In this document: positions 1 through 64,000 of the stretch, one piece after another
Layout: each line of letters begins with the position of its first letter
Position numbering within the stretch: the stretch's first letter is position 1
Position numbers and translations under genes: made by a program
Assembly: GCA_965219995.1 (NCBI GenBank)
Contig: CBDCOX010000002.1
Span: forward strand, 4,416,001-4,480,000
DNA: 64,000 nt
Source: Candidatus Latescibacterota bacterium
Lineage (GTDB): Bacteria > Latescibacterota > UBA2968 > GCA-2709665
Direction: 5' to 3'
The notes under the pieces: model-generated
Database searches by the model: none
What the model saw: the letters and a program-made list of their open reading frames with translations, nothing else
What the model was told of the DNA's origin: nothing

Positions 1-185
1 ATCCGCATCCGCACCCGGCGAATGCCGATGGCTGGGAGTGGCTGACCCGAAGGGTACTGAAGCTGACATTCATCGAAGAGACCATCGTGACAGATCGTGA
101 GCGCCTGACAGCCGAAGAAATCGCAGACCTCAGGCGCAAGCAGAAGGAACGTGGCGAGGAGACGTTCGCGGAGCGGTCAGGTTGA
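1..185 (+). CDS. 3' end of an unidentified CDS entering from the left edge
   Basis: Open frame from position 3 (PHPHPANADGWEWLTRRVLKLTF...ETFAERSG) to TGA at 183-185; start outside window. Confidence 0.4.
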   Translation, partial: PHPHPANADGWEWLTRRVLKLTFIEETIVTDRERLTAEEIADLRRKQKERGEETFAERSG

Positions 186-277
186 AATAAAACGAAACAC
201 GAATTCGGTGCAATTCCCTGACAGCCACGGAGTTCGTGAAGTTGGAAACTTCAAGCCAATTTGGGGTGTCATCTCCT

Positions 278-763
278 ATGCCGTCTGTTTACATTGAAAC
301 ATCTATAGTCAGTTATCTGACGGCGCGCCCGTCTCAGAGTCTGCTGGTAGCAGCCTGGCAAGACGTGACGGTCACGTGGTGGAGTTACCATCGACAGGAT
401 TTCGATCTTTGCACGTCGGCCCTCGTCATTGAGGAAGCCAGCCGCGGCGATCAGGAAGCGGCAGGACGCAGAATAGCACATCTCGAGGGCATTCCATTGC
501 TTCCTGTGTCGGATCAGGTTATCGAGTTTGCGCGCAGGCTCGTCCATCCGGGCCCGCTACCCGTTGAGGCAGCAGATGACGCGTTCCACGTTGCTTTATC
601 GGCCGTGCACGCCGTCGATTATCTACTGACTTGGAACTTCAAGCACATCGACAATGCGCTGATCAAGCCGCAGTTTCGGGCAATATGCCTGAAACATGGG
701 TATCCCAGCCCCGAAATCTGTACCCCCCAGGAGATGGTAGGAGGTCTGCCCGATGAAAGATGA
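278..763 (+). CDS. PIN-domain (VapC-like) toxin
   Basis: N-terminal VYIETSIVSYL, later DAFHVA and YLLTWNFKHI motifs typical of PIN proteins; ATG at 278 chosen over upstream GTG. Confidence 0.85.
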   Translation: MPSVYIETSIVSYLTARPSQSLLVAAWQDVTVTWWSYHRQDFDLCTSALVIEEASRGDQEAAGRRIAHLEGIPLLPVSDQVIEFARRLVHPGPLPVEAADDAFHVALSAVHAVDYLLTWNFKHIDNALIKPQFRAICLKHGYPSPEICTPQEMVGGLPDER

Positions 764-935
764 AGTCATCGTCGCCTTGTGGAAGATCAAAGAGGAAATC
801 GCACGGGAGCACGAATATGACGTGGACCGCCTGGGCGCAATGGTCCGTGAAAAAGAGCGTGAGTACGCGTACAGAGTCGTAGACCGGGCACGTTCGAAGA
901 AATCGGATACGTGCCAGGATTCCGGCATTGCGTAA
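753..935 (+). CDS. Small protein, probable antitoxin partner of the PIN toxin
   Basis: 60 aa, overlaps PIN gene end, GGAGG RBS upstream; MKDEVIVALWKIKEEIAREHEYDV resembles small genes commonly found after this PIN type. Confidence 0.65.
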   Translation: MKDEVIVALWKIKEEIAREHEYDVDRLGAMVREKEREYAYRVVDRARSKKSDTCQDSGIA

Positions 936-995
936 TACAGACGTCTCTCATCACACGATTACCATAACAACGAGGAATTGCCGCCCCGGCCACGA

Positions 996-1085
996 TTCGG
1001 CGCCCTTGTTGACCCTTCGCCGACCCTTCGACAAGCTCAGGGAGCGGCTCAGGATTCCAGGTCAATGGTGTGTATTATTGTAAAC
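996..1085. repeat. REP/MITE-like intergenic element, copy 1
   Basis: ttcggcgcc...gacccttcgccgacccttcgacaagctcagggagcggctcagg...ccaggtcaatgg is nearly identical to 49639-49727. Confidence 0.8.
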
Positions 1086-1134
1086 TGTTGAGTGCTCCGC
1101 TTTATGACAATCCAAACCCGGAGGTAAGCGACAT

Positions 1135-1542
1135 ATGATCCCATGGAAGATCAACCTGGACGATGTGCCTGAAGAACATCAGGAATGGACGTGGAAGACC
1201 GGAAAGTACGAACGCTATCGCCGGCATGTCTCCGTCGCCCTTGGAAACACCCCGGAAACGCCGCATCCGTTCGACGTGGAGCTGACTCGTCTCCCCCCGG
1301 GCGCGCGTCCGTGCCCCGTGCATTCGCACGACCGGATGTGGGAGTTCTTCATCGTCGTATCGGGCCGCGCCGTGGTGGACCGCGAAGGGGAATCCGCCGA
1401 AGCCGTTGCCGGAGACTGCTTCATGCAGCCGGCCTGCACGCGGCACCGGATCCGGAACGCCAGCGACAAGGAAGACCTGGTTTTCTACGTGATCGCGAAC
1501 GACCCCGGCGTTCCCATCGTGAGCCGCAAATACGAGGTCTGA
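1135..1542 (+). CDS. Cupin-domain protein
   Basis: PPGARPCPVHSH...EFFIVVSG and HRIRN cupin motifs; GGAGG RBS. Confidence 0.85.
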   Translation: MIPWKINLDDVPEEHQEWTWKTGKYERYRRHVSVALGNTPETPHPFDVELTRLPPGARPCPVHSHDRMWEFFIVVSGRAVVDREGESAEAVAGDCFMQPACTRHRIRNASDKEDLVFYVIANDPGVPIVSRKYEV

Positions 1543-1681
1543 TCGGGCCGACGTAGCGCACGGTCCTCCCGCCGCTGCCATCCGTCGCGAACGCCGCGCC
1601 CCCCGCACTGCGACGGGCCGGTCGATCGGTCCCCGTTTACTTCCTTGTCGCAGAATCCCCTCCTCCGCTCGTCTCGGGTAT

Positions 1682-2599
1682 GTGTTTGCATTCTTCGCCT
1701 GGGGATCAGAATTGGGGTTTTCCATCTCCGCCGGTGAGGTCTTCGGACTGACGTGCTCGTTCGTCTGGGCGCTGAACAGCCTGATGGTGCGCACGCAGTC
1801 TCAGGCCATCCCGCCGGCGATGATGAACGGCATCCGGTGCGCCGTCGCGTCCGTCTTCTTCTGGGCGCTGCTCCCATTCGGCCCCCCGCTGTCCAGCTAC
1901 ACCCACGTCACCGGCACGGAATGGGCGCTCCTGGTGGGCGGGCTGCTGATCGGCATGGCCATGGGCGAAACGATGTACCTGGCGGCGATCAGGGAGATCG
2001 GCGTTTCGCGCGCAATGGCGCTGTCGGGGACCTTCCCGCTGTCCACGTTCTTCTTCGAGTGGGCCCTGCTGCAGAATCCGTTCAGCCGGCGTTTCTTTCT
2101 CGGGATCTGCCTCGTGGCGCTGGGTGTGCTCTTTCTGTCGAGCCGGGCACGGCAGCCGGCCGGCGAGCGGCCCGACCGGCTGGCGCTGGGCGTGTTCCTC
2201 GCGCTGTTCGCCTGTCTGTTATGGGGGCTGAGCACGGTCATGCTCAAACCTGCGATTGCCCACATGACGTCGGTGCAGGCCAACAGCGTCCGCGTGCCGC
2301 TCACCGCCGCGGTGCTCTTCCTGGCCCGGGCATGGGCGGGCCCGGTGATGCGCATCCGGGATATCGATCGGCGTGCGCTGTTGATCGTGGCCGCCAGCGG
2401 CATCGTCGGCGTAGGCGCCGGATCCCTGTTCTACGTGATGGCGATCGACCGGATCGGACCCGCGAAGATGGCTACGCTGGCTTCCGTCTCTCCCGTCACA
2501 GGAATGTTGATGGCGGTTATCTTTCTCAAGGAAAAGCTGACGCTGCGGCTGGTGGGTGGCGTGGTGCTGTGTGTGGCGGGGGTGTGGATGGTCCTTTAA
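1682..2599 (+). CDS. DMT/EamA family transporter
   Basis: About 10 hydrophobic segments in two repeats; C-terminal IFLKEKLT motif; start uncertain. Confidence 0.85.
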   Translation: MFAFFAWGSELGFSISAGEVFGLTCSFVWALNSLMVRTQSQAIPPAMMNGIRCAVASVFFWALLPFGPPLSSYTHVTGTEWALLVGGLLIGMAMGETMYLAAIREIGVSRAMALSGTFPLSTFFFEWALLQNPFSRRFFLGICLVALGVLFLSSRARQPAGERPDRLALGVFLALFACLLWGLSTVMLKPAIAHMTSVQANSVRVPLTAAVLFLARAWAGPVMRIRDIDRRALLIVAASGIVGVGAGSLFYVMAIDRIGPAKMATLASVSPVTGMLMAVIFLKEKLTLRLVGGVVLCVAGVWMVL

Positions 2600-2714
2600 G
2601 GCACGGGGAATGGCATGACCACGCACACTTGTGTGTGTGGATTGTTCCGCCGGGGATTCGTTTGCCATGACGGCATGTCTTTCTGTTTCGACTGGAACGG
2701 TGAGGAGTGGATCC

Positions 2715-3434
2715 ATGTTTCGCGAAGTGATGGACGGTCTGTTTACCCGGGAATTGCTGGACGCACACCCGGATGAATGGGGTATCGCCGATTATTGCGG
2801 CCATCCGACGGCGGTGGGGTACTCGACCACGATCACGCCGGATGTGATTCGGACGGCGATTGATCGCGGCGTAGACCTGATTGTCACCCATCACGATGCC
2901 TGGGATTTCATGTTCGAGCAGCGCGAGGAGGTAAACGCTCTGCTGCGCCAGGGCGGGTTAACCCACGTCTGGGCGCACCTCCCGCTCGACCTGGCGGAAT
3001 TCGGGACCTCCGCGATGTTGTTGTCGGAGTTGGGTTGCGCGCCTGTGGCGGTTCTGCAGCACGCCGAAGGACGGGTGGGCGAACTTCCCGAACCCGAACC
3101 TCTGAACGCGGTGCGCGAGAGACTCTACGGATTGTTATCGGAGGAACCCTGCAGGGTACAGGATGCGAATCGGTCCGTGAGGAGGGTAGCCACCGTAACG
3201 GGTGCCGGGTTTTATACGGACATTCTGAGAGACGCGCTGCAATACGATATCGACCTGTACGTCACGGGGGAGACGAATCTCTATCTGCTGGAGTACGGGA
3301 AATACCGGAAGGTGAACGTGCTCGTGTACTCGCATAACTATACGGAGTTACCCGGCGCACGGGCCTTCGCCGAAAGAATCGCCGGCGCGCTCGGGCTCGA
3401 GCTGAAGGGGCACCTTGGGGATTCTCACTGGTAA
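2715..3434 (+). CDS. Nif3-like dinuclear metal-centre protein
   Basis: DLIVTHH, HLPLD, YVTGE and SHNYTE motifs; GAGGAG RBS before ATG 2715. Confidence 0.85.
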   Translation: MFREVMDGLFTRELLDAHPDEWGIADYCGHPTAVGYSTTITPDVIRTAIDRGVDLIVTHHDAWDFMFEQREEVNALLRQGGLTHVWAHLPLDLAEFGTSAMLLSELGCAPVAVLQHAEGRVGELPEPEPLNAVRERLYGLLSEEPCRVQDANRSVRRVATVTGAGFYTDILRDALQYDIDLYVTGETNLYLLEYGKYRKVNVLVYSHNYTELPGARAFAERIAGALGLELKGHLGDSHW

Positions 3435-3467
3435 AGTGCGTGTTTCGAGCGGAGAACGGAAATCCAT

Positions 3468-3695
3468 TTGAATAATCGGCCTGGGCCCTTGTATCTTGTT
3501 TCGACGGAACGTATATTTTCAGGGCAATTCGAACGCGTCGCAATCGAGATGACCAAGGTAGGAGATTTTGCGATGGCGGTCTTGCGTTCGACCATCGAGA
3601 CGCTTGACGACCTGATTGAGGTGGTACCGGAACTTGAACGATTGCTTCCGAAAATCCGACCTGGTCAGGCGGTGCGGGTCTTCCCCGCCAGGTAG
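3468..3695 (+). pseudogene. Possible C-terminal remnant of a DUF5615 PIN-like toxin
   Basis: AVLRSTIETLDDLIEVVPELERLLPKIRPGQAVRV resembles the C-terminus of DUF5615 proteins; N-terminal half not seen. Confidence 0.35.
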
Positions 3696-3849
3696 CATCG
3701 CCGCTGCGACGAACCTTGGATTACGAAGTTACAGGGATGATCATTGCATTCCGCGTTCGGTCTCTCCGGCCTGGATGCACAGTGGATACCATGCAAGTCT
3801 ACGTTTTCGTTCGAGAATTCGATAATATGCAAAAACAAGGGGTAATCCG

Positions 3850-4044
3850 ATGAAGCTCTCGTTTGATCTAACGGAATCTCAAAACCAGAAGTTGGATGCA
3901 GCCGCAAACCGACTGGGTATCCCCCGGGAGGAACTTGCGAAGGCAGCGCTGGACGAGCTGCTCGCCAGGCCGGAAGCGGAGTTCGATGCTTCAGTAGAGT
4001 ATGTATTGAGTAAGAATGAGGAACTATATAGAAGGCTGAGTTAA
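3850..4044 (+). CDS. Antitoxin / small DNA-binding protein of a Doc TA pair
   Basis: 64 aa ending [14 protein letters not shown]; stop overlaps doc start (TAATG). Confidence 0.8.
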
Positions 4045-4430
4045 TGAGATTTCTTACTCTGGCCGAACTGATCGACCTTCACAGTCGTATTATTGACCAG
4101 ACAGGCGGAGCACCGGGGTTGCGTGACATGGGCAGATTGGAATCTGCCATCGCGCAGCCCCGAATGTCTTTCGGCGGGAGTGATCTCTATCCAACGCTGA
4201 TCGAGAAAGCCGCCGTCCTCTGTTTCGCATTGATTCGAAATCATCCCTTTATCGACGGGAATAAGAGATCGGGACACGCAGCAATGGAAGTGTTTCTTGT
4301 TCTGAACGGGCATGAAATCAAGGCGAAAGTGGATGAGCAAGAGACGATTGTCTTGGGCGTTGCTTCGGGACAAGTGTCGAGGCAGGAGCTGACCGAATGG
4401 CTGACCGATCACGTCCAGAAGATCGGATAA
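4044..4430 (+). CDS. doc: Death-on-curing (Doc/Fic) family toxin
   Basis: [11 protein letters not shown] Fic/Doc motif; [15 protein letters not shown]. Confidence 0.9.
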
Positions 4431-4469
4431 ACGGAGATTGTCCGACGTCCAGGTATCCCATTTGCGATC

Positions 4470-4958
4470 ATGAAAATGAGCCTTGCCGTCAAAACCCGGC
4501 GCGCCGTCGAGGCGGACGTCCCGGCGCTTATTGACCTGGCGCAGCGGTCCTGGCTCTCCGGAAACTGCGAGCTCGCCCCGATCGATGCGGTACGGGACTG
4601 GATGGAAGCGGACCTCGAGACGAAGCGATATCCGGAGATATGGCCGAACGTCACGGTTGCGGAGCACCGGTCACGAATCCTGGGCCTCGCGTATGCCGAC
4701 GGCCGGGAGGTCGCAGAACTGTGGGTTCACCCTTCATTTCAGCGGCGGGGCATCGGGAGCAGGTTGTTGCAGGCCTGCGAGCAGGAAATACTCCGCGCGG
4801 GTTACGACACCTCGAGACTGCAGTACTCAGTGTATAACGTGGCTGCTCCACACTTCTACCGTGCTCGCGGTTACGTGGAGGTGAGCAGGTCGCGGGGCAG
4901 ACTTCCATCCGGAGTGGAACGGGACATCATTGTCATGGAAAAAAGGCTGAACACCTGA
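4470..4958 (+). CDS. GNAT N-acetyltransferase
   Basis: LWVHPSFQRRGIGSRLL motif A; FYRARGY. Confidence 0.85.
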   Translation: MKMSLAVKTRRAVEADVPALIDLAQRSWLSGNCELAPIDAVRDWMEADLETKRYPEIWPNVTVAEHRSRILGLAYADGREVAELWVHPSFQRRGIGSRLLQACEQEILRAGYDTSRLQYSVYNVAAPHFYRARGYVEVSRSRGRLPSGVERDIIVMEKRLNT

Positions 4959-5048
4959 AAAACTCACGCGCCGTCCGCGGCCGATTCACCGGCGCTGCCT
5001 CCCGGATAACGCAGCGCGATTCAGCGTCCTGGATAAAGGACCCGACCT

Positions 5049-5432
5049 ATGAAAGTCAAGGCGATCGACTTCGTGATTTCCCACGTGACGGATACGAGGG
5101 CGGCGGTGCGTTTCTATCGTGACGTGTTGGGAGTCGTGCAGGGTTTTATCAACGACGGCGGGATTACCGGGGACGGTTTGACGGACACGTGGACGGAATT
5201 CGACACCCGACCGGTGACCCTGGCGCTTGTCCGGTGGGAAGAGCAGGCGGGTCGTCCGGGGATCGCGCTCGCGGTGGAGGACGTGGACGAGGCAGTGGAG
5301 GAACTGCGCGGCAAGGGCGTCGAAATCGTGATGGAACCGGCAGACAGCGGGAGCTGCCGGATGGCCTGGATCAAGGATCCGTGGGGCAACCTGCTCTGCA
5401 TCCATCGCAGAAACGATGGCACGTGCGGATAG
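5049..5432 (+). CDS. VOC/glyoxalase family protein
   Basis: AVRFYRDVLG, VEDVDEAVEELRGKGV and DPWGNLL motifs. Confidence 0.85.
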   Translation: MKVKAIDFVISHVTDTRAAVRFYRDVLGVVQGFINDGGITGDGLTDTWTEFDTRPVTLALVRWEEQAGRPGIALAVEDVDEAVEELRGKGVEIVMEPADSGSCRMAWIKDPWGNLLCIHRRNDGTCG

Positions 5433-5525
5433 GCCAGACTCCGGCTCCCGTCGACCGAAGCCCCGTGTCGCAGTGGCAGACGCATCTCTTCAGGTACTTG
5501 CCGGACCGTCTTTAACCTCGTAGCG

Positions 5526-6035
5526 ATGAGAAATCCGCCGATGAAACCGATCGTCGCGCAGATGATACCGGATGACTGGAAGTCGGTACGCAGGATTTAC
5601 GAGGAAGGCATCGCCACGGGACACGCGTCGTTCGACACGGAAGTCCCGCATTGGGACGCCTGGGACACGAAACATCTGGCGGCATGCCGTCTTGTCGCCC
5701 GGGTAGACGGTGAGATTGCAGGTTGGGCAGCCCTGAGTCCGGTTTCGAGCCGGTGCGTCCATTCGGGAGTCGCGGAAGTCAGCTTGTACGTCGGATCCGG
5801 ATTCAGAGGAAGAGGGGTCGGCAAGTCCCTTATGGCGGAACTCGTCCACGCATCGGAGCGCGCCGGAATCTGGACCCTTCAGGGCGGAGCGTTCCCGGAG
5901 AACGCTGCAAGCATCGCGCTTCAAAAGGCATGTGGCTTCCGGGTGGTCGGCAGGCAGGAACGCCTGGGAAAATTGAACGGAGTCTGGAAGGACGTGCTCC
6001 TGATGGAACGACGGAGTAGAGTTGTGGGAAAATAG
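5526..6035 (+). CDS. Phosphinothricin-acetyltransferase-like GNAT (YncA/MddA type)
   Basis: IYEEGIATGHASF, RGRGVGKSL, FPENAASIALQKACGFRVVG, WKDVLLMERRS. Confidence 0.85.
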   Translation: MRNPPMKPIVAQMIPDDWKSVRRIYEEGIATGHASFDTEVPHWDAWDTKHLAACRLVARVDGEIAGWAALSPVSSRCVHSGVAEVSLYVGSGFRGRGVGKSLMAELVHASERAGIWTLQGGAFPENAASIALQKACGFRVVGRQERLGKLNGVWKDVLLMERRSRVVGK

Positions 6036-6161
6036 CTGGCTGCATTCAGGTCGAATAATTCACAGATCAACGATCTCCGCCCCCAGATTGGTCTGTCGAG
6101 ACGTAAAAGCAGCGGGTCGGAAGTTGGAGAAGACATTCCGGTCTGCCCTTGGCACACGGTG

Positions 6162-8270
6162 TCAACTGGATGATGTTTCATTTCCGAAGGCGCCGGCAAA
6201 GATCAGAAAATCGGCAAACCCGATCAGGCCGTCACCATCCAGATCGTATTGCGCATCAAAGCGTTCGTCGGATTGATTCAGTCCGAACTGTGCCGCAAAC
6301 TGCAGGAAGTCCGGGAAGCCAACCGTACCGTCGCCGTCAAAGTCGGAATCTGGGAACTGAGGAGTGACGTACGGCGACATATCCCATAGCAGAATCGTTC
6401 CGTCTCCACTTCCACTGGCCAGGACCAGCCCATCCGGTGAGAAGGAAACATCCGTAACAGCCTCGACATGTCCTGTAAGGACGCCAATCTCCTTGCGTGA
6501 GTTCACATCCCACAATCGTACCGTTGCGTCCTGAGTCCCACTTCCCAGTGTGGAACCGTCTGGTGAGAATGCCACCGAAAAAACACTGCTTTCGTGCCCG
6601 GTCAGGGTTGCTTTCTCCCGTCCGCTCGCCTCGTCCCACAAGCGAATCGTACCATCTGAAACTCCACTGGCCAGGGTGGATCCATCAGGCGAGAAAGACA
6701 CCGCGTAAAACAGATCCGTTTTGCCGCCCGAAAGGTTGCCTATTTGCTGGCGGCTTGCCACATCCCAGAATCGAATCTCCCTCCTGCCCGCACTGGCCAG
6801 GATGGACCCATCTGTCGAAAGGGTCAGCGAGAAGATCGACCCCGTATGACCTGTAAGTGTGGCTCTCTCCTGCGTACTTGCCACATCCCACAAACGGATC
6901 GTACCATCAGAACCTCCACTGGCAAGCGTGGGTCCATCGGGCGAGAAGGACAGGGAAAAGACCTCCCCGGTATGCCCGGTCAATTCAGCCACCTCTCGAC
7001 GGCCAACCACATCCCACAACCGAATCGTCCCCGTTCCATTTACCGGATTCCCACTACCTGCGGCCAGCGTTGTCCCATCTGGAGCAAAGGACACATCAAA
7101 GACGCTCCACCCCCTACGCCCTGTCAGCGTGGTCTTTTCCTGGCCACTGGCCACGTCCCACAACCGTACTGTCTCGCCGCGAATTCCGCTGGCCAAAGTG
7201 GACCCATCCGGCGAGAACGATATCGAATGTACCCAAGACGTATGTCCTGAAAGCGTTGCTTTTTCGTCGCGGCTGACCACGTCCCACAACCGGATCGTTC
7301 CGTCAGCACTTCCGGTTGCCAGGGCGAACCCATCGGGCGAATACGATACCGAATAGACCTGATCCTCATGTCCTGTCAGTGTGGCGCTTTCCTGGCCGTT
7401 GAGGATGTCCCACAATCGAATCGTTCCGTCCCTGCTCCCGCTAGCCAGGGTGGCCCCATCCGGCGAGAACGATATCGAATATACCCAGGACGCATGACCT
7501 GAAAGCGTTGCTTTTTCGTCGCGGCTGACCACGTCCCACAACCGGATCGTTCCGTCAGTACTTCCGGTTGCCAGGGTGGATCCATTCGGGGAGAACGACA
7601 CCGCAAGGATTTGCGCCTTATGTCCATTCAGTGTCGCCTTCTCCTGTCCGCTGGCTACATCCCACAGCCGAACCGATTTTTCTTCATCAAACAGATTCCC
7701 GCTTCCGCTGGCCAGTGTAGCCCCGTCCGGAGAGAACGACACCGAATTGACCCATGATGCGTGTCCTGTAAGTGTGGCTTTCGTTTGACCGCCGGCCAGG
7801 TCCCACAGCCGAATCGTATTGTCCCAGCTTCCGCTGGCCAACGTGGACCCGTCAGGGGAGAATGACACTGCAGTGACTCTTCGGGTATGCCCTATCAGGG
7901 TGTCCATTGCGTCTCCGCTGGAGACGTCCCACAACCGAATGGTATTGTCCCGACTTCCGCTGGCCAGCGTGGACCCGTCCGGAGAGAACGACACTGCAAG
8001 TACATGCCGGGTGTGCCCGGCGATCAAGGCCATTTCGGCGCCGGTCCGGGCATCGTACAGACTGATACCGATGCTGGTTGCCACCGCCAGGCGCGCGCCG
8101 TCCGGAGAATACGCGACCGCTCTGTCATTAAATCCGATTTCACCTTTGCCGAGCCGGGTGAGGGCGCCCTCAGGCAAACTGAACGGATTCTCTTCCCTTG
8201 CGAGGCTGGCGTTGACAAAAAGGAAACAAACCTGCAACAAAGTGATTCCAACTACGGATTGGGCTGTCAA
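6162..8270 (-). CDS. Secreted WD40-repeat protein with C-terminal EF-hand/dockerin-like Ca-binding tail
   Basis: Signal peptide; about 14 repeats of LTGH...VSFSPDGSTLASGS.DGTIRLWD; tail DFDGDGTVGFPDFL...DLDGDGLIGFADFL. Confidence 0.9.
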   Translation of the reverse strand: MTAQSVVGITLLQVCFLFVNASLAREENPFSLPEGALTRLGKGEIGFNDRAVAYSPDGARLAVATSIGISLYDARTGAEMALIAGHTRHVLAVSFSPDGSTLASGSRDNTIRLWDVSSGDAMDTLIGHTRRVTAVSFSPDGSTLASGSWDNTIRLWDLAGGQTKATLTGHASWVNSVSFSPDGATLASGSGNLFDEEKSVRLWDVASGQEKATLNGHKAQILAVSFSPNGSTLATGSTDGTIRLWDVVSRDEKATLSGHASWVYSISFSPDGATLASGSRDGTIRLWDILNGQESATLTGHEDQVYSVSYSPDGFALATGSADGTIRLWDVVSRDEKATLSGHTSWVHSISFSPDGSTLASGIRGETVRLWDVASGQEKTTLTGRRGWSVFDVSFAPDGTTLAAGSGNPVNGTGTIRLWDVVGRREVAELTGHTGEVFSLSFSPDGPTLASGGSDGTIRLWDVASTQERATLTGHTGSIFSLTLSTDGSILASAGRREIRFWDVASRQQIGNLSGGKTDLFYAVSFSPDGSTLASGVSDGTIRLWDEASGREKATLTGHESSVFSVAFSPDGSTLGSGTQDATVRLWDVNSRKEIGVLTGHVEAVTDVSFSPDGLVLASGSGDGTILLWDMSPYVTPQFPDSDFDGDGTVGFPDFLQFAAQFGLNQSDERFDAQYDLDGDGLIGFADFLIFAGAFGNETSSS
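7203..7576. repeat. Near-identical ~122-bp direct repeats inside the WD40 gene (7203-7324 and 7455-7576)
   Basis: About five mismatches by eye; offset 252 bp equals two 42-aa WD repeats. Confidence 0.85.
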
Positions 8271-8322
8271 ATGAGATTCTCCTCAAGTCAGACTCGCCGG
8301 TAGCTACTCACAGGCGTCCTGA

Positions 8323-9084
8323 TCATCCTGCTTCGTCATTGGATTTGTGTACGGCGACGAACTTGTCGATCTGGCGGAAGATTCTGTGCAGGGTCGCAAC
8401 GTCGCGGCGGTCCATGGACAGGCGGCCGAAGAGGCGCCGGATGGACCGCGGGAAGGCCTTGGGCATGTAGTCGGCAGGAAAGCCGAGTTTGTCCAGGCCG
8501 GACGCGATGTGGGCGTAGAGGGACTCCATCTCTTCGAAGGACGGGTGATCCAGTTCCGGTTCTTCGTGCGGCTCCGCGGCCGCGCGGAAGAGTTCATAGC
8601 CGAAGATGAGCACGGCCTGGGAGAGATTCAGGGAGGGGTACCTGTGGGCCGTGGGGATATTGGCGATGATGCTGCACAGCCGCATTTCATCGTTGGTCAG
8701 GCCGTTTTCCTCCCGGCCGAAGACGAGGGCGGCTTCGTTGTCTCCCGGCAGGGAAACCAGCTTCTCCGCCGCGTGCCGGGGCCCGTACATGACGTCGAAG
8801 TGCTCCCGTTTCCTGTGGGTCGTGCCGACGGAGAGCACCGTGCCGGAGAGGGCTTCTTCGAGCGATTCACAGACGGTGGCGCCATAGAGTACGTCGCCCG
8901 AACCGTGCGCCATCTTTCGGGCGTCTCCGCACGTGTGGTCGGGCGGGTCCACGAGGTAGAGCCTCGAGAGTCCCATGTTCTTCATGGCGCGCGCCACCGA
9001 GCCGACGTTGCCGGGCTCCTTGGCGCCCGTCAGGACAACGCGAACGCGGTCGAGCGCTTCCGGTGCTGTCGATTGTTGCCGCAT
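8323..9084 (-). CDS. trmJ: tRNA 2'-O-methyltransferase, TrmJ/LasT SPOUT family
   Basis: GNVGSVARAMKNMG, LVFGREENGLTNDE and SLNLSQAV motifs. Confidence 0.85.
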   Translation of the reverse strand: MRQQSTAPEALDRVRVVLTGAKEPGNVGSVARAMKNMGLSRLYLVDPPDHTCGDARKMAHGSGDVLYGATVCESLEEALSGTVLSVGTTHRKREHFDVMYGPRHAAEKLVSLPGDNEAALVFGREENGLTNDEMRLCSIIANIPTAHRYPSLNLSQAVLIFGYELFRAAAEPHEEPELDHPSFEEMESLYAHIASGLDKLGFPADYMPKAFPRSIRRLFGRLSMDRRDVATLHRIFRQIDKFVAVHKSNDEAG

Positions 9085-9187
9085 CTGCTGCTCCTAGACT
9101 TATTTCGCAGCCGGCGCGCGTTCCCTGAAGGCGCGCTGTGAAAGCCGGTTCCCGCGCCTCCGTCGCGGCATCGGGCCCGCCGGTCGG

Positions 9188-10402
9188 CTACTGACTCAAC
9201 AGGCGTTTCCATCCCCGTGGGACGGCATTGGTTTCCAGCAGCATCAGCACGGCCTGCCGCTGCGCGGTCTCCAGGCTGTCGTCCCGGGCCTTCCAATAGG
9301 CGTCTCCGCGGCGGGTGGCGTTCGGACGCATCGAAAAAGCGTCCCGGGTGAAGACGGAATCGTGTAGCGCGGGGTTCAGCGTGTAGCCGCCAATGCGGGT
9401 GGTCTGTTCGGCCACGGCGCCTGTGCCGGTGGTAATGCGCACGGTTTGCAGAACCGGCAGCCAGTAACGGTCGTAATACAGCGCGTTTTGCTGATAAGTG
9501 CGCAGTTCCTCGACGCCGAGCGGTTTTCGCCCCCTCTTGTTCAACCGCAGGTCGTAGCCCACCAGCGAGAAGTCGTCTGCGGAGATCCAGATCGCCCCTT
9601 CAAGTCCGGGGTTTCTCTTCTTACTCGGCTCGACGCGAATCCTGTGCACAGCCACGTCGCCCATCTGTACGGTTCCGACCAGACGATAGCGGTAATTCTC
9701 CCGGGCGTCGGAGGCCAGCGGAAGCGGACCCACGTCGAAATCGCGGCCATTGAGGCGGCCGCTGCGGATATTGACGATCACGCCGGGATGCATGCCGAAC
9801 TGCTGCGCAGGCGCCTGTCGCGATCGGTACGCCGTGATGACCTGGACGATCTCTCCCGGACTCCGATAGTACCCCAAACCATCGAACTCGATGCGAGCGA
9901 GGACACTTGAACCGGCGCCGGCGGCGGCGTACAAGGTCTGAGTACCCCGCAACGTGAAACGATGCGTTTGGAGATCCGCGTAGCGCGTATGGAAGACGTT
10001 CTCGCGGGGTTCCCGGCCTGCTTCGTCGAGGAGCGCCTTGAGGGACGGTCGCGGAAGGTCGACGTGTGACTTGAGGGGAATGGGAGACGGGGAGAGCAGG
10101 ATGTCCAGCGGGCTCTCCGGAGCCGCAACCGAGTCAATCTCCCGCAGTGCGGTCCGATAGCCCACCAGGGAGACCCTGAGGCGGACCGGGCCCGCGGGCA
10201 GGCGAGAGACCGCGAATCGGCCATGCAGGTCCGTATGGTCCCCCCGCTTGAGTTCCGGCAGGACAACCGTGGCGTACGGAAGCGGCGCGCGCGTCGCACT
10301 GTCTCTCACGGTGCCGGTCAGGGTCGCCGGGTGCGTGGGCGCCTGAAGGAAGTGCAGCGCGATCAAGCCGGCGATGACGTTAGAAAAAAGCCGCGCGGAC
10401 AT
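9188..10402 (-). CDS. Secreted protein with carboxypeptidase-regulatory-like domain and DUF5686-like region
   Basis: Signal peptide; LTGTVRDSATRAPLPYATV...SLVGY N-terminal domain; YWLP and DAYWKAR later. Confidence 0.65.
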   Translation of the reverse strand: MSARLFSNVIAGLIALHFLQAPTHPATLTGTVRDSATRAPLPYATVVLPELKRGDHTDLHGRFAVSRLPAGPVRLRVSLVGYRTALREIDSVAAPESPLDILLSPSPIPLKSHVDLPRPSLKALLDEAGREPRENVFHTRYADLQTHRFTLRGTQTLYAAAGAGSSVLARIEFDGLGYYRSPGEIVQVITAYRSRQAPAQQFGMHPGVIVNIRSGRLNGRDFDVGPLPLASDARENYRYRLVGTVQMGDVAVHRIRVEPSKKRNPGLEGAIWISADDFSLVGYDLRLNKRGRKPLGVEELRTYQQNALYYDRYWLPVLQTVRITTGTGAVAEQTTRIGGYTLNPALHDSVFTRDAFSMRPNATRRGDAYWKARDDSLETAQRQAVLMLLETNAVPRGWKRLLSQ

Positions 10403-11564
10403 CAGCCAGTGCCTGGATGAGACGGTTGATATCTTCCTCTCCGTGGTCGGCCATGAGCGTGAGGCGAAGACGGCTCTCGCCTTCGGGTACCGTCGGAGGC
10501 CGGATGCCGCTGAGGTAGATCCCTTCCTCGAAGAGATGGTCCGAAATCGCCATCGTACGCGTCGCGTCGCCGATCAGTACGGGGATGATCTGGGATCGGG
10601 AGTCCATGAGATCGAAATCGAGGGCTTTCAGTGCGTCATGGACGGTTCGGACGTTTCGCCAGAGCCGGTTTCGCAGGTGGGGACTGGTTTCGATGAGTCC
10701 CAGGGCGACAGAGGCGGCCGCGCATGCGTCGGGCGGCAGCGCCGAGGTGTAGATGAAGGCCGGGGCCCGATTGATCAGCAGGTCGATGAGTTCCGCGTTT
10801 CCGGCGACGAATCCGCCGTAGGCGCCGAGGGCCTTGCTGCCGGAGGTCGTGAGAACGTCGATGCCCCGGTCGATGCCGAAATGGTCGTGAATACCGCGAC
10901 CGGAAGCGCCCAGGACGCCGGTACCATGGGCGTCGTCAACCATCAGGATGGCCCTGTGCCGGTTCGCGGCGTCCACCAGGTCGGTGAGAGGGGCAAGGTC
11001 GCCGTCCATGCTGAACAACCCGTCGGTGACGATCAGCCGGCGCCGGTAATCGATCCGGGTCCGGAGCAGTTCGTCAAGATGGTCGACGTCCCGGTGTCGA
11101 TAGACGAAGGTATCCGCGCGGGAGAGCCGGCAGGCGTCTATGATGCTCCGATGGTTCAGTCTGTCGCTGAAAACCGCATCGTCCTCGCCCGCGAGTGCGC
11201 TCACCGCTCCCAGGTTCGCCATGTAGCCGGTGGGAAAGCAGAGGGCCGATTCGGTTCCCAGGAAACGGGCCACCCGGTCTTCCAGCGTCCGATGCGGTTC
11301 CATGTTTCCGGAAATCAGGCGGGAGGCCGCCGCGCTCAGCCCGTACGTGCGCAGGGCGGCGTCGGCTTCTTCTTTCAGGGCAGGGTGGTTTGCAAGCCCC
11401 AGATAGTTATTGGAGCAGAAGAGGAGACGTTCCTTGCCGTCGATGCGGACCCTGGGACCCTGCGCTCCTTCCACCAGATGAAGGCTGCGGTAAAGCCCGC
11501 GTGATTTCAGAATGTTCAACTCTGTGTCTAGATGAGGAAGCACTGGAAGGGCACCGATGCGCAA
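10380..11564 (-). CDS. bioF: 8-amino-7-oxononanoate synthase (AOS family PLP enzyme)
   Basis: FCSNNYLGLA, DRLNHRSIIDA, TDGLFSMDGD, VDDAHGTG, SKALG and IRPPTVP motifs. Confidence 0.85.
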   Translation of the reverse strand: MRIGALPVLPHLDTELNILKSRGLYRSLHLVEGAQGPRVRIDGKERLLFCSNNYLGLANHPALKEEADAALRTYGLSAAASRLISGNMEPHRTLEDRVARFLGTESALCFPTGYMANLGAVSALAGEDDAVFSDRLNHRSIIDACRLSRADTFVYRHRDVDHLDELLRTRIDYRRRLIVTDGLFSMDGDLAPLTDLVDAANRHRAILMVDDAHGTGVLGASGRGIHDHFGIDRGIDVLTTSGSKALGAYGGFVAGNAELIDLLINRAPAFIYTSALPPDACAAASVALGLIETSPHLRNRLWRNVRTVHDALKALDFDLMDSRSQIIPVLIGDATRTMAISDHLFEEGIYLSGIRPPTVPEGESRLRLTLMADHGEEDINRLIQALADVRAAFF

Positions 11565-11647
11565 GGCAGTTCAGGGATACGAAACTCGGACGGAAATTAT
11601 GGAAATCCCCCGGGATTGTCAAGCGGGTGGCGGGAAATGGTACGGGT

Positions 11648-11677
11648 TTGACAAAAGGGCTCGTTCACTTGTATATT
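11648..11677 (+). promoter_or_regulatory. Putative sigma70 promoter for the lnt-tatC operon
   Basis: TTGACA-18 bp-TATATT; a divergent TTGACA on the minus strand at 11617-11622 points to bioF. Confidence 0.55.
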
Positions 11678-11822
11678 CCAGACTGTTCATCCGGGCGGGG
11701 ATCAACCGGACCGGTTGGCGGGACTCGCTGCTTGCGGCCAACCGGTTTTTCTGTCCCGTAACCCGCAACATGACAACGCGGCCGCCCGGAAAGCGGCGGA
11801 AGGGCTCGGAGGGACCGGAATC

Positions 11823-14144
11823 ATGGCGGAGGCACGGCAGGGCGCAGACTGGAAATGGATGGCGCTGTTTCCCGCGGTTTCGGGCCTTGTGCTCGGCGCG
11901 GCATTTCCGCCTCTGCCTCTGGGTTTTCTGTCTTATGTCGCGCTGATCCCGCTGCTGCTTGCGGCTGAGCGGCTGCACGGCAGGGCGGCATTCGGCGCCG
12001 GTTTCATTCAGGGGATCTTCTTCTACGGTGTCACGCTATACTGGATCGGAACGATCACGCCGCCCGGCATGGCCGGAGCGGTTTTTTATATGTCCCTGTT
12101 CCGCGGCCTGTTCACGTGGGGGTTCGCCCGTGTCGTTGCGCGATATGGCGGTGCGGGGTTGTGGAGCGCGCCTTTCCTCTGGGTGGGGTTGGAATATTTC
12201 AACTCTCTGGGCGACATGGGGTTTCCATGGGTCGTGCTGGGAAGTTCGCAAACGGCCTGGCTGTGGCTGATCCAATATGCCGAAGTGACGGGGGTGTACG
12301 GGGTTTCGTTCTGGATCGTGGTGGTCAACCTGAGCGTCCTGATGCTCTGGAGGAACCGGGTGCGGCGCAGGATATGGGTTGCGGTCCTGGCGGCCCTTTT
12401 TGCGGGCCCGGCGGCAAACGGGTATCTGGCGTTGAAGGAGGTTCCGGAGGAACATGCCGTGACCGTGGGCGTGGTCCAGCCGGATATGCCGCCGGTGGCC
12501 AAGGAATACCGGGGATTCGATTACAATTTCGGCAAGCTGAAGCCGATGACCGTGGAAGCCGCGGGGCAGGGAGCAAAGCTAGTGGTGTGGCCCGAGACGG
12601 CGGTGGGCTATCTGAAAGGGGAATTGTACCGGCACCATCGCGAGCGGGTGCAGGCAATGGTGGACTCGCTCGGCATCCATCTCTATACGGGAGCATACAG
12701 ACTGGAAGCCGGCGACCCTGTAAAGGTCTTCAACTCCTCGTTTCTGTTCGCGCCGCGCAGGGGGATCACGGGACACTACGACAAGACTCGCCTCGTACCG
12801 TTCGGCGAACGCGCGCCGTTCCCCGAATTGCTGCCCTTTCTGCGAAAGATCAGGTTCACGGGCGGCGGTTTCGTGGGGGGCAACTGGGATTCCGGTGTGA
12901 CCCGGACGGTCTTCGAAGGTCCCGAAGGCCGCTTCTCCGCGCTGATCTGTTACGATTCGGTCTTTCCCGGATTTGCACGGTCCTTCGTGGACCTGGGCGC
13001 CGAGTTTCTGGTGATCATTACCAATGACGGCTGGTTCGGCAGGACTTCCGGACCCTTTCAGCATGCCGAGGCGGCTGTGTTTCGCGCCATCGAGAACCGG
13101 CGCGACGTGGTGCGCTGCGCGAATACGGGCGTTTCCACGTTTATCGACGCCTATGGACGGAAATCGGGGACGACCGGGATCTTCCATCCGGCGGTCGTGA
13201 CGCAAGGGGTGACGCCCCGAACCGCAAAGACGTTCTATACGAGATACGGAGACCTGTTCGGCCAGCTTTGCCTGGTGTTGGGCGTGATTCTGGTGTTGGT
13301 GTCCTTTCGCGGTCATGCGATGGATGCATCCCATTCCATACTGCCACCGGACGCCGAAACACCCGCCGGACGCGCCCCCAAACCGAATTCAGGCGCCGAC
13401 GACAGCGCAATGCCCTTTCTGGATCATCTGGAGGAACTCCGCTGGCGCCTGTTAAAGGGACTGGCGGCCCTCACGGTCGGCGCCGTGATCTGCGGGATAT
13501 TCTCGGACAATATCCTTGGGTGGCTCGTGCTGCCTGTCCGGGAAGCGACCCCTGTCATGAAGCTGTTGGGCGTGACGCCGGTCGATCCGCCGGTCAAGCT
13601 GATCTATTTGAAACCGATGGGGATGTTTCTCGTCAAACTTCAAATCGCCCTTGTCGGCGGGGCGATCCTGGCGCTGCCGGTTCTCCTGTATCAACTGTGG
13701 ATCTTCGTTGCGCCGGGTCTGTTGACAACAGAGCGGCGGTACGTATCTTTTATTGTATTCTCATCGTCGATCTGTTTTGTCCTCGGTGGCGCCATCGCTT
13801 ACGTGAGCGTGGTGCCGCTGTCGTTTCGTTTCCTTATTCTGATCGGCGAAGGGACCGGGGTCGACCCCCAGTTTGATATCGGCTTCTACATCGGTTTCGT
13901 GCTGAGGCTGCTGGTTGCCTTCGGGGTTGTCTTCGAGCTTCCGGTAGCGGCGTTCTTCCTGAGCCGGATCGGTCTGCTGACCGCGGACCGGATGCGTTGG
14001 GGAAGGAGGTACGCGGTTGTGATCGGTTTTGTGCTGGCCGCGCTGCTGACGCCGCCGGACCCGATCTCCCAGCTGATGATGGCGCTCCCGCTGGTACTGC
14101 TTTACGAATTCAGCATCTGGGTGGCGCGTGTTGCCGGCAGATGA
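11823..14144 (+). CDS. lnt-tatC: Fusion of apolipoprotein N-acyltransferase (Lnt) and Tat translocase subunit TatC
   Basis: Lnt motifs WPETA, YDKTRLVPFGE, ICYDS, TNDGWFG, RAIENRR, RCANTG; Pro/Ala linker; TatC motifs MPFLDHLEELRWRL (from 13410), YQLWIFVAPGL, FELP, LTPPDPISQ; no stop between them. Confidence 0.88.
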   Translation: MAEARQGADWKWMALFPAVSGLVLGAAFPPLPLGFLSYVALIPLLLAAERLHGRAAFGAGFIQGIFFYGVTLYWIGTITPPGMAGAVFYMSLFRGLFTWGFARVVARYGGAGLWSAPFLWVGLEYFNSLGDMGFPWVVLGSSQTAWLWLIQYAEVTGVYGVSFWIVVVNLSVLMLWRNRVRRRIWVAVLAALFAGPAANGYLALKEVPEEHAVTVGVVQPDMPPVAKEYRGFDYNFGKLKPMTVEAAGQGAKLVVWPETAVGYLKGELYRHHRERVQAMVDSLGIHLYTGAYRLEAGDPVKVFNSSFLFAPRRGITGHYDKTRLVPFGERAPFPELLPFLRKIRFTGGGFVGGNWDSGVTRTVFEGPEGRFSALICYDSVFPGFARSFVDLGAEFLVIITNDGWFGRTSGPFQHAEAAVFRAIENRRDVVRCANTGVSTFIDAYGRKSGTTGIFHPAVVTQGVTPRTAKTFYTRYGDLFGQLCLVLGVILVLVSFRGHAMDASHSILPPDAETPAGRAPKPNSGADDSAMPFLDHLEELRWRLLKGLAALTVGAVICGIFSDNILGWLVLPVREATPVMKLLGVTPVDPPVKLIYLKPMGMFLVKLQIALVGGAILALPVLLYQLWIFVAPGLLTTERRYVSFIVFSSSICFVLGGAIAYVSVVPLSFRFLILIGEGTGVDPQFDIGFYIGFVLRLLVAFGVVFELPVAAFFLSRIGLLTADRMRWGRRYAVVIGFVLAALLTPPDPISQLMMALPLVLLYEFSIWVARVAGR

Positions 14145-14233
14145 GCCGGGGCTGCGATGCAGGCGTTCCCCTACGCGCCCGGTGCCCGATCTGCGTCCGC
14201 GAGGCGATGTAGACTAACGAGGATTTGTCTTTA

Positions 14234-15211
14234 ATGAGTATTCCGGTTGCAGTTGGCGTTCTCATCGTGTGCTTTGCGGTACTTTCCAAATGCGCGTCGT
14301 GGTTTGTGGACGGAGCGGTAGGGATTGCAGAACACCTGAATGTGCCCAAAATGCTGATCGGCATCGTGCTCGTGAGCCTGGCGACGACCTCACCGGAACT
14401 CGCCGTGTCGGTGCTGGCCGCATTCGAAGGGCACCCGGAGATGGCGTTGGGCAACGCCATCGGGTCGGTCATCGTGGACGACGGCGTCGCGCTGGCGCTG
14501 GGCGTACTCGTTGCGGGCACGCCGATTCTCATCAATCCGTACCTGCTGCGGACAACGGGAATATTTCTGATTGTGGTGGATCTGGCCGCCTATGCGATGG
14601 CGTTCGACGGAACGCTGGACCGGATCGAAGGCGGCGTACTGCTCCTCCTGTTCGTCGCCTACACGGTCTTTACGTACGTCACGCGACGTCGATCAACATC
14701 GGCGGAAGGGAATCGGATCGAGGAACTGAAGGAGATCGAGGAATCCATAGAAGGACGGGGTCCGGGCATGCTGGCGCTCTGGTTCTGCGTGGGGCTGGTC
14801 GGGGTATTGATTTCCAGCCATTTTATCGTGGGATCCGCCGTGGTCATCGCCAAGGCATTGGCCGTGAGCGAAGCCGTGATCGCGCTTACGGTGATCGCCA
14901 TCGGCACGTCGTTGCCGGAGATCGCTACAGGCGTGACGGCCGCCCGGAGAGGGCACGGCGAGATTGTCGTCGGCAATATTCTTGGCGCCGACATTCTGAA
15001 TATCTGCTGGATCGCCGGCGCGTCCGCGGTGGTCAATCCGCTCGTGGTGACGCCCAAAGTGATCCATTTTTCGTTTCCCGCCATGCTGGCGATCGTATTC
15101 GCGATGCTCTTCATGATGCGCACAGGCCACCGGTTGACGCGAGTCGAGGGATTCGTGCTGCTGGCGGTATACGGTGCGTATCTGGCGTTAACTGGAATAT
15201 TGTTCTTCTAG
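14234..15211 (+). CDS. Calcium/sodium antiporter (YrbG/CaCA family)
   Basis: Two alpha repeats: ATTSPEL...GNAIGS and GTSLPEI...GNILGAD. Confidence 0.9.
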   Translation: MSIPVAVGVLIVCFAVLSKCASWFVDGAVGIAEHLNVPKMLIGIVLVSLATTSPELAVSVLAAFEGHPEMALGNAIGSVIVDDGVALALGVLVAGTPILINPYLLRTTGIFLIVVDLAAYAMAFDGTLDRIEGGVLLLLFVAYTVFTYVTRRRSTSAEGNRIEELKEIEESIEGRGPGMLALWFCVGLVGVLISSHFIVGSAVVIAKALAVSEAVIALTVIAIGTSLPEIATGVTAARRGHGEIVVGNILGADILNICWIAGASAVVNPLVVTPKVIHFSFPAMLAIVFAMLFMMRTGHRLTRVEGFVLLAVYGAYLALTGILFF

Positions 15212-15220
15212 AGGATAACG

Positions 15221-16255
15221 ATGAGCGGGATATTCGTGACCGGAGGCGCCGGATTCATCGGCTCGAACTTCGTTCGGTACTGGCTGTCCAGATATCCGGA
15301 TGACAGCGTTGTAAACTACGATCTGCTCACGTATGCCGGGAATCCGGACAACCTGACCGACGTGACGGAAACATATCCCGGAAGGTACGAATTCGTTCAG
15401 GGCGATATCGGCAACTATGAGCTGACGCGGAGTCTTCTGGAACGGCACCGGCCGGACTGTGTCGTCAACTTCGCCGCGGAGTCGCACAACAGCCGCGCTG
15501 TTGTGAATCCCGACGTCTTTTTCGAGACCAACGTGCTGGGAACGCAGCGACTGCTGCAGGCCGCGCACGACGCCGGCGTGCCCAGGGTTCACCACATTTC
15601 CACCTGTGAGGTCTACGGGGACCTGCCGCTCGATTCGGAGGAGAGCTTTTCGGAAACCGACCCGTATCAGCCGCGTACGCCTTACAACGCATCCAAAGCG
15701 GCCGCCGACCTGGTAGTCCGGGCGTACCATCTGACGTTCGGACTGCAGGTTACGATCTCCAACTGCGCGAACAACTACGGACCCCGCCAGTTTCCCGAAA
15801 AGGTGGTCCCTCTGTTTGTCACCCAGCTCCTCAACGGAAAGAAGATGACGCTCTACAAGAGCAGCAGGAACAAACGGGAGTGGCTCCATGTAGACGACCA
15901 CTGCCGGGCGATCGACCTGATCCTGAAGCATGGGAAGATCGGGGAGACGTACAACGTCGGCAGCGGCGTTGAGGTGGACGTCGAGACGATTGCAGACACC
16001 ATTCTGGACGTGCTCGGGCTCGACGGATCGTACAAGGTCTACGTCCCGGACCGCCCCGGACACGACCGCAGGTATCTACTGGATTCGAGCAAGCTGCGTA
16101 CGGAACTCGATTGGGCCCCCAAAATTCCCTTTGAGCATGGGTTCAGGGAAACGGTACTCTGGTACACCGATAATCGCGCCTGGTGGGAACCTCTCCTGAA
16201 ACGTCTCGACGTGGACGAGGAAGCCTGGACGCAGGCTTCAACCCGCCGGTCCTGA
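15221..16255 (+). CDS. rfbB: dTDP-glucose 4,6-dehydratase
   Basis: VTGGAGFIGSNF, FAAESH, YNASKA, NNYGPRQFPEK, DRPGHDRRY. Confidence 0.93.
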   Translation: MSGIFVTGGAGFIGSNFVRYWLSRYPDDSVVNYDLLTYAGNPDNLTDVTETYPGRYEFVQGDIGNYELTRSLLERHRPDCVVNFAAESHNSRAVVNPDVFFETNVLGTQRLLQAAHDAGVPRVHHISTCEVYGDLPLDSEESFSETDPYQPRTPYNASKAAADLVVRAYHLTFGLQVTISNCANNYGPRQFPEKVVPLFVTQLLNGKKMTLYKSSRNKREWLHVDDHCRAIDLILKHGKIGETYNVGSGVEVDVETIADTILDVLGLDGSYKVYVPDRPGHDRRYLLDSSKLRTELDWAPKIPFEHGFRETVLWYTDNRAWWEPLLKRLDVDEEAWTQASTRRS

Positions 16256-16294
16256 GGCGAGGCACGTGTCCGCATCTCCTTGAAAGGACGTTGA

Positions 16295-16867
16295 ATGCCG
16301 TTCCGGTTTCAAAGGCTGGGCATACCCGGACTCGTTCTCGTCGAGCCCCGCGTTTTTGAAGACAGTCGCGGCTTTCTGATGGAGTCCTACAAGAGGTCGG
16401 ATTTCGAAGCGGATGGAATCTTCGCCGAGTTTGTGCAGGATATCCATTCCCACTCGGTCAGGGGCGTCCTGAGGGGAATGCACTATCAGCTGCGCCCCGC
16501 GGCGCAGGCCAAGCTGGTGAGGGTTGTAAAGGGCGAGGTGTTCGACGCGGCGGTGGATATCCGCAGGAATGCCCCCACCTTCGGACAGTGGGAAGGGGTG
16601 GTGCTGTCTGACGAAAACCACAGGATGTTCTACGTTCCGGAGGGATTTGCGCACGGGTTCTGCGTGCTGAGCGACGAGGCCGAGTTCGTCTACAAGGTCA
16701 CCGCGGAGTTCGCGCCGGACCTCGACCGGGGCATCCTGTGGAACGATCCGGCCGTCGGCATCGACTGGCCGGTTTCCAATCCGGTCCTGTCCGCGAAGGA
16801 CCTCGAACTGCCCCTGCTGGCCGACGCCGAAAATAACTTCGTCTACGACCCGGGCGCGGTTGGCTGA
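16295..16867 (+). CDS. rfbC: dTDP-4-dehydrorhamnose 3,5-epimerase
   Basis: DSRGFLMESY, GVLRGMHYQ, VPEGFAHGF, WNDPAVGIDWP. Confidence 0.93.
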   Translation: MPFRFQRLGIPGLVLVEPRVFEDSRGFLMESYKRSDFEADGIFAEFVQDIHSHSVRGVLRGMHYQLRPAAQAKLVRVVKGEVFDAAVDIRRNAPTFGQWEGVVLSDENHRMFYVPEGFAHGFCVLSDEAEFVYKVTAEFAPDLDRGILWNDPAVGIDWPVSNPVLSAKDLELPLLADAENNFVYDPGAVG

Positions 16868-16948
16868 GATTCAAGGGGACTCGACGTCATTCGGTAAGGC
16901 GACACGGTTATGGACGTTGTGCCGGGGATCGTCGGATCCGGGCAGGTC

Positions 16949-17587
16949 CTATCCAAGCGGGCCGCCGCCGAAGAGGTCTTCTCCTTCTTCGGCGGTTTCT
17001 TCTTTGTTGGAGATGCCCCAGATCAGTCCGTGAGGATCCAGTTCGTTCAGAGGGGGGCTGTCGTAGTCCGGCTGGAGTTCGCTTCCGCAGATGGGACAGC
17101 AGGCATACGACGGATGATACAGGACGCCGTTGTTGCAGGCCTTGCAGGATTTCACCATCGTATCCAGCTTGTCGCCGCAGCGTACGCAGTGCTGAAAGTA
17201 GCCGTCGTAGGGCGTGCTCTCCCCGCACCGGGAGCAGGTCACCACGTCGTGCATGCCCAGTTTGTCGGCCGGCGGCTGCTCGAGCGAGATCGCCTGCCGA
17301 TCCGGCACGGAGACGTATTCGGCCTTGAACGTCTGAAATTTTTCGCGGATCTGGCTGGTCTGTACGCCCAGGTATTTTTCCGAAATCGTGATCGTGAAGA
17401 CCAGGTCGGGCGAAATGCCCAGGAAGTGGATGAGGTCTCTGGTATTCCAGTCCCGCTGTTCGACGATCGTGGCCTTGTGGGTTTCGCACAGGCTGAGGAA
17501 GTCCTGTATTTTTTTTCGGTTCTCCCGCCGCCGGCTGTTGTCTTCCCGTTCAAACTCGTACAGGGTGCCGAAGTCGATGCGGATCAT
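16949..17587 (-). CDS. Hypothetical protein with double zinc-ribbon (four CxxC) and acidic tail
   Basis: CSRC, CVRC, CKAC, CPIC; start overlaps uvrA stop (ATGA). Confidence 0.7.
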   Translation of the reverse strand: MIRIDFGTLYEFEREDNSRRRENRKKIQDFLSLCETHKATIVEQRDWNTRDLIHFLGISPDLVFTITISEKYLGVQTSQIREKFQTFKAEYVSVPDRQAISLEQPPADKLGMHDVVTCSRCGESTPYDGYFQHCVRCGDKLDTMVKSCKACNNGVLYHPSYACCPICGSELQPDYDSPPLNELDPHGLIWGISNKEETAEEGEDLFGGGPLG

Positions 17588-20355
17588 GGTTCGATCACCT
17601 TATTGAGAAAGCGGCCGGTGTGGGAGGCCGGCGCGGCGGCAACGCGTTCCGGGGGCCCCTCCGCGACGACCCGACCGCCGGAATCTCCGCCGCCGGGACC
17701 GAGATCGACAATCCAGTCCGCCCGTTTCACAACGTCCAGGTTGTGTTCGATCACGATGACGGTGTTGCCCTTGTCCACCAGCCGGTCCAGAACCGCGATG
17801 AGCGTCCGGATGTCCTCGAAGTGCAGTCCGGTCGTCGGCTCGTCCAGAATATACATGGTTTTTCCGGTTGCCACACGGGAAAGTTCGGCGGCCAGTTTGA
17901 TGCGCTGCGCTTCGCCTCCGGAGAGGGCCCTCGCCGGCTGGCCCAGCCGGATATAGCCCAGGCCGACGTCCGAGAGGGTTTTCAGTTTCCGCCGTGCGCC
18001 GGGTATATCCCGAAAGAACGTGAGCGCCTTCTCGGCGGTCATTTTCAGGACGTCCGCGATCGAACAGCCCTTGTACCGGATTTCCAGGGTCTCCCTGTTG
18101 TAACGGCTTCCCCCGCAGGCATCGCAGGTCACATAGACATCGGGGAGGAAGTCCATTGCAATCCGTTGCTGGCCGTCGCCCTGGCAGGGCTCGCAACGTC
18201 CGCCCTTCAGATTGAAGCTGAATCGACCTGGCGTATATCCGCGAACCCTGGATTCGGGAAGTTGCGCGAAGAGCTCTCGAATGTCCGTAAAGAGGTCGGT
18301 GTAGGTGGCAGGGTTTGATCGGGGCGTCCGACCGATTGGCGCCTGGTCGATCGGGATGATCTTGTCGATCTGAGACAGTCCCTCGATGGCGTCGTGTCCA
18401 AGCGGTACGGACGCGGCGTTGTGCAGTCTGTTCGCCAGCGCAGGATAGAGCGTCCCGTTGATCAGGGTGCTCTTTCCGGACCCGGACACACCGGTAACGC
18501 AGACAAGGACTCCCAGCGGAATCGTGACGTCAACGCCCTTGAGATTGTGTCCTCGCGCTCCCTTCAATACGATCCGGCCGGTGGGTTGTCTATTGTCGGG
18601 GGGCCGGGGGATGGATTTCCGCCCGGAAAGGTACGCGCCCGTGAGGCATTCCCGGGCGGCCATGATCTCCTCAGCGCTACCCTGTGCGATCAGTTCGCCG
18701 CCCAACTCGCCCGCTCCGGGCCCGAGGTCGATCAGATGGTCGGCGGCCATCATCGTCTCCCTGTCGTGTTCCACCACCAGAACGGTATTGCCGAGGTCGC
18801 GGAGCGTTTCCAGAGTATGGATGAGCTTGCGGTTGTCCCCGGGGTGCAAGCCGACACTGGGTTCGTCAAGGACGTAGAGCACTCCCGAAAGGCGCGTGCC
18901 GATCTGCGTGGCCATGCGAATCCGCTGCGTCTCGCCGCCGGAGAGGGAGGCCACGCTGCGTTCCAGCGTGAGATAACCCACACCCACGTCCCTCAGGAAG
19001 ACGAGCCGGTTGCGGATTTCATCCAGAATCGTGTCGACGACCTCCCGGGGTCCCAGCCTCCCCCTCAGGCGTTCCAAGAAACCGATGGCCCGATCGATAC
19101 CCATCGCCGAAACCTGCCCGATGTTGCAGCCGTCAATGGTGACCGCCAGGGCCTCCTTTCGCAACCTCGCGCCGGAACAGTCCGAACAGACAACGGTATG
19201 GACGTACGGTTCAGGGCCGGACCCGGCTTCATCCGACGCGGCATCCGCAACCCGCCGGTTGAGGGACGGGATCACGCCGTCGAATCCGAGGGATTCGTCG
19301 CCCCACAAGATGGCCTCCCTCGCTTCGGTCGAAAGGGAACCGAATGGCGCGGCGACGTCGAAACCGTACCGGTCCGCGAGGCGCCTGAGCAGATCGAGCT
19401 TCGCGCGGCCCCTGGGGACGCCCCATGGCGCGATGGCGCCCTCGGCAATGGAGCGGCCCGCGTCCGGAACGACGCCGTCAGGATCTACATCCGTCCTCTC
19501 GCCCAGGCCGTTGCAGGCGGGACAGGCGCCGTGCGGACTGTTGAACGAGAACAGACGGGGCGTCGGTTCTTCAAGCGTGACGTCGCAGTTTCTGCATATC
19601 AACTGCGTGGAATAGCTCTGCTCACGGCCTTCGAGCACGTCCAGGACGACGATACCGCCGGACAGGGCCAGCGCGGTTTCGAGCGAGTCGGCCAGCCGGC
19701 GTTCGATTCCCGGGCGTACGACAAGGCGGTCGATAACGGCGTCGACGGTGTGCGGTTCCGTCGGATCCAGGCGAATTTCTTCTTCCAGGGCCCGATCCCG
19801 GCCGTCGATCCGAACGCGCACGTATCCATCGCGCCGGAGGCGTTCCAGTTCCCGGTCCAGACGACCTTTCCGGTTTCGTATCCATGGCGCCAGAATTCGA
19901 AGGCGGGTTCCCGCGGGCATCGCAAGCACCTCGTCGACGATTTCGCCGACGGTCTGGCAGGCGATCGGGTTACCGCAGTTCGGGCAATGCGGCAGGCCGG
20001 CCCGTGCGAAGAGGACCCTGAGATGGTCGTGGATTTCCGTGAGGGTGCCAACCGTCGACCTGGAAGTTCCCGCGGTCCGACGCTGTTGAATCGCCACGGC
20101 GGGGGAGAGGCCGTCAATGCTGTCGACGTCGGGTCTCTCCATCACCTCCAGGAAACGACGCGCGTGGGTGGACATCGCCTCCACGTACCTGCGCTGTCCT
20201 TCAGCATAGATGGTGTCGAAGGCCAGCGAGGATTTTCCCGATCCGGACGGCCCCGTGATGACCACAAACCGGTTTCTGGGGATGTCGAGATCGAGGCCCC
20301 GGAGGTTGTGCTGGCGGGCGCCGCGTATTCGGATGGCGTCGTTTGCAGGTGGCAT
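17584..20355 (-). CDS. uvrA: Excinuclease ABC subunit A
   Basis: IRGARQHNL, GPSGSGKSSLAFDTIYAEGQRRY, zinc fingers, second ABC site GVSGSGKST, LSGGEAQRIKLA; ATG at 20355 preferred. Confidence 0.95.
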   Translation of the reverse strand: MPPANDAIRIRGARQHNLRGLDLDIPRNRFVVITGPSGSGKSSLAFDTIYAEGQRRYVEAMSTHARRFLEVMERPDVDSIDGLSPAVAIQQRRTAGTSRSTVGTLTEIHDHLRVLFARAGLPHCPNCGNPIACQTVGEIVDEVLAMPAGTRLRILAPWIRNRKGRLDRELERLRRDGYVRVRIDGRDRALEEEIRLDPTEPHTVDAVIDRLVVRPGIERRLADSLETALALSGGIVVLDVLEGREQSYSTQLICRNCDVTLEEPTPRLFSFNSPHGACPACNGLGERTDVDPDGVVPDAGRSIAEGAIAPWGVPRGRAKLDLLRRLADRYGFDVAAPFGSLSTEAREAILWGDESLGFDGVIPSLNRRVADAASDEAGSGPEPYVHTVVCSDCSGARLRKEALAVTIDGCNIGQVSAMGIDRAIGFLERLRGRLGPREVVDTILDEIRNRLVFLRDVGVGYLTLERSVASLSGGETQRIRMATQIGTRLSGVLYVLDEPSVGLHPGDNRKLIHTLETLRDLGNTVLVVEHDRETMMAADHLIDLGPGAGELGGELIAQGSAEEIMAARECLTGAYLSGRKSIPRPPDNRQPTGRIVLKGARGHNLKGVDVTIPLGVLVCVTGVSGSGKSTLINGTLYPALANRLHNAASVPLGHDAIEGLSQIDKIIPIDQAPIGRTPRSNPATYTDLFTDIRELFAQLPESRVRGYTPGRFSFNLKGGRCEPCQGDGQQRIAMDFLPDVYVTCDACGGSRYNRETLEIRYKGCSIADVLKMTAEKALTFFRDIPGARRKLKTLSDVGLGYIRLGQPARALSGGEAQRIKLAAELSRVATGKTMYILDEPTTGLHFEDIRTLIAVLDRLVDKGNTVIVIEHNLDVVKRADWIVDLGPGGGDSGGRVVAEGPPERVAAAPASHTGRFLNKVIEP

Positions 20356-20402
20356 GCGGGACCGGCGAGGCGAAACCCCGATCGGGCGACCGGGGCTTTG
20401 GA

Positions 20403-20469
20403 TGGTGCGGCAGGGAGGACTCGAACCGCCAGCCGTCCGGTTCGAAGCCGGATGCTGAACCACTGCCGC
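20403..20469 (-). tRNA. tRNA-Arg(UCG)-like gene lacking the D-loop (67 nt); functional atypical RNA or pseudo-tRNA
   Basis: Minus strand GCGGCAG-TG-GTTCAGC-A-TCCGG-CTTCGAA-CCGGA-CGGCT-GGCGG-TTCGAGT-CCTCC-CTGCCGC-A-CCA: 7/7 acceptor stem, 5/5 anticodon stem, 4/5 T stem, encoded CCA. Confidence 0.8.
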
Positions 20470-20483
20470 GAAGGCGTTGGACA

Positions 20484-20511
20484 AATATACCTTCCGCCGG
20501 TGCCGTTGCAA
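20484..20511 (-). promoter_or_regulatory. Putative sigma70 promoter for the tRNA-like RNA and uvrA
   Basis: Minus strand TTGCAA-16 bp-TATATT ending 14 nt before the first base of the tRNA-like element. Confidence 0.6.
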
Positions 20512-20615
20512 GCCCAAAAATCGCCACTTGACAATGGCGGACGAAATGGGAAAATTAAGGACTTGCCACAGCTGCGGTGAAATCCGAAAGCGGGCGTTGG
20601 TTCAGGAGGAAATCT

Positions 20616-21905
20616 GTGAACAACCGTTCGGCGGCGTTATTCGAAGCGGCGCAGCGGGTGATTCCGGGCGGCGTGAACAGCCCGGCGCGGGCGTTCGGCC
20701 CGGTGGGGGGCCGGCCGCTGTTCATCACGCGAGGAAGCGGGTCCAGGGTTTTCGATGCGGACGGGCGGGCGTATATCGACTACGTCTGTTCGTGGGGGCC
20801 GCTGGTTCTGGGCCATGCGCCGCCAGTCGTGGTCGAGGCGCTGAAACGGACCTGCGAGCAGGGTACGAGTTTCGGGGCGCCCACTGAAACAGAAGTCGAA
20901 ATGGCAGGGCTGGTCATCGAACTCGTGCCGGGTGTGGAAATGGTGCGGATGGTGAATTCGGGCACCGAGGCCACGATGTCGGCCGTGCGCCTGGCCAGGG
21001 GGTTTACGGGCCGCGAAAAGGTGATCAAGTTCGAGGGATGCTGGCACGGGCATGCCGACAGCTTTCTGATTCAGGCGGGGTCGTCGGCGCTCACCACGGG
21101 CGTACCCAGCAGCCCCGGCGTGACCGCGGGCACGGCGGCGGGTACCCTCACCGCACCCTACAACGACTTTGAGGCCGTTAAGCGGATCGTGGCGGAGAAC
21201 CCGGACGAGATCGCGGCGGTCATCGTGGAGCCGGTGGCCGGCAATATGGGCGTGATTCCGCCCGCGGACGGATTCCTGGAAGGATTGCGGGAACTCACCG
21301 CGGATTCGGGGATTGTGCTCATATTCGACGAAGTGATCACCGGATTCAGGGTTCATCCGGGAGGCGCCCAGGCCTTATACGGGGTCACGCCCGATCTGAC
21401 CACGCTCGGCAAGATTATCGGAGGCGGGCTTCCGGTGGGCGCATTCGGCGGCAGGCGGGAGATCATGTCGCATATTTCGCCACTCGGAAAAGGGGTATCG
21501 CAGGCCGGGACCCTTTCCGGAAATCCCCTTGCGATGACAGCGGGTTACGAGACGCTCATGCAGCTCCGGGAACCCGGCGCGTATGAATCGCTGGAGGGCA
21601 AAGCAGCCGCCCTGGAGGCCGGCTTCCGGGAAAACCTGAGGTCGCTCGGATTGCCGTTTCGCCTGAACCGGGTCGGGTCCATGATGACCATGTTCTTCAC
21701 GGACCGTCCCGTGACGCGATACGAGGCCGCCGTCGCGTGCGACCAGGAGGCTTTCGCGCGTTACTTCCGGCTGATGCTGGAACAGGGCGTCTATCTGGCG
21801 CCCTCGCAGTTCGAAGCGACCTTTGTCTCGCTGGCGCACACCGAAGCGGATATCGAGCGAACGATTGAAGCGCAGCATACGGCATTGAAGTCATGCGCAG
21901 CCTGA
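20616..21905 (+). CDS. hemL: Glutamate-1-semialdehyde 2,1-aminomutase
   Basis: [50 protein letters not shown]; AGGAGG RBS before GTG 20616. Confidence 0.95.
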
Positions 21906-22357
21906 GCGTAATCCTCCTATTGTCGCTCGGCCTGCCGGGATGCGGCGGCGAAAGCGATCACTTTGCGCGGCTCCGTTCCGGTACGCCGCGAGAGCGCGAG
22001 GATGCGGCGGCGTATCTGGGCGCCCACCGCATTCCCGGATCGGCTCCGTGGTTGCGACAGGCGCTGAGGGATACGGTTCCGGAGGTGCGTGCCAAGGCGA
22101 TCTGGGCGCTGGGGATGCTGGGCGCCGGCGAGGCGCTTCCCGATCTGGTGCCGTTCCTTACGGCCGACAGCCGCCGGTTGCGACAGCAGGCCGCCGTCGC
22201 AATTATGCATATTGAACAGCCCGAGGCGATCGCCGTTCTGGAGATGGCGATGCGCACGGAAAGGGACCCGTGGGTCAGAAGCGATCTGGCAAGGGCGATA
22301 ACGCACCTCAAGCAGTTTGTGGGTGAATCAGAACTTGCGGAAGGAACGTTTCGGTAA
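21893..22357 (+). CDS. HEAT-repeat lipoprotein
   Basis: Signal peptide ending LPGC; HEAT-like repeats such as [10 protein letters not shown]; overlaps hemL end. Confidence 0.7.
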
Positions 22358-22411
22358 GCGTGTTCGGCCCTGCCAAATAAACGGGACAGGACATTCGGGG
22401 GCATTTCACTT

Positions 22412-24583
22412 ATGAATCGATGGTTTGAGACTCGCATTTTCGCGGCCTGCCTGATCGGCGTCCTGCCGATGGGTCGGTCAACGACCGCCGCCGCCGATTG
22501 GACGCACTGGCGCGGGCCGATGCAGACTGGCGCTTCACTGGAAAACGGTCTGATTTCAAGATGGTCTCCGGAAGGAGAAAACCTGGTCTGGCGGTCGGCG
22601 TTCATCGGCCGGTCCACACCGGTCATACTGAACGGGCGGGTGTACGTGATCGGACGTACCGGGGACGGCGTTACCAGGCAGGAACACGTCGCCTGTTTCG
22701 ACGCGGAGAACGGACGGCTGGTTTGGGAGCGCAAGTTCAATGTGTGGCACTCCACAATCACGTTCAACCGTCTGGGCTGGGCGAATCTGGGCGCCGACGG
22801 GGAAACCGGATACGTGTACGCACACCTGGTGAACGGTCTGCTGCTGTGTTTCAACGGTGACGGGAGGATTCTCTGGACCCGGTCGCTGACAGAGGAGTTC
22901 AACAGGTTCTCCGGCTACGGAGGCAGGCTGCACACGCCCGTTATCGACGGAGACCTGGTGGTTATCAGCATGGGCAACAGGGGCTGGGCGGACCGCCCGC
23001 CCTCCCACCGGTACATGGCGTTCGACAAGCGGACTGGAGAGACCGTTTGGATGGCGCGGCCGGGCGGGGGCGGGCAGGCCGATCTGACCGTGTATTCCAC
23101 CCCGGTGTCGGCGACCGTCGACGGCCGGCGGGTGCTGATCGCGGGCAATGGAAACGGTGGCATCTTCGCATTCAAGGCCGGCACGGGCGAGGTCCTGTGG
23201 GGCTTCCCGTTGAGCAGGCGGGGCATCAACACCTCTCCGGTTGCGGCTGACAATCGCGTGTACGCGACCCACAGCGAAGAGAACGTGGACAATACCACGA
23301 TGGGTCGGGTGGTATGCCTGGACGCGAGAACCGGGAAAGAGATCTGGCGCCAGGACGGAATCGCGGCGGGGTATGCTTCTCCGGCCCTTCACGCCGGGCG
23401 CCTGTACGTTATCGACAATTCGGCGAACGTGCACTGCCTGGACGCAGAGAGCGGGCGAAAATACTGGGAGCATAATATCGGCACGGTGGGCAAGGGCTCA
23501 CCCACCTGGGCGGACGGTAAATTGTACGTGACGGAAGTCAACGGCGGATTCCGGATTCTCGAGGTGGACGATGCGGGCGCGCAGTTGCTGGATGAGAAGA
23601 CGATTGCGATGCCCGGCGGCAGACCCGCGGAAATCTACGGATCGGTCGTCGTCGCATATGGCCGGATTTACTTCGCAACCGAAGCCGGACTCTTCTGCCT
23701 GGGGGACCGGGATTCGACCGTCACGCCCGCCTCAGCGCCCTTTGACGGTCATGCTCGCGCACCGTCGGGCGCCAAACCCGCCTCGCTGCTGGTCTTTCCG
23801 GCCGAGAAAACGCTGGCCTGGGACGAATCGCTCCCATTGAGCGTCCGGGCGTATGACGAACGGGGCCGGATGATCGGAAGCGTAGACGCGGAATGGTCCT
23901 TCGAAGGGCTGGACGGACGCGTCGACAACGGTCGGTTCACACCGGAAGAACGCGGACAGGCCGGGTGGGTGGTCGCCACTTCAGACGGGTTGACCGCGCG
24001 GGCGTGGGTCCGCGTGGTACCCAGACCACCCTGGACGGAAGACTTCGAGGGGTTTCCGGAGGGCAGGAATCCACGCCACTGGGTGTGGGGCGGGAGGGGG
24101 TTCCGGGTCGAGGAAAAGGATGGAAACAAGGTGCTGGTGAAGCCGCCCGCGGCGCGCGGGCTGGACCGTTCCAATCTCTACATCGGACCGCCCGGTATGA
24201 AAGGATATACCGTCCAGGCCGATCTGATGGGCGGCACGCGCCGGCGCTGGCGTCCGGACATGGGCCTTATCGCGCACCGATACATCCTGGACCTGCAGAG
24301 TGCCTATCAGCGCCTGGAGGTCCGGTCGTGGTCCTCGGATCTGAGGATGGTCCGGCGCGTGCCCTTCGAATGGGCCCCCGACGTGTGGTATACCATGAAG
24401 ATGAGGGTGGATATCGAGGGCGATCGGGCCGTCGTCCGGGGTAAGGTCTGGAAGCGGGGCGACGCGGAACCCGATGCCTGGACGATCGAGGCGGAGGATC
24501 CGCTTCCCATCCGGGAAGGCAGCCCGGGGCTCTACGGATATTCGCCGGCGAACATTTATTATGACAATGTACGCGTGTATTGA
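22412..24583 (+). CDS. Secreted PQQ-like (BamB-type) beta-propeller protein with C-terminal beta-sandwich domain(s)
   Basis: DWTHWRGP start; repeated CLDAxTGKxxW and SPxxxDGxLY motifs. Confidence 0.8.
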   Translation: MNRWFETRIFAACLIGVLPMGRSTTAAADWTHWRGPMQTGASLENGLISRWSPEGENLVWRSAFIGRSTPVILNGRVYVIGRTGDGVTRQEHVACFDAENGRLVWERKFNVWHSTITFNRLGWANLGADGETGYVYAHLVNGLLLCFNGDGRILWTRSLTEEFNRFSGYGGRLHTPVIDGDLVVISMGNRGWADRPPSHRYMAFDKRTGETVWMARPGGGGQADLTVYSTPVSATVDGRRVLIAGNGNGGIFAFKAGTGEVLWGFPLSRRGINTSPVAADNRVYATHSEENVDNTTMGRVVCLDARTGKEIWRQDGIAAGYASPALHAGRLYVIDNSANVHCLDAESGRKYWEHNIGTVGKGSPTWADGKLYVTEVNGGFRILEVDDAGAQLLDEKTIAMPGGRPAEIYGSVVVAYGRIYFATEAGLFCLGDRDSTVTPASAPFDGHARAPSGAKPASLLVFPAEKTLAWDESLPLSVRAYDERGRMIGSVDAEWSFEGLDGRVDNGRFTPEERGQAGWVVATSDGLTARAWVRVVPRPPWTEDFEGFPEGRNPRHWVWGGRGFRVEEKDGNKVLVKPPAARGLDRSNLYIGPPGMKGYTVQADLMGGTRRRWRPDMGLIAHRYILDLQSAYQRLEVRSWSSDLRMVRRVPFEWAPDVWYTMKMRVDIEGDRAVVRGKVWKRGDAEPDAWTIEAEDPLPIREGSPGLYGYSPANIYYDNVRVY

Positions 24584-24691
24584 GGTGACCGGAAATCCGG
24601 AAACGGCGCGTTTCAAATTCGGCCGGGTACCGTCATTGACCGTCGAAAGAACGCGCCGTTAAAGCGTGGGCGCAATCAGAGAAAGGTACAG

Positions 24692-26119
24692 ATGAAAACA
24701 ATGTGGATTATGAAGTTCGCGGTGATTCTCGCCTGGACGGCGGCGGGCGCGGGCGCGGAGGAGACCTCGATGTGGGGATTCACGCCCTCGCGAAACCTCG
24801 TATCGGACGAAACGAACCTGCCAACCCATTGGAATACGGCCACCGGCGAGAACATCAGGTGGAAGGCCGCCCTCGGCTCCCAGTCCTACGCAGGACCGGT
24901 ACTGCTGGGCGGCAAGGTATTCATGGGGACGAACAACCACGCCGAACGGAATCCGGAAATCAAGGGCGACCGCGGCGTGGTGATGGCGTTCCGGGAATCG
25001 GACGGAGAATTCCTGTGGCAGTCCGCCCATCCGAAGCTGCCCGCCGGACGGGTGAACGACTGGCCGCTGCAGGGAGTCTGTTCCACGCCATTCATTCAGG
25101 GCGATCGCCTGTTCTACGTTTCCAACCAGGGCCGCGTGGTCTGCGCGGATACGGAGGGTTTCCTGGATTCGGAAAACGACGGGGCGTACCAGGGCGAAGA
25201 CGTGACCGGCGCCACCGGAGTGGATATCGTCTGGGAATACGATATGATGAACGAGCTGGACGTGTTCCCCCACAATCTGGCCACGTGTTCGCCCGTGGGA
25301 GCGGACGGCATGCTGTTCGTCATTACCAGCAACGGCGTGGATGAAGGCCACGTGGCGATCCCGTCGCCGTTTGCGCCCAGCTTCATTGCCCTCAGCCTGA
25401 AAACCGGGGAACTCGTCTGGGAAAAGGCCTATCCCGGCACGAATATCCTGCATGGGCAGTGGGCCAATCCGGCCTACGGAACGATCAGCGGCATACCCCA
25501 GGTTATCCTGCCGGGCGGGGACGGCTGGGTCTACGCCGTGGCGCCGAAGACGGGCGAACTGGTCTGGAAGTTCGATTGCAATCCGAAGGACTCGGTATGG
25601 GAGCTTGGCGGACGGGGTACCCGCAATGCCATCATAGCCACACCGGTGATTTATGACGACAAGGTGTTTATCGGCGTGGGACAGGACCCGGAACACGGGG
25701 AAGGCGTGGGGCATCTCTGGGCGATTGACGCGACCGGAACGGGCGACGTTACGGACACCCACGCGGTCTGGCATCTGGGAGGCGAGGCGTTCAACCGGAC
25801 GATGTCGACGGTCGCCATCCACGACGGGCTGCTGTACGCGGCGGACCTGAGCGGATTCGTCTATTGTCTGGATCTGGAGACAGGAAAGCCGCACTGGACC
25901 TACGATGCCTACGCCGCCATCTGGGGATCGCCGTTCGTGGCCGACGGAAAGGTCTATATCGGCGACGAAGACGGCGACGTGATGATCTTCAAGGCATCCT
26001 CGAAGCTCGAGAAGATCAACGAAATCAACATGGGCAGCGCGGTATATACAACACCCGTGGCGAAAGACGGGGTGTTGTACATCGGGACCCGCAACACGTT
26101 GTACGCAATCGGGAAATAA
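24692..26119 (+). CDS. Secreted PQQ-like beta-propeller protein
   Basis: Signal peptide; NIRWKAALGSQSY, CLDLETGKPHW, SPFVADGKVYIG. Confidence 0.8.
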   Translation: MKTMWIMKFAVILAWTAAGAGAEETSMWGFTPSRNLVSDETNLPTHWNTATGENIRWKAALGSQSYAGPVLLGGKVFMGTNNHAERNPEIKGDRGVVMAFRESDGEFLWQSAHPKLPAGRVNDWPLQGVCSTPFIQGDRLFYVSNQGRVVCADTEGFLDSENDGAYQGEDVTGATGVDIVWEYDMMNELDVFPHNLATCSPVGADGMLFVITSNGVDEGHVAIPSPFAPSFIALSLKTGELVWEKAYPGTNILHGQWANPAYGTISGIPQVILPGGDGWVYAVAPKTGELVWKFDCNPKDSVWELGGRGTRNAIIATPVIYDDKVFIGVGQDPEHGEGVGHLWAIDATGTGDVTDTHAVWHLGGEAFNRTMSTVAIHDGLLYAADLSGFVYCLDLETGKPHWTYDAYAAIWGSPFVADGKVYIGDEDGDVMIFKASSKLEKINEINMGSAVYTTPVAKDGVLYIGTRNTLYAIGK

Positions 26120-26187
26120 GCGGAACGCAACGGCCGGGCGACCCGTCAGCCGAATTCAGGCAACCCGTTTCCGGAACAGGACAGAAG

Positions 26188-26922
26188 ATGCTGCTGGAGA
26201 GTAAGGTGGTTCTTGTGACCGGGGGGGCCTCGGGCATCGGACGCGCGGCGTGCTTGTGCTGTGCGCGGGCAGGCGCCCGCGTCGGGGTGGCGGACTGTGA
26301 TCGGGAAGGCGTTGCGGCAACGGTTCGTGAAATCGGCGGTTCAGCCGGCGGTGCCCGGGGTTTCCACGTCGACGTTCGCGAGGAAGCCGGGGTCCGGACG
26401 ATGGTGGATGACATGGTCCGTACGTTCGGTCGGATCGACGGCCTGATTCATTCCGCGGGGATACTGGACGGCGCGCTGGTGCCCGTCGATCTGTTCGAAG
26501 CGGAGACATGGGACCGGGTGGTCGACGTCAACATGAAGGGCAGTTTTCTGCTGTGCAAACACGCGACGCCGGTCATCGAGCGGTCCGGCGGCGGCGTGCT
26601 CGTGCTGGTTTCTTCCGGCGCCGGGGTGCGGGGAGGCAGTTCGTCGGCGGCGTACGGATCGAGCAAAGGCGGCGTGCACGGGCTCTCTCTGGTGCTTGCG
26701 CCGCAACTGGCGCCGAGGGGAATCCGGGTACACGCGTTGTGTCCCGGGAGCCTCGACACGCCCTTGAAGATCGTCGCGCTGAGAAAACAGGCTGAAACGG
26801 AAGGGCGATCACTGGAGGCGTTGAGAGCGGGACTGGGCGATCCCGAAGGCGTGGGCAAAGTGCTGGCGTTTCTGGTTTCCGACGATGCGGACTACGTGAG
26901 GGGGACCGTCCATACGCGATGA
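26188..26922 (+). CDS. SDR family oxidoreductase
   Basis: TGGASGIG and YGSSKGG (YxxxK). Confidence 0.9.
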   Translation: MLLESKVVLVTGGASGIGRAACLCCARAGARVGVADCDREGVAATVREIGGSAGGARGFHVDVREEAGVRTMVDDMVRTFGRIDGLIHSAGILDGALVPVDLFEAETWDRVVDVNMKGSFLLCKHATPVIERSGGGVLVLVSSGAGVRGGSSSAAYGSSKGGVHGLSLVLAPQLAPRGIRVHALCPGSLDTPLKIVALRKQAETEGRSLEALRAGLGDPEGVGKVLAFLVSDDADYVRGTVHTR

Positions 26923-27040
26923 GATGGATCGGACGTCCGTTCAGCCCGCCCGGTCGTCGAGACCGGCCGCGAGCGAGCGGGCAATCGGGTCCCTGCGCTC
27001 CCGGCGAGCGAATCGAAAATACGGGAAAGGGAGGCAACGA

Positions 27041-28324
27041 ATGCAGCGCACGATGAAAATCGCGCTGATCGGCGCGGGGATGTTCGGCGGCGACGTACAT
27101 GCCAGGGCATTCGCCGATCTGCAAAGGATGGGAATCAGTGGAAATCTGGGACGGGTCGGGCTGGACCGGTGGGCGCGGGACCTGGCCGGCATACAGTTCG
27201 ATCTGGTGGCCGTGGCCACGCGGTCCCGGGCATCGGCCGAGCGGGCGCGTGAGAACTTCAGGGCATCCACGGGGCGTGAGCCGGGAGCCTATTGGGGTGA
27301 AAAGCCCTGGGAAGACGTGCTGCGCGATTTTCCGGACCTTGACGTTATGGCGGTGGTCACACCGGACCATCTGCATACCGAAGTGACGCTGGCCGCGCTG
27401 CGGAACGGGACGCACGCGGTGATGGAAAAGCCGATGTGCCTGTCGATCGAGGAGGCGGACGAGATCATCGAGCTGGCCGACGCAAAGGGGCTGGTGGTCT
27501 GCGTGGATATGCACAAGCGGTACGATCCCGACCATCTGCGGGTCCAGTACGACATCTCCACGAGGATTGGAGAGCCGCTCTACGGTCAGGCCGGGCTCGA
27601 AGAGCCGCTGGAAGTGTCCACCAGCACGTTCAAGTGGGCGGAACAGAGCGATCCGTTCAGTTACGTCGGTCCTCACTGGACGGACCTGATCTATAATTAT
27701 TACAGGAGCAAACCGGTCGCGCTTTCCGCTGTCGGTCAGAAGAAACGGCTTGTTCGCGAAGGCATCGACGCCTACGACGCGGTTCAGGTGCGGGTTGAAT
27801 TCGAAAACGGAATGAGCATCTATTTCCACAATAACTGGATCACGCCCGACGATTTCGAGGGCCCCGTGAATCAGGGCCATGAAATCGTGGGAACCGACGG
27901 CAAGGTGGAGTCGGACCAGCAGTACCGGGGCTTCCGATTCTGGTACAACGGGGGCGGCAGCCGCACGGTGAACAACCACATGACGCGGGACGTCAGCCGG
28001 CCGGACGGCTCGGAGGCGTATATCGGCTACGGCGTGGACAGCATCACGGTGGGACTGGTCGCCGCCTGCCGCATCAAATTCCTTGGGGAGACGCGGGAGG
28101 ACGTGGACGGGATCTATCCGACCGCGGCGGACGGCCGGATAACGGTCGCGATCGTCGACGCGGCCAGGCGGGTGCGGGACCTGAATTTCAAGTATCTGCA
28201 GGAAGGCAAGGGGACTCCGGTGACGGCCCGATTCGGGGACGACGGCATCACCATAATCGATCCTTACCGGATTGACGAGGGACCGGAAGCGGTCTTTCAG
28301 CGCATTTACAAAAAGCCTGTATAA
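27041..28324 (+). CDS. Gfo/Idh/MocA family oxidoreductase
   Basis: IGAGMFG, TPDHLH, MEKP motifs; GGGAGG RBS before ATG 27041. Confidence 0.85.
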   Translation: MQRTMKIALIGAGMFGGDVHARAFADLQRMGISGNLGRVGLDRWARDLAGIQFDLVAVATRSRASAERARENFRASTGREPGAYWGEKPWEDVLRDFPDLDVMAVVTPDHLHTEVTLAALRNGTHAVMEKPMCLSIEEADEIIELADAKGLVVCVDMHKRYDPDHLRVQYDISTRIGEPLYGQAGLEEPLEVSTSTFKWAEQSDPFSYVGPHWTDLIYNYYRSKPVALSAVGQKKRLVREGIDAYDAVQVRVEFENGMSIYFHNNWITPDDFEGPVNQGHEIVGTDGKVESDQQYRGFRFWYNGGGSRTVNNHMTRDVSRPDGSEAYIGYGVDSITVGLVAACRIKFLGETREDVDGIYPTAADGRITVAIVDAARRVRDLNFKYLQEGKGTPVTARFGDDGITIIDPYRIDEGPEAVFQRIYKKPV

Positions 28325-28416
28325 CGGCGGACCGCAGCGGGCCGTGAGAGACGCCGCGCGCCCGGGCGCCCGCGGCGATCGCGGCTCGTCGTTTTTTTAA
28401 TTTCCAGGAGGATTCG

Positions 28417-29787
28417 ATGGGCAGGGAGTTCGATATCACGCCCCGGGACGTTCCCCGCGTGGACACGAAATACAGGCGAATCGTCTCCAGATTGCCGCAT
28501 CCGGATTCGATTCCCGTGCTCGAGGCCTTGCGCACTTTTGAGCCGACTTCCATGCGGGGACAGCCGCCGGTCGTATGGGACCGCGCCGAGGACGTCTGTG
28601 TCTACGACAGGTACGGGAACAGGTGGCTGGATTGGAGTTCCGGGGTGCTGGTGACCAACGCGGGCCATGGGATGCCGGAGGTGCGGAAGGCGATTCTGGA
28701 CCAGGTCAACAACGGACTTCTGCACAGTTACGTGTTCCCGAACGCCGCGAGGGCGAAGCTCGCGGAATTCCTGGTTCGACTGGCGCCAGAAGGGTTGGAC
28801 AAGGTGTTTCTGTTGACAACGGGGTCGGAGGCCACCGAAAATGCGATCAAGCTGGCCCGGACCTGGGGAATCAGCCAGGGCGGGAGCCGCAAGATCGGGA
28901 TCGTGGGTTTTGAGCGGGGATTTCACGGGCGCACGATGGGGGCGCAGCAGGCCGGCGGCATGCCCGGGCAGAAGGACTGGATCGTCAATGAGGATCCCGC
29001 CATCGTGCAGGTCGCCTTTCCGGACGGATACTGGACCGGGAATACCGATTTCGACCATTTCTGCGCGTCCCTGAAGAATAGCGGGATGAATGCCGGCGAC
29101 GTCGCGGCGGTGATCGTGGAGACCTACCAGGGCGTGGGGCCGGATTTCCTTCCTGTCGAATACGCAAGAGCCCTGGCCGAATGGTGCGGGGCGCACGGGA
29201 TCCTGCTGATCTTCGACGAGGTCCAGGCGGGGTTCGGGCGTACCGGAACCATGTGGGGGTTCGAGCACTACGGCATCACGCCGGACCTGATCACGTTCGG
29301 GAAGGGCGTGAGCAGTTCCCTGCCGCTGTCGGGCGTGATCGGCCGGACGGAGGTGATGGACCAGTACCCTCCCGGATCCATGACCAGCACGCATACCGGC
29401 AATCCGGTCTGCGCGGCGGCGGCGCTGGCCAGCCTCAAGAAAATCGTGAAGGACGACCTGGCGGGCAATGCCGCCCGGCTGGAGGCGGTCATGATGGACG
29501 GTTTGCGAAAAATCCAGGCGCGTCATCCGCGCGTGATCGGGAACTGCACGGGCAAGGGGCTGGTGGCGGGACTGCAGATGGTCAAACCGGGTCTGAAAGA
29601 GCCCGACCCGGACCTTGCCTTCGACGTGGTCGAACGCTGTTTTCACAAGGGGTTGCTGTTCTTCGCGCCCGTGGGGTCCTGGGGCCAGACGGTCAAGGTC
29701 TCGCCGCCGCTGACCATTACGGCGGACGCCGTGGTCGAAGGGTTGGCGGTGCTGGCTGAGTCGGTGGACGAGGCCGTGGGAAATTGA
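28417..29787 (+). CDS. Class III aminotransferase (GabT-like)
   Basis: GSEATENAIK, FHGRT, FDEVQAGFGRTG, TFGKG. Confidence 0.88.
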   Translation: MGREFDITPRDVPRVDTKYRRIVSRLPHPDSIPVLEALRTFEPTSMRGQPPVVWDRAEDVCVYDRYGNRWLDWSSGVLVTNAGHGMPEVRKAILDQVNNGLLHSYVFPNAARAKLAEFLVRLAPEGLDKVFLLTTGSEATENAIKLARTWGISQGGSRKIGIVGFERGFHGRTMGAQQAGGMPGQKDWIVNEDPAIVQVAFPDGYWTGNTDFDHFCASLKNSGMNAGDVAAVIVETYQGVGPDFLPVEYARALAEWCGAHGILLIFDEVQAGFGRTGTMWGFEHYGITPDLITFGKGVSSSLPLSGVIGRTEVMDQYPPGSMTSTHTGNPVCAAAALASLKKIVKDDLAGNAARLEAVMMDGLRKIQARHPRVIGNCTGKGLVAGLQMVKPGLKEPDPDLAFDVVERCFHKGLLFFAPVGSWGQTVKVSPPLTITADAVVEGLAVLAESVDEAVGN

Positions 29788-30012
29788 GCGGCGAAGGGGA
29801 TTCTCGAAAGCTGTTGGGCGATACAGGGTGCATGGTTCGCGAGTCATCCATCTCCATCCCAACAATGGCCCGTCGAGACCCTTTGCGGAAAACGATCTGA
29901 AGGTGGGGCGGACATTCCTGTCTGCCCTTTCAATTGTCCCCCTGGCGGTGCGTAGACAGAAGCAAGACAGATCGGGATCGTCGCTGACTTCTGTCTGTAC
30001 GGAGGAACGACT

Positions 30013-31200
30013 ATGGATTTGTACGAGAAGTACAGGCTGACTCGCGTCATCAACGCGTGCGGCAAAATGACCCATCTGGCGGGAGCGATCGTACTGCCCG
30101 ACGTGGTGGAAGAGGTGACGCAGGCAATGGGCTGCTTCTACGATTTGGACGAGCTCCAGGACCGCGCGGGGGAGGTGATTGCACGCGCCACGGGCGCCCA
30201 GTGGGGGTGCGTTACGGCGTGCACGGCCGCGGGCATATCGCTGGGGGTGGCGGCGGCGATGACCGGAAACGACCTGGGCCGGGTCTGGCAACTTCCGGAC
30301 ACGACCGGAATGGCCGACGAGGTTATCATTCAGAAGGGACACGCGGTGAACTTCGGCGCGCCCGTGACGCAGATGATCCGGCTGGCCGGCGCCGCTGCAG
30401 TGGAGGTGGGGACGGTGCACCGTTCGACCGAGGAGCAACTCAGGCACGCCTTTGGAGACCGGACCGCGGCCGTGGTATTCGTGGTGTCGCACCACACTGT
30501 CCGGTACGGCGCCCTGCCCCTGACTCGCGTGGTCGAAATCGCACACGAACACGGCGTTCCGGTAATCGTCGACGGCGCGGCGCAATCGTTTGTCATCAAA
30601 GAAATCCTGGGCGCCGGGGCCGACCTGGTCGTCTGCAGCGGTCACAAGTATCTCTCGGGCACCACGGCAGGCGTGGTCTGCGGCCGTGAGGACCTGGTGC
30701 GGGCGGTGAACCTGCAGAACCGGGGGATCGGAAGGCCGATGAAGGTGGGCAAGGAGGGAATCGTCGGCGCGATGGCGGCGCTGGAGCACCGGATGCGCCT
30801 GGACGTGGCGGGCTGGGAGGCGGAGCAGAACCGGAAAATGGACCGGGTGATGTCGCGCCTGGACGGCATCGACGGCATCGGTCTCAGCGTGGATCCGGAT
30901 CCCAACGGGAATCCGTTCAGCCGCGCGCGTGTGTCGGTGGACGCGGACAGAACCGGATTGAGCGCTGCCGTGATCAACCTCGCGATGATGGAGGGGGATC
31001 CGTCCATCCGGCTTCGCGCGCACCATACCGACGAAGGTTATTTCACCGTGGATGCGATGGAGATGACGGACGAGGAGGTGGAATTAACGTGCGACCGGCT
31101 GGTGGGGCTGCTCTCGGCGCCGCCCGCCGAAAAAGCGACGTTGATGGAGAGATTCGGGGACGAGGCCGCGGTGCCCGCGCAGTGGTCGTGGCTGCGCTGA
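30013..31200 (+). CDS. SelA-like PLP enzyme (DgaE D-glucosaminate-6-P ammonia-lyase-like)
   Basis: RVINACGKMTHLAG, QKGHAVNFGAP, SGHKY, GIGRPMKVGKE. Confidence 0.8.
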   Translation: MDLYEKYRLTRVINACGKMTHLAGAIVLPDVVEEVTQAMGCFYDLDELQDRAGEVIARATGAQWGCVTACTAAGISLGVAAAMTGNDLGRVWQLPDTTGMADEVIIQKGHAVNFGAPVTQMIRLAGAAAVEVGTVHRSTEEQLRHAFGDRTAAVVFVVSHHTVRYGALPLTRVVEIAHEHGVPVIVDGAAQSFVIKEILGAGADLVVCSGHKYLSGTTAGVVCGREDLVRAVNLQNRGIGRPMKVGKEGIVGAMAALEHRMRLDVAGWEAEQNRKMDRVMSRLDGIDGIGLSVDPDPNGNPFSRARVSVDADRTGLSAAVINLAMMEGDPSIRLRAHHTDEGYFTVDAMEMTDEEVELTCDRLVGLLSAPPAEKATLMERFGDEAAVPAQWSWLR

Positions 31201-31288
31201 TCTCCCGGATTGGCGCTGCGCGTCCGCTCGGATCATCCACCCGCGCATCTCCGGCAGGCGCTGAGACGTGCGGTCCATCTCCGGCGCA

Positions 31289-31933
31289 TTACAGTTTTTC
31301 GACCTTCAGATTCCGGAATTTCGCGCCCGTGCGCTGCACCTCAAGCCAGATCGACACCGGAAACTTCGGATTGAAGGGGTGGCTCAACCGAACGGTTCCA
31401 CCCTCGACCGTGAAGTGCGAGCCGTCAACCGTGCAGACCACGTCGTACCATCTGCCCGCCTCGACCTGAAAATCCGCGTCGGACTCGACATTCCAGGGCC
31501 CGTAGATTCCGGATTCGTCGAAGACTTTGCGACCGCTGTCGATCTGTATGGAATGGGGCCTGTCGTCGTCCATCGCCACGAGCATATTGTCGCCGGCGGC
31601 GTCCACGAACCCCACGATCTTGCCGTCGCTCCGTGACCGCTCGAGGAATGACACCTGGTACCGGAGTCGAAACGGTCTGTCCACGACCCTCTCGGAGATC
31701 AGGTATTGAATCCGGTTGGAAGTGGGGCATACGATCGCGCCGTCCTGAACGGTCCACTGGTCCGATAGAGGCCACCACCCCTCGAGCGATTTCCCGTCGA
31801 AGAGATCCGCGCTGCCGCCCCCCACTGTTCGCCATCGATCCAATTCGACGTCGCCGCGTGACAGCAGAAGAGCGAGCAGGACAACATTGGCCAGCAGGCT
31901 GGCGGCGGTCAGGACTTTCAGTTTCATGAGCAT
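31289..31933 (-). CDS. DUF1080 (3-keto-disaccharide hydrolase-like, ConA fold) protein
   Basis: N-terminal membrane anchor; LFDGKSLEGW...WTVQDGAI start and FRNLKV end. Confidence 0.7.
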   Translation of the reverse strand: MLMKLKVLTAASLLANVVLLALLLSRGDVELDRWRTVGGGSADLFDGKSLEGWWPLSDQWTVQDGAIVCPTSNRIQYLISERVVDRPFRLRYQVSFLERSRSDGKIVGFVDAAGDNMLVAMDDDRPHSIQIDSGRKVFDESGIYGPWNVESDADFQVEAGRWYDVVCTVDGSHFTVEGGTVRLSHPFNPKFPVSIWLEVQRTGAKFRNLKVEKL

Positions 31934-31960
31934 CCCTCAATTTCCCCCTTTGCAAACCCG

Positions 31961-33208
31961 TCAGTTGCCCAGGTGGGGCCCGCCGCCGAACATCCGGGCG
32001 ACGTCATTCCGGATGTCGCGTTCGGTCAGCGGCCAGCCGGCGTTCCTCAGCGCTTCGTATTTCCCGGCGAAAACCGGCGCGATGGCGTTGATCGAATGGG
32101 TCCATTTGTAGAGTAGCTGGTCCAGGATCCTCGCGTCGGAGTGCTGCGGCACGAATCCGGATCCGAGCAGTTCGAGGCGCTCCGCCGTGATTTCCCGGAT
32201 AATGCTGGGGTTGTTCATGAACCACCAGCAGCCGAAGGGCGTGACGTTCGGGAATTTCCTGGCGGCCACGCAGAGTTCGTGCTGGTTCTCGCGGGATAGC
32301 AGCGTGACGAGGAAGTTCACGTCGGGCCAGTCGCGGGCGATGTTCTCGAGTACGGTAACGTCCCATTTCCCCAGGCCGTCGCCGCCGTCGTGAAGCAGGG
32401 GGTTGACCCCTCGTCTGACGCCCACCATCATGGCGGCGGGAATCCCGTGATTGCGGGCGGTGGGGAAGACCGCGGCGCCCATCAATTTCGCAACGGCGGA
32501 CCCGGACGGATAGGCGAAGTCAGGCGGGAGGGAGATGGCCAGGTAACGGGCAGCCATCCGCGCGATCCAGTCGTCGAAGTAGCGGCGAAGTTCCGCAATC
32601 GTCCGGGACGAGAGATTGTCTTGTACGTCGTAACCCAGCGTATTCAACTTCGGGACCGGCGCGGGCCAGCCGACCAGGGCGCTGTCCAGCCGGAGGGCGG
32701 CTTCGAACCGCGGGTCCCGCTCGAATCCCGCCCGCCAGACGGGACCCTCGAGGTCGTCCAGGGGATCGTTGGTCATGTAGACGCGGGCGACGCGGGACTT
32801 GCTGAAAATGAGATCGACGTAGTCTTCCGGGTCCGTCTGTGAGAAGAGTGCGCGGAATTCGGACAGGGTCCCGGCCCGGGGGTTCAGCCCCAGCGAAGAC
32901 ATGACGGTCACAACGCCCAGTTGGGCTTCGGACAGCGGGCTGCCGCTTCCCGCGAAGAGCGTGCGCCAGACAACGTCGGCCTGGTGCGGTTTCGTCAATG
33001 CGTTGAACTGCGCAACGGTGACCCCGGCGGGAAGCTGTCGGCAGGTTTCGACCTTGAGATAGTGGTAGGTCAGCAGTTCGTCGGGTCCCATCAGGCAGAG
33101 CGGACCCATCTGAGTCGGATAGAGGTGGGTGTGAACGTCGACGAAGGCCTGATTCTCCAGGGCGCAGGCGACCGCTTCGCTGACCGAGAAACGGACGGTG
33201 GATGCCAT
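31961..33208 (-). CDS. Uronate (glucuronate) isomerase, divergent Bacillus-type family
   Basis: DVHTHL, ELLTYHYL, MTNDP, FGCWWF, QHSDARILDQLLYKW. Confidence 0.82.
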   Translation of the reverse strand: MASTVRFSVSEAVACALENQAFVDVHTHLYPTQMGPLCLMGPDELLTYHYLKVETCRQLPAGVTVAQFNALTKPHQADVVWRTLFAGSGSPLSEAQLGVVTVMSSLGLNPRAGTLSEFRALFSQTDPEDYVDLIFSKSRVARVYMTNDPLDDLEGPVWRAGFERDPRFEAALRLDSALVGWPAPVPKLNTLGYDVQDNLSSRTIAELRRYFDDWIARMAARYLAISLPPDFAYPSGSAVAKLMGAAVFPTARNHGIPAAMMVGVRRGVNPLLHDGGDGLGKWDVTVLENIARDWPDVNFLVTLLSRENQHELCVAARKFPNVTPFGCWWFMNNPSIIREITAERLELLGSGFVPQHSDARILDQLLYKWTHSINAIAPVFAGKYEALRNAGWPLTERDIRNDVARMFGGGPHLGN

Positions 33209-33303
33209 GACACTTCCTCTATTGACTGGACCGCGCACGGGAAAGACGCGGAACGGAGAACGTCGCGCCGAGCCGGTTTACGGAGCCTTCGCGACACCGG
33301 CTC

Positions 33304-34272
33304 TCAAGCCGTCTGGATGAGATATCCCATTTCCTTATCGACCACGTTCATCAGGGGCTCTCCGGCCAGAAAGCGCCGCAGGTTCTCCCTGAAGATTCGA
33401 AGGATATTCCCCCGTCCTTCGGGGGAGTACCCGGCGGAGTGTGGAGCGAACACGACGCTGGGCATGTCCCACAGGGGACTCGAATCCGGCAGCGGTTCCT
33501 CTTCGAAAACGTCCAGGCCGGCCCCGGCGATTCGTTTTTCCTGAAGCGCCCGGACCAGGTCGGCCTCGTTGACGATGGGACCGCGCGCGATATTCACCAG
33601 AAAGGCCGTTTCTTTCATCCGGTTGAAGCACGCTGCGTCGATGATGCCATTCGTTTTTTCGGTCAACGGCAGCGCGACGACGACGTAATCGGCGTCGGCG
33701 ATGGCGGTCAGCAGCGTTTCGGGCCGGAACAGCCGGCGAACGCCGGCGGGCGGTGTCCCAACCTGGGCGTCGACAGCGGTCACCCTGAGGCCGAGGGCAT
33801 CGAGCCGGACGGCGATGCTGCGCCCGATGGAACCCAGGCCGAGCACGCATGCCGTTTTTCCGTGGATCTGAGAGAGCGCCCCGATGTGCCGGTCCCAGAC
33901 GCGGTCCTTCCGGTCGCGTTCGAAGTGCATGAGTCCCCGCGCGTGGACGAGCATGAATGCAAGCGCCTGTTCCGCCATCGCGGCGTCGAAGGCGCCGGCG
34001 GTATTGGTAATGATCACGTCGCTCCGGATCATTTCCGGATACAGCATGGTTTCGAATCCCACGCCGATACTCTGAACCCACCTGAGTCTCTTCGCCTTCA
34101 GAAACGGGTCCCGCGGCAACCGCCCGTAGACGACGTCCGCGTCCGCAATCTCCCGCAGGAGGTCTTCGTCGGAATGCGCCGCGACCGCCCTCACGCACGG
34201 AGAAACGGATTCGAGATCTTCGCGCCACTCCGTCCAGGGTCCGGCCATAATGACGACTTTCACCGTGTCCAT
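33304..34272 (-). CDS. D-2-hydroxyacid dehydrogenase
   Basis: GLGSIG, VNIARG, LDVFEEEPLP, PHSAG. Confidence 0.9.
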   Translation of the reverse strand: MDTVKVVIMAGPWTEWREDLESVSPCVRAVAAHSDEDLLREIADADVVYGRLPRDPFLKAKRLRWVQSIGVGFETMLYPEMIRSDVIITNTAGAFDAAMAEQALAFMLVHARGLMHFERDRKDRVWDRHIGALSQIHGKTACVLGLGSIGRSIAVRLDALGLRVTAVDAQVGTPPAGVRRLFRPETLLTAIADADYVVVALPLTEKTNGIIDAACFNRMKETAFLVNIARGPIVNEADLVRALQEKRIAGAGLDVFEEEPLPDSSPLWDMPSVVFAPHSAGYSPEGRGNILRIFRENLRRFLAGEPLMNVVDKEMGYLIQTA

Positions 34273-34730
34273 CGCGATCCTTCATATGTAGAGAGGAAAA
34301 GATAGAATGCCGAAATCGCGCCAGTCCGCGCCTGAATTCCGTCCGGCGTTTTGCATTCTTACATTCATGCCGACGATCCACCGAACGCTCACCGAAGCGC
34401 CCCTCGAAAGTCGCCGGATTGACACGGGGGAACGCAATATCTATATTGGTAGTTGTTCATTCGGCGCCCGTGGAGCCAGGTTCGTCGCATTGTCGGCGAA
34501 ACTGACGGACAGTATATTTCTTTTGGCGGCGCAAGTCAAGAAGCGGAAAACGGCAGCGCATCGGGGAAGGGAACTCCGGAAGAGGAAGGCGTTCCGTATC
34601 GGAGGCGGCAGGAAACAGATGGACGGCCAACGCCGTTCGCGTACGTGGGACATTGTGGCGAATTGCTCCAGTCGGAAACCCGACCTCAGCCCCGGATTGT
34701 ACGCGAGCCAAATTTTTTTTCCGGGTTTTA

Positions 34731-34789
34731 TTGCGAATTGCCGCGATTTTACTATATTAATAACAGGATTGTCAATAAGCAGGATTGTC
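34731..34789 (+). promoter_or_regulatory. Putative promoter plus direct-repeat operator upstream of the TonB receptor
   Basis: TTGCGA-16 bp-TATATT followed by CAGGATTGTC twice (34764-34773 and 34780-34789) in an AT-rich patch. Confidence 0.45.
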
Positions 34790-34907
34790 GCAATTTTCCC
34801 CTACGTGTTCCATTCCGAACAGCAGCCGGAACAACCTCCCCAGATTTTCGAGCGGTTCGAAGGAAATTCGATAGGACCCGGTCGCAGGAGAATAGGAGAG
34901 GCTGCCT

Positions 34908-35048
34908 ATGGTGACGAAAGAGGAGTATTCTGTACCACTCTCTTTCGCGACGATGATTCGGGCGATTGAGTCCGCGAGTCCGGATCATTTATTCCTCCAG
35001 CAGGTTCAACCCGATTCTGATAAGCGTGAATCGATACACACCGTGTAA
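34908..35048 (+). CDS. Putative 46-aa small ORF in the TonB receptor leader
   Basis: AGGAGAATAGGAGAGG directly upstream of ATG; MVTKEEYSVPLSFATMIRAIESASPDHLFLQQVQPDSDKRESIHTV; below the ORF-track size cutoff. Confidence 0.35.
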   Translation: MVTKEEYSVPLSFATMIRAIESASPDHLFLQQVQPDSDKRESIHTV

Positions 35049-35075
35049 AGCCGTTGCTGCCGCCCGCCCAGAGGG

Positions 35076-37784
35076 ATGAATTCAATCGATCATATGCCCG
35101 TTTCGCGAAACCCGAAACAAAGGAATTCCGCTATGTCGTTTTGTTCCAGATTCAAAGTGACGACGTTTGTTTTCAGGTCCGTTGCGCTTACAGTAGCCGC
35201 GCTTCTCTTCATGACAGGCGTCACCTCGTCGCAGGAATCCGAGGCCACGGCCGACACCGATACTTCGGAAATTATCCTCGATGAAATCGTCGAACTCGAA
35301 GAACTGGTCGTGATCGGGTCCCGGCGGCCGCGCTCCGTAACGAAATCGGTCGTGCCCATCGACGTGGTCAGCAGCGAGGATTTCGTCAAGCAGGGCGGCA
35401 CGGATATGACCGACCTGTTGAGAAACGTGATTCCCTCCTATAACGTCAACACCCAGCCCATCAGCGACGCCGGAACGGTTGTCCGGCCGCCGAACCTTCG
35501 CGGTCTGGCGCCCGACCACGCGCTGGTGCTCGTCAACGGCAAGCGCCGGCATCGGGCCGCCGTGATCCACTGGCTGGGCAACGGCGTCGCGGACGGCGCG
35601 CAGGGCCCCGACCTGACCGCCATCCCGGCCATCGCCCTGAAACGTGTGGAGGTCCTCCGTGACGGCGCCTCGGCGCAGTATGGATCCGACGCCATTGCGG
35701 GCGTGCTTGACTTCCGCCTGAAAGACAACAACGAGGGAATGGCAGCCGACGTGAAGGTGGGGAGTTTTCAGGATGGGGAAGGGAAGTTTCTGGGCGACGG
35801 CGAGATGTTCACGGCCGCGTTCAACATCGGTCTGGGCAATGAGAACACTTGGGCCAACCTCAGCCTGGAGTATGGCAATACCGGTGAAACCGTCCGGTCC
35901 GTGCAGCGCAATGACGCTGCGGGCCTGATTTTGGCAGGCAACACCGAGGTGGCGAATCCCGCCCAGATCTGGGGCCAGCCATTCGTCCGCGACGACCTGA
36001 AAATCTTCGCCAACTACGGTGCCACACTGGGAGAGAGCGTCGATTTCTACGGTCATGCGAATTATGCCGACAAGGAAACGGAAGGCGGGTTCTATTTCCG
36101 AAATCCGCATACGCGCAGCGGCGTTTTCAAGGGCCCGTTGATCGATCTGGACGGGGACGGCGAGGCCGAGACCGCATCGCTGCTGGTCGGCGACCTCGAC
36201 GGCGTGGGCCAGGGCGGCGAGTGCGCACCGGTGCCCATTATAGACAACAAGCCCGAACAGAACGCGTGGCTTCAGGTGCGCGACGATCCCAATTGCTTCT
36301 CCTTCCTGAAGATGTTTCCCGGGGGATTCACGCCGCGGTTCGGCGCATTTACAACGGATGAGTCCATCCTCATGGGCATCAAAGGCAGCGGGATCGGACA
36401 GCAGGCGCTGGCGTCCTGGGACCTGAGCATGTCCTACGGCCGTCACGAGGCGGACTACTTCATCTTCAATACGGTGAACGCATCCATGGGGCCCGCCACG
36501 CCCACGTATTTCGATCCGGGTTCCTACGTCCAGTCGGACGTCACCGTGGATTTGGGTGTGACCTATCCTGTGAACCCGCAGGTCTTCCTTGCGGCGGGTC
36601 TGGAATACCGGAAAGAAACGTTTGAGATCGTCGAGGGCCAGATCGAGTCCTATATTATCGGCCAGCCGCTGGCCAGCCAGGGATTTCAGCCGGCGACGAA
36701 CGGCTTTTCCGGCTTCAGCAAAGTGGCCGCCGGCAGGTGGTCGAGACCGAACATCGCGGTCTACGCGGAAGGGGACATTCAGCCCTCGGACCGGGCGTCA
36801 TTTTCCCTTGCTCTGCGCCAGGAGCGTTTCGACGAATTGAAAACGTTGTCGAATACTCCGCCGTTGTCATCCGAGACGTACAATTCCAGCAACTACAAGG
36901 CTGCTTTCAACATCGGCGTAACCGAGGACACCAGGGTGCGCGGCAGTTACAGCACCGGCTTCAGGGCGCCCACGCCGGGCCAGCAGAGCGCCTTCAACAT
37001 CACCACCGAGTTCAACTTCGAGAAGAACGACCTGGTGAACAACGGAACGGTCCCGTCCACCAGTCGCGCTGCGGCGTTGAAAGGGGCAAAGCCTCTGGTG
37101 CCCGAGAAGTCCAAAAACCTCTCGCTGGGTGTCGTCCTGGATATGGGCAATGCAAGCATGACGGTCGATTACTTCGACATCAGGGTGAACGACCGCCTGA
37201 CGGTTTCGCAGGACTTTGCGCTTACTGATCCTGAGAGGGAGCAACTCATCCGGGAGGGTCTCACCAGCGCGGCTGGGCTGCAGGAATTCCGCTTCTTCAC
37301 CAACGACTTTAACTCCAAGACCCAGGGCATCGACGTGGTAATTTCGGTTCCGGTGGGGCTGGGCGCGATGAACGTCGCATACAACTACACGGGTACGAAG
37401 GTTACGGAACACAATCCGGAAATTCTGGACGATCTCCGGCTCAGGGAACTGGAGGAAAACCTTCCCAAACAGCGCGGGAACCTGACCCTGACCCAGACGC
37501 TCACGAGCCGCTGGGACGTGCTGGGCCGCATCAACTATTTCGGCGAATGGTACGACTCCGAAGACGACCAGGTGTACAGCGGCAAGGTCCTGATCGACGC
37601 CGAGACCAGCGTCTCGTTCGACGACTACAGATCGACGATTGCGATCGGCGCGCAGAACATCTTCAATACGTATCCCGACGAACACCAGAAGGCCCGGGAC
37701 AGGACGGGCAACAAGTACAGCCAGTTCAGCCCGTTCGGTTTCGGCGGCGCCTTCTGGTACGCGAAATACAGCTTTAACTATTAA
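35076..37784 (+). CDS. TonB-dependent outer-membrane receptor
   Basis: Signal peptide, EELVVIGSR TonB box, NLRGL, LVLVNGKR, RVEVLRDGASAQYGSDAIAGV, aromatic C-terminus; true start may be 35133. Confidence 0.93.
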   Translation: MNSIDHMPVSRNPKQRNSAMSFCSRFKVTTFVFRSVALTVAALLFMTGVTSSQESEATADTDTSEIILDEIVELEELVVIGSRRPRSVTKSVVPIDVVSSEDFVKQGGTDMTDLLRNVIPSYNVNTQPISDAGTVVRPPNLRGLAPDHALVLVNGKRRHRAAVIHWLGNGVADGAQGPDLTAIPAIALKRVEVLRDGASAQYGSDAIAGVLDFRLKDNNEGMAADVKVGSFQDGEGKFLGDGEMFTAAFNIGLGNENTWANLSLEYGNTGETVRSVQRNDAAGLILAGNTEVANPAQIWGQPFVRDDLKIFANYGATLGESVDFYGHANYADKETEGGFYFRNPHTRSGVFKGPLIDLDGDGEAETASLLVGDLDGVGQGGECAPVPIIDNKPEQNAWLQVRDDPNCFSFLKMFPGGFTPRFGAFTTDESILMGIKGSGIGQQALASWDLSMSYGRHEADYFIFNTVNASMGPATPTYFDPGSYVQSDVTVDLGVTYPVNPQVFLAAGLEYRKETFEIVEGQIESYIIGQPLASQGFQPATNGFSGFSKVAAGRWSRPNIAVYAEGDIQPSDRASFSLALRQERFDELKTLSNTPPLSSETYNSSNYKAAFNIGVTEDTRVRGSYSTGFRAPTPGQQSAFNITTEFNFEKNDLVNNGTVPSTSRAAALKGAKPLVPEKSKNLSLGVVLDMGNASMTVDYFDIRVNDRLTVSQDFALTDPEREQLIREGLTSAAGLQEFRFFTNDFNSKTQGIDVVISVPVGLGAMNVAYNYTGTKVTEHNPEILDDLRLRELEENLPKQRGNLTLTQTLTSRWDVLGRINYFGEWYDSEDDQVYSGKVLIDAETSVSFDDYRSTIAIGAQNIFNTYPDEHQKARDRTGNKYSQFSPFGFGGAFWYAKYSFNY

Positions 37785-37836
37785 ACTCTGCCAGCGCGCC
37801 CAATGTAAAAACGGGCGGCGCGCGTCGAGTCGCACT

Positions 37837-37882
37837 AAAAAAAACGCAACGGCAATACATCCTGCCGTGGCGTTTTTTTTTT
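37837..37882. terminator. Bidirectional intrinsic terminator
   Basis: A-tract, cgcaacggca/tgccgtggcg stem, T-tract, between convergent genes. Confidence 0.85.
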
Positions 37883-37910
37883 GGTGTCGGGTGGCGTGTC
37901 GGGGCCTGGC

Positions 37911-38690
37911 TTATCGGTAGAACACGGGACAGGTTTCCGTGTTGTCGATGAACTTGGCCAGGGTGCCCTCGGGCTGGCCGGCGGGGTGGGATTTCTCCGT
38001 ACGCATGTGGATGGCGAAACTCCTTCTGGGCGCTCCGGAGCGGTTGGGACGGCTTCCGTGAAAGGTGAGACAGTGGTGGAACGAAACGCCGCCGGGTGGA
38101 AGGACGGCCTCGACCTCCCGCCACGTTTCGCCGGTGGGAAGGGTGATCTGCTCGCGCTGCATTTCAATGTCGTCGAAGTAGAAGGCGCCCTGGTTGAGCA
38201 GCCCCCACCTGTGAGAGCCCGTGACGAATGCCATGGGGCCCGTATCGGGTCCCACGTCGGATACGGCAACCCAGGCTGTAAATAACTCGCTGCCCTCCCG
38301 CCATGCCTTCCAGTACTGCCGGTCCTGGTGCCAGCCGACGCTCACGCCGGACTCCGAGTCGTTCCTTGCAGGCGGCTTGGACAGGAGTTGGACCCACCAG
38401 ACCTGCACCCTTTTCGCACCGGTGACTTCCGCGGCAAGCCTGCCGAGATCGGGGTGGCTGACAAGCTCCAGGATGGCGCGGTTGGCGAGTTGGGGCATTT
38501 CGACTTTGCCCAGCTTGTCCGGGTCGTCGCCGGGGTTCCAATAGGAAGGCTGCGGGGGAATGCCGGTCTCGTATCTCCCGGCCAGCACGTCATCCATCCC
38601 CTCCATGGCGCGGCGGACCAGGTCTTCCGGAATCACCGGTCGTGGGTGGATGACGTAACCATCCCTCAGGTAGTCTTCGTTTAATGCCAT
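37911..38690 (-). CDS. Phytanoyl-CoA dioxygenase (PhyH) family Fe/2OG enzyme
   Basis: WHQD, TAWVA, GSHRW, FHHCLTFHGS.PN...RR. Confidence 0.88.
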   Translation of the reverse strand: MALNEDYLRDGYVIHPRPVIPEDLVRRAMEGMDDVLAGRYETGIPPQPSYWNPGDDPDKLGKVEMPQLANRAILELVSHPDLGRLAAEVTGAKRVQVWWVQLLSKPPARNDSESGVSVGWHQDRQYWKAWREGSELFTAWVAVSDVGPDTGPMAFVTGSHRWGLLNQGAFYFDDIEMQREQITLPTGETWREVEAVLPPGGVSFHHCLTFHGSRPNRSGAPRRSFAIHMRTEKSHPAGQPEGTLAKFIDNTETCPVFYR

Positions 38691-38718
38691 CGGCTACTCC
38701 TCTCAGCCCTTCGCGCTT

Positions 38719-40356
38719 TTACCATGCCACAGCATAGCCGTCCCGGCGCGGGTCCGACCCGCCAATGAGTGTGTTGGTTTCCGGGCGCATGCGGATGGCC
38801 TGTGCGCTGCCGGGGCCGTCCCAGTCACCCAGGATGCGGAGGTCGTGGCCCCGCCGGGAGAGGCCCTCGCGGACCTTTTTCGAAAACCTGCCCTCGAGTT
38901 GAAGGACGTCTTCGCAGGTATGCGGGACGGTGGATTCCATCGGGTTCTGCAGACTGCGCCATCGGGGCGCCTCTACAGCCTCCTGCGGGGTCATGCCGAA
39001 ATCCAGAATATGCGTGATGAGCTGGAGATTGGTCTGTACCTGGGTGTCGGCGCCGGGCGTGCCGCACACGAGCACCGCTTTGTCGCCTCTCGTTACAATG
39101 ACCGGGTTCATGGTATGGCGCACCCGTTTCCCGGGCATGAGGCAGTTGGGGTGGTCCTCTTCCAGGTGCCAGTACGTCATCCGGTTATTGAGGAGAATAC
39201 CCGTGTTTCCCGCGAGCAGGCCGGCGCCGAATCCGGACTGGATGGACTGCAGTACGCAGACGGCGTTTCCCCACCTGTCCGCCGTGCAGAAGCACGTGGT
39301 GTCCTCGTGCGACTCGGGCCTGCCTGGGGGGACGTCGGTGGCCGCGCGGTCCGGGTCGATGCGCCGCGCCTGTTCCTCCGCATAGGCCTTGGAAAGCAGG
39401 CCGCTGATCGGGATATCCAGCCAGTCCGGATCTGCGACGTAGGCTTCCCTGTCTGAAAACGCGAGCTTCTTGGCCTCCACCATCAGATGGACGCACTCGG
39501 CCGTGTTGCATCCGAGGGCCTGGAGATCGAATCGCTCCACGATATTGAGTTCCTGGAGCAGGATGTGGCCGCTGGAATTCGGCGGCATCTCATACACGGT
39601 GTGGCCGCGGTACGTGGTGTGGATGGGGTCAGCCCACCCGGCCCGGTGGTTCGCCAGGTCTTCCATGGCCAGCAGGCCGCCATGGGAACGGCTGAAGGCG
39701 ACAATGGCTTCCGCGAGTTCTCCCTCGTACAGGGCCGCCCGGCCTTCCGCGGCGATCCGGCGCAGCGTGGCGCCCAGGTCGTTCTGACGCAGGACGTCGC
39801 CAGCGGCGATGGGCCGGCCGTCCTTTGTAAACACGTCGCGGGTGAGAGGGTCCGAGGCGAAGTTCGCTGTCCAGGCGCGCAGGCTGCCGGACAATTTGTG
39901 GCTGACGGGAAATCCGTCTTCGCAGAGGGAGATGGCGGGTTCCAGGACCCGTTCGAGACCGAGAAGACCGTGGCGCTCGTGAGCGACGAGCCAGCCGTCC
40001 ACGAGGCCGGGGACGGAAACGCTCAGAATGCCCCTCATTGGAATTCCGCCGCGTTTCAGATAGAATTCCCTGGTGGCGGCGCGCGGCGCGGCGCCGGTTG
40101 CATTGACGGCCGAGACCTCGCCGGTATCGGCTTTGTATATCAGAAGATAGCCGTCGCCGCCCGCGCCCGACGCGGCGGGTTCGACCACGCCCAGCGCGGC
40201 GGCAGTGGCGACGGCGGCGTCGATGGCGTTGCCGCCGGCCATCAGCGCGGCGATGCCGGCCTGGGACGCCAGGGCATGGCCGGAAGCGACGAGTCCGTTG
40301 TTGCCCATCACCGCCGGGCGAAAAGCGTGGTGGCCGATGCCGTGAGGCGATTGCAT
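38719..40356 (-). CDS. ggt: Gamma-glutamyltransferase family (Ntn hydrolase)
   Basis: GGNAIDAAVA, EDTT nucleophile, PGKRVRHTMNP, GTPGAD, SDPRRDG. Confidence 0.88.
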   Translation of the reverse strand: MQSPHGIGHHAFRPAVMGNNGLVASGHALASQAGIAALMAGGNAIDAAVATAAALGVVEPAASGAGGDGYLLIYKADTGEVSAVNATGAAPRAATREFYLKRGGIPMRGILSVSVPGLVDGWLVAHERHGLLGLERVLEPAISLCEDGFPVSHKLSGSLRAWTANFASDPLTRDVFTKDGRPIAAGDVLRQNDLGATLRRIAAEGRAALYEGELAEAIVAFSRSHGGLLAMEDLANHRAGWADPIHTTYRGHTVYEMPPNSSGHILLQELNIVERFDLQALGCNTAECVHLMVEAKKLAFSDREAYVADPDWLDIPISGLLSKAYAEEQARRIDPDRAATDVPPGRPESHEDTTCFCTADRWGNAVCVLQSIQSGFGAGLLAGNTGILLNNRMTYWHLEEDHPNCLMPGKRVRHTMNPVIVTRGDKAVLVCGTPGADTQVQTNLQLITHILDFGMTPQEAVEAPRWRSLQNPMESTVPHTCEDVLQLEGRFSKKVREGLSRRGHDLRILGDWDGPGSAQAIRMRPETNTLIGGSDPRRDGYAVAW

Positions 40357-40371
40357 GGCGTTCTCCGTGAG

Positions 40372-41655
40372 TCAGTGCTGGAAACGGAACATCCGCGAAT
40401 AGGGCACCGGATCGAGGAACATGCCGCCGCTTTCCCGGTAGTAGTCCTCGTCGAGGACGAATGCGCCGGACCTGGGCGTGAGCCACGACGCGTCGGGAAT
40501 GGGATAATCGGTAAGCAATTCGGCCCAGTTGCCGTAGTTTTCGGGCCCGTTGGATTCGATCAGCCCGCCTCTGATTCCCGGGAATGCGGGCAGGCGGGCC
40601 GCGACGTTCTTGTTCCACTCCACCAGGAGGGGAATGCATCCGTTGTCGGCCACGAAGCACGACACCCCGGCCTCCGTCGCGGCGCGCACCATCCGGAACG
40701 CCAGCGATAGCGTCTTTCCCGCGGGCTTGATGGCAATCGCGCCGTACCCCTGGCTGGTCCGCGTGCGCACGTCCTCAACGATCTGCACGCTCTCGTCGGC
40801 CGCGAACCGGCCCGGAAGGTCGGCGACGTCGATCCCTTCGGGATTTCGAAACGGCTCTTCGATGATGAGGATGTGTTCGTGAATGCCGGCCTTGTGCGCG
40901 TGGTCCAGCAGGCGGGCCATGGAGTCCTTCTTCTCGTATCGTGCGTTTGCGTCGAGATAGTAGACGACGTTCCCGGAGTCCGTCATCGGCGTGTCGTACC
41001 GTGCGGCGAGGCCATGGATGCGGTCGAGCCACGCGATGTCCTTCCGCACCATATCGGACTCCTCGCCGGGTTGCCCGATCTTGATTTTCAGAATGTAGAC
41101 GCCCGTGTCCAGAATATCCCGCAGTTCGTCCATGGGCATTCCATAGCCAACGGCCGGGGCCACCGCGAGACGGGTCTGGCGGCTCGCAAGATACGGTCGG
41201 TACGCGCGAGGAATGAGATCGTCGAAGGTTTCGATCCCGTTGCGCTTTGCGTGGAGCAGCCACGCGGCGTTGTCCAGGGCCACGAGAGCGATGAGGGTGA
41301 AACTGAGCCGCAGGTTCGGATTGCCGGTGACGGTCCTGCCGTAGTCGTGAACCTCCGGGACGAGCTCCGAAAGCAGGGCGGGCGGGTCCGCGAATTCCCG
41401 GTCCACCGCCTGCTGAAGCGCGAATTCGAGAACCGCGGACATGAGGATATTGCCGCCAACTTCGGTATGGTTCGAAAACACGTCGGGGTCGGACCAGAGC
41501 ACGGCCGTGCCGCCCACACCCACCGCCTCGTTATCGTCTTCGTCTCTCAAGCGTACGACCAGGTTCCACTTCTCGTGGAAGGCCGCGCCCTTGAACGCGA
41601 ACGGCCTGGCGAAAGGCTGACGCTGCATTTCCAGGTCGGCGTGGACGATTCGCAT
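40372..41655 (-). CDS. Enolase superfamily enzyme (epimerase/dehydratase-like)
   Basis: KIKIG (KxK) and metal ligands LDAN, IEEP, ADES, plus AIKP. Confidence 0.78.
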   Translation of the reverse strand: MRIVHADLEMQRQPFARPFAFKGAAFHEKWNLVVRLRDEDDNEAVGVGGTAVLWSDPDVFSNHTEVGGNILMSAVLEFALQQAVDREFADPPALLSELVPEVHDYGRTVTGNPNLRLSFTLIALVALDNAAWLLHAKRNGIETFDDLIPRAYRPYLASRQTRLAVAPAVGYGMPMDELRDILDTGVYILKIKIGQPGEESDMVRKDIAWLDRIHGLAARYDTPMTDSGNVVYYLDANARYEKKDSMARLLDHAHKAGIHEHILIIEEPFRNPEGIDVADLPGRFAADESVQIVEDVRTRTSQGYGAIAIKPAGKTLSLAFRMVRAATEAGVSCFVADNGCIPLLVEWNKNVAARLPAFPGIRGGLIESNGPENYGNWAELLTDYPIPDASWLTPRSGAFVLDEDYYRESGGMFLDPVPYSRMFRFQH

Positions 41656-41662
41656 CCGAGCG

Positions 41663-42673
41663 TCAATCCCAGCGGGTGAGGTCCAGGAGGACGCCGAGCC
41701 AGGCGTCCTTTTCCTCCAGCAGGCCCCGGTAGGCCGCGGCGGCGCCGGAAGCCGGCAGGACGTGAGTGAGCAGGGGGGCGACCTTCAGGCGCTCCCGGGC
41801 GATGAAGTCCAGCATGAGATCGTCGGGGTCCGGATCGCCGAACTGCGCCGCGTCGACCTGCCTGGAGCCATGCGCGCCGATGAGGGACACGCCGGTGCGG
41901 TGAAGGTCGAAATAGAGGTCGACTTCGGCGCTACCCCGCGGGCTTCCCAGCAGGACGACCTGCCCCATCTGCGCCGCGGTCCGGATGGCCTGCGGGGCCA
42001 CGTCCGGATTGCCCGTGGCCTCGACCACGATCTGGCAACCCGCGCCGTTCGTCAAGGCATCGATGCGATCTCCAAGGCCCTCCGCGGCCGGGTTTATACA
42101 GGCCTCGACGCCGCAGGCCTTCGAGACGGACAGGCGTTCGGGTACGGTATCGATGCCGATGACCAGGCGTGCGCCCGAAAGCGCCATCAACTGCGCGGCC
42201 AGATTGCCGACGAGACCCTGGCCGAACACGGCGACCGTATGGCCGAGACGGATGCCGGACAGGCGCACGGCGGTAAGCGCGATCTTCGCCATGACCGCAA
42301 ACGGCGCCCGTTCGAGCGGCAGGTTCTCCGGGAGCTTGAGCAGAGACCGGCTTGAAGCGATCAGTGCGTGGGAGGCGTGCTTTCCCCGCACGTAGACCAG
42401 ATCGCCTTCGACCACGGTGTCCACGTCGCGGCCGGCAAGCAGTACGCGGCCGACGGACGCGTACCCCGGATAGAAGGGGTAGCTGGCGTAGGCAAAGTCC
42501 GCCAGCCGGAAGCCCACGTGCGTCTGCGTGAACATCGCCAGTTCCGTACCGGGGCTGATCAGGCCGTAGAGGTTTTGGACCAGGACTTCGCCGGGTCCCG
42601 GGGTGTCCCGGACCTCGACGTCGACGGTTTCCACCTTCTCTCTTTCAGGAAAAACAAGCTGTCTGACCTTCAT
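41663..42673 (-). CDS. MDR family (zinc-binding-like) alcohol dehydrogenase
   Basis: ISPGTE, YPGY, GQGLVG, VEATGNP. Confidence 0.85.
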   Translation of the reverse strand: MKVRQLVFPEREKVETVDVEVRDTPGPGEVLVQNLYGLISPGTELAMFTQTHVGFRLADFAYASYPFYPGYASVGRVLLAGRDVDTVVEGDLVYVRGKHASHALIASSRSLLKLPENLPLERAPFAVMAKIALTAVRLSGIRLGHTVAVFGQGLVGNLAAQLMALSGARLVIGIDTVPERLSVSKACGVEACINPAAEGLGDRIDALTNGAGCQIVVEATGNPDVAPQAIRTAAQMGQVVLLGSPRGSAEVDLYFDLHRTGVSLIGAHGSRQVDAAQFGDPDPDDLMLDFIARERLKVAPLLTHVLPASGAAAAYRGLLEEKDAWLGVLLDLTRWD

Positions 42674-42746
42674 AACGAATCCTCAATGATTCGCGCACGG
42701 GCAACCGCGCCCGGGTTCCAGGGCTCGCTGGCGGATCGCTCCCGCG

Positions 42747-44099
42747 TCAGTGTCCCAGTCCGAACCCGGTCAGGCGGGATGTATCCACAACCCCGTCGGT
42801 GATGTCGAAGGCTTCGGGAAACCGGTCCGCCCAGACACCGTTCGCATCCGGGCAATACTGACGCGCGTTGCCCTCGATGGCCGTCACCGAGGGGACGCGC
42901 GCGGCCAGGCCCGCGGAGTGAAGAAACGAGGCCCCCGGACAGGTGAGGTCCTGGACGCAGAGAAACATGCCGTGTTTTTCGGCGGCGGCGCCCATCAACA
43001 GGGCCTGCGACTGCCCCTTGCAGGTCTTGAGCGCCACGCCGGAATAGCCGAGGTCGCGGGCCAACAGCAGGCTCTCGAAATCCTCGAGGGACTCGTCGAT
43101 CACAACGGGCCGGATTCTGGCGGCTTCGTGCATCCTGTTTCCCGGGTTGGCGCGAAGGTCGCGCGCCGTGGGCTGCTCGATGTAGGCCACGCGTTCGAGG
43201 GCGCCGCCGCTTCTTTCCTGTATCTTTGCCAGGAAGTCCAGGAGGTAGCCCACGTCGCGGCATTGTTCGTTGAAATCGAGGGAGTATGCCCAGTCGGAAA
43301 CGGCGCGTTCGGCCTGTGTCTGGGAGGTGACGGCGTGGATGTCGCAGACGCGGTCCACGTCCCAGTCGAGGTCGTCGCCGTTGAGTTTGATTTTGAGGTG
43401 GGTGAGGCCGTCCGCGCGGATCCATTCAGGCAGGGTCTCGGGCAGGCCGTCGTCCACGCGCTGATCGACGTCGGCGTCCGCGAGCGGGTCCAGGGCGCCC
43501 ACGAGGTGGTACAGCGGCATTCGCGGCGTGGGGTTCCGGAGGGTATACCGGTCCAGGTATTCGCCGCTGAAGTCCTCGTTGAGATAACGGGCCAGGTCGT
43601 GGTTCATCCACCGGTCGGACAGGCCGTCGTACGCGTTGATCCGGTTGGCCTTACCGAAGGCGTCGTGCAGCGCGGCGTCGATCGGGCTGGCGGTAACCAG
43701 GGTGCAGAGTTTGGGAACCGGCTCCGCAAGGTCCAGGTCCGCGCCGGTTTCCGCGGCAAGTTCGAGAAACCGCAATTCCAGGTCCACCATGATGTCGACG
43801 GGATGACCGCTATCGCCGTAGGTGCGGGTGTACGCGACCATGCGTTCGCCGAGTTGGACCATCGCCCGCATCGTATCGTCGAAGCCGACGGTCTGAGAGG
43901 GAAAGGACCAGGCGTTCCCCAGCGGCATGGACCCGAAACCGGACGCCCGCGCGCCGGCGCCGTTCTCCACGTCGACGGTCACGTTCATCAGTTTGCAATG
44001 CGTGGTGACCACGCCGCCGAATTTCAGCGGGGTACGGTAGGGGTATGCCTCGAAGTCGAGTTCGACGTTGAGGATGCGGATATCGGAAGGCTTTGGCAT
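42747..44099 (-). CDS. Mandelate racemase/enolase superfamily enzyme
   Basis: YRTPLKFGG, HLKIKL, LDFNE, IEQP, IDES, ALKTCKG; ATG 44099 with GGAG RBS. Confidence 0.8.
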   Translation of the reverse strand: MPKPSDIRILNVELDFEAYPYRTPLKFGGVVTTHCKLMNVTVDVENGAGARASGFGSMPLGNAWSFPSQTVGFDDTMRAMVQLGERMVAYTRTYGDSGHPVDIMVDLELRFLELAAETGADLDLAEPVPKLCTLVTASPIDAALHDAFGKANRINAYDGLSDRWMNHDLARYLNEDFSGEYLDRYTLRNPTPRMPLYHLVGALDPLADADVDQRVDDGLPETLPEWIRADGLTHLKIKLNGDDLDWDVDRVCDIHAVTSQTQAERAVSDWAYSLDFNEQCRDVGYLLDFLAKIQERSGGALERVAYIEQPTARDLRANPGNRMHEAARIRPVVIDESLEDFESLLLARDLGYSGVALKTCKGQSQALLMGAAAEKHGMFLCVQDLTCPGASFLHSAGLAARVPSVTAIEGNARQYCPDANGVWADRFPEAFDITDGVVDTSRLTGFGLGH

Positions 44100-44121
44100 T
44101 GTCGCTCCGTTCTGCGGGTCC

Positions 44122-46806
44122 CTATCCGCCCAGCTGCCGTTCCACCCCTGCCTTGAGGGCGGCATCGATGCGTGCAGCGCTCTCCTCCAGGTGGGCGCGG
44201 GTGTGGCGGTCCAGTCCGTTGGGGGAAAGAGCGTTCCGGATCGCGGTCTTCAGTACCACAAGGTCGGCGCGGGCAAGGGAAGTGGCATCGGCAGGCGCGT
44301 CGCGGGGCGGCTTTACGACCAGAACGACAACGCGGTCCAGGTGCAGGCGCTGAAGGTTTCTCCGGAAGCTGTTGATGTTGCTTCCGGAATCCAGCTCGGC
44401 CCAGATGGCCTCCCGGAGGCCGTCGAAGAGTTCCGGCATTCCGAATACGTCGCCCCGAGCCCAGAGTCCCACGTCCTGCATCCGGCCCAGCAGCAGCGGA
44501 TGATACAGCGCACTCAGGGGGCCGCGCTGGATGCTCAGAATCCGGCTGTGGATCGGATAGTCCAGCCGCTGCATGCGCCAGACCGCGCCGGTAAAGCCCC
44601 AGAGGCGTTCCGGCGCGAGTTTCCGCATCAACCCGGGCGGAAACTCGAAGGCGTCCGGGCCGAAGATGTGAGTTTTCAGAAACTCGAACGCCTCCCGCTG
44701 CCTGGCGGCATCGACCGGTTCGAACGGCAGCCGGTTTCCGGGGTCGCCCACGTGGTCGCGCCGGTGGTGGATGCCGCCGATGTATTTGGTGACGTTCCGG
44801 GCGGCGAGGAAGTACTCCGTCAGGCCCTGACCGAACACTCTACGCAGCTTCTGATACCGCCTTCCGGAAACCTCGAACTCGCCCTCCATTTTTCGCCAGA
44901 GTTCCTTCGCCAGCGCGATCCGATTGCGGTGGAACGCCAGTGGGTCCGCGCCCAGGTCCCAGCGATTGACCGTTGGATCGATGCCACGGGGCGCGCCGAA
45001 CGCGTCTTCATCCGTGCCGTACGCGACCCGGGGATCCGCGACCTTGGACGCGATTTTGTCCAGTTCTTCCCGTTCCGCTTCGGGATCTTCCGCGTCGATC
45101 GGCTTGTAGGCGTATTCGATCGCCCATTTGTCGTAGGGTCCGAGTATTACGGGGAAATAGTGGCCCTGCTTTTCTCCCTCCGCCGCGATATTCGGCGGCA
45201 GGTAATCCATCACCGAACTGGACAGGTCCTTTACGGTGTCCTTGTCCTGAAGGCGTGCCGCGGGATGCAGTGTGCTGGCCCTGAAGTTGTGGCGCAGGCC
45301 CAGGGTGTGCCCCATTTCGTGCGCGGCGATCATGGTCAGATAGTCGTTGATGAACTCCTGGCCCTCCTTCCCGGCCAGATCGATTTCTCCCCGGGCAGCC
45401 AGCAGATTTCCCGCGAAGGCGGCCTGGTGGGCGGCGCCGTCGGCGTAGTCGCAGAATCCGCGCCAATAGTGCCGCGTTCGATCCTGCGCCGGCAATGGGC
45501 CGCCGCCATCGGATACGGGATCCACGAATTCCTCGTATTCGCGGAACATCACACGCGGAAAGTCCGCGCTGAAGCGGATGCTTGCGTGCAACAGTTCGCC
45601 GGTGAGCGGGTTGGCGCGGGAGGGTCCCTGGGCATATATTCTGCGTGGATTCACGAACCAGCGGACCATGTTGTAGCGCGCGTCTGCGGCATCCCATTCC
45701 GCGTCGTCCGGCTGCTGCCTGACCACGATCGCGTCCTTGAAACCGATTCGCTCGAAGGCCTCATTCCACATCAGGAGGCCCTTTTTCAGGGCTTCCCGGT
45801 ATTTCACGGGGACCGTCTTTTCCAGCCAGAAGACAATCGGATCTCTGGGTTTCGAGAGTCTTTCGCGCGAATTCTTTTTCTCCAGGTGCCATCGTTCCAC
45901 GTACCGCGTGTAGGGAGTCTCCTTCTGAACCGTGCTGTAATCCTGGTACATGGTGAGAAAGTGGCCCACCCGGTCGTCTCCCAGCCTGGGTCGGTAGCTC
46001 GTCCGCGGCAGAGTGGAAAGGCTATAGTGGTAGACGTGCTGAAAACTGCGCGGGTCGGGGAAGGTGTAGGCCTCGAATTCGGGGGTGGCCGTATTGAAGT
46101 GCAGGACCACTTCGATTTCCGTGTTCAGCGGAAAGGACTTCACCTTTCCGAAGTAGCTGTTCTTGCCGTCGAACCGGTACTTCACCTTGCTGTTTCTGAA
46201 CGCCGCCGCCACCATCGCCAGATCCTGAATGAAGAAGCCGCCTGCGTCTACAAGGATGCTCTTTCGTTCCGGATGGGGTTCGCTGTCTACGATTTTCGCG
46301 ACGCTGAGGATGGAATTCGTGACGCTCCGCTCTAATGCACCCGTGATCGGTGCGTCTTCATCCGCCCGGAAGTAGACGTTCTTGTGAAGGAACTGCACGT
46401 TCTTTCCCACGCGTTTGAGAACAAAGGGAAAGCCGTAGTTCATGAAACTGGGAATCAGGGCCGTGGCGTCGAAGAAATAGCCGTCGGCCGCCTCGCGCGT
46501 GACCGCGCACAGAAAGAGCCTGTCGAACTGCCTGGGCCTGATCTCCATGTAGACCTTGGCCTCGTCGTCCTTGCGATAGACCGTAAAGAGACCCGGGACG
46601 ACTTCGAAGTCCTTTGTGACGTCCTCGAAGGTCTTCTTCTTTTTCTTCTTGTCCTTTTTCGCGGTCGTGTCCGCTTTTGTCTCTGTGGCCTTGACTTTCG
46701 CGGTATCCGCCGACGTGGTGTCGGGTCCGGCTTCTTCCGCATGGACGGTTACGGCCAATATGGAGGCGAAGAAGATCTGGGTGAACGTGACGATCAGCGG
46801 TCGCAT
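44122..46806 (-). CDS. Secreted Met-zincin zinc metalloprotease (DUF5117/DUF4953 type)
   Basis: Signal peptide; HEMGHTLGLRHNF, Met-turn SSVMDY, GPYDKWAIEYAY. Confidence 0.88.
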   Translation of the reverse strand: MRPLIVTFTQIFFASILAVTVHAEEAGPDTTSADTAKVKATETKADTTAKKDKKKKKKTFEDVTKDFEVVPGLFTVYRKDDEAKVYMEIRPRQFDRLFLCAVTREAADGYFFDATALIPSFMNYGFPFVLKRVGKNVQFLHKNVYFRADEDAPITGALERSVTNSILSVAKIVDSEPHPERKSILVDAGGFFIQDLAMVAAAFRNSKVKYRFDGKNSYFGKVKSFPLNTEIEVVLHFNTATPEFEAYTFPDPRSFQHVYHYSLSTLPRTSYRPRLGDDRVGHFLTMYQDYSTVQKETPYTRYVERWHLEKKNSRERLSKPRDPIVFWLEKTVPVKYREALKKGLLMWNEAFERIGFKDAIVVRQQPDDAEWDAADARYNMVRWFVNPRRIYAQGPSRANPLTGELLHASIRFSADFPRVMFREYEEFVDPVSDGGGPLPAQDRTRHYWRGFCDYADGAAHQAAFAGNLLAARGEIDLAGKEGQEFINDYLTMIAAHEMGHTLGLRHNFRASTLHPAARLQDKDTVKDLSSSVMDYLPPNIAAEGEKQGHYFPVILGPYDKWAIEYAYKPIDAEDPEAEREELDKIASKVADPRVAYGTDEDAFGAPRGIDPTVNRWDLGADPLAFHRNRIALAKELWRKMEGEFEVSGRRYQKLRRVFGQGLTEYFLAARNVTKYIGGIHHRRDHVGDPGNRLPFEPVDAARQREAFEFLKTHIFGPDAFEFPPGLMRKLAPERLWGFTGAVWRMQRLDYPIHSRILSIQRGPLSALYHPLLLGRMQDVGLWARGDVFGMPELFDGLREAIWAELDSGSNINSFRRNLQRLHLDRVVVLVVKPPRDAPADATSLARADLVVLKTAIRNALSPNGLDRHTRAHLEESAARIDAALKAGVERQLGG

Positions 46807-46909
46807 CCTGTCCTCCTGGCGGTTTATATATTTCCCCGACACCAAATCGGGTGTGGCTCGAGCGTCTGTCATCGGGACCGCGCTCCGCAATTCGCGAGGT
46901 GATTCCGGT

Positions 46910-47383
46910 TTATCCCGGGCGGGCCGACCACAGCCTCAGCATGACCCGCACGGCAAGGCCGGTAATGCACCCCGCTGCGGCGGCCGAGAATACCACCCAT
47001 CCGCCCTCCAGCAACACAAGCAATACAGCGCTGATGCCGAGCGAAAGCCCCCAGAAGAGACCCGCGCCGAGGCTCCAGTCCAGAAGCACCCACACCAGGC
47101 CGACGCCCATGGCCGCGGGTATGGCCGCGACGAACCCGATGATCACCCCGTCGAACGGACCCCAGTAGACCCCCGCGCCGGCGCCAAGCCCCAGCACCAT
47201 GCCAACGCCCGTGCTGATGTCGCTGCCCATCCCCACGATCAACCCCAGCGCCAGACCCCAGCCCAGCCCCAGCCCCGCGGCGTGTTGCCAGCCCGGCTGC
47301 CCGACCATAAAGTGCGAAAACGGTCCCATCAGGACAAAGGCCACGCCGAAAACGAACCCCCCATGGATGACTTTCCGCAACAC
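46910..47383 (-). CDS. Glycine-rich membrane protein
   Basis: Several GxxxG-rich hydrophobic helices; AGGAG RBS. Confidence 0.6.
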   Translation of the reverse strand: MLRKVIHGGFVFGVAFVLMGPFSHFMVGQPGWQHAAGLGLGWGLALGLIVGMGSDISTGVGMVLGLGAGAGVYWGPFDGVIIGFVAAIPAAMGVGLVWVLLDWSLGAGLFWGLSLGISAVLLVLLEGGWVVFSAAAAGCITGLAVRVMLRLWSARPG

Positions 47384-47446
47384 CGCTGCTCCTGGCTCGT
47401 GTCTTCGGTTTCCGGTGCGGCTATGATCGGCCGATCGCCGACACTG

Positions 47447-47839
47447 TCATGCCGGGGACACCGGTTCGACCAGGTCGTCCATCGACACGTCGAGCGCGGC
47501 GGCGAGTCTGCGAAACAGGTCGAGCGCGCCGGCTTTGTGCCCGTTTTCGATCTGTGACAGGTAACCCCTGGAAACGCCTGCCTGCGCTGCCAGGGAGGCC
47601 AGCGTCAGCCCTCGGTGCTTCCGCCACGCACGCAACGGCGATCCGCCGTTCAGTATGGCCTTAACGACGTCGCCGGGAACCGTATCGCCTGCAGCATCGT
47701 CTGCCCATGCCCTGTCGATGGCCGCGGAATCATCCGCGTCTTCGAGCGCTGCCGCCATCCGGCGGTACGCCTCGATCGGAACAACCGCGTATTCGGGCGC
47801 CCCGTCCTTTACGATGATTTGCACCTGCTGTTCGTTCAT
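47447..47839 (-). CDS. XRE HTH antitoxin (HigA-like)
   Basis: QIIVKDGAPEYAVVP N-terminus; PLRAWRKHRGLT...GVSRGYLSQIENG HTH. Confidence 0.85.
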   Translation of the reverse strand: MNEQQVQIIVKDGAPEYAVVPIEAYRRMAAALEDADDSAAIDRAWADDAAGDTVPGDVVKAILNGGSPLRAWRKHRGLTLASLAAQAGVSRGYLSQIENGHKAGALDLFRRLAAALDVSMDDLVEPVSPA

Positions 47840-47949
47840 CGGTAAATCTGCCCCCTCGTTTCAACTTTCGCGACCAGCAGTACCCTTTGTTCGTCGTTGA
47901 TCGTGTAAATCACGCGCCAGTCACCCAACCTTAGCCGAAAGTCGCGGTC
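47836..47949 (-). pseudogene. 5'-truncated RelE/ParE family toxin
   Basis: Minus frame DRDFRLRLGDWRVIYTINDEQRVLLVAKVETRGQIYR then TGA overlapping the antitoxin ATG; N-terminal half absent. Confidence 0.8.
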
Positions 47950-49235
47950 TAATCGGCCTGCAAAACCGTGTCGATGGCGGCGCGGACGATCTTCTCCGAC
48001 TTCCCGGACACGAAGGCGTCCACGGGCTCGTATCCGCCCTCGTCAAAGGACGTTTCCATCGTAATGTATCCCGTTCCCAGGTCTCCGTATCCCGCCACGG
48101 CGACGAAGGCGTCCGGCCGGCTCTCCTGAGCGTGCAACTGGTATTCGATGAAGATCTCCCCGGGCAGATTGACCACCGCCACCGCATCGTTCAGGTGCAT
48201 ACAGGTGAAGGGGATGGGCCGTTCCCGTCGCCGGACGTACGTCAGCATGAGGGCGGTCTTGCTGTGCACCTTGTCGCCTATACGGGTTGACGCGATCTGC
48301 CCCAGCAGGTTTTCCTCGACGAGGTCCTCTCTCGGGGGCAGCCGCACGGGCTCGACCGTCCAGCGTATCCCCTCCAGCGCCTGTCGCTTACTGCCCTGTT
48401 CAGACTCCACCATGGCGGAATGGATGCGCCCGGTAAATAGCTCGCGGTTGTCGGACACGCCGTCGTTGTATTTGCCCGCGGTAACGTTGCCCGCGCACCC
48501 GGTGAAGTAGATGTGCGGCACCCCGCTTTCTGTCGTGCGGCGGTTGCGGGCCAGGCCGACGAACTCGGGCGTGACCAGCCCGGTACCATCCATGCTGGTT
48601 GGATGCGTGGCATAGTAATGAACGAGGGCCAGCGGCTTATCCTGGTTATAATAGCCGATCGTCTTGAGCATGGGGTCGATGACGCCCTCCGGAGCGGCCC
48701 GCACCTCCGGATCGGGCGTCTTGGTCCAGCGCACAGCGGCCACCTTCCCGTCCGGCCCCATGACCCGCCTGTTGGAGGCAATCCTGTCGACTCGGGCTTC
48801 GCCTGTCGAAACATGCGTGCAGGGCTGCAGCCGGTCCATGGCCTCGCCCGCTGCCGCTGCCGCCTGCGTGCGAACGCGTTCGGCCCAGTCTCCGGCCATG
48901 ATGACATCGGTATGGCCGTACGAATCGAGAATATGCTGCGCATCTCGGTCAGGCCAGGGTGTATCGTGGGCGTGGGTGCAGTGCACGGCCACGCGGTCCG
49001 CCCCCGTGCCCACGGCAATGGCCAGCGCTTCGCGCCATCGGTCGTAGTCGCCGTTGCTCAGTTCCGCCCAGTCCAGTGCGCACAGGACGATTGGCGGCTG
49101 GTCGTCCGGTACGATCACGAGCCCCAGCGCGGAAAGCGGGTCCAGGATGCCTTTGGCGGAAGGATACCATCCCGCGCAAAGCGGATGCCCCAGCGGCGGC
49201 GTCACGTCGGATTGAAAGGTGGCGATCCGGGTCAT
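47949..49235 (-). CDS. Neutral/alkaline-ceramidase-like hydrolase
   Basis: DVTPPLG, HCTHAH, YYATHP, GCAGNV, LPGEIFIEY, GGYE. Confidence 0.7.
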   Translation of the reverse strand: MTRIATFQSDVTPPLGHPLCAGWYPSAKGILDPLSALGLVIVPDDQPPIVLCALDWAELSNGDYDRWREALAIAVGTGADRVAVHCTHAHDTPWPDRDAQHILDSYGHTDVIMAGDWAERVRTQAAAAAGEAMDRLQPCTHVSTGEARVDRIASNRRVMGPDGKVAAVRWTKTPDPEVRAAPEGVIDPMLKTIGYYNQDKPLALVHYYATHPTSMDGTGLVTPEFVGLARNRRTTESGVPHIYFTGCAGNVTAGKYNDGVSDNRELFTGRIHSAMVESEQGSKRQALEGIRWTVEPVRLPPREDLVEENLLGQIASTRIGDKVHSKTALMLTYVRRRERPIPFTCMHLNDAVAVVNLPGEIFIEYQLHAQESRPDAFVAVAGYGDLGTGYITMETSFDEGGYEPVDAFVSGKSEKIVRAAIDTVLQAD

Positions 49236-49614
49236 GGTTTCTCCGTATTGAGCCGGCCCCGGCATTGCGCGCGGGCTGCGCCGTCGCAACAGGGGATTCC
49301 GGAGATCTGAACAAAAAAAGGGTGGGCGAACGGCAAAGTACGGCGGGGATTACAACCTGTCAACCCGAAACATGGATCGAGGCGCTTGAGATATAGTAGG
49401 CAAGGAAACTCACATGGATGGACAGGATGGGCAGGATAAAACCGTAAAAGCACGAGAAAGGCACGAGAGAACGAGTAAAGGCAATGTACGAAAAGCGGTG
49501 GGGGATTTCAGCGCGTTTCGTCAACGGGCAGCATAAGGTTATTACCAGCAGCAGTAAACAGTTGACGTCTTAAGCTCCTGCCAAGGTGTGAAGGGACTTG
49601 CCCGAACGGGGACG

Positions 49615-49727
49615 CTGAGCTTGTCGAATCGCCCGCGTTTCGGCGCCTATATGACCCTTCGCCGACCCTTCGACAAGCTCAGGGAGCGGCTCAGGGTGCC
49701 AGGTCAATGGCGTGAGATATTGTGAAC
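49615..49727. repeat. REP/MITE-like intergenic element, copy 2, with an inverted arm
   Basis: Matches 996-1085; ctgagcttgtcgaa (49615-49628) is the exact reverse complement of ttcgacaagctcag (49669-49682). Confidence 0.8.
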
Positions 49728-49878
49728 GGTAGTGTGCTCCCTGCAATAAGTGAACGCGCTTTGAGAAGAAGCCTCGCTCTAAGACCCCTTCGTGTATTCC
49801 ATTGTCTCCAAAAAGCCGGTATATTTGACGCGACCAATCCCTGGCGATCAGTCCGAGTTGTCTCAAGCGAATACCGCT

Positions 49879-52077
49879 ATGGAGCGTTTTACAGTAGAAC
49901 ATCTGCTTCAATTGAAGGTGCCGGCAACGCGGATACCCTTTGATCTCAGTTCCGATGGGCGGTTTCTGGCGCTTACGATGGTGGCCGTCGGCCGCAGCCC
50001 ATCAGTATTGAGATCCGGAGAGCATTCGGGCGTTCCACAGGAAGTCATGCGGCCTACGGTGGTCGTCGTCGATACCGAGGCGTCCGATTTTGTATATCCA
50101 TTCGGCGAAACCGCGGTCTCCTGGGCGCCTCAGTGGTCACCGGACGGTCACCGTCTCGCGGCATACATTCAGAAAGATGACAATCCGGCCTGCCTGGCGA
50201 TATGGGACCGGAACACGTCGACGACGGAAGTGTACGAGGACGCGAAATACGTCGGCGATTACGGGTTTGAGGTCCCCAGGTGGACAAACGACGGACGCCG
50301 GATTCTGATGAAAGCGGATCCCGGGAAACAGGATGCCGGCGCCGAAGATTCCGGAGAGAATGGCATTCAACGGCGGACTTCCGCCGAATCGGTTGTCGTC
50401 CCGATTGATGACTGGGAGAAGCGGGGAGACCTCATCGCGGTGGACGTGGGGTCGCGGGAGGTTTCGGTGTTGGCGGAAAACTGGTCGTTTCGATGCTGGC
50501 GCCCGTCCCCCGACGGGACTCACGTTGCCTGTTTGCGCATCGAGGGACACAATAAGGTTTCTGGTGGGAACGTAAGCGGTCTGATGGTCATCGACATCGA
50601 CCGTCGGAAGACGCTGTGTGCCGCCCGCGGGATCGTGCAGTCGTATACGACCGCATTCAACTGGTCGCCGGACGGCACGCGGCTATGCTATATGACGTGG
50701 GGTGGGGAGAACTCCGGCCATCTCCATGTGGTCGAGAAGGATGGAGGGAGCGGACCGATCGATATTGCGGGTGAAAGCGGCGCGTACATCAGAAAAATCG
50801 ATGCGTTCTACGAAGCGCCGCCAAGGTGGCGCCCAGATTCCACGGAGATACTGCAGCCGGTCCCAGGGGGAATCTGGGTTATCGAAGCATCCGGGGCGGC
50901 TCAGCGAAAACTGCCGGTACCGGACGGTTACAGGGTGTCCACCTGGTTGCTCCAGCAAGAAAGTCCGGTTGTGAATGGCGGCAGGATACCCCTCGCCGTT
51001 ACTCGTAAGGATGAGACGCTCTGTATCGCGGAGCTGGACCTCGAAAGCGGGGCGTTTCGGGAGATGCTCGAGTTAGACGGCGCCATCCAGTCTTGTACGC
51101 TGCTGAATGAGGCGTCAGGTGACGGCGGTACGATATTCATCGCGCGGGAAACCGCAATAAAGCCGCCTGAAGTCATCAGAATCTGCCGAAGCGGCGGCGT
51201 CACGGGCGTTTTCGATCCGCTGCCTTCGATCGATTCTATCAGTATGGGCACGCCGGAGCTTGTTGAGTTCGAATTGGACGACCAGGAGAGCTACAAGGCG
51301 GCTCTGATGCTGCCACCCGGTTTCGATGGAAGGCGTCCCCTTCCGGCAATCACCGTGGTCTACGGCGATTCCTCATACTCGGAGGATATAAACAGATTCG
51401 GATTTATGGAAACCCCATCCGAGGACAACGCCCACTTTCTGGCGCACCGGGGTTACGCGGTGGTGTACCCGGATACCGACCTTTCTGGACGCGACCCGAT
51501 GATTGAGATTGCGGCCAGAACGACGCCCGTGATCGAGCACCTGATCGATCGGGGAACCATCGACCCGAACCGGATCGGACTGTACGGTCACAGTTACGGC
51601 GCTTATTCCGTGCTGGCGCTCCTGGCCCAGACAAAGCTCTTCACGGCCGCCGTATGCAACGCGCCGATTGCGAATTTGACCAGTTTCTACAGTCAGCAGG
51701 ACTGGTACTGGTTCGAGTCGGGACAGGGTGGAATGGGAAAGCCGCCCTGGGACGATCCCGAGGCGTACGTCCGCAACTCACCCCTGTTCCTTCTGGATCA
51801 AATCGAGGCGTCGTTGCTGCTCGTCAACGGCAGCGAAGACACCGCCGCTTCAAGGCAGGCCGAGGAAGTGTTCAAGGGGCTGTTGAGGCTCGGACGGAAA
51901 GTGGAGTGGATCCAATATGAAGGCGCAGACCATTTCACGCCTGAGTGGGAGCACACGAAGCTCGAACATCTGTGCAATACCATGCTCGACTGGTTCGATG
52001 AACACCTGTGGAGTCATTCCCGGTTCTCTACGCGTCCTCCCTCGTATCCCTCCGCATTCTTCCAATTCCAACCTTGA
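49879..52077 (+). CDS. S9 family (prolyl oligopeptidase-like) peptidase with N-terminal beta-propeller
   Basis: WSPDG repeats; GHSYG nucleophile, GSED Asp, GADH His; start uncertain. Confidence 0.88.
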   Translation: MERFTVEHLLQLKVPATRIPFDLSSDGRFLALTMVAVGRSPSVLRSGEHSGVPQEVMRPTVVVVDTEASDFVYPFGETAVSWAPQWSPDGHRLAAYIQKDDNPACLAIWDRNTSTTEVYEDAKYVGDYGFEVPRWTNDGRRILMKADPGKQDAGAEDSGENGIQRRTSAESVVVPIDDWEKRGDLIAVDVGSREVSVLAENWSFRCWRPSPDGTHVACLRIEGHNKVSGGNVSGLMVIDIDRRKTLCAARGIVQSYTTAFNWSPDGTRLCYMTWGGENSGHLHVVEKDGGSGPIDIAGESGAYIRKIDAFYEAPPRWRPDSTEILQPVPGGIWVIEASGAAQRKLPVPDGYRVSTWLLQQESPVVNGGRIPLAVTRKDETLCIAELDLESGAFREMLELDGAIQSCTLLNEASGDGGTIFIARETAIKPPEVIRICRSGGVTGVFDPLPSIDSISMGTPELVEFELDDQESYKAALMLPPGFDGRRPLPAITVVYGDSSYSEDINRFGFMETPSEDNAHFLAHRGYAVVYPDTDLSGRDPMIEIAARTTPVIEHLIDRGTIDPNRIGLYGHSYGAYSVLALLAQTKLFTAAVCNAPIANLTSFYSQQDWYWFESGQGGMGKPPWDDPEAYVRNSPLFLLDQIEASLLLVNGSEDTAASRQAEEVFKGLLRLGRKVEWIQYEGADHFTPEWEHTKLEHLCNTMLDWFDEHLWSHSRFSTRPPSYPSAFFQFQP

Positions 52078-52102
52078 CGGCGGAATCGAAAAATACTATA
52101 CT
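52074..52102 (+). promoter_or_regulatory. Consensus-like sigma70 promoter, copy A (orphan)
   Basis: TTGACG-17 bp-TATACT; flanks resemble 53386-53414. Confidence 0.6.
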
Positions 52103-52611
52103 GATGTGCAGTATGTTGATTTTCTTTAATGAGTTTGCACGTCTCGTCAGTCAGGACCCGTTTTTCCGGCGAATTTGAAGCAGGTCAGGGAGTTGATTTC
52201 GAAGACATTCGGAGACCGGGAAGCGTTATTTGACCTTAAGGTGCGGGCTGTCGTTGGTAAGAATCTCGTTGCCAGGTGGCATTCTTCGCCCGAAAGAGTG
52301 CCGGAGGTCGACCTGTTGACGTTATCCGTGGAATCCAACAAGACAAACCGGGTAGAAATCGTCGGGTGAAATCTGCGAATCCTACAACGAGAAGAACGTG
52401 GCGAATGAATAGACTTGACTTTTCGCTGTTTGTTCAGAAAGACCCTTGTTAGTCACGCCCTGGTCGCGTATATTTCGGTTAGTCCTTGTCAACAATCAGC
52501 GTAATCCGCGGGTCGGGCAGTCAGCCGAATACAACAACCACCGACCCCGTTGAGGGGTAAGCGCCCCGATACCTTGCGGTGTCTGTAGCGGAAAACTGCT
52601 CAGGGTGTATA

Positions 52612-52818
52612 ATGGATGCGGTCATATGGATAAATCTCGCGGGTGTGCTGGCTATCCTGGGCCTGGGGTGGCGTGGATACAGCAAGCTCGACAGCAAGAT
52701 AGATACCCTGGGTAGCAAACGGGAGGAAAGAATCGCCAACCTTGGCGAGCGAGTTGCTCGCATCGAGGGTATGATGTCTGTGACGTATCGCCACGAGGAG
52801 CCGAAGGAACCAACCTGA
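52612..52818 (+). CDS. Small single-TM coiled-coil protein next to the IS1595 remnant
   Basis: MDAVIWINLAGVLAILGLGW...LGERVARIEG. Confidence 0.55.
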   Translation: MDAVIWINLAGVLAILGLGWRGYSKLDSKIDTLGSKREERIANLGERVARIEGMMSVTYRHEEPKEPT

Positions 52819-53126
52819 CCGATCAAGTCCCTGTATTTGAGCCGTCCGCCAACCATCACCGAGACGAACACGCCCATCCGGTCGCTCACGAAATTCCCAA
52901 CTGAGCACTTTTCCGATCGATTCCTCACGCCTCGCGTCTCCGGTCAGCCTGGAGCGATGTCCCCATATCCGGTGGCGTTCCCTTCCGCGTGCCACGCCAA
53001 GTAGCCCTTCCCTGCAGCTCCTGCAATTACTTCGGTAACCTCAACATCGCCGTTCGTTATTCTGTGCCGGATCCCCGCGACAACGGACTTGCCAACCGTG
53101 CAGCGTCCTCCGTTCAATATTAGCGG
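52815..53126 (-). pseudogene. Degenerate IS1595-family (ISXO2-like) transposase fragments
   Basis: LNGGRCTVGKSVVAGIRHRITN...HAEGNATGYGD (52944-53126) and C-terminal MVGGRLKYRDLI resemble IS1595 motifs GRGTVGK, TVYTD and GKRLxYxDLI. Confidence 0.65.
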
Positions 53127-53385
53127 GTCTGTGTTCCAGGTGATATCGGTATTGGCGAGTTGCCCTCAGACGGATACACGGGATAACAGCACCGGAACTC
53201 ACGCGATCAGTGGGTCTCGGTCTTTGTCCTGTCTATCCTGCCCCTTTAAATCAAGAAAACAGAACCTACACGGATGGAAAGGATGGAAAGGATAAAATCC
53301 GAACAGGCGGAAGCATGCTACCTATTCTCTGCTTTAGCGATGAATCCGCCCACCCTGAAACCCCGATGCTTCGACCGAATCCAAC

Positions 53386-53414
53386 TTGACATCGATCTGG
53401 TAAAATACTATACT
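53386..53414 (+). promoter_or_regulatory. Consensus-like sigma70 promoter, copy B
   Basis: TTGACA-17 bp-TATACT. Confidence 0.65.
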
Positions 53415-53449
53415 AACGTGCACTATTTTCTTTCTTCGAACGAATTTCC

Positions 53450-53523
53450 ATGTCCCGGAAGAGCGCAACCGAGTGGGTCAACGGTGCCTGTAACCCGGTT
53501 GCCGGACGGACAAAGGTCAGCCT
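53450..53523 (+). pseudogene. Decayed duplicate of the 5' end of the DUF5131 gene
   Basis: Encodes MSRKSATEWVNGACNPVAGRTKVS versus MSRKSAIEWTNATWNPVTGCTKVS at 53704. Confidence 0.8.
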
Positions 53524-53703
53524 CATAGGTTCAAAACATACGGAGTTACTGCATTTGTTGATTGCAAGTCTGGCTTCGTGATTTCCTGGTGTCGGTTGTT
53601 CCCCGCATAGTCAGTATAATACGCAGTCTGTCGTATTGGTTTTTCGCTTTCATCCTGTTTGTCCTGTGCATCCATGTTTCCAGTCTGAGCAAAGGGAAAC
53701 CAA

Positions 53704-54573
53704 ATGTCCCGGAAGAGCGCTATTGAGTGGACAAACGCCACCTGGAATCCGGTAACCGGATGCACGAAGGTCAGCCCCGGCTGCGACCACTGCTATGCCG
53801 AACGGCTGTCCGAGCGGTTCCGAGGCGTCGAGGGACACCCGTTCGAGACCGGCTTCGACCTGACGCTTCGACCCGCGCGCCTGGAACAGCCGCTGGGGTG
53901 GCGTCGGCCACAGCTCATTTTCGTCAATTCGATGAGCGACCTCTTCCACAAGGATATTCCTGCGGACTACATTCATGGCGTATTCGACACCATGGAACGC
54001 GCGGACTGGCACATCTACCAGGTGCTCACCAAGCGCAGTTCCCTGATGCGCCGCTTCGTCGAAGAACGGTATCCGAACGGACCGGCGCCACCACATATCT
54101 GGCTCGGCGTCTCCATCGAGAACGACGCGGCGCTCACGCGGCTCCGACATCTCAAGGAGACCAACGCATCCGTCCGTTTCGTCTCATTCGAGCCCCTGAT
54201 CGGCCCAATCGGGACGGTGAATCTTGAGGATGTTCACTGGGTGATTGCGGGAGGGGAAAGCGGACCCGGAGCGCGTCCGATTGAGGCAGAATGGGTACGT
54301 GAATTGCGGAACCAGTGCGAGACCCAACACGTGGCCTTCTTCTTCAAACAATGGGGCGGACGGACACCAAAAGCGGGAGGCAATACTCTGGACGGAAGGC
54401 AGTGGATGGAGTATCCGGGGATTGAGCCTGGCGCAATATCAAACTCAACTCTGCAAGCGGCCGGTGCACCGGTAGATGACGAAATCGTTACGATGAATGT
54501 CGATGCGTCGTTAACCAAGAAACGCAAGTCCCTCCGGTATAAGCCATGGCGGCCTTACTACCAACGATCCTGA
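53704..54573 (+). CDS. DUF5131 / phage Gp37-Gp68 family protein (three-Cys, radical-SAM-like)
   Basis: IEWT..TWNPVTGCTKVSPGCDHCYA, FVNSMSDLFH, LTKR, SFEPL, WVIAGGESG, FFFKQWGG. Confidence 0.92.
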   Translation: MSRKSAIEWTNATWNPVTGCTKVSPGCDHCYAERLSERFRGVEGHPFETGFDLTLRPARLEQPLGWRRPQLIFVNSMSDLFHKDIPADYIHGVFDTMERADWHIYQVLTKRSSLMRRFVEERYPNGPAPPHIWLGVSIENDAALTRLRHLKETNASVRFVSFEPLIGPIGTVNLEDVHWVIAGGESGPGARPIEAEWVRELRNQCETQHVAFFFKQWGGRTPKAGGNTLDGRQWMEYPGIEPGAISNSTLQAAGAPVDDEIVTMNVDASLTKKRKSLRYKPWRPYYQRS

Positions 54574-54701
54574 CGTGAGGCAGAGCCGGGGGACATCGTA
54601 ATCGCGTTTCGCGCCAGATATGAAGTCGAGACAGACGCTCAAGAGTTCGCAGTCTCGAAATTCATCGTAATGCCAGGTTCGGATTCTTTACAGGGGATGG
54701 G

Positions 54702-55745
54702 ATGGCCAACCTTAGATACACCTCGGGTGGATTCCCGTCGGATTTATGGCCCAATCTGAAGGAACCGAGCCATCTGGAGGTATCGTGGGTGGAAATGGTC
54801 TGGGCTGCAATTACCGTAGGACGCGAAAGCATCTATGACGTATATGGGCACGGGTTTGAGTCGCTGCTGGAAATAATTTACCGATCAGCGATGGTTCGGG
54901 CGAATCTGAGCTCTTCGCGTATAGAAGGATTTAATAAAACGGACGCATACAAGGATCTTGATCCATCGGAAAAATCTGCGGTTTCGTATTTCTTGGGACT
55001 CTCCGTCGCAAAGCTCGCGGCCCACCGGTTATTTGGGATACCTTGGCTTATTCATCTGGATCGTGTTCCTGACTGCGGCAAAACCCTAGAGGGAAAAAGC
55101 CGTCCGGACCTCGTTGGCCTGGATAATGCGGGAAAATGGTGTGTTTTCGAAGCAAAAGGTCGAACAGGTCCCATCGACAATGACACGATTCGAAGGGCGA
55201 GGGAGCAAACTCACGGATTAACGAGGATATATGGAAACGCTCCATCGATTAGAGTTGCTGCCATCTCCCATTTTCGCAATGGAGGACTTGAGTTACACTT
55301 GGAAAACTCAAATGGAGTCGACTCAGTTACCGACGATCCTGAAATACCCGACGGAGAAAATTACTTCTTGAGATCCTATTATGGACCCTTTGTGTCTCTT
55401 ATTGAATACGCCACATCCCTTTTCGATGAAACCAGTACTCGGAGGATAGAATTCGAGCATGAAGGAAATCGAAAGATAAATGCAGTGGAACTCTCTGCAT
55501 TGGGTCTGATCGTGGGAATGGATTCTTTCGTACAAGAAGCACTTAAGCAGGGCGCTCGGGAGCAGGACGCCTTGAACCGCGATGCTGGTCTAAGGTATCG
55601 ACTTGCAGCACAACCTAAAGCTATTCCTGAATTCCAAGCCGAAGCCCAGGTCGGTGTTTCGCGATTCGATGGATACGCGTCATTCTTGGGACCTGACGGG
55701 ATATTTGTCGGCCTCGGGCCGTCGTGGGACCAAGTGAAACAGTAA
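54702..55745 (+). CDS. Hypothetical protein with PD-(D/E)xK nuclease-like motif
   Basis: SRPDLVG...WCVFEAKGR followed by a helix ending REQT. Confidence 0.65.
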   Translation: MANLRYTSGGFPSDLWPNLKEPSHLEVSWVEMVWAAITVGRESIYDVYGHGFESLLEIIYRSAMVRANLSSSRIEGFNKTDAYKDLDPSEKSAVSYFLGLSVAKLAAHRLFGIPWLIHLDRVPDCGKTLEGKSRPDLVGLDNAGKWCVFEAKGRTGPIDNDTIRRAREQTHGLTRIYGNAPSIRVAAISHFRNGGLELHLENSNGVDSVTDDPEIPDGENYFLRSYYGPFVSLIEYATSLFDETSTRRIEFEHEGNRKINAVELSALGLIVGMDSFVQEALKQGAREQDALNRDAGLRYRLAAQPKAIPEFQAEAQVGVSRFDGYASFLGPDGIFVGLGPSWDQVKQ

Positions 55746-55966
55746 GGGGACCTACAGTCAACTGAACCGGAAGTGCTGTGAAGTCAAGCTCCTAGCGTCG
55801 CGGACCAACCGATGCTGGCGACGAGTTGGTATTCGCCATCGATTGACACAGCCTGAGATTTACATTATGATATCGGTCCAGATTCCGCTGGAGATATCGG
55901 CCATCTATGGGTTTGAGCGGGCAGGGTGCGGTGGGCCTCGATTGAACGCATCGTGACCGCCAATGT

Positions 55967-56494
55967 ATGTGGATTTGGGGGTGTCGGATGGAAGCCATGT
56001 CAGATCGAAACAACCAAGCTGGAAAGTTGACCGTTGTGTTCTTCACTCTTGTCGTTCTGGCAGGATTCCAACCCGGATACACGGAGGAACTGGTATCTGA
56101 GCAGTTACGTGAATCTGCGGGGCACGGCGACATCATCGCTCAACTTAAACTCGCCGCGTACTTGAGTGGGCTCGAGGCGCACCGGCATCACGTAGAGGCT
56201 ATAAGGTGGTATCGGATGGCCGCCGAACAGGGAAGTGTCACCGCACAAGTCAGACTGGCCGAAATGCACGAAGATGGCAAAGGAGTGCCGAAGGATGACC
56301 GGGAGGCCGTGATTTGGTACCGTAAAGCTGCCGAACAGGGAAATTTCGCAGGTCAGGCGAACTTGGCTCACATATACAGAAATGGTGAGGGAGTGCCGGA
56401 GGGTGACCGGGAGGCCGTGAAATGGTACTGGAAGGCCGCCGAGCAGAAGCCGGGGCTTCAGTCGCCTCGGCTTTTATTATGGGCTAAATTGTGA
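55967..56494 (+). CDS. Sel1-like repeat protein, possibly 3'-truncated
   Basis: WYRMAAEQG, GKGVPKDDREAVIWYRKAAEQG, GEGVPEGDREAVKWYWKAAEQ with 108-bp period. Confidence 0.75.
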   Translation: MWIWGCRMEAMSDRNNQAGKLTVVFFTLVVLAGFQPGYTEELVSEQLRESAGHGDIIAQLKLAAYLSGLEAHRHHVEAIRWYRMAAEQGSVTAQVRLAEMHEDGKGVPKDDREAVIWYRKAAEQGNFAGQANLAHIYRNGEGVPEGDREAVKWYWKAAEQKPGLQSPRLLLWAKL

Positions 56495-56544
56495 AGGGTT
56501 TCGGAGTACGGTCGTCAGGACACCTCTGCCAATTGAGCGTGTCG

Positions 56545-57435
56545 TTAGCGCCGAAACCTCGGGGTCCAACTGTCCATCAATGCTTCGTCAGAATCTTGTT
56601 CTTCGATATAGCTATCATAATCCAAATCAGGGCAGGTGAGAACCGTCAGCACGCGCCCATAGTTCCCAAGTTCAACTACTTCCTCCTGGGCCACGACTGA
56701 CCTGTGGCCGCCAAGCCAGGTCGCGATCTCGACCTCACCATTGGCACGCGATTCCTTCGGTTCGCCATCGGTACCGTTTAAAACTGACTCAGTAACGGTT
56801 TCCGACGGCACCAGCATACCCTTTCGCGGCCAATCTATACCTCTCAACGACTTCATCTTATCGGACATAAAACAATAGTCAACTGTGCCACTGCTGCTGA
56901 CAACGATGGCCACAGCCCCGTCTGTAAGCCCAACATATCGGATCGCCGCTGCAGTAAGAGAGGCTATCGCCTTTTCTCGAACGGCCTCGATACATTTGAG
57001 ACCGGCATCCGTGCCATATATGACTTGGCGAACGAGAGTAGTCGGCATCAACAGACCAGCTGCGAAGTAGTCTGCCTCACGTTCGTAACGATCAATAGAG
57101 ACAAATTCTGCCCGTGAATGATGTTCATCCTCTTCGAAAGGAATATGATCAAGATGACCGTCGATAAAGTAGTGCCCGAGTTCATGGGCGATGCTGAATC
57201 GCTGAAAACCTTCGTTCGGAACTCGAGTGGAGTAAAGTATCCCAAAGGAATCGCCATGGCGAAGCAGCATGCCCGATACGCCTTTTCTTGGCGATTGCAT
57301 CGTTTGTACAATTATCCCGCGGGTCTGTGCTAATGTCTTTAGATCCACGGGCAGAGCCAGAAGGTTTTCTTCTTTAAGTAACCGTTCGGCTTGGCGCAGA
57401 AGCGACTTACCTCGATGTTCGGATACGAGATTCAT
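56545..57435 (-). CDS. ImmA/IrrE family metallopeptidase (CapP-like)
   Basis: RFSIAHELGHY and EREADYFAAGLLMP; start overlaps the HTH gene stop; divergent from CBASS. Confidence 0.88.
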   Translation of the reverse strand: MNLVSEHRGKSLLRQAERLLKEENLLALPVDLKTLAQTRGIIVQTMQSPRKGVSGMLLRHGDSFGILYSTRVPNEGFQRFSIAHELGHYFIDGHLDHIPFEEDEHHSRAEFVSIDRYEREADYFAAGLLMPTTLVRQVIYGTDAGLKCIEAVREKAIASLTAAAIRYVGLTDGAVAIVVSSSGTVDYCFMSDKMKSLRGIDWPRKGMLVPSETVTESVLNGTDGEPKESRANGEVEIATWLGGHRSVVAQEEVVELGNYGRVLTVLTCPDLDYDSYIEEQDSDEALMDSWTPRFRR

Positions 57436-57791
57436 CGCTCCTCACTGTCGTGTTGCCCACGGTCTCGAGCGGCCAGAAAGCGCAAGAAGTCCTCGGCGGT
57501 TTGGCGGTTCTCGCCGGTAAGATTCACAACGTCACGATACAGCGGGTCGGCCGAAACCGCCGTGTTGGGATCATCAGCTCTTCCAACTAGATAATCCGTC
57601 GTCACATTAAGTGCGTTCGCTAGTTTTCTAAGGTTGTCAAACGACGGCTTTCTGTTGCCGCCCTCGAAATGGGCGATGGAACTGGGTGGCAGCCCGACCG
57701 CTTTTGCGAGCTCAGCTTGAGTCATGCGTCGCAGGTTTTCTCGTGCTGAACGCAGGCGGTATTGGAAAAATTCGGACGGTCTTTGGGGCAT
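57432..57791 (-). CDS. XRE HTH repressor (CapH-like)
   Basis: MTQAELAKAVGLPPSSIAHFEGGNRKPSFDNLRKLANALNVTTDYLVG. Confidence 0.88.
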   Translation of the reverse strand: MPQRPSEFFQYRLRSARENLRRMTQAELAKAVGLPPSSIAHFEGGNRKPSFDNLRKLANALNVTTDYLVGRADDPNTAVSADPLYRDVVNLTGENRQTAEDFLRFLAARDRGQHDSEER

Positions 57792-57804
57792 TTTTCTCTT
57801 TTTA

Positions 57805-57854
57805 TGTCGATTTCGACAATATAACTTGACGAATATATCGAAATCCTGTATCTT
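57805..57854 (+). promoter_or_regulatory. CBASS promoter with palindromic operator
   Basis: Palindrome TGTCGA-TT-TCGACA (57805-57818); TTGACG-17 bp-TATCTT (57826-57854); TCGAAATC in the spacer is the inverse of GATTTCGA in the palindrome. Confidence 0.65.
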
Positions 57855-57948
57855 CATTTATCAAGATAACATAACAGGGGTCATTTTTGCAAGCGCCAAT
57901 TTTTCCGAGGGGATTTTGTGGCTTTCTGTAGGGGAGAAAACCGAAAAT

Positions 57949-58932
57949 ATGTGTAAGCCTTTTCACATTTTGTCCATTGATGGCGGCGGACACCGTGGGA
58001 TTTTTGCTGCCCACATATTGAAGAGAATGGAAGAGGAGTGGCAGATTGATTGGCAACGACAATTCGGAATGCTGGCAGGCACCAGTTCAGGTGCAATTTT
58101 GGCTGCCGGATTGGCTTCTCAGATTTCAGCAACGCACCTAACTGAATTCTACGAGACCCATGGAAGCGACATTTTCACGCCAAGAAGACGGGCGTACCCA
58201 GATCCTTTCAAGCTATTCACGAGCCGGTATTCAAGCCCGAAGCTAAAGAAACTCCTTGAGAAGGAGTTCGGTGAAACGCTGCTTGGCGAGATAAAGATCC
58301 CGCTCATTCTACCTGCTGTCGACGTCGGCAACGGATGCGTACATGTCCTTAAGTCCAGGTACGATCCTTCGTTTACCAGGGACTATAGGGTGCGTGTGTC
58401 GGATGCTGTTCTAGCGTCGTGCTCTGCGCCGACTTACTTCGACCCTGTTGTAATTGATGACAAATACCGGCTTGTTGATGGGGGACTCTGGGCTAACAGT
58501 CCGTCTCTAGTGGCAGCAATTGATGCCAACTACCGCCTCAAAATTCCACTTGAGAAAATCAGAGTGCTTTCCATTGGTACCGGAAAAAGCAAAGTGTTCT
58601 ATCCTAGGAGCGATGGTAGGTTTAGAGACTACTTACTTCGAAGTTGGCAGGGTTGGGGCTTTGTGACTCGTTGGCAGCGCAGTAAGTTCATTGATCTAAT
58701 CCTGAATCTTCAGTCAGAAAATGCCCACAACACGCTCTGCCTTATGTTTGGCGAGAGTCCGATCAATCCGAAACGGGTTCTCCGCTTAAATTTCGAATCG
58801 GATCGGCCGTTGCCCCTGGACTCAGTTAGAAAGCAAAGCGACTGGATTTCTGAAGCGGACCGTACTTTCACCCACCAGTCGGATAAAATAGCACGATTCT
58901 TGTCTGTCAAAGGAGGAAATCAAGATGAATAG
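57949..58932 (+). CDS. Patatin-like phospholipase, CBASS effector (CapV-like)
   Basis: ILSIDGGGHRG, GTSSG, SCSAPTYF, DGGLWAN; overlaps CD-NTase start. Confidence 0.9.
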   Translation: MCKPFHILSIDGGGHRGIFAAHILKRMEEEWQIDWQRQFGMLAGTSSGAILAAGLASQISATHLTEFYETHGSDIFTPRRRAYPDPFKLFTSRYSSPKLKKLLEKEFGETLLGEIKIPLILPAVDVGNGCVHVLKSRYDPSFTRDYRVRVSDAVLASCSAPTYFDPVVIDDKYRLVDGGLWANSPSLVAAIDANYRLKIPLEKIRVLSIGTGKSKVFYPRSDGRFRDYLLRSWQGWGFVTRWQRSKFIDLILNLQSENAHNTLCLMFGESPINPKRVLRLNFESDRPLPLDSVRKQSDWISEADRTFTHQSDKIARFLSVKGGNQDE

Positions 58933-60160
58933 TTGGGACCGTCACCGGCAATTGAATCAGATCTTTGAAGATCTTGTGGAGGAAATCGCTCTACCACCGT
59001 CGCGGTACCACGAGGCCAGAGAGCGCTACAACGCGGTCGGAGCCTGGTTGGATGCACCGGACTCCGAACTTGCGCTGTACAAACCCATCATTTCCCCGCA
59101 GGGATCATTCGCGTTAGGCACGGCCGTGCGCCCTATCGGCAGTGATGAGACCGACGTAGATGCCGTGTGCCTGCTCCAGCTTTCCCCCATTCAGGTCACC
59201 CAGAGGCAGTTAAAGGATTTGGTTGGGGATCGCCTCAAGCATCCACAAAGCCGTTACAAGAACATGATTGAACCCAAAGGAGGCGGACGCCGATGTTGGA
59301 CGATTCGGTACGCGGATCAAGCCAGATTTCATCTGGATGTGCTCCCGGCTATTCCGGATGACTATCGGTGGCTTGTGAACTTAGGGGTTCCGGAAGTGTG
59401 GGCTGAGACAGCCATCCGCATCACCGATAGAGAGACGTGGGATATCGACCCGGAGTGGCCGCGAAGCAATCCAAAAGGCTATGCGGCTTGGTTCATTAGC
59501 CGCATGCAGACGCGTCTCGATGAGGCCAAATACGCCTATGTACGGGAAACACGCAAGGACCTCGACGAGACCATTTACGCACACGAGATGGAAATTCGCG
59601 CAGAAGTAGAGAAGATTCAAGATTTCGACGTAAGTACACCCCTGCAGCAACTCATTCAGATCCTCAAGCGTCACCGTGACCTGCGCTACAACGGTGACGA
59701 CGATAAACCCATTTCGATCATCATTACCACTCTCGCAGCGATGGCGTACGATAACGAAGCCAGCATCGGAGAAGCGATAGCGAATGTCGTACCGAATATG
59801 CGAACAGCAATTGAGTACCGTAACGGTGTCTACTGTGTTTCAAATCCTGTGAATCCTAAGGAGAACTTTGCCGACAAGTGGGACGAATGCCCACGAAAAG
59901 CCGAGCTGTTTTTCGAATGGCTAAACGCCGTAGAGCGGGAATACCAGAATCTCCTTACCGATACAGGATTCGAAAAAGTTGGAGGGTATCTGATCGAAAC
60001 GTTCGGACGCAGAGAAAGCGAGGAGACAATGGCTAAATTTGTAGCCCGGACGTCTCCCGGTGTTGCGCCAGCAGTGGTACTCACTCCGCGCAAGACCCAG
60101 CAGACAGCCAAACCAAAGATTGAGGCACCATCGAATCCAAGCAAACCTTGGGGACGTTGA
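58925..60160 (+). CDS. cGAS/DncV-like nucleotidyltransferase (CD-NTase)
   Basis: QGSFALGT, DVD, HLDVLPA, SNPKGY, KPISIIITTL, NPVNPKENFADKW; tail ends KPWGR. Confidence 0.92.
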   Translation: MNSWDRHRQLNQIFEDLVEEIALPPSRYHEARERYNAVGAWLDAPDSELALYKPIISPQGSFALGTAVRPIGSDETDVDAVCLLQLSPIQVTQRQLKDLVGDRLKHPQSRYKNMIEPKGGGRRCWTIRYADQARFHLDVLPAIPDDYRWLVNLGVPEVWAETAIRITDRETWDIDPEWPRSNPKGYAAWFISRMQTRLDEAKYAYVRETRKDLDETIYAHEMEIRAEVEKIQDFDVSTPLQQLIQILKRHRDLRYNGDDDKPISIIITTLAAMAYDNEASIGEAIANVVPNMRTAIEYRNGVYCVSNPVNPKENFADKWDECPRKAELFFEWLNAVEREYQNLLTDTGFEKVGGYLIETFGRRESEETMAKFVARTSPGVAPAVVLTPRKTQQTAKPKIEAPSNPSKPWGR

Positions 60161-60164
60161 TCCA

Positions 60165-60926
60165 ATGGAAGAGGCAACCGCGCTGCTGGTGATGAGCCAG
60201 ATGACAGAGGTCCAAGCTCAACATCCGAGTCTGGAACTTATGCTTAAATCAGGTGAAGTGAGGATTCGTGGGGAGATAGGTTTCTGTTTTGACCATAACT
60301 CCCGCACGATTGAAGATACCTACCAAGTCGAGATTCAGATACCGGATGACTATCCAGAATCGCCGCCAAACGCGTTTGAAACCGGAAATAAGATCGACGA
60401 GAGTTTTGAACACTTTTTGATCGATGGGAGCCTATGTCTCGGGGCTCCACTAGAGATACGCCGAAAATTCCTGCAACACAAGAATCTCCTGCGGTTCATT
60501 AACGAACTGCTTGTCCCGTACCTATTTTCGTATAGTTGCAAGCGAGACTTCGGTGAGACGCCGTTCGGCGAACTTGCCCATGGCTGTACGGGAATAAGAC
60601 AATACTACCAGGATCTGTTTCGGGTTGAGGATTACGTAGCAATACTCGGCCTACTGAAAGTGTTGGCGGACGACAACTACCGGGGCCACCTTAAATGTCC
60701 CTGCGGAGCACGATCGAATGTGCGCCGATGTCATGGGTCACAGTTGCGGGAACTATCTTCCTTTCAGTCTTGCGATCAGTTTATTTGGGACGCATTTTCT
60801 GTTTATGAAACTCTTTCCGAGAACGAGCGTAAAGTAGCAATTGGCAGAAAACTATTGCCGAAGAGGCTATTGAAGAAAATAAACCGAATGGCGGGATCCA
60901 GACAGTATCGAGCAGAGGCGAAATAG
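60165..60926 (+). CDS. Prokaryotic E2-like protein with SEC-C motif (E2-only Cap2-like)
   Basis: IPDDYPESPP, HFLIDGSLCLG (putative catalytic Cys), GELAHG, CPCG...RCH. Confidence 0.8.
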   Translation: MEEATALLVMSQMTEVQAQHPSLELMLKSGEVRIRGEIGFCFDHNSRTIEDTYQVEIQIPDDYPESPPNAFETGNKIDESFEHFLIDGSLCLGAPLEIRRKFLQHKNLLRFINELLVPYLFSYSCKRDFGETPFGELAHGCTGIRQYYQDLFRVEDYVAILGLLKVLADDNYRGHLKCPCGARSNVRRCHGSQLRELSSFQSCDQFIWDAFSVYETLSENERKVAIGRKLLPKRLLKKINRMAGSRQYRAEAK

Positions 60927-61052
60927 CAATTCGTTCAAACATCACCAGTCCATAATTGGATAGGTTTCTCGAAGACACGATATGGCGTCTTCAAAATGCG
61001 CGACTCCAATGACGCTATTTTCAGATTTCCCGCCTGCTGGACGGCAACTCTG

Positions 61053-63370
61053 TCACTCCACGCTTCTACCTGTCAAAGTCAATATCCCCGCAATCCGCCT
61101 CCCTACCTCCGCAAAGTACTGTACTTCCTCGGGCTTGAGCGCTCGGTCGAGCACTTTGTGTTCACGATATGAAAGCCATTTCTTGAGTACCTGATAGCCG
61201 CCGAGTTTGTAGTTCCATACCGCGGCGGGGACGTTGCGCCAGAAGGCTTTGTCATTCAGGTATATGTCGAACGTATTGTCACCCAGCACTGATTTCGCCG
61301 AGCCCAGCGCCTGGTTTTCATCCGCCGTGTATTTTCGTTGTTCAGCGTGCCCCTGTCCCGGCATCACGGCTTCGCCCGATCCGTAATGACCCCACCCGGC
61401 GGTGACCGCGAAGTCGTCACCCGACATATTACGATTATCGACAGTAGAGGGTTCGGCAATGCCCACGATTTCCGGTCGCAGTGTGCCCTCGGTCACGCCC
61501 GGAACAGGCGTGTCGGGATCAAGTAGACCTGCCAGTTCGCGGCCCCTCATTGCCGATGCTCTAAGAAACTCCGCTGCGCCTTCAGTCTTGCCATCGGGCC
61601 AACCAGGTAGCGGGATGCGGGGCCAGCCCATGCGTAATGCATCCGCATTAGCTTGCCGATACGTGGGATCGTGCATCACGGCCAATATATGATGAAATAT
61701 GTCTTCGACGTGGATCCCCAAACGTTCAATGTAAACTTCAGCGGCGGCCGATAGGTTCGGACGGTGTTGAAGCCCGTAGCTACCCAGTCCTAGACCTTCG
61801 TCCCGGAGATATGCTGGAAACAGAGCGGCGCCACTTTCTATTAGGTGAAAAGACCCAATGTGCGTCGTCAAGAAAGCTTGTGGTTCTGACCCATCTTTCC
61901 TGAGGCGTTTGGCCGAAGAAAACCATCTGTTGCCATGGAAAACATGCCGTTTATAGTCCGGAGCGGGCGCGGTTAGCAGTCGACGGTCTGCCTCCCAATA
62001 AAGCCAGCGATTGTCAAATGGTCGATATGTGACTCGAATGAATCCAGAATCACCTGGTCCGCCACGTGAAAGTAATGCTTCACGTGTCGTCCGCGCATCG
62101 GAAATCCTAAACGCTGACGAGTTTCTCATTGCTGCAGGACAACATCGCCTGATTTCTTCGTGGCTTAGTGCAGGATTGAAGTAGTCGGCAACTCGCTTAC
62201 GTAGGTGATCCTCGTCAATTCCAACGAGTAGTCGGTCTCGCCCTGTGTGGACACCCGGAAATGAAACCGGTACCAGATCGGGCAGAGACGGCCACTCGAA
62301 CCAGTCCTTGCTAACGGCCATAGGGCAAAATGGGAGCCCAAGTGGCAGGATGGGCTCGATACGGTCGTAAAGAACACGTGGTTTTACTTCCGCTGTCTGA
62401 ATCAGTTCCAATGGTTTTGCAATTCCCCAAAGTTGACGAAACTCCACCGACTCGGTCGGAGCATGATTGGTTTTGCGCACAAGGGTTGCAATAGCAGTGC
62501 CGACCTGGATGCCGACCGGGTCGCCTTCGGTCGAGAAGATGCTGGGGTCTGGCGCGCCCTTCGGCGTGACTTTGCCGGTTTTGTATTTGTCGCCGTTCAA
62601 GCAGTCAATGCGGATCGCATCGAACGTATCCAGATATCGCTCTCGCATCCCCGAAAAGGACATGCCATCGAGCCAGGAGTAGTTGGAGATGAAGCAAACA
62701 ACGCCTTGCCCCGTTTTCTCAGTGATGCGGCGTTCCGCCACGCGGAAAAATCGTACATAAAGATCATTCAATGCTCTTGAATCAGTGAGACTTACTTGTA
62801 TAGGTGTTCGGTACGCCTCCAACAGTTCATGTTCCTCTTCGATTGCAACTCCAGCGAAGCCGTTGTAGGGCGGATTGCCCAAAATCACAAGGATCGGTTT
62901 GTCCTGCTTTACCTTCCCGGCCCGGTCGCGTTCCTCTTGCAGTTCAGGAAAGGCAACGGTCTGAGATCCCTCGCCTGCACTCTCCCAGTCCGTCAGTGCA
63001 TTTGTAAGAAAGATCCCCGCACGCTCCGTTCCGTCATCCGACAGGGCCGCGTCGAGATCTCGCAAAGTAAGGTCGACCTGAAGATGGGCTACAACATAGG
63101 GTGCAGGCAAGATTTCGAACCCGAAAACGCGCTCTGTCGCCGCCTGCTTGACTCTTGCGCCTGCGAGCGCACCGAGGCCGCGTCCTTCGAGATTGGCGGC
63201 GATTCGGCGCAGTGCTTCGGCGAGATAGGCCCCGGTGCCGCAACACGGGTCGAGTACGTAGACGTTTTCTGCGGCGAGTCCGTCCGCGATGCCGAGGTCG
63301 CCCTTGAGCGCTTTATCGACTCTGGCGACCATGTATTGCACCACTTCTAACGGCGTGTACCAGACGCCTA
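61053..63370 (-). pseudogene. Type ISP-like restriction-modification enzyme (N6-MTase plus specificity domain) interrupted by IS630
   Basis: GVWYTP.EVVQYMV, DPCCGTG, GNPPY, YRPFDNRW, LGGYQVLKKWLSYR; frame breaks at the IS boundary just upstream of GVWYTP. Confidence 0.85.
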
Positions 63371-64000
63371 GTACTTACTTGACAAAGAAAGCGAAATAAT
63401 ATATCTTGGGCTCATAGGGAATCGATCTCAATTCAATTGTGGAGAGGAGACCGCCTATGAGCCGCCCCGCCGTGTTGATCACGTTGAGTGACGAGGAAAA
63501 AGAGACGCTGTTGAGTTGGAGCCGTTCAGGCAAGACGCAACACCGTTATGTGCTACGCGCCCGGATTGTTCTTTCAGCATCGCAGGGCATTGCGAACCGT
63601 GACATCGCCAGGGACCTGGGAACGCGCGAGGCCACGGTGTGCAAGTGGCGCCGGCGCTTTCACGAGTCGGGTCTTTCCGGGTTGCAGGACAAGGCGAGGT
63701 CGGGTAAGCCTGCCAAGTACGATCTTTCAAGCGAAAGGCGAATTTTGGAGTCCTTGGACGACGCCCCGCCCAAGGGCTATGGAAACTGGACCGGTCCGTT
63801 GTTGGCCGACAAGCTGGGGATTTCTGTCCACTATGTCTGGCAAGTATTGCGCAACCACGGCATCTCACTGGCCAGAAGGCGCAGCTGGTGTATCAGCACC
63901 GATCCCGAATTTGCCGCCAAGGCCGCAGCCATTGTGGGGTTGTATCTGGAACCTCCCAAAAATGCGATTGTCTTGTGCGTCGACGAAAAGCCCGCGATCC
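63371..64000 (+). mobile_element. IS630-family insertion sequence, left part
   Basis: Starts after TA at 63369-63370 (IS630 target dinucleotide); internal TTGACA-17 bp-TATCTT at 63379-63407. Confidence 0.85.
63457..64000 (+). CDS. IS630 transposase, partial (runs off the window)
   Basis: GAGGAG RBS; RARIVL, KWRRRF, STDPEFAAKAAAIVGLYLEPP, VLCVDEKP (first catalytic Asp). Confidence 0.9.
   Translation, partial: MSRPAVLITLSDEEKETLLSWSRSGKTQHRYVLRARIVLSASQGIANRDIARDLGTREATVCKWRRRFHESGLSGLQDKARSGKPAKYDLSSERRILESLDDAPPKGYGNWTGPLLADKLGISVHYVWQVLRNHGISLARRRSWCISTDPEFAAKAAAIVGLYLEPPKNAIVLCVDEKPAI

What the first reader, a model, noticed from the sequence alone, without database searches (positions are those of the whole stretch)
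11823..14144. Single-polypeptide Lnt-TatC fusion
Seen: a complete Lnt (E/K/C triad motifs present, ICYD in place of the usual ICYE) reads without a stop through a ~30-aa Pro/Ala-rich linker into a complete TatC. Known: these are normally separate proteins; the Lnt fusion I know of is mycobacterial Lnt-Ppm1. Inference: Tat export of folded lipoproteins may be physically coupled to their N-acylation. No tatA/tatB lies nearby.
Basis: partly seen in the sequence, partly recalled or inferred. Interest (0 to 1): 0.75.

Follow-up and report, generated by a model that had tools for sequence, protein, structure and literature searches.

The report
Conserved Lnt-TatC fusion protein
One gene here really does encode the enzyme that finishes bacterial lipoproteins (Lnt) joined to the core of the Tat protein-export machine (TatC), and this fusion arose several separate times from two overlapping neighbour genes in one group of uncultured bacteria, though whether the two activities cooperate is still open.

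Summary
Window 11823-14144 (+) is one uninterrupted 773-aa frame. It holds a complete Lnt (TIGR00546, 319 bits), a 33-residue disordered linker and a complete TatC (PF00902, 1-208 of 208).

It is not an error. All 53 genomes of the window's order bridge the junction without a stop. Contigs from two other studies and one metatranscriptome cross it without indels.

It is the genome's only lnt and only tatC. The single tatA, lgt and lspA lie elsewhere.

In the sister families lnt sits directly upstream of tatC. In 23 of 25 cases a tatC start codon lies within 22 nt of the lnt stop, and 10 overlap it as ATGA or ATGnnTGA. A gene tree places the fused genes in four separate, well-supported clades. 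An AU test rejects a single fused clade (p 1.4e-11).

The linker is the old N-terminal tail of TatC. Outside this phylum (labelled Latescibacterota) no fused or adjacent form was found. No paper on it was found in the searches run.

Only about 3 to 9 of roughly 286 lipobox candidates carry a twin-arginine signal.

Verdict: a real, recurrent, apparently undescribed fusion of two known proteins. Interest is moderate.

The parts
11808..11813 (+). Shine-Dalgarno-like GGAGGG about 10 nt before the start codon
   Evidence: Read. One search finds a 4-mer SD upstream of ATG 11823; 47% of 283 confident starts in this genome have one, against 13% of 15,237 interior in-frame ATGs.
11823..14144 (+). lnt-tatC fusion gene (773 codons plus TGA stop)
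   Evidence: The frame is uninterrupted in 53 of 53 genomes of the order.
11880..12332 (+). Lnt N-terminal transmembrane domain (LNT_N, residues 20-170)
   Evidence: Pfam PF20154, 107.5 bits. Helices in the AF2 model.
12465..13160 (+). Lnt nitrilase-like catalytic domain (CN_hydrolase, residues 215-446). Catalytic codons: E258 at 12594-12596, K321 at 12783-12785, C376 at 12948-12950.
   Evidence: Pfam PF00795, 97.6 bits. Aligned to E267, K335 and C387 of 5xhq_A. Invariant in A1.
13233..13307 (+). Last Lnt transmembrane helix (residues 471-495), which returns the chain to the cytoplasm
   Evidence: AF2 helix 471-495. Hydropathy peak at 474-502. Aligns to the C-terminal helix of 5xhq_A up to residue 510.
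13311..13409 (+). Linker (residues 497-529): disordered, acidic, Pro/Ala-rich. It corresponds to the N-terminal tail of stand-alone TatC in relatives.
   Evidence: pLDDT under 50 and no secondary structure. Variable in length and sequence in A1. Stand-alone TatCs of the phylum carry a tail of about 30-40 aa before the same motif.
13410..14141 (+). TatC (residues 530-773), beginning with the conserved MPFLDHLEELR motif
   Evidence: PF00902, 1-208 of 208. Residues 530-772 align to 1-231 of Aquifex TatC 4b4a_A. The motif is invariant in 23 of 23 sequences.

Best explanation
This is a genuine, inherited gene fusion. It encodes one inner-membrane polypeptide of about 14 transmembrane helices.

The N-terminal two thirds are a complete apolipoprotein N-acyltransferase: eight helices plus a periplasmic nitrilase-like domain with the Glu-Lys-Cys triad. 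Its last helix brings the chain back to the cytoplasm. A flexible tether of about 33 residues follows, which is the former N-terminal tail of TatC. It leads into a complete six-helix TatC that also starts in the cytoplasm, so the two topologies fit without any adaptor.

The fusion arose because, in this class of bacteria, lnt lies immediately upstream of tatC and the two are translationally coupled: the stop and start overlap or lie a few bases apart. One base change or a one-base indel therefore merges them. This happened at least four times. In the window's order the fused form became fixed.

Shown: the frame, the domains, the conserved catalytic and TatC residues, the sole-copy status, the ancestral arrangement and the repeated origin.

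Inferred: that each half does its normal job (third acylation of lipoproteins; signal-peptide receptor of a minimal TatA/TatC translocase). Also inferred: that the main effect of fusion is obligatory 1:1 co-production and co-localisation, tolerated or mildly useful, rather than a new mechanism.
For: - **Open frame and domains:**
- **Catalytic residues:** the triad and E343/Y388 equivalents are conserved.
- **TatC part:** it aligns end to end with solved TatC chains. Its PGL...ER, FE[LM]P and TPPDP motifs are invariant in 23 of 23 sequences.
- **Sole copies:** one tatC and one lnt over cut-off in the genome. One each of tatA, lgt and lspA lies elsewhere.
- **Conservation in the order:** 53 of 53 genomes bridge the junction with no stop, at 56-94% identity.
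- **Spread in the phylum:** at least 84 of 168 genomes have the fused frame.
- **Public protein database:** 118 of the 120 best TatC-part hits of 425-1353 aa carry CN_hydrolase plus TatC.
- **Independent contigs:** contigs from other studies and one metatranscriptome contig cross 13300-13410 with substitutions only and no indels.
- **Ancestral state:** 23 of 25 adjacent-unfused relatives have a tatC start within 22 nt of the lnt stop. Seven overlap as ATGA, three as ATGnnTGA and four as stop-NNN-ATG in frame.
- **Repeated origin:** in a tree of 70 rows the fused genes form 4 separate clades, each with SH-aLRT 100, and a minimum of 4 changes is forced by starred branches. An AU test rejects one fused clade (delta lnL 489, p 1.4e-11).
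- **Topology:** Lnt has eight helices with both termini in the cytoplasm (PMC8048626, passage of section 3.3 read).
- **Linker:** predicted disordered.
Against: - No protein-level data exist, so the full-length product is inferred.
- Met530, at the exact position of Met1 of Aquifex TatC, is ATG in 39 of 40 fused genes. A separate TatC made by internal initiation is therefore not excluded.
- 53% of confident starts in this genome also lack an SD-like 4-mer. Its absence before ATG 13410 is weak evidence.
- Class-wide adjacency, translational coupling and four independent fusions could reflect selection for a functional link. That would make the 'no new mechanism' part too conservative.
- W237 of the E. 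coli enzyme is not conserved in the window's type, and E389 is Asp. The importance of those two residues is recalled from the literature and was not tested here.
- The tree is a 'quick' IQ-TREE search built from the two proteins themselves. The fused group was named after the first tree had been seen.
Confidence: 0.72

Rival explanations
1. Adaptive coupling. Tethering Lnt to the Tat receptor places the last lipoprotein-modifying enzyme at the exit site of folded, cofactor-bearing Tat substrates. Tat-exported lipoproteins would then be N-acylated efficiently. The repeated fusions would be the product of selection for proximity.
For: - lnt-tatC adjacency with overlapping stop and start is kept across a whole class and was not found elsewhere. 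None of 64 TatC loci of other phyla has an Lnt-like hit within 1 kb upstream. In the other classes of the phylum the two genes are apart.
- There were four independent fusions and no reversal in the sample.
- The genome has plausible Tat lipoproteins. Examples are a molybdopterin oxidoreductase with a Pfam TAT_signal (23.5 bits, cut-off 22.7) and an ...MLVGC lipobox, an FAD/NAD-binding protein with TRRDFI...LLSGC, and a DctP-type binding protein with ERRDFLKK...IAGC.
- The family-level linker keeps a short [ST]ILP motif.
Against: - Lnt acts only after Lgt and LspA, and both are encoded far away and are not fused.
- In a crude scan only 9 ORFs pass both the lipobox and the Tat-like filter, with 3-4 convincing by eye. 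That compares with 286 lipobox candidates and 58 (strict) to 220 (relaxed) Tat-like candidates. Most Lnt substrates would therefore come through Sec.
- Sister species with separate genes persist within the same genera.
- The linker is variable and predicted to be disordered.
- A fusion needs only one mutation here, so recurrence may reflect mutational ease.
Confidence: 0.17
2. Fused reading frame but separate proteins. TatC is also, or mainly, made on its own, either by internal initiation at the conserved Met530 (ATG 13410) or by proteolytic cleavage in the linker. The cell would then contain ordinary Lnt and TatC.
For: - Met530 aligns with Met1 of Aquifex TatC.
- It is ATG in 39 of 40 fused and 24 of 24 unfused genes examined.
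- The linker is disordered, so it would be accessible to proteases.
- An SD-like 4-mer precedes this ATG in 8 of 40 fused genes, mainly outside the window's genus.
Against: - In the window's genus 0 of 12 genes have an SD-like 4-mer before this ATG. The window has none before 13320 or 13410.
- Overall, 8 of 40 is close to the 13% background for interior ATGs and far from the 47% seen at real starts.
- One fused genome has ATA (Ile) at this codon.
- The same Met is equally conserved in unfused TatCs whose start lies about 20-40 codons upstream at the lnt stop. The whole MPFLDHLEELR motif is invariant, so the Met may simply be a structural residue.
Confidence: 0.12
3. Assembly or sequencing artefact, or a recent pseudogene-like read-through in this one genome.
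For: None found.
Against: - 53 of 53 genomes of the order, many of them single-contig assemblies, have the open junction.
- The fused form is spread over sequences from 97% down to 42% identity.
- Contigs of other studies cross the junction without indels.
- All five substitutions listed between 13299 and 13409 keep the frame open: V to L, K to E and three silent.
Confidence: 0.01

Closest known systems
Stand-alone Lnt (E. coli Lnt; PDB 5xhq, 5n6h, 5vrg)
   Same: Same domain order (LNT_N plus CN_hydrolase plus a final helix). The Glu-Lys-Cys triad aligns. It scores far above the equivalog cut-off.
   Different: Here the cytoplasmic C-terminus continues into TatC. Asp replaces E389, and W237 is not conserved.
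Stand-alone TatC (Aquifex aeolicus TatC, PDB 4b4a/4hts; TatC chains in 9dzz, 9e02)
   Same: Full-length alignment of residues 530-772 to 1-231 of 4b4a_A. The family motifs are conserved. One TatA partner is present in the genome.
   Different: The N-terminus is not free. It is tethered through about 33 residues to an eight-helix enzyme. Nearly every genome of the phylum has a single TatA/B-family gene, so this looks like a minimal TatA/TatC system. The Gram-positive TatAC comparison is recalled, not tested.
Mycobacterial Lnt-Ppm1 two-domain protein
   Same: Lnt joined in one polypeptide to another membrane-associated envelope-biogenesis enzyme.
   Different: The partner is a polyprenol-phosphate-mannose synthase, not a translocase subunit, and the phylum is different. 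No sequence comparison was made here.
YbeY-Lnt fusions noted earlier in this scan (e1-699875 and six similar notes)
   Same: Lnt fused to its operon neighbour. Those notes read it as a by-product of tight gene packing.
   Different: In those cases the partner is fused to the N-terminus of Lnt and is a soluble RNase, in Alphaproteobacteria. I did not check those notes.
Tat-exported lipoproteins of Streptomyces and haloarchaea (PMC2945643, seen in a search listing only; the rest is recalled)
   Same: They show that proteins can be exported by Tat and then lipid-modified. This is the pathway that the coupling idea needs.
   Different: No physical link between TatC and a lipoprotein-modifying enzyme is described there, as far as I saw or recall.

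Membership tests
Apolipoprotein N-acyltransferase (Lnt, TIGR00546 / PF20154+PF00795) | Scores above the curated equivalog cut-off | tested here: met
   319.5 bits against a cut-off of 132.9. In the genome search, 322.3 bits; the six other hits score 46 bits or less.
Apolipoprotein N-acyltransferase (Lnt, TIGR00546 / PF20154+PF00795) | Glu-Lys-Cys catalytic triad of the nitrilase superfamily | tested here: met
   E258, K321 and C376 align to E267, K335 and C387 of 5xhq_A. Invariant in 23 of 23 sequences.
Apolipoprotein N-acyltransferase (Lnt, TIGR00546 / PF20154+PF00795) | Membrane domain before, and one helix after, the periplasmic domain, so that both termini are cytoplasmic | tested here: met
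   LNT_N at 20-170. Helix 471-495 after the catalytic domain. The alignment to 5xhq_A runs to residue 510 of 516. The topology rule comes from PMC8048626 section 3.3. The orientation itself is inferred.
Apolipoprotein N-acyltransferase (Lnt, TIGR00546 / PF20154+PF00795) | N-acylation of diacylglyceryl-cysteine of apolipoproteins | not testable with these tools
   Needs a biochemical assay or complementation.
TatC (PF00902 / TIGR00945) | Full-length match above the curated cut-offs | tested here: met
   PF00902 1-208 of 208, 224.3 bits against 25.1. TIGR00945 199.2 bits against 132.7.
TatC (PF00902 / TIGR00945) | Six-helix core as in the solved structures | tested here: met
   Residues 530-772 align to 1-231 of 4b4a_A. 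Long helices in the AF2 model at 531-559, 598-629, 635-675, 686-715, 721-742 and 747-772. Six hydropathy peaks.
TatC (PF00902 / TIGR00945) | Conserved signal-peptide-binding acidic residues in the N-terminal region and first cytoplasmic loop | tested here: inconclusive
   E537/E538 in HLEELR and E637 in PGLLTTER are invariant in A1. Their equivalence to the E. coli residues is recalled and was not aligned here.
TatC (PF00902 / TIGR00945) | A TatA-family partner encoded in the genome | tested here: met
   One hit at 64.6 bits, a 74-aa ORF. 159 of 168 genomes of the phylum have a hit, almost all a single one.
Dedicated Tat-lipoprotein maturation module (hypothetical) | Substrates with both a twin-arginine signal and a lipobox form a sizeable class | tested here: inconclusive
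   A crude regular-expression scan of 3,557 ORFs gave 9 with both features, 3-4 convincing by eye, against 286 lipobox candidates. Five of the 9 were scanned with Pfam. No comparison with unfused genomes was possible.
Dedicated Tat-lipoprotein maturation module (hypothetical) | A specific Lnt-TatC interface | not tested
   No usable result was obtained; see Tried and rejected.

The most novel reading that the evidence does not exclude
Lnt is held on the Tat receptor complex on purpose. In these bacteria, folded cofactor-bearing lipoproteins that leave through Tat would be handed directly to a tethered N-acyltransferase. The four independent fusions, and the class-wide overlap of the two genes, would then be footprints of selection for that proximity. 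This would be the first physical link between a protein translocase and a lipoprotein-modifying enzyme.
Probability: 0.15. Interest if true: 0.8.

Novelty: new variant of a known kind. Interest (0 to 1): 0.5.

Why it matters
Lnt and TatC are both well studied, and Lnt is considered an antibacterial target. Both are normally treated as independent machines.

A natural protein that joins them could be informative for two reasons. It is fixed in a whole order of uncultured, partly sponge- and marine-associated bacteria, and it was re-invented four times. This gives four ready-made evolutionary contrasts for asking whether Tat export and lipoprotein maturation are functionally linked.

It also shows that TatC tolerates a large membrane protein on its N-terminus, which is relevant to models of how TatC units pack in the receptor complex.

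In practice, the public annotation 'apolipoprotein N-acyltransferase' hides the only tatC of these genomes. Automated metabolic reconstructions may therefore wrongly score them as lacking the Tat pathway.

If the fusion is merely a neutral consequence of overlapping genes, it remains a clear example of how translational coupling predisposes genes to fusion.

Tried and rejected
- **Complex prediction** (Lnt part 1-500 against TatC part 526-773, each with the 23-row alignment). It returned 'no answer' (score 0.00, controls not run). This is no evidence either way.
- **ATG 13320 as the ancestral tatC start.** I first read the window's '...FRG-H-AM...' as the in-frame stop-NNN-ATG of distant unfused relatives, with the stop replaced by His. 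The Met is not conserved even within the family, so I dropped this reading.
- **TatA/B copy number against fusion state.** Almost every genome has one copy whether fused or not, so there is no correlation.
- **Gemmatimonadota as a second phylum with the fusion.** Some hits carry Gemmatimon* names. One such locus is 89% identical to the window protein over residues 1-766. The 50%-identity representative library shows only two fused clusters. I therefore treat those names as submitter labels and not as a wider range.
- **Literature searches**. They covered combinations of TatC, Lnt, fusion, fused, Latescibacter, twin-arginine and single polypeptide. No paper on this fusion was found. The one review that held all the terms uses them in unrelated places. 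Supplementary tables, such as domain-architecture lists, could not be searched and might mention it. PMC3573685 (TatC structure) is not held, so TatC topology rests on the alignment to 4b4a and on recall.
- **RNA evidence.** One metatranscriptome contig covers 13008-13559. Contigs cannot show transcript ends, and DNA carry-over is possible, so it says nothing about an internal start.
- **Parts of runs without cover** are not interpreted.
Full report
**Observation**

The + strand frame is open from TTG 11715 through ATG 11823 to the TGA at 14142-14144. From ATG 11823 it gives 773 residues. GGAGGG lies at 11808-11813. In this genome 47% of 283 confidently placed starts have such a 4-mer, against 13% of 15,237 interior in-frame ATGs.

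Pfam finds LNT_N (20-170), CN_hydrolase (215-446) and a full-length TatC (534-756, 1-208 of 208). NCBIfam's equivalog models for lnt and tatC are both passed by a wide margin.

Against solved structures, residues 19-498 align to E. coli-type Lnt 5xhq_A, with E258, K321, E329, C376 and Y377 opposite E267, K335, E343, C387 and Y388. Residues 530-772 align to residues 1-231 of Aquifex TatC 4b4a_A.

A hydropathy scan and an AlphaFold2 model (mean pLDDT 73.5, pTM 0.62) show several features. There is a helix at 471-495 after the catalytic domain. The segment 498-530 has no structure and pLDDT under 50. The TatC helices follow.

**Not an error, and the only copies**

A search of the public protein collection used the TatC part but was restricted to proteins of 425-1353 aa. 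It gave 450 hits. Of the 120 best, 113 carry LNT_N plus CN_hydrolase plus TatC, 5 carry CN_hydrolase plus TatC, and 2 carry TatC alone. Identities run from 97% to about 45%.

In the window's own genome there is one TatC hit and one Lnt hit over cut-off, both in this gene. One tatA (74 aa) lies about 3.2 Mb away. One lgt and one lspA lie elsewhere.

Scanning all 168 genomes of the phylum with the whole protein, the 53 genomes of the window's order (22 in family f1 including the window, 31 in f2) all bridge the junction without a stop. Fifty do so in one match over roughly residues 1-773. One match begins at residue 56. Two are cut by contig ends but still span the junction.

Public runs were also checked. 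A 22-kb contig is identical and may be the source. Contigs from two sponge-metagenome runs of other studies cross the junction with 12 and 30 substitutions and no gaps. A metatranscriptome contig covers 13008-13559 with 19 substitutions and no gaps. The five substitutions listed between 13299 and 13409 are V to L, K to E and three silent changes. A further 57 differences across the stretch were not shown to me.

**How it arose**

In the rest of the class the two genes are neighbours. I fetched 62 further loci plus outgroups and read the junctions.

Of 25 relatives with lnt directly upstream of a separate tatC, 23 have a candidate tatC start within 22 nt of the lnt stop:
- 7 as ATGA overlaps;
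- 3 as ATGnnTGA;
- 4 as an in-frame stop-NNN-ATG;
- the others a few bases either side.

The remaining two have gaps of 40 and 61 nt.

The roughly 15-40 residues between that start and the invariant MPFLDHLEELR motif are an acidic tail. Stand-alone TatCs of other classes of the phylum carry it too. The 'linker' of the fusion is therefore the old TatC tail, and a single substitution or 1-nt indel suffices to fuse the genes.

In the other classes lnt and tatC lie on different contigs or megabases apart. Among 64 TatC loci from other phyla, none has an Lnt-like hit in the 1 kb upstream.

**Repeated origin**

I built a maximum-likelihood tree of concatenated Lnt and TatC cores. It has 70 rows: 40 fused, 25 adjacent-unfused and 5 not adjacent, including 4 outgroup genomes. 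The junction itself was excluded.

Three fetched loci were left out. Two had no Lnt within the fetched stretch, and one had no detectable TatC motif. Genomes I did not fetch are also absent.

The tree places the fused genes in four clades, each with SH-aLRT 100:
- the window's whole order (27 rows);
- genus g30;
- part of g31;
- part of g25.

Each is sister to unfused lineages. Four changes are the minimum, and starred branches force all four. None of 500 label shuffles was as low.

Holding all fused rows together costs 489 log-likelihood units (p-AU 1.4e-11). I named the group by its frame state, but only after I had seen the tree.

With the outgroup root, and because a fission would need a new stop and a new start together, I read all four changes as gains. 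That direction is an inference.

At least 84 of 168 genomes carry the fused frame. Of these, 83 have open frames of 700 aa or more in the listed rows, and one more is bridged. Sixteen matches were not listed.

**Range and prior knowledge**

In the 1.84-billion-protein representative library, only two of the best 150 hits match both halves (785 aa and 804 aa). The rest are stand-alone Lnts, fragments, or Lnts with other extensions. A fused protein from another lineage would have scored near the top.

The ESM Atlas shows one fused cluster of 53 members, most commonly labelled Candidatus Latescibacterota.

In the species-representative genome collection, 16 of the 80 best loci hold an Lnt-like hit. 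Eleven are labelled Latescibacter*, four Gemmatimon* and one 'uncultured bacterium'. One Gemmatimon*-labelled locus is 89% identical to the window protein, so I treat these as submitter labels.

Eight full-text searches found no paper describing the fusion (checked in 71). Public records name these proteins only 'apolipoprotein N-acyltransferase' or 'hypothetical'.

**What it does**

Lnt has eight helices with both termini in the cytoplasm (PMC8048626, section 3.3 passage). TatC starts in the cytoplasm; this is recalled, and is consistent with the alignment to 4b4a. The chain can therefore pass from one to the other without an extra helix.

All catalytic and family-defining residues are kept, and no other copy of either gene exists. 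I conclude that both halves are functional and that the protein is a bifunctional Lnt-TatC working with the single TatA.

Whether the fusion adds anything beyond forced 1:1 co-production is open.

Evidence for a functional link:
- the class-wide coupling of the two genes and the four fusions;
- the existence of plausible Tat lipoproteins: a molybdopterin oxidoreductase with a Pfam TAT_signal and a lipobox, an FAD/NAD-binding protein, and a DctP-type binding protein.

Evidence against:
- my crude scan finds only 9 ORFs with both signals among 286 lipobox candidates in 3,557 ORFs;
- Lgt and LspA, which act first, are unlinked;
- fused and unfused species coexist within genera;
- the fusion is mutationally cheap.

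**Internal start**

Met530 coincides with Met1 of Aquifex TatC. It is ATG in 39 of 40 fused and 24 of 24 unfused genes examined.

It is just as conserved where the tatC start clearly lies upstream. One fused genome has ATA at this codon. An SD-like 4-mer precedes it in only 8 of 40 fused genes, and in 0 of 12 in the window's genus. The window has none before 13320 or 13410.

A separate TatC product is therefore unsupported but not excluded.

**Verdict**

This is a real, conserved and apparently undescribed fusion of two well-known membrane proteins. It has a clear evolutionary origin and a repeated history. It is a new variant of known kinds, not a new system. The coupling hypothesis is attractive and testable but currently weak.

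Noticed in passing
window 13335-13349 (residues 505-509, SILPP) and the same place in loci L036-L052: The otherwise variable linker keeps a short [ST]ILP motif in all 18 family-f1 genes examined (the window plus 17 loci, genera g1-g5). Family f2 instead shows a loose G-T-[VI]-P/A stretch. It could be a docking or cleavage motif, or just shared ancestry.
   Followed up: no
genomes of family f4, e.g. G167:C1:2063588 against 2070297, and G097:C4:248777 against 239362: In many f4 genomes the single tatA lies only about 5-13 kb from lnt-tatC. In the window's order it is megabases away.
   Followed up: no
window 13410-13448: High-depth contigs of other organisms in the same runs match only these 39 bases (the MPFLDHLEELRWR codons) and then diverge. 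The motif is therefore conserved at the nucleotide level across different community members (tables 7 and 8).
   Followed up: no
G011-G023 (family f10); proteins P0103, P0107: TatC genes of another class sit in open frames of about 400-465 aa. Database relatives of 428-431 aa carry only the TatC domain. This suggests a different, unexplained N-terminal extension of TatC.
   Followed up: no
proteins P0169 (842 aa), P0170 (826 aa), P0197 (735 aa), P0191 (688 aa): These long relatives match only the Lnt part of the query, so other Lnt fusions of unknown partner exist in public data.
   Followed up: no
L002 404-1120 (+), just upstream of tatA at 1489-1713: By eye, the ORF before the genome's only tatA carries a D-G-x2-A-R...G-x3-D-x3-D pattern. 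I recall this as the CDP-alcohol phosphatidyltransferase motif, so it may be a phospholipid synthase. It was not scanned against any library.
   Followed up: no
L186 (G000:C2:3124466-3125536, - strand), L185, L187: Three candidate Tat-exported lipoproteins: a molybdopterin oxidoreductase, an FAD/NAD-binding protein and a DctP-type solute-binding protein. Each has a twin-arginine motif followed by a lipobox cysteine.
   Followed up: partly
window 10380-11564 (-), 14225-15211 (+), 15221-16255 (+): The flanking genes are a class I/II aminotransferase (divergent, upstream), a Na/Ca-exchanger-family membrane protein and an NAD-dependent sugar dehydratase. Nothing relates to export or lipoproteins, and the fusion gene heads its own transcription unit.
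   Followed up: partly

Follow-up and report, generated by a model that had tools for sequence, protein, structure and literature searches.

The 67-nt tRNA-like element that precedes uvrA in this genome is most probably (about 0.8 by our estimate) a dead tRNA-Arg gene in the uvrA leader, and neither a working tRNA nor a trans-acting mimic. It is a case of ordinary gene decay, with an old loss of the D-loop, in uncultured sponge-associated bacteria. In the window, i.e., the whole 64-kb stretch of DNA analyzed, the element occupies positions 20403..20469 of the minus strand, with its 5' end at 20469 and its CCA end at 20403. The first-pass annotation, made from the letters alone, had described a 67-nt tRNA-like element with the anticodon UCG, an encoded CCA and no D-loop, and this is confirmed by a match to the Rfam tRNA family RF00005 of 44.8 bits (gathering score 29; E = 2.6e-06 in the 64-kb window) and by intact 77-nt orthologs in two related species (G012 and G013).

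Structure and origin of the truncated gene

In the window copy, all seven pairs of the acceptor stem and all five of the anticodon stem can form, the latter enclosing the loop CUUCGAA (anticodon UCG, A37), while the T-loop reads UUCGAGU, the variable loop has 5 nt and the discriminator is A. The first-pass annotation had these stems and loops right, leaving unmentioned a C-U mismatch in the middle of the T-stem, which is flagged in the NC line of the cmscan output. A 10-nt linker stands where tRNA positions 8-26 belong, and in the Rfam alignment a single nucleotide replaces nine D-loop model positions; the D stem-loop with G18 and G19, needed for a four-arm cloverleaf, is absent. Compared with the intact orthologs of G012 and G013, the window copy shows eight substitutions and one gap of 10 nt, so the loss of the D-loop proposed earlier stands, its size of 9 nt does not. 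The junction of the deletion, ambiguous by 1 nt, was placed at 20455..20456 (minus strand) using the intergenic alignment of 15 species. The deleted stretch takes in G18, G19 and A20. In E. coli, A20 and C35 are the identity bases for ArgRS, and the window copy keeps the base at the second of these positions, C35. Among the 47 Rfam tRNA matches in the 5.44-Mb genome, the relic scores lowest, and ARAGORN makes no call at its site, either in the 64-kb window or in the whole genome. The relic also lies within a TTG-started upstream ORF (17584..20517), which was rejected as coding because the length differences of the element between species (66, 67 or 68 nt) break the frame.

Because the genome was assembled from a metagenome, the truncation might be taken for an assembly or sequencing artefact of one metagenome-assembled genome. 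That reading, to which we give next to no credence, is already refuted: representatives of 12 species are truncated, several of them listed as single-contig genomes, and the truncated form is found gap-free in an independent sponge-metagenome run of another study (X7 record 22, covering 20400-21052). Another run, X1, carries the truncated form as well, but the window itself may derive from it. All runs with this stretch are metagenomes of sponge, coral or marine origin.

The history of the locus was followed through a search of 61 related genomes, from which 20 loci were examined, 15 of them representing the species of the genus. The spacer is present in all 14 other species of the genus, and the 3' two-thirds of the element were matched (E <= 0.01) in most of the genomes from the family and order, 52 of the 61. 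The gene order hemL / tRNA / uvrA is found in every one of the 15 species; at the outgroup loci, uvrA follows an intact tRNA in four of five (L016-L019), in two of which, L016 and L017, hemL was detected on the other side. At the site of the relic, a normal 76-77-nt tRNA-Arg(UCG) is present in G012, in G013 and at all five outgroup loci (L016-L020), and the truncated form of 66-68 nt without a D-loop in 12 of the 15 species of the genus, the window included. The remaining species, G008, has a full D-arm, but its gene is split by a repeat element of 163 nt. The relic is thus the ortholog of an intact tRNA-Arg(UCG), and the deletion is a derived state common to 12 species. The first-pass annotation had also considered a retained tRNA mimic; the full D-arm at the exact site in G012, G013 and the five outgroup loci speaks against this, as does the decay of the stems and the anticodon across species (see below).

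The tRNA models separate the two forms clearly. All seven intact copies score 67.7-69.3 bits with Rfam and the intact genes are called by ARAGORN. Five of the 12 truncated copies are listed by Rfam at E <= 0.01, with 38.7-47.3 bits and all above the gathering score, the other seven are not among the matches at that threshold, and ARAGORN calls a single one of the 12. Since Rfam can score such relics above its threshold, annotation pipelines could report them as tRNAs. Across a set with one genome for each of 185,579 species, the pattern of the truncated form was found at nine loci, all but one placed in the Latescibacterota group. The near-invariant promoter block upstream of the relic (see below) had no locus in the JGI metagenome contigs.

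In a tree of UvrA and HemL rooted with the outgroups, 11 of the truncated species form one clade (support 0.85), and the twelfth, L005 (the locus of G003), groups with an intact species as its sister (support 0.98). The sister clades that share the deletion differ by 36-44% at four-fold sites. The earlier suggestion of a recent deletion within a tRNA gene therefore holds for the deletion, which is old. The relic of L005 has U8C and the pair C29-G41 as in the other truncated alleles, with flanks of the intact type, which suggests a short recombination patch or a parallel event. Along the same lines, the non-sister species G010 and G007 share the changes G31-to-T and C66-to-T. These common changes, along with the L005 allele (L005 1590-1655; L002 1564-1630; L011 1595-1661), suggest short recombination patches between species, or parallel changes.

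The element that interrupts the gene in G008 is 163 nt long, has terminal inverted repeats and sits in the D-stem of tRNA-Arg(UCG) (L015 1604-1766). Matches to it were found 13 times in G000, 38 times in G008, 41 times in G013 and 16 times in G012 (e.g., the copy at G000 C2:1038930-1039089), and it looks like a miniature inverted-repeat family belonging to this genus.

Sequence change in the truncated copies and arginine decoding

A working tRNA under purifying selection keeps its anticodon and its universal bases fixed and compensates changes in its stems, and the truncated copies do none of these. The anticodon UCG is replaced by ACG in G010 and by UUG in G009, U8 has become C in eight of the 12 copies, and position 55 of the T-loop is altered in two. 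Position 37 is G in the intact genes and A in the window copy. Mismatches in the acceptor or T-stem occur in five of the 12 copies, and in G004 three of the seven acceptor pairs are broken. Over all truncated copies, 19 of 204 stem cells are unpaired and only two contain double changes; the pairing of 90.7% is matched by the 90.4% of shuffles (214 of 500 shuffles were at least as high). The spacer alignment that had been proposed earlier as a check for covarying stems thus gives no covariation signal among the 12 truncated copies. In the intact copies (n = 7), each of the two observed stem changes is matched by a compensating change in the opposite strand of the stem. No alternative fold is common to the truncated copies, and their predicted minimum-energy folds differ species by species. 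A shifted helix, CCGUC/GACGG, which arises with G31-to-U in G010, G005 and G007, was considered as a new structure and dropped as a general feature because it is absent from the other nine copies.

Evolutionary rates were estimated by partitioned maximum likelihood on the 11 truncated taxa of clades A and B, on the tree of the flanking genes, so that recombination between species could distort them. Against four-fold sites (rate 2.88, set to a ratio of 1), the non-coding spacers evolve at 3.06 (1.06x, LRT 0.15), and the partition of the D remnant, the anticodon arm and the variable loop at 2.41 (0.84x, LRT 1.26), a rate not different from neutral. The acceptor and T arm with the terminal ACCA evolve at 1.13 (95% CI 0.73-1.65; 0.39x, LRT 26.4), the trailer, hairpin and leader at 1.01 (0.35x, LRT 41.7), and the promoter block at 0.38 (0.13x, LRT 78.6); the promoter and the hairpin are thus more conserved than the relic itself. 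The division of the relic into a neutral and a constrained half was chosen after the alignment had been seen, and it is only approximate because, by parsimony, low rates are also seen in the anticodon loop (0.38x) and in the 3' strand of the anticodon stem (0.27x). The 0.84x partition is dominated by the fast D remnant and the 5' strand of the anticodon stem, and by parsimony it is positions 7-31 that are fast. The parsimony count for the whole relic is 64 changes over 67 sites, versus 1.5 changes per site at 54 four-fold sites. Some parts do not change at all: the 12 truncated copies agree in their first six bases and in the CCA, and all 15 species in the three bases that follow it; five of the seven T-loop positions are invariant as well. 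The length is kept at 66-68 nt in all 12 copies despite up to 44% divergence at four-fold sites. In the acceptor/T-arm half, constraint is relaxed but not zero.

With these data, it can be asked how well the element would serve as a working tRNA-Arg that lacks a D-arm, or as a trans-acting mimic (a decoy for anticodon nucleases, for instance, or a non-ribosomal adaptor). The window copy, taken by itself, invites such a reading, as it combines perfect acceptor and anticodon stems with a canonical T-loop and an encoded CCA, and a well-conserved promoter lies upstream. Across species the picture is a different one. The anticodon is UCG, ACG or UUG depending on the species, with a further variant in an RNA contig, which counts against the decoy and the adaptor put forward in the first-pass annotation; the partition that contains the anticodon arm shows a neutral rate; substitutions occur at U8 and at positions 37 and 55; and A20, an identity base for the E. 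coli enzyme, is in the deleted stretch. Also, the minimum-energy folds differ in each species, and even for the 67-mer of the window the minimum-energy structure is not the cloverleaf, its folding energy reaching only z = -1.96 against shuffles. We consider a working tRNA or a trans-acting mimic very improbable.

The decoding capacity of the genome fits the preferred reading of a dead tRNA gene. Its arginine tRNAs have the anticodons ACG, CCG, UCU and CCU, with no other UCG, and a match to tadA is present (161.3 bits, cut-off 150). CGA makes up 12% of the arginine codons in 1482 long ORFs. This codon is decoded by the inosine-modified ACG tRNA, and the earlier remark that CGA is usually read by tRNA-Arg(ICG) is borne out for this genome: since tRNA-Arg(ACG) and tadA are both present, CGA can be read by the modified tRNA and the tRNA-Arg(UCG) gene is redundant. 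The gene split in G008 is a second, independent inactivation. Two distinct lesions within one genus, a deletion and an inserted element, fit a dispensable gene.

Three further odd tRNAs were called by ARAGORN in the genome of the window, G000 (C2:298817-298895, 603983-604068 and 3411283-3411358), namely a Leu(cag) whose anticodon begins at position 38, a tRNA of undetermined type and a Ser(cga) of 76 nt. All three are missing from the Rfam tRNA matches at E <= 0.01, and they may be false calls or further relics.

The uvrA leader and a possible residual role

The relic stands between a promoter-like site and uvrA. The site, TTGCAA-16-TATATT (20484..20511, minus strand), lies 14 nt upstream of the relic, and the sigma70-like promoter that had been noted there at first sight was recovered by the promoter scan. 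Two sigma-70-like sites were found in the region, compared with 0.1 expected from shuffles; the second, TTGACA-16-GAAAAT with a TG extension (20528..20555, plus strand), is divergent, faces hemL and falls within the near-invariant part of the alignment. The -10 hexamer of the relic promoter is unchanged among the 11 truncated species of clades A and B, its -35 hexamer has one change, and across all 15 species of the genus the promoter block hardly varies. The block of ~26 nt between the two -35 hexamers (20512-20545, with a T run) is almost invariant in the 15 species, more conserved than the leader of either uvrA or hemL, and may be an UP-like element or the site of a regulator.

Downstream of the relic, the leader contains a terminator-like hairpin (20372..20399, minus strand), seen in the leader fold, with an 8-bp G+C-rich stem, a 4-nt loop and 3-4 U; its 5' strand has no change in 11 species. 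The uvrA leader as a whole folds no better than shuffles (z = -0.33). The uvrA coding sequence (17584..20355, minus strand) was taken from the ORF list, with its ATG set by the conserved N-terminus MPPAN..IRIRGARQHNL in the translations of 15 species. The CCA end of the relic (20403) is separated from this ATG (20355) by 47 nt, so that uvrA does adjoin the element as first described, at a distance one nucleotide short of the ~48 nt given then. At the uvrA start, a purine-rich ribosome-binding site is missing, and the leader at 20356-20371 is C-rich (GCCUCSCC..).

On the other side, the gene for a glutamate-1-semialdehyde aminomutase-like protein (20616..21905, plus strand, within the ORF 20577..21905) probably starts at the GTG at 20616, with AGGAGG 6 nt ahead and with a PGGVNSP motif conserved in the relatives; we take it to be hemL, from its earlier annotation and from its motifs. 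Its 5' leader (20556-20616 in the window, with orthologous leaders in L005, L007, L010 and L012-L015) exists in a short and a long form. The distance from the tRNA anchor to the LFEAAQ motif of HemL is in the range of either 205-220 nt or 272-402 nt; in L015, with its inserted element, it reaches 548 nt. Even sister species can differ in this respect, as L007 and L008 do. An extra sequence block of this leader is common to six species in the alignment, and it has no Rfam family at E <= 0.01.

By consensus scan, no sigma-70-like promoter lies between the relic and uvrA, and the sole promoter-like site on the strand of the relic is the one upstream of it, as is also the case in two outgroup loci. 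In addition, each of two metatranscriptome contigs (X19 record 11 and X20 record 16) connects uvrA with the relic, reaching into it from the coding sequence across the start codon and the hairpin. These are assembled contigs of a depth of about 3-5, from two runs of one study and from a related strain, and DNA carry-over is possible. They carry a G010-like allele with yet another change in the anticodon loop. The promoter region (20474-20596) is uncovered in both RNA runs and covered in the DNA runs. Together, these observations weakly suggest transcription of uvrA from the tRNA promoter, the relic forming its leader. The ends of the contigs (near nt 3 and nt 12 of the relic, and at 20634/20635 in hemL) were rejected as RNA ends, given that assembled contigs can show neither ends nor strands. 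From the one promoter-like site, the gap of 47 nt and the contigs of the RNA libraries, we infer that the relic and uvrA are co-transcribed.

These observations can be assembled into the following scenario. In the ancestor of the Latescibacterota family, a single promoter, tRNA-Arg(UCG), the hairpin and uvrA would have formed a unit. Within the genus, a deletion of 10 nt in an ancestor shared by two sister clades would have taken the D-loop, with G18, G19 and A20, and the tRNA would have been dispensable because tRNA-Arg(ACG) with TadA reads CGA and tRNA-Arg(CCG) reads CGG. Since then, the relic would have been carried along as the first ~67 nt of the uvrA transcript, with selection presumably preserving the unit around it, i.e., the promoter, the hairpin and the short leader.

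The slower acceptor/T-arm half would, in our interpretation, have no function in its own right but reflect a constraint that acts on the uvrA leader in cis. Given this slow half, the conserved promoter and hairpin and the contigs that bridge relic and uvrA, a role in the uvrA leader is therefore possible, albeit unproven. More specifically, the minihelix of acceptor and T arm with its CCA might have been kept as an exapted processing signal, at which RNase P and a 3' endonuclease would still cut and thereby leave the uvrA mRNA with a defined 5' end that the hairpin protects. We hold this to be a tentative reading. It would account for the low rate of the minihelix partition (0.39x neutral), for the invariance of the 5' six bases, of the CCA and of the three bases that follow, for the constant length of the copies and for the five invariant T-loop positions, and it agrees with the unchanged 5' strand of the hairpin right behind the relic and with the RNA-library contigs. 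It is harder to reconcile with the stems themselves, which are mismatched in five of the 12 copies (G004 with its three broken acceptor pairs being the extreme case) and lack a covariation signal, with the altered position 55 in two copies, or with G008, which tolerates a 163-nt insertion in the same leader. Moreover, the invariant 5' strand stays invariant where its partner is mutated, as in G004, which points to a constraint on the sequence and not on the helix. Other cis constraints of the leader, or recombination between species that distorts the rates, could also explain the slow half. All in all, a real remaining role of the relic in processing or stability appears somewhat unlikely, and a dead gene carried in the leader is the reading that we prefer.

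As a dead gene, the relic allows the death of a redundant tRNA gene to be mapped and dated across 15 species, and three outcomes can be followed within one genus: the deletion of the D-loop, the possible transfer of a dead allele to another lineage and the insertion of a repeat element. Should the slow half indeed serve as a signal in the processing of uvrA mRNA, bacteria would have a counterpart to the t-elements of organelles: tRNA-processing enzymes would mature the transcript of a protein gene by means of a fossil tRNA, and the case would illustrate the constraint that a tRNA-mRNA operon places on a dead tRNA.

Comparison with known systems

The relic resembles other bacterial tRNA pseudogenes in having an intact ortholog, a disabling internal deletion and relaxed constraint, with an isoacceptor that covers its decoding. 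It departs from them in its nearly constant length in 12 species, in having one half that evolves more slowly than neutral and in lying inside the transcription unit of a protein gene.

Some tRNA genes of E. coli are co-transcribed with protein genes, as in the thrU-tyrU-glyT-thrT-tufB operon or in secG-leuU. The arrangement at uvrA is similar in having one promoter and a tRNA that adjoins the mRNA, and separation of the two by tRNA-processing nucleases would be expected; however, at uvrA the tRNA is dead in most species of the genus, and the co-transcription is our reading of the promoter, the spacing and the contigs.

The mitochondrial tRNAs that lack a D-arm keep their anticodon and decode. 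They share with the relic a short replacement loop between the acceptor and anticodon stems (10 nt in the window copy) and the retention of the T arm; in contrast, the anticodon of the relic drifts, in a bacterium with a full set of normal tRNAs. In the mascRNA / MEN-beta tRNA-like family (RF01684), a tRNA-like fold whose D region is reduced serves as a processing signal. The relic resembles this family in form but is not a member, its match reaching only 16.4 bits (gathering score 42.5; E = 1.5).

In a limited search of the literature, which may well have passed over a case in print, we found no dead bacterial tRNA kept as a signal in an mRNA leader. A bacterial 't-element', i.e., a fossil tRNA minihelix as a putative cut site that would shape the 5' end of the uvrA mRNA, is in our judgment a doubtful proposition. 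The t-elements of plant mitochondria are reported to be tRNA-like remnants beside mRNAs that could define the ends of these through RNase P and RNase Z (PMC1920247). They are organellar and their ends have been mapped, unlike the relic, which is known from its sequence and whose stems erode in five of 12 copies; what the two have in common is a tRNA-like remnant right next to an mRNA, here that of uvrA.
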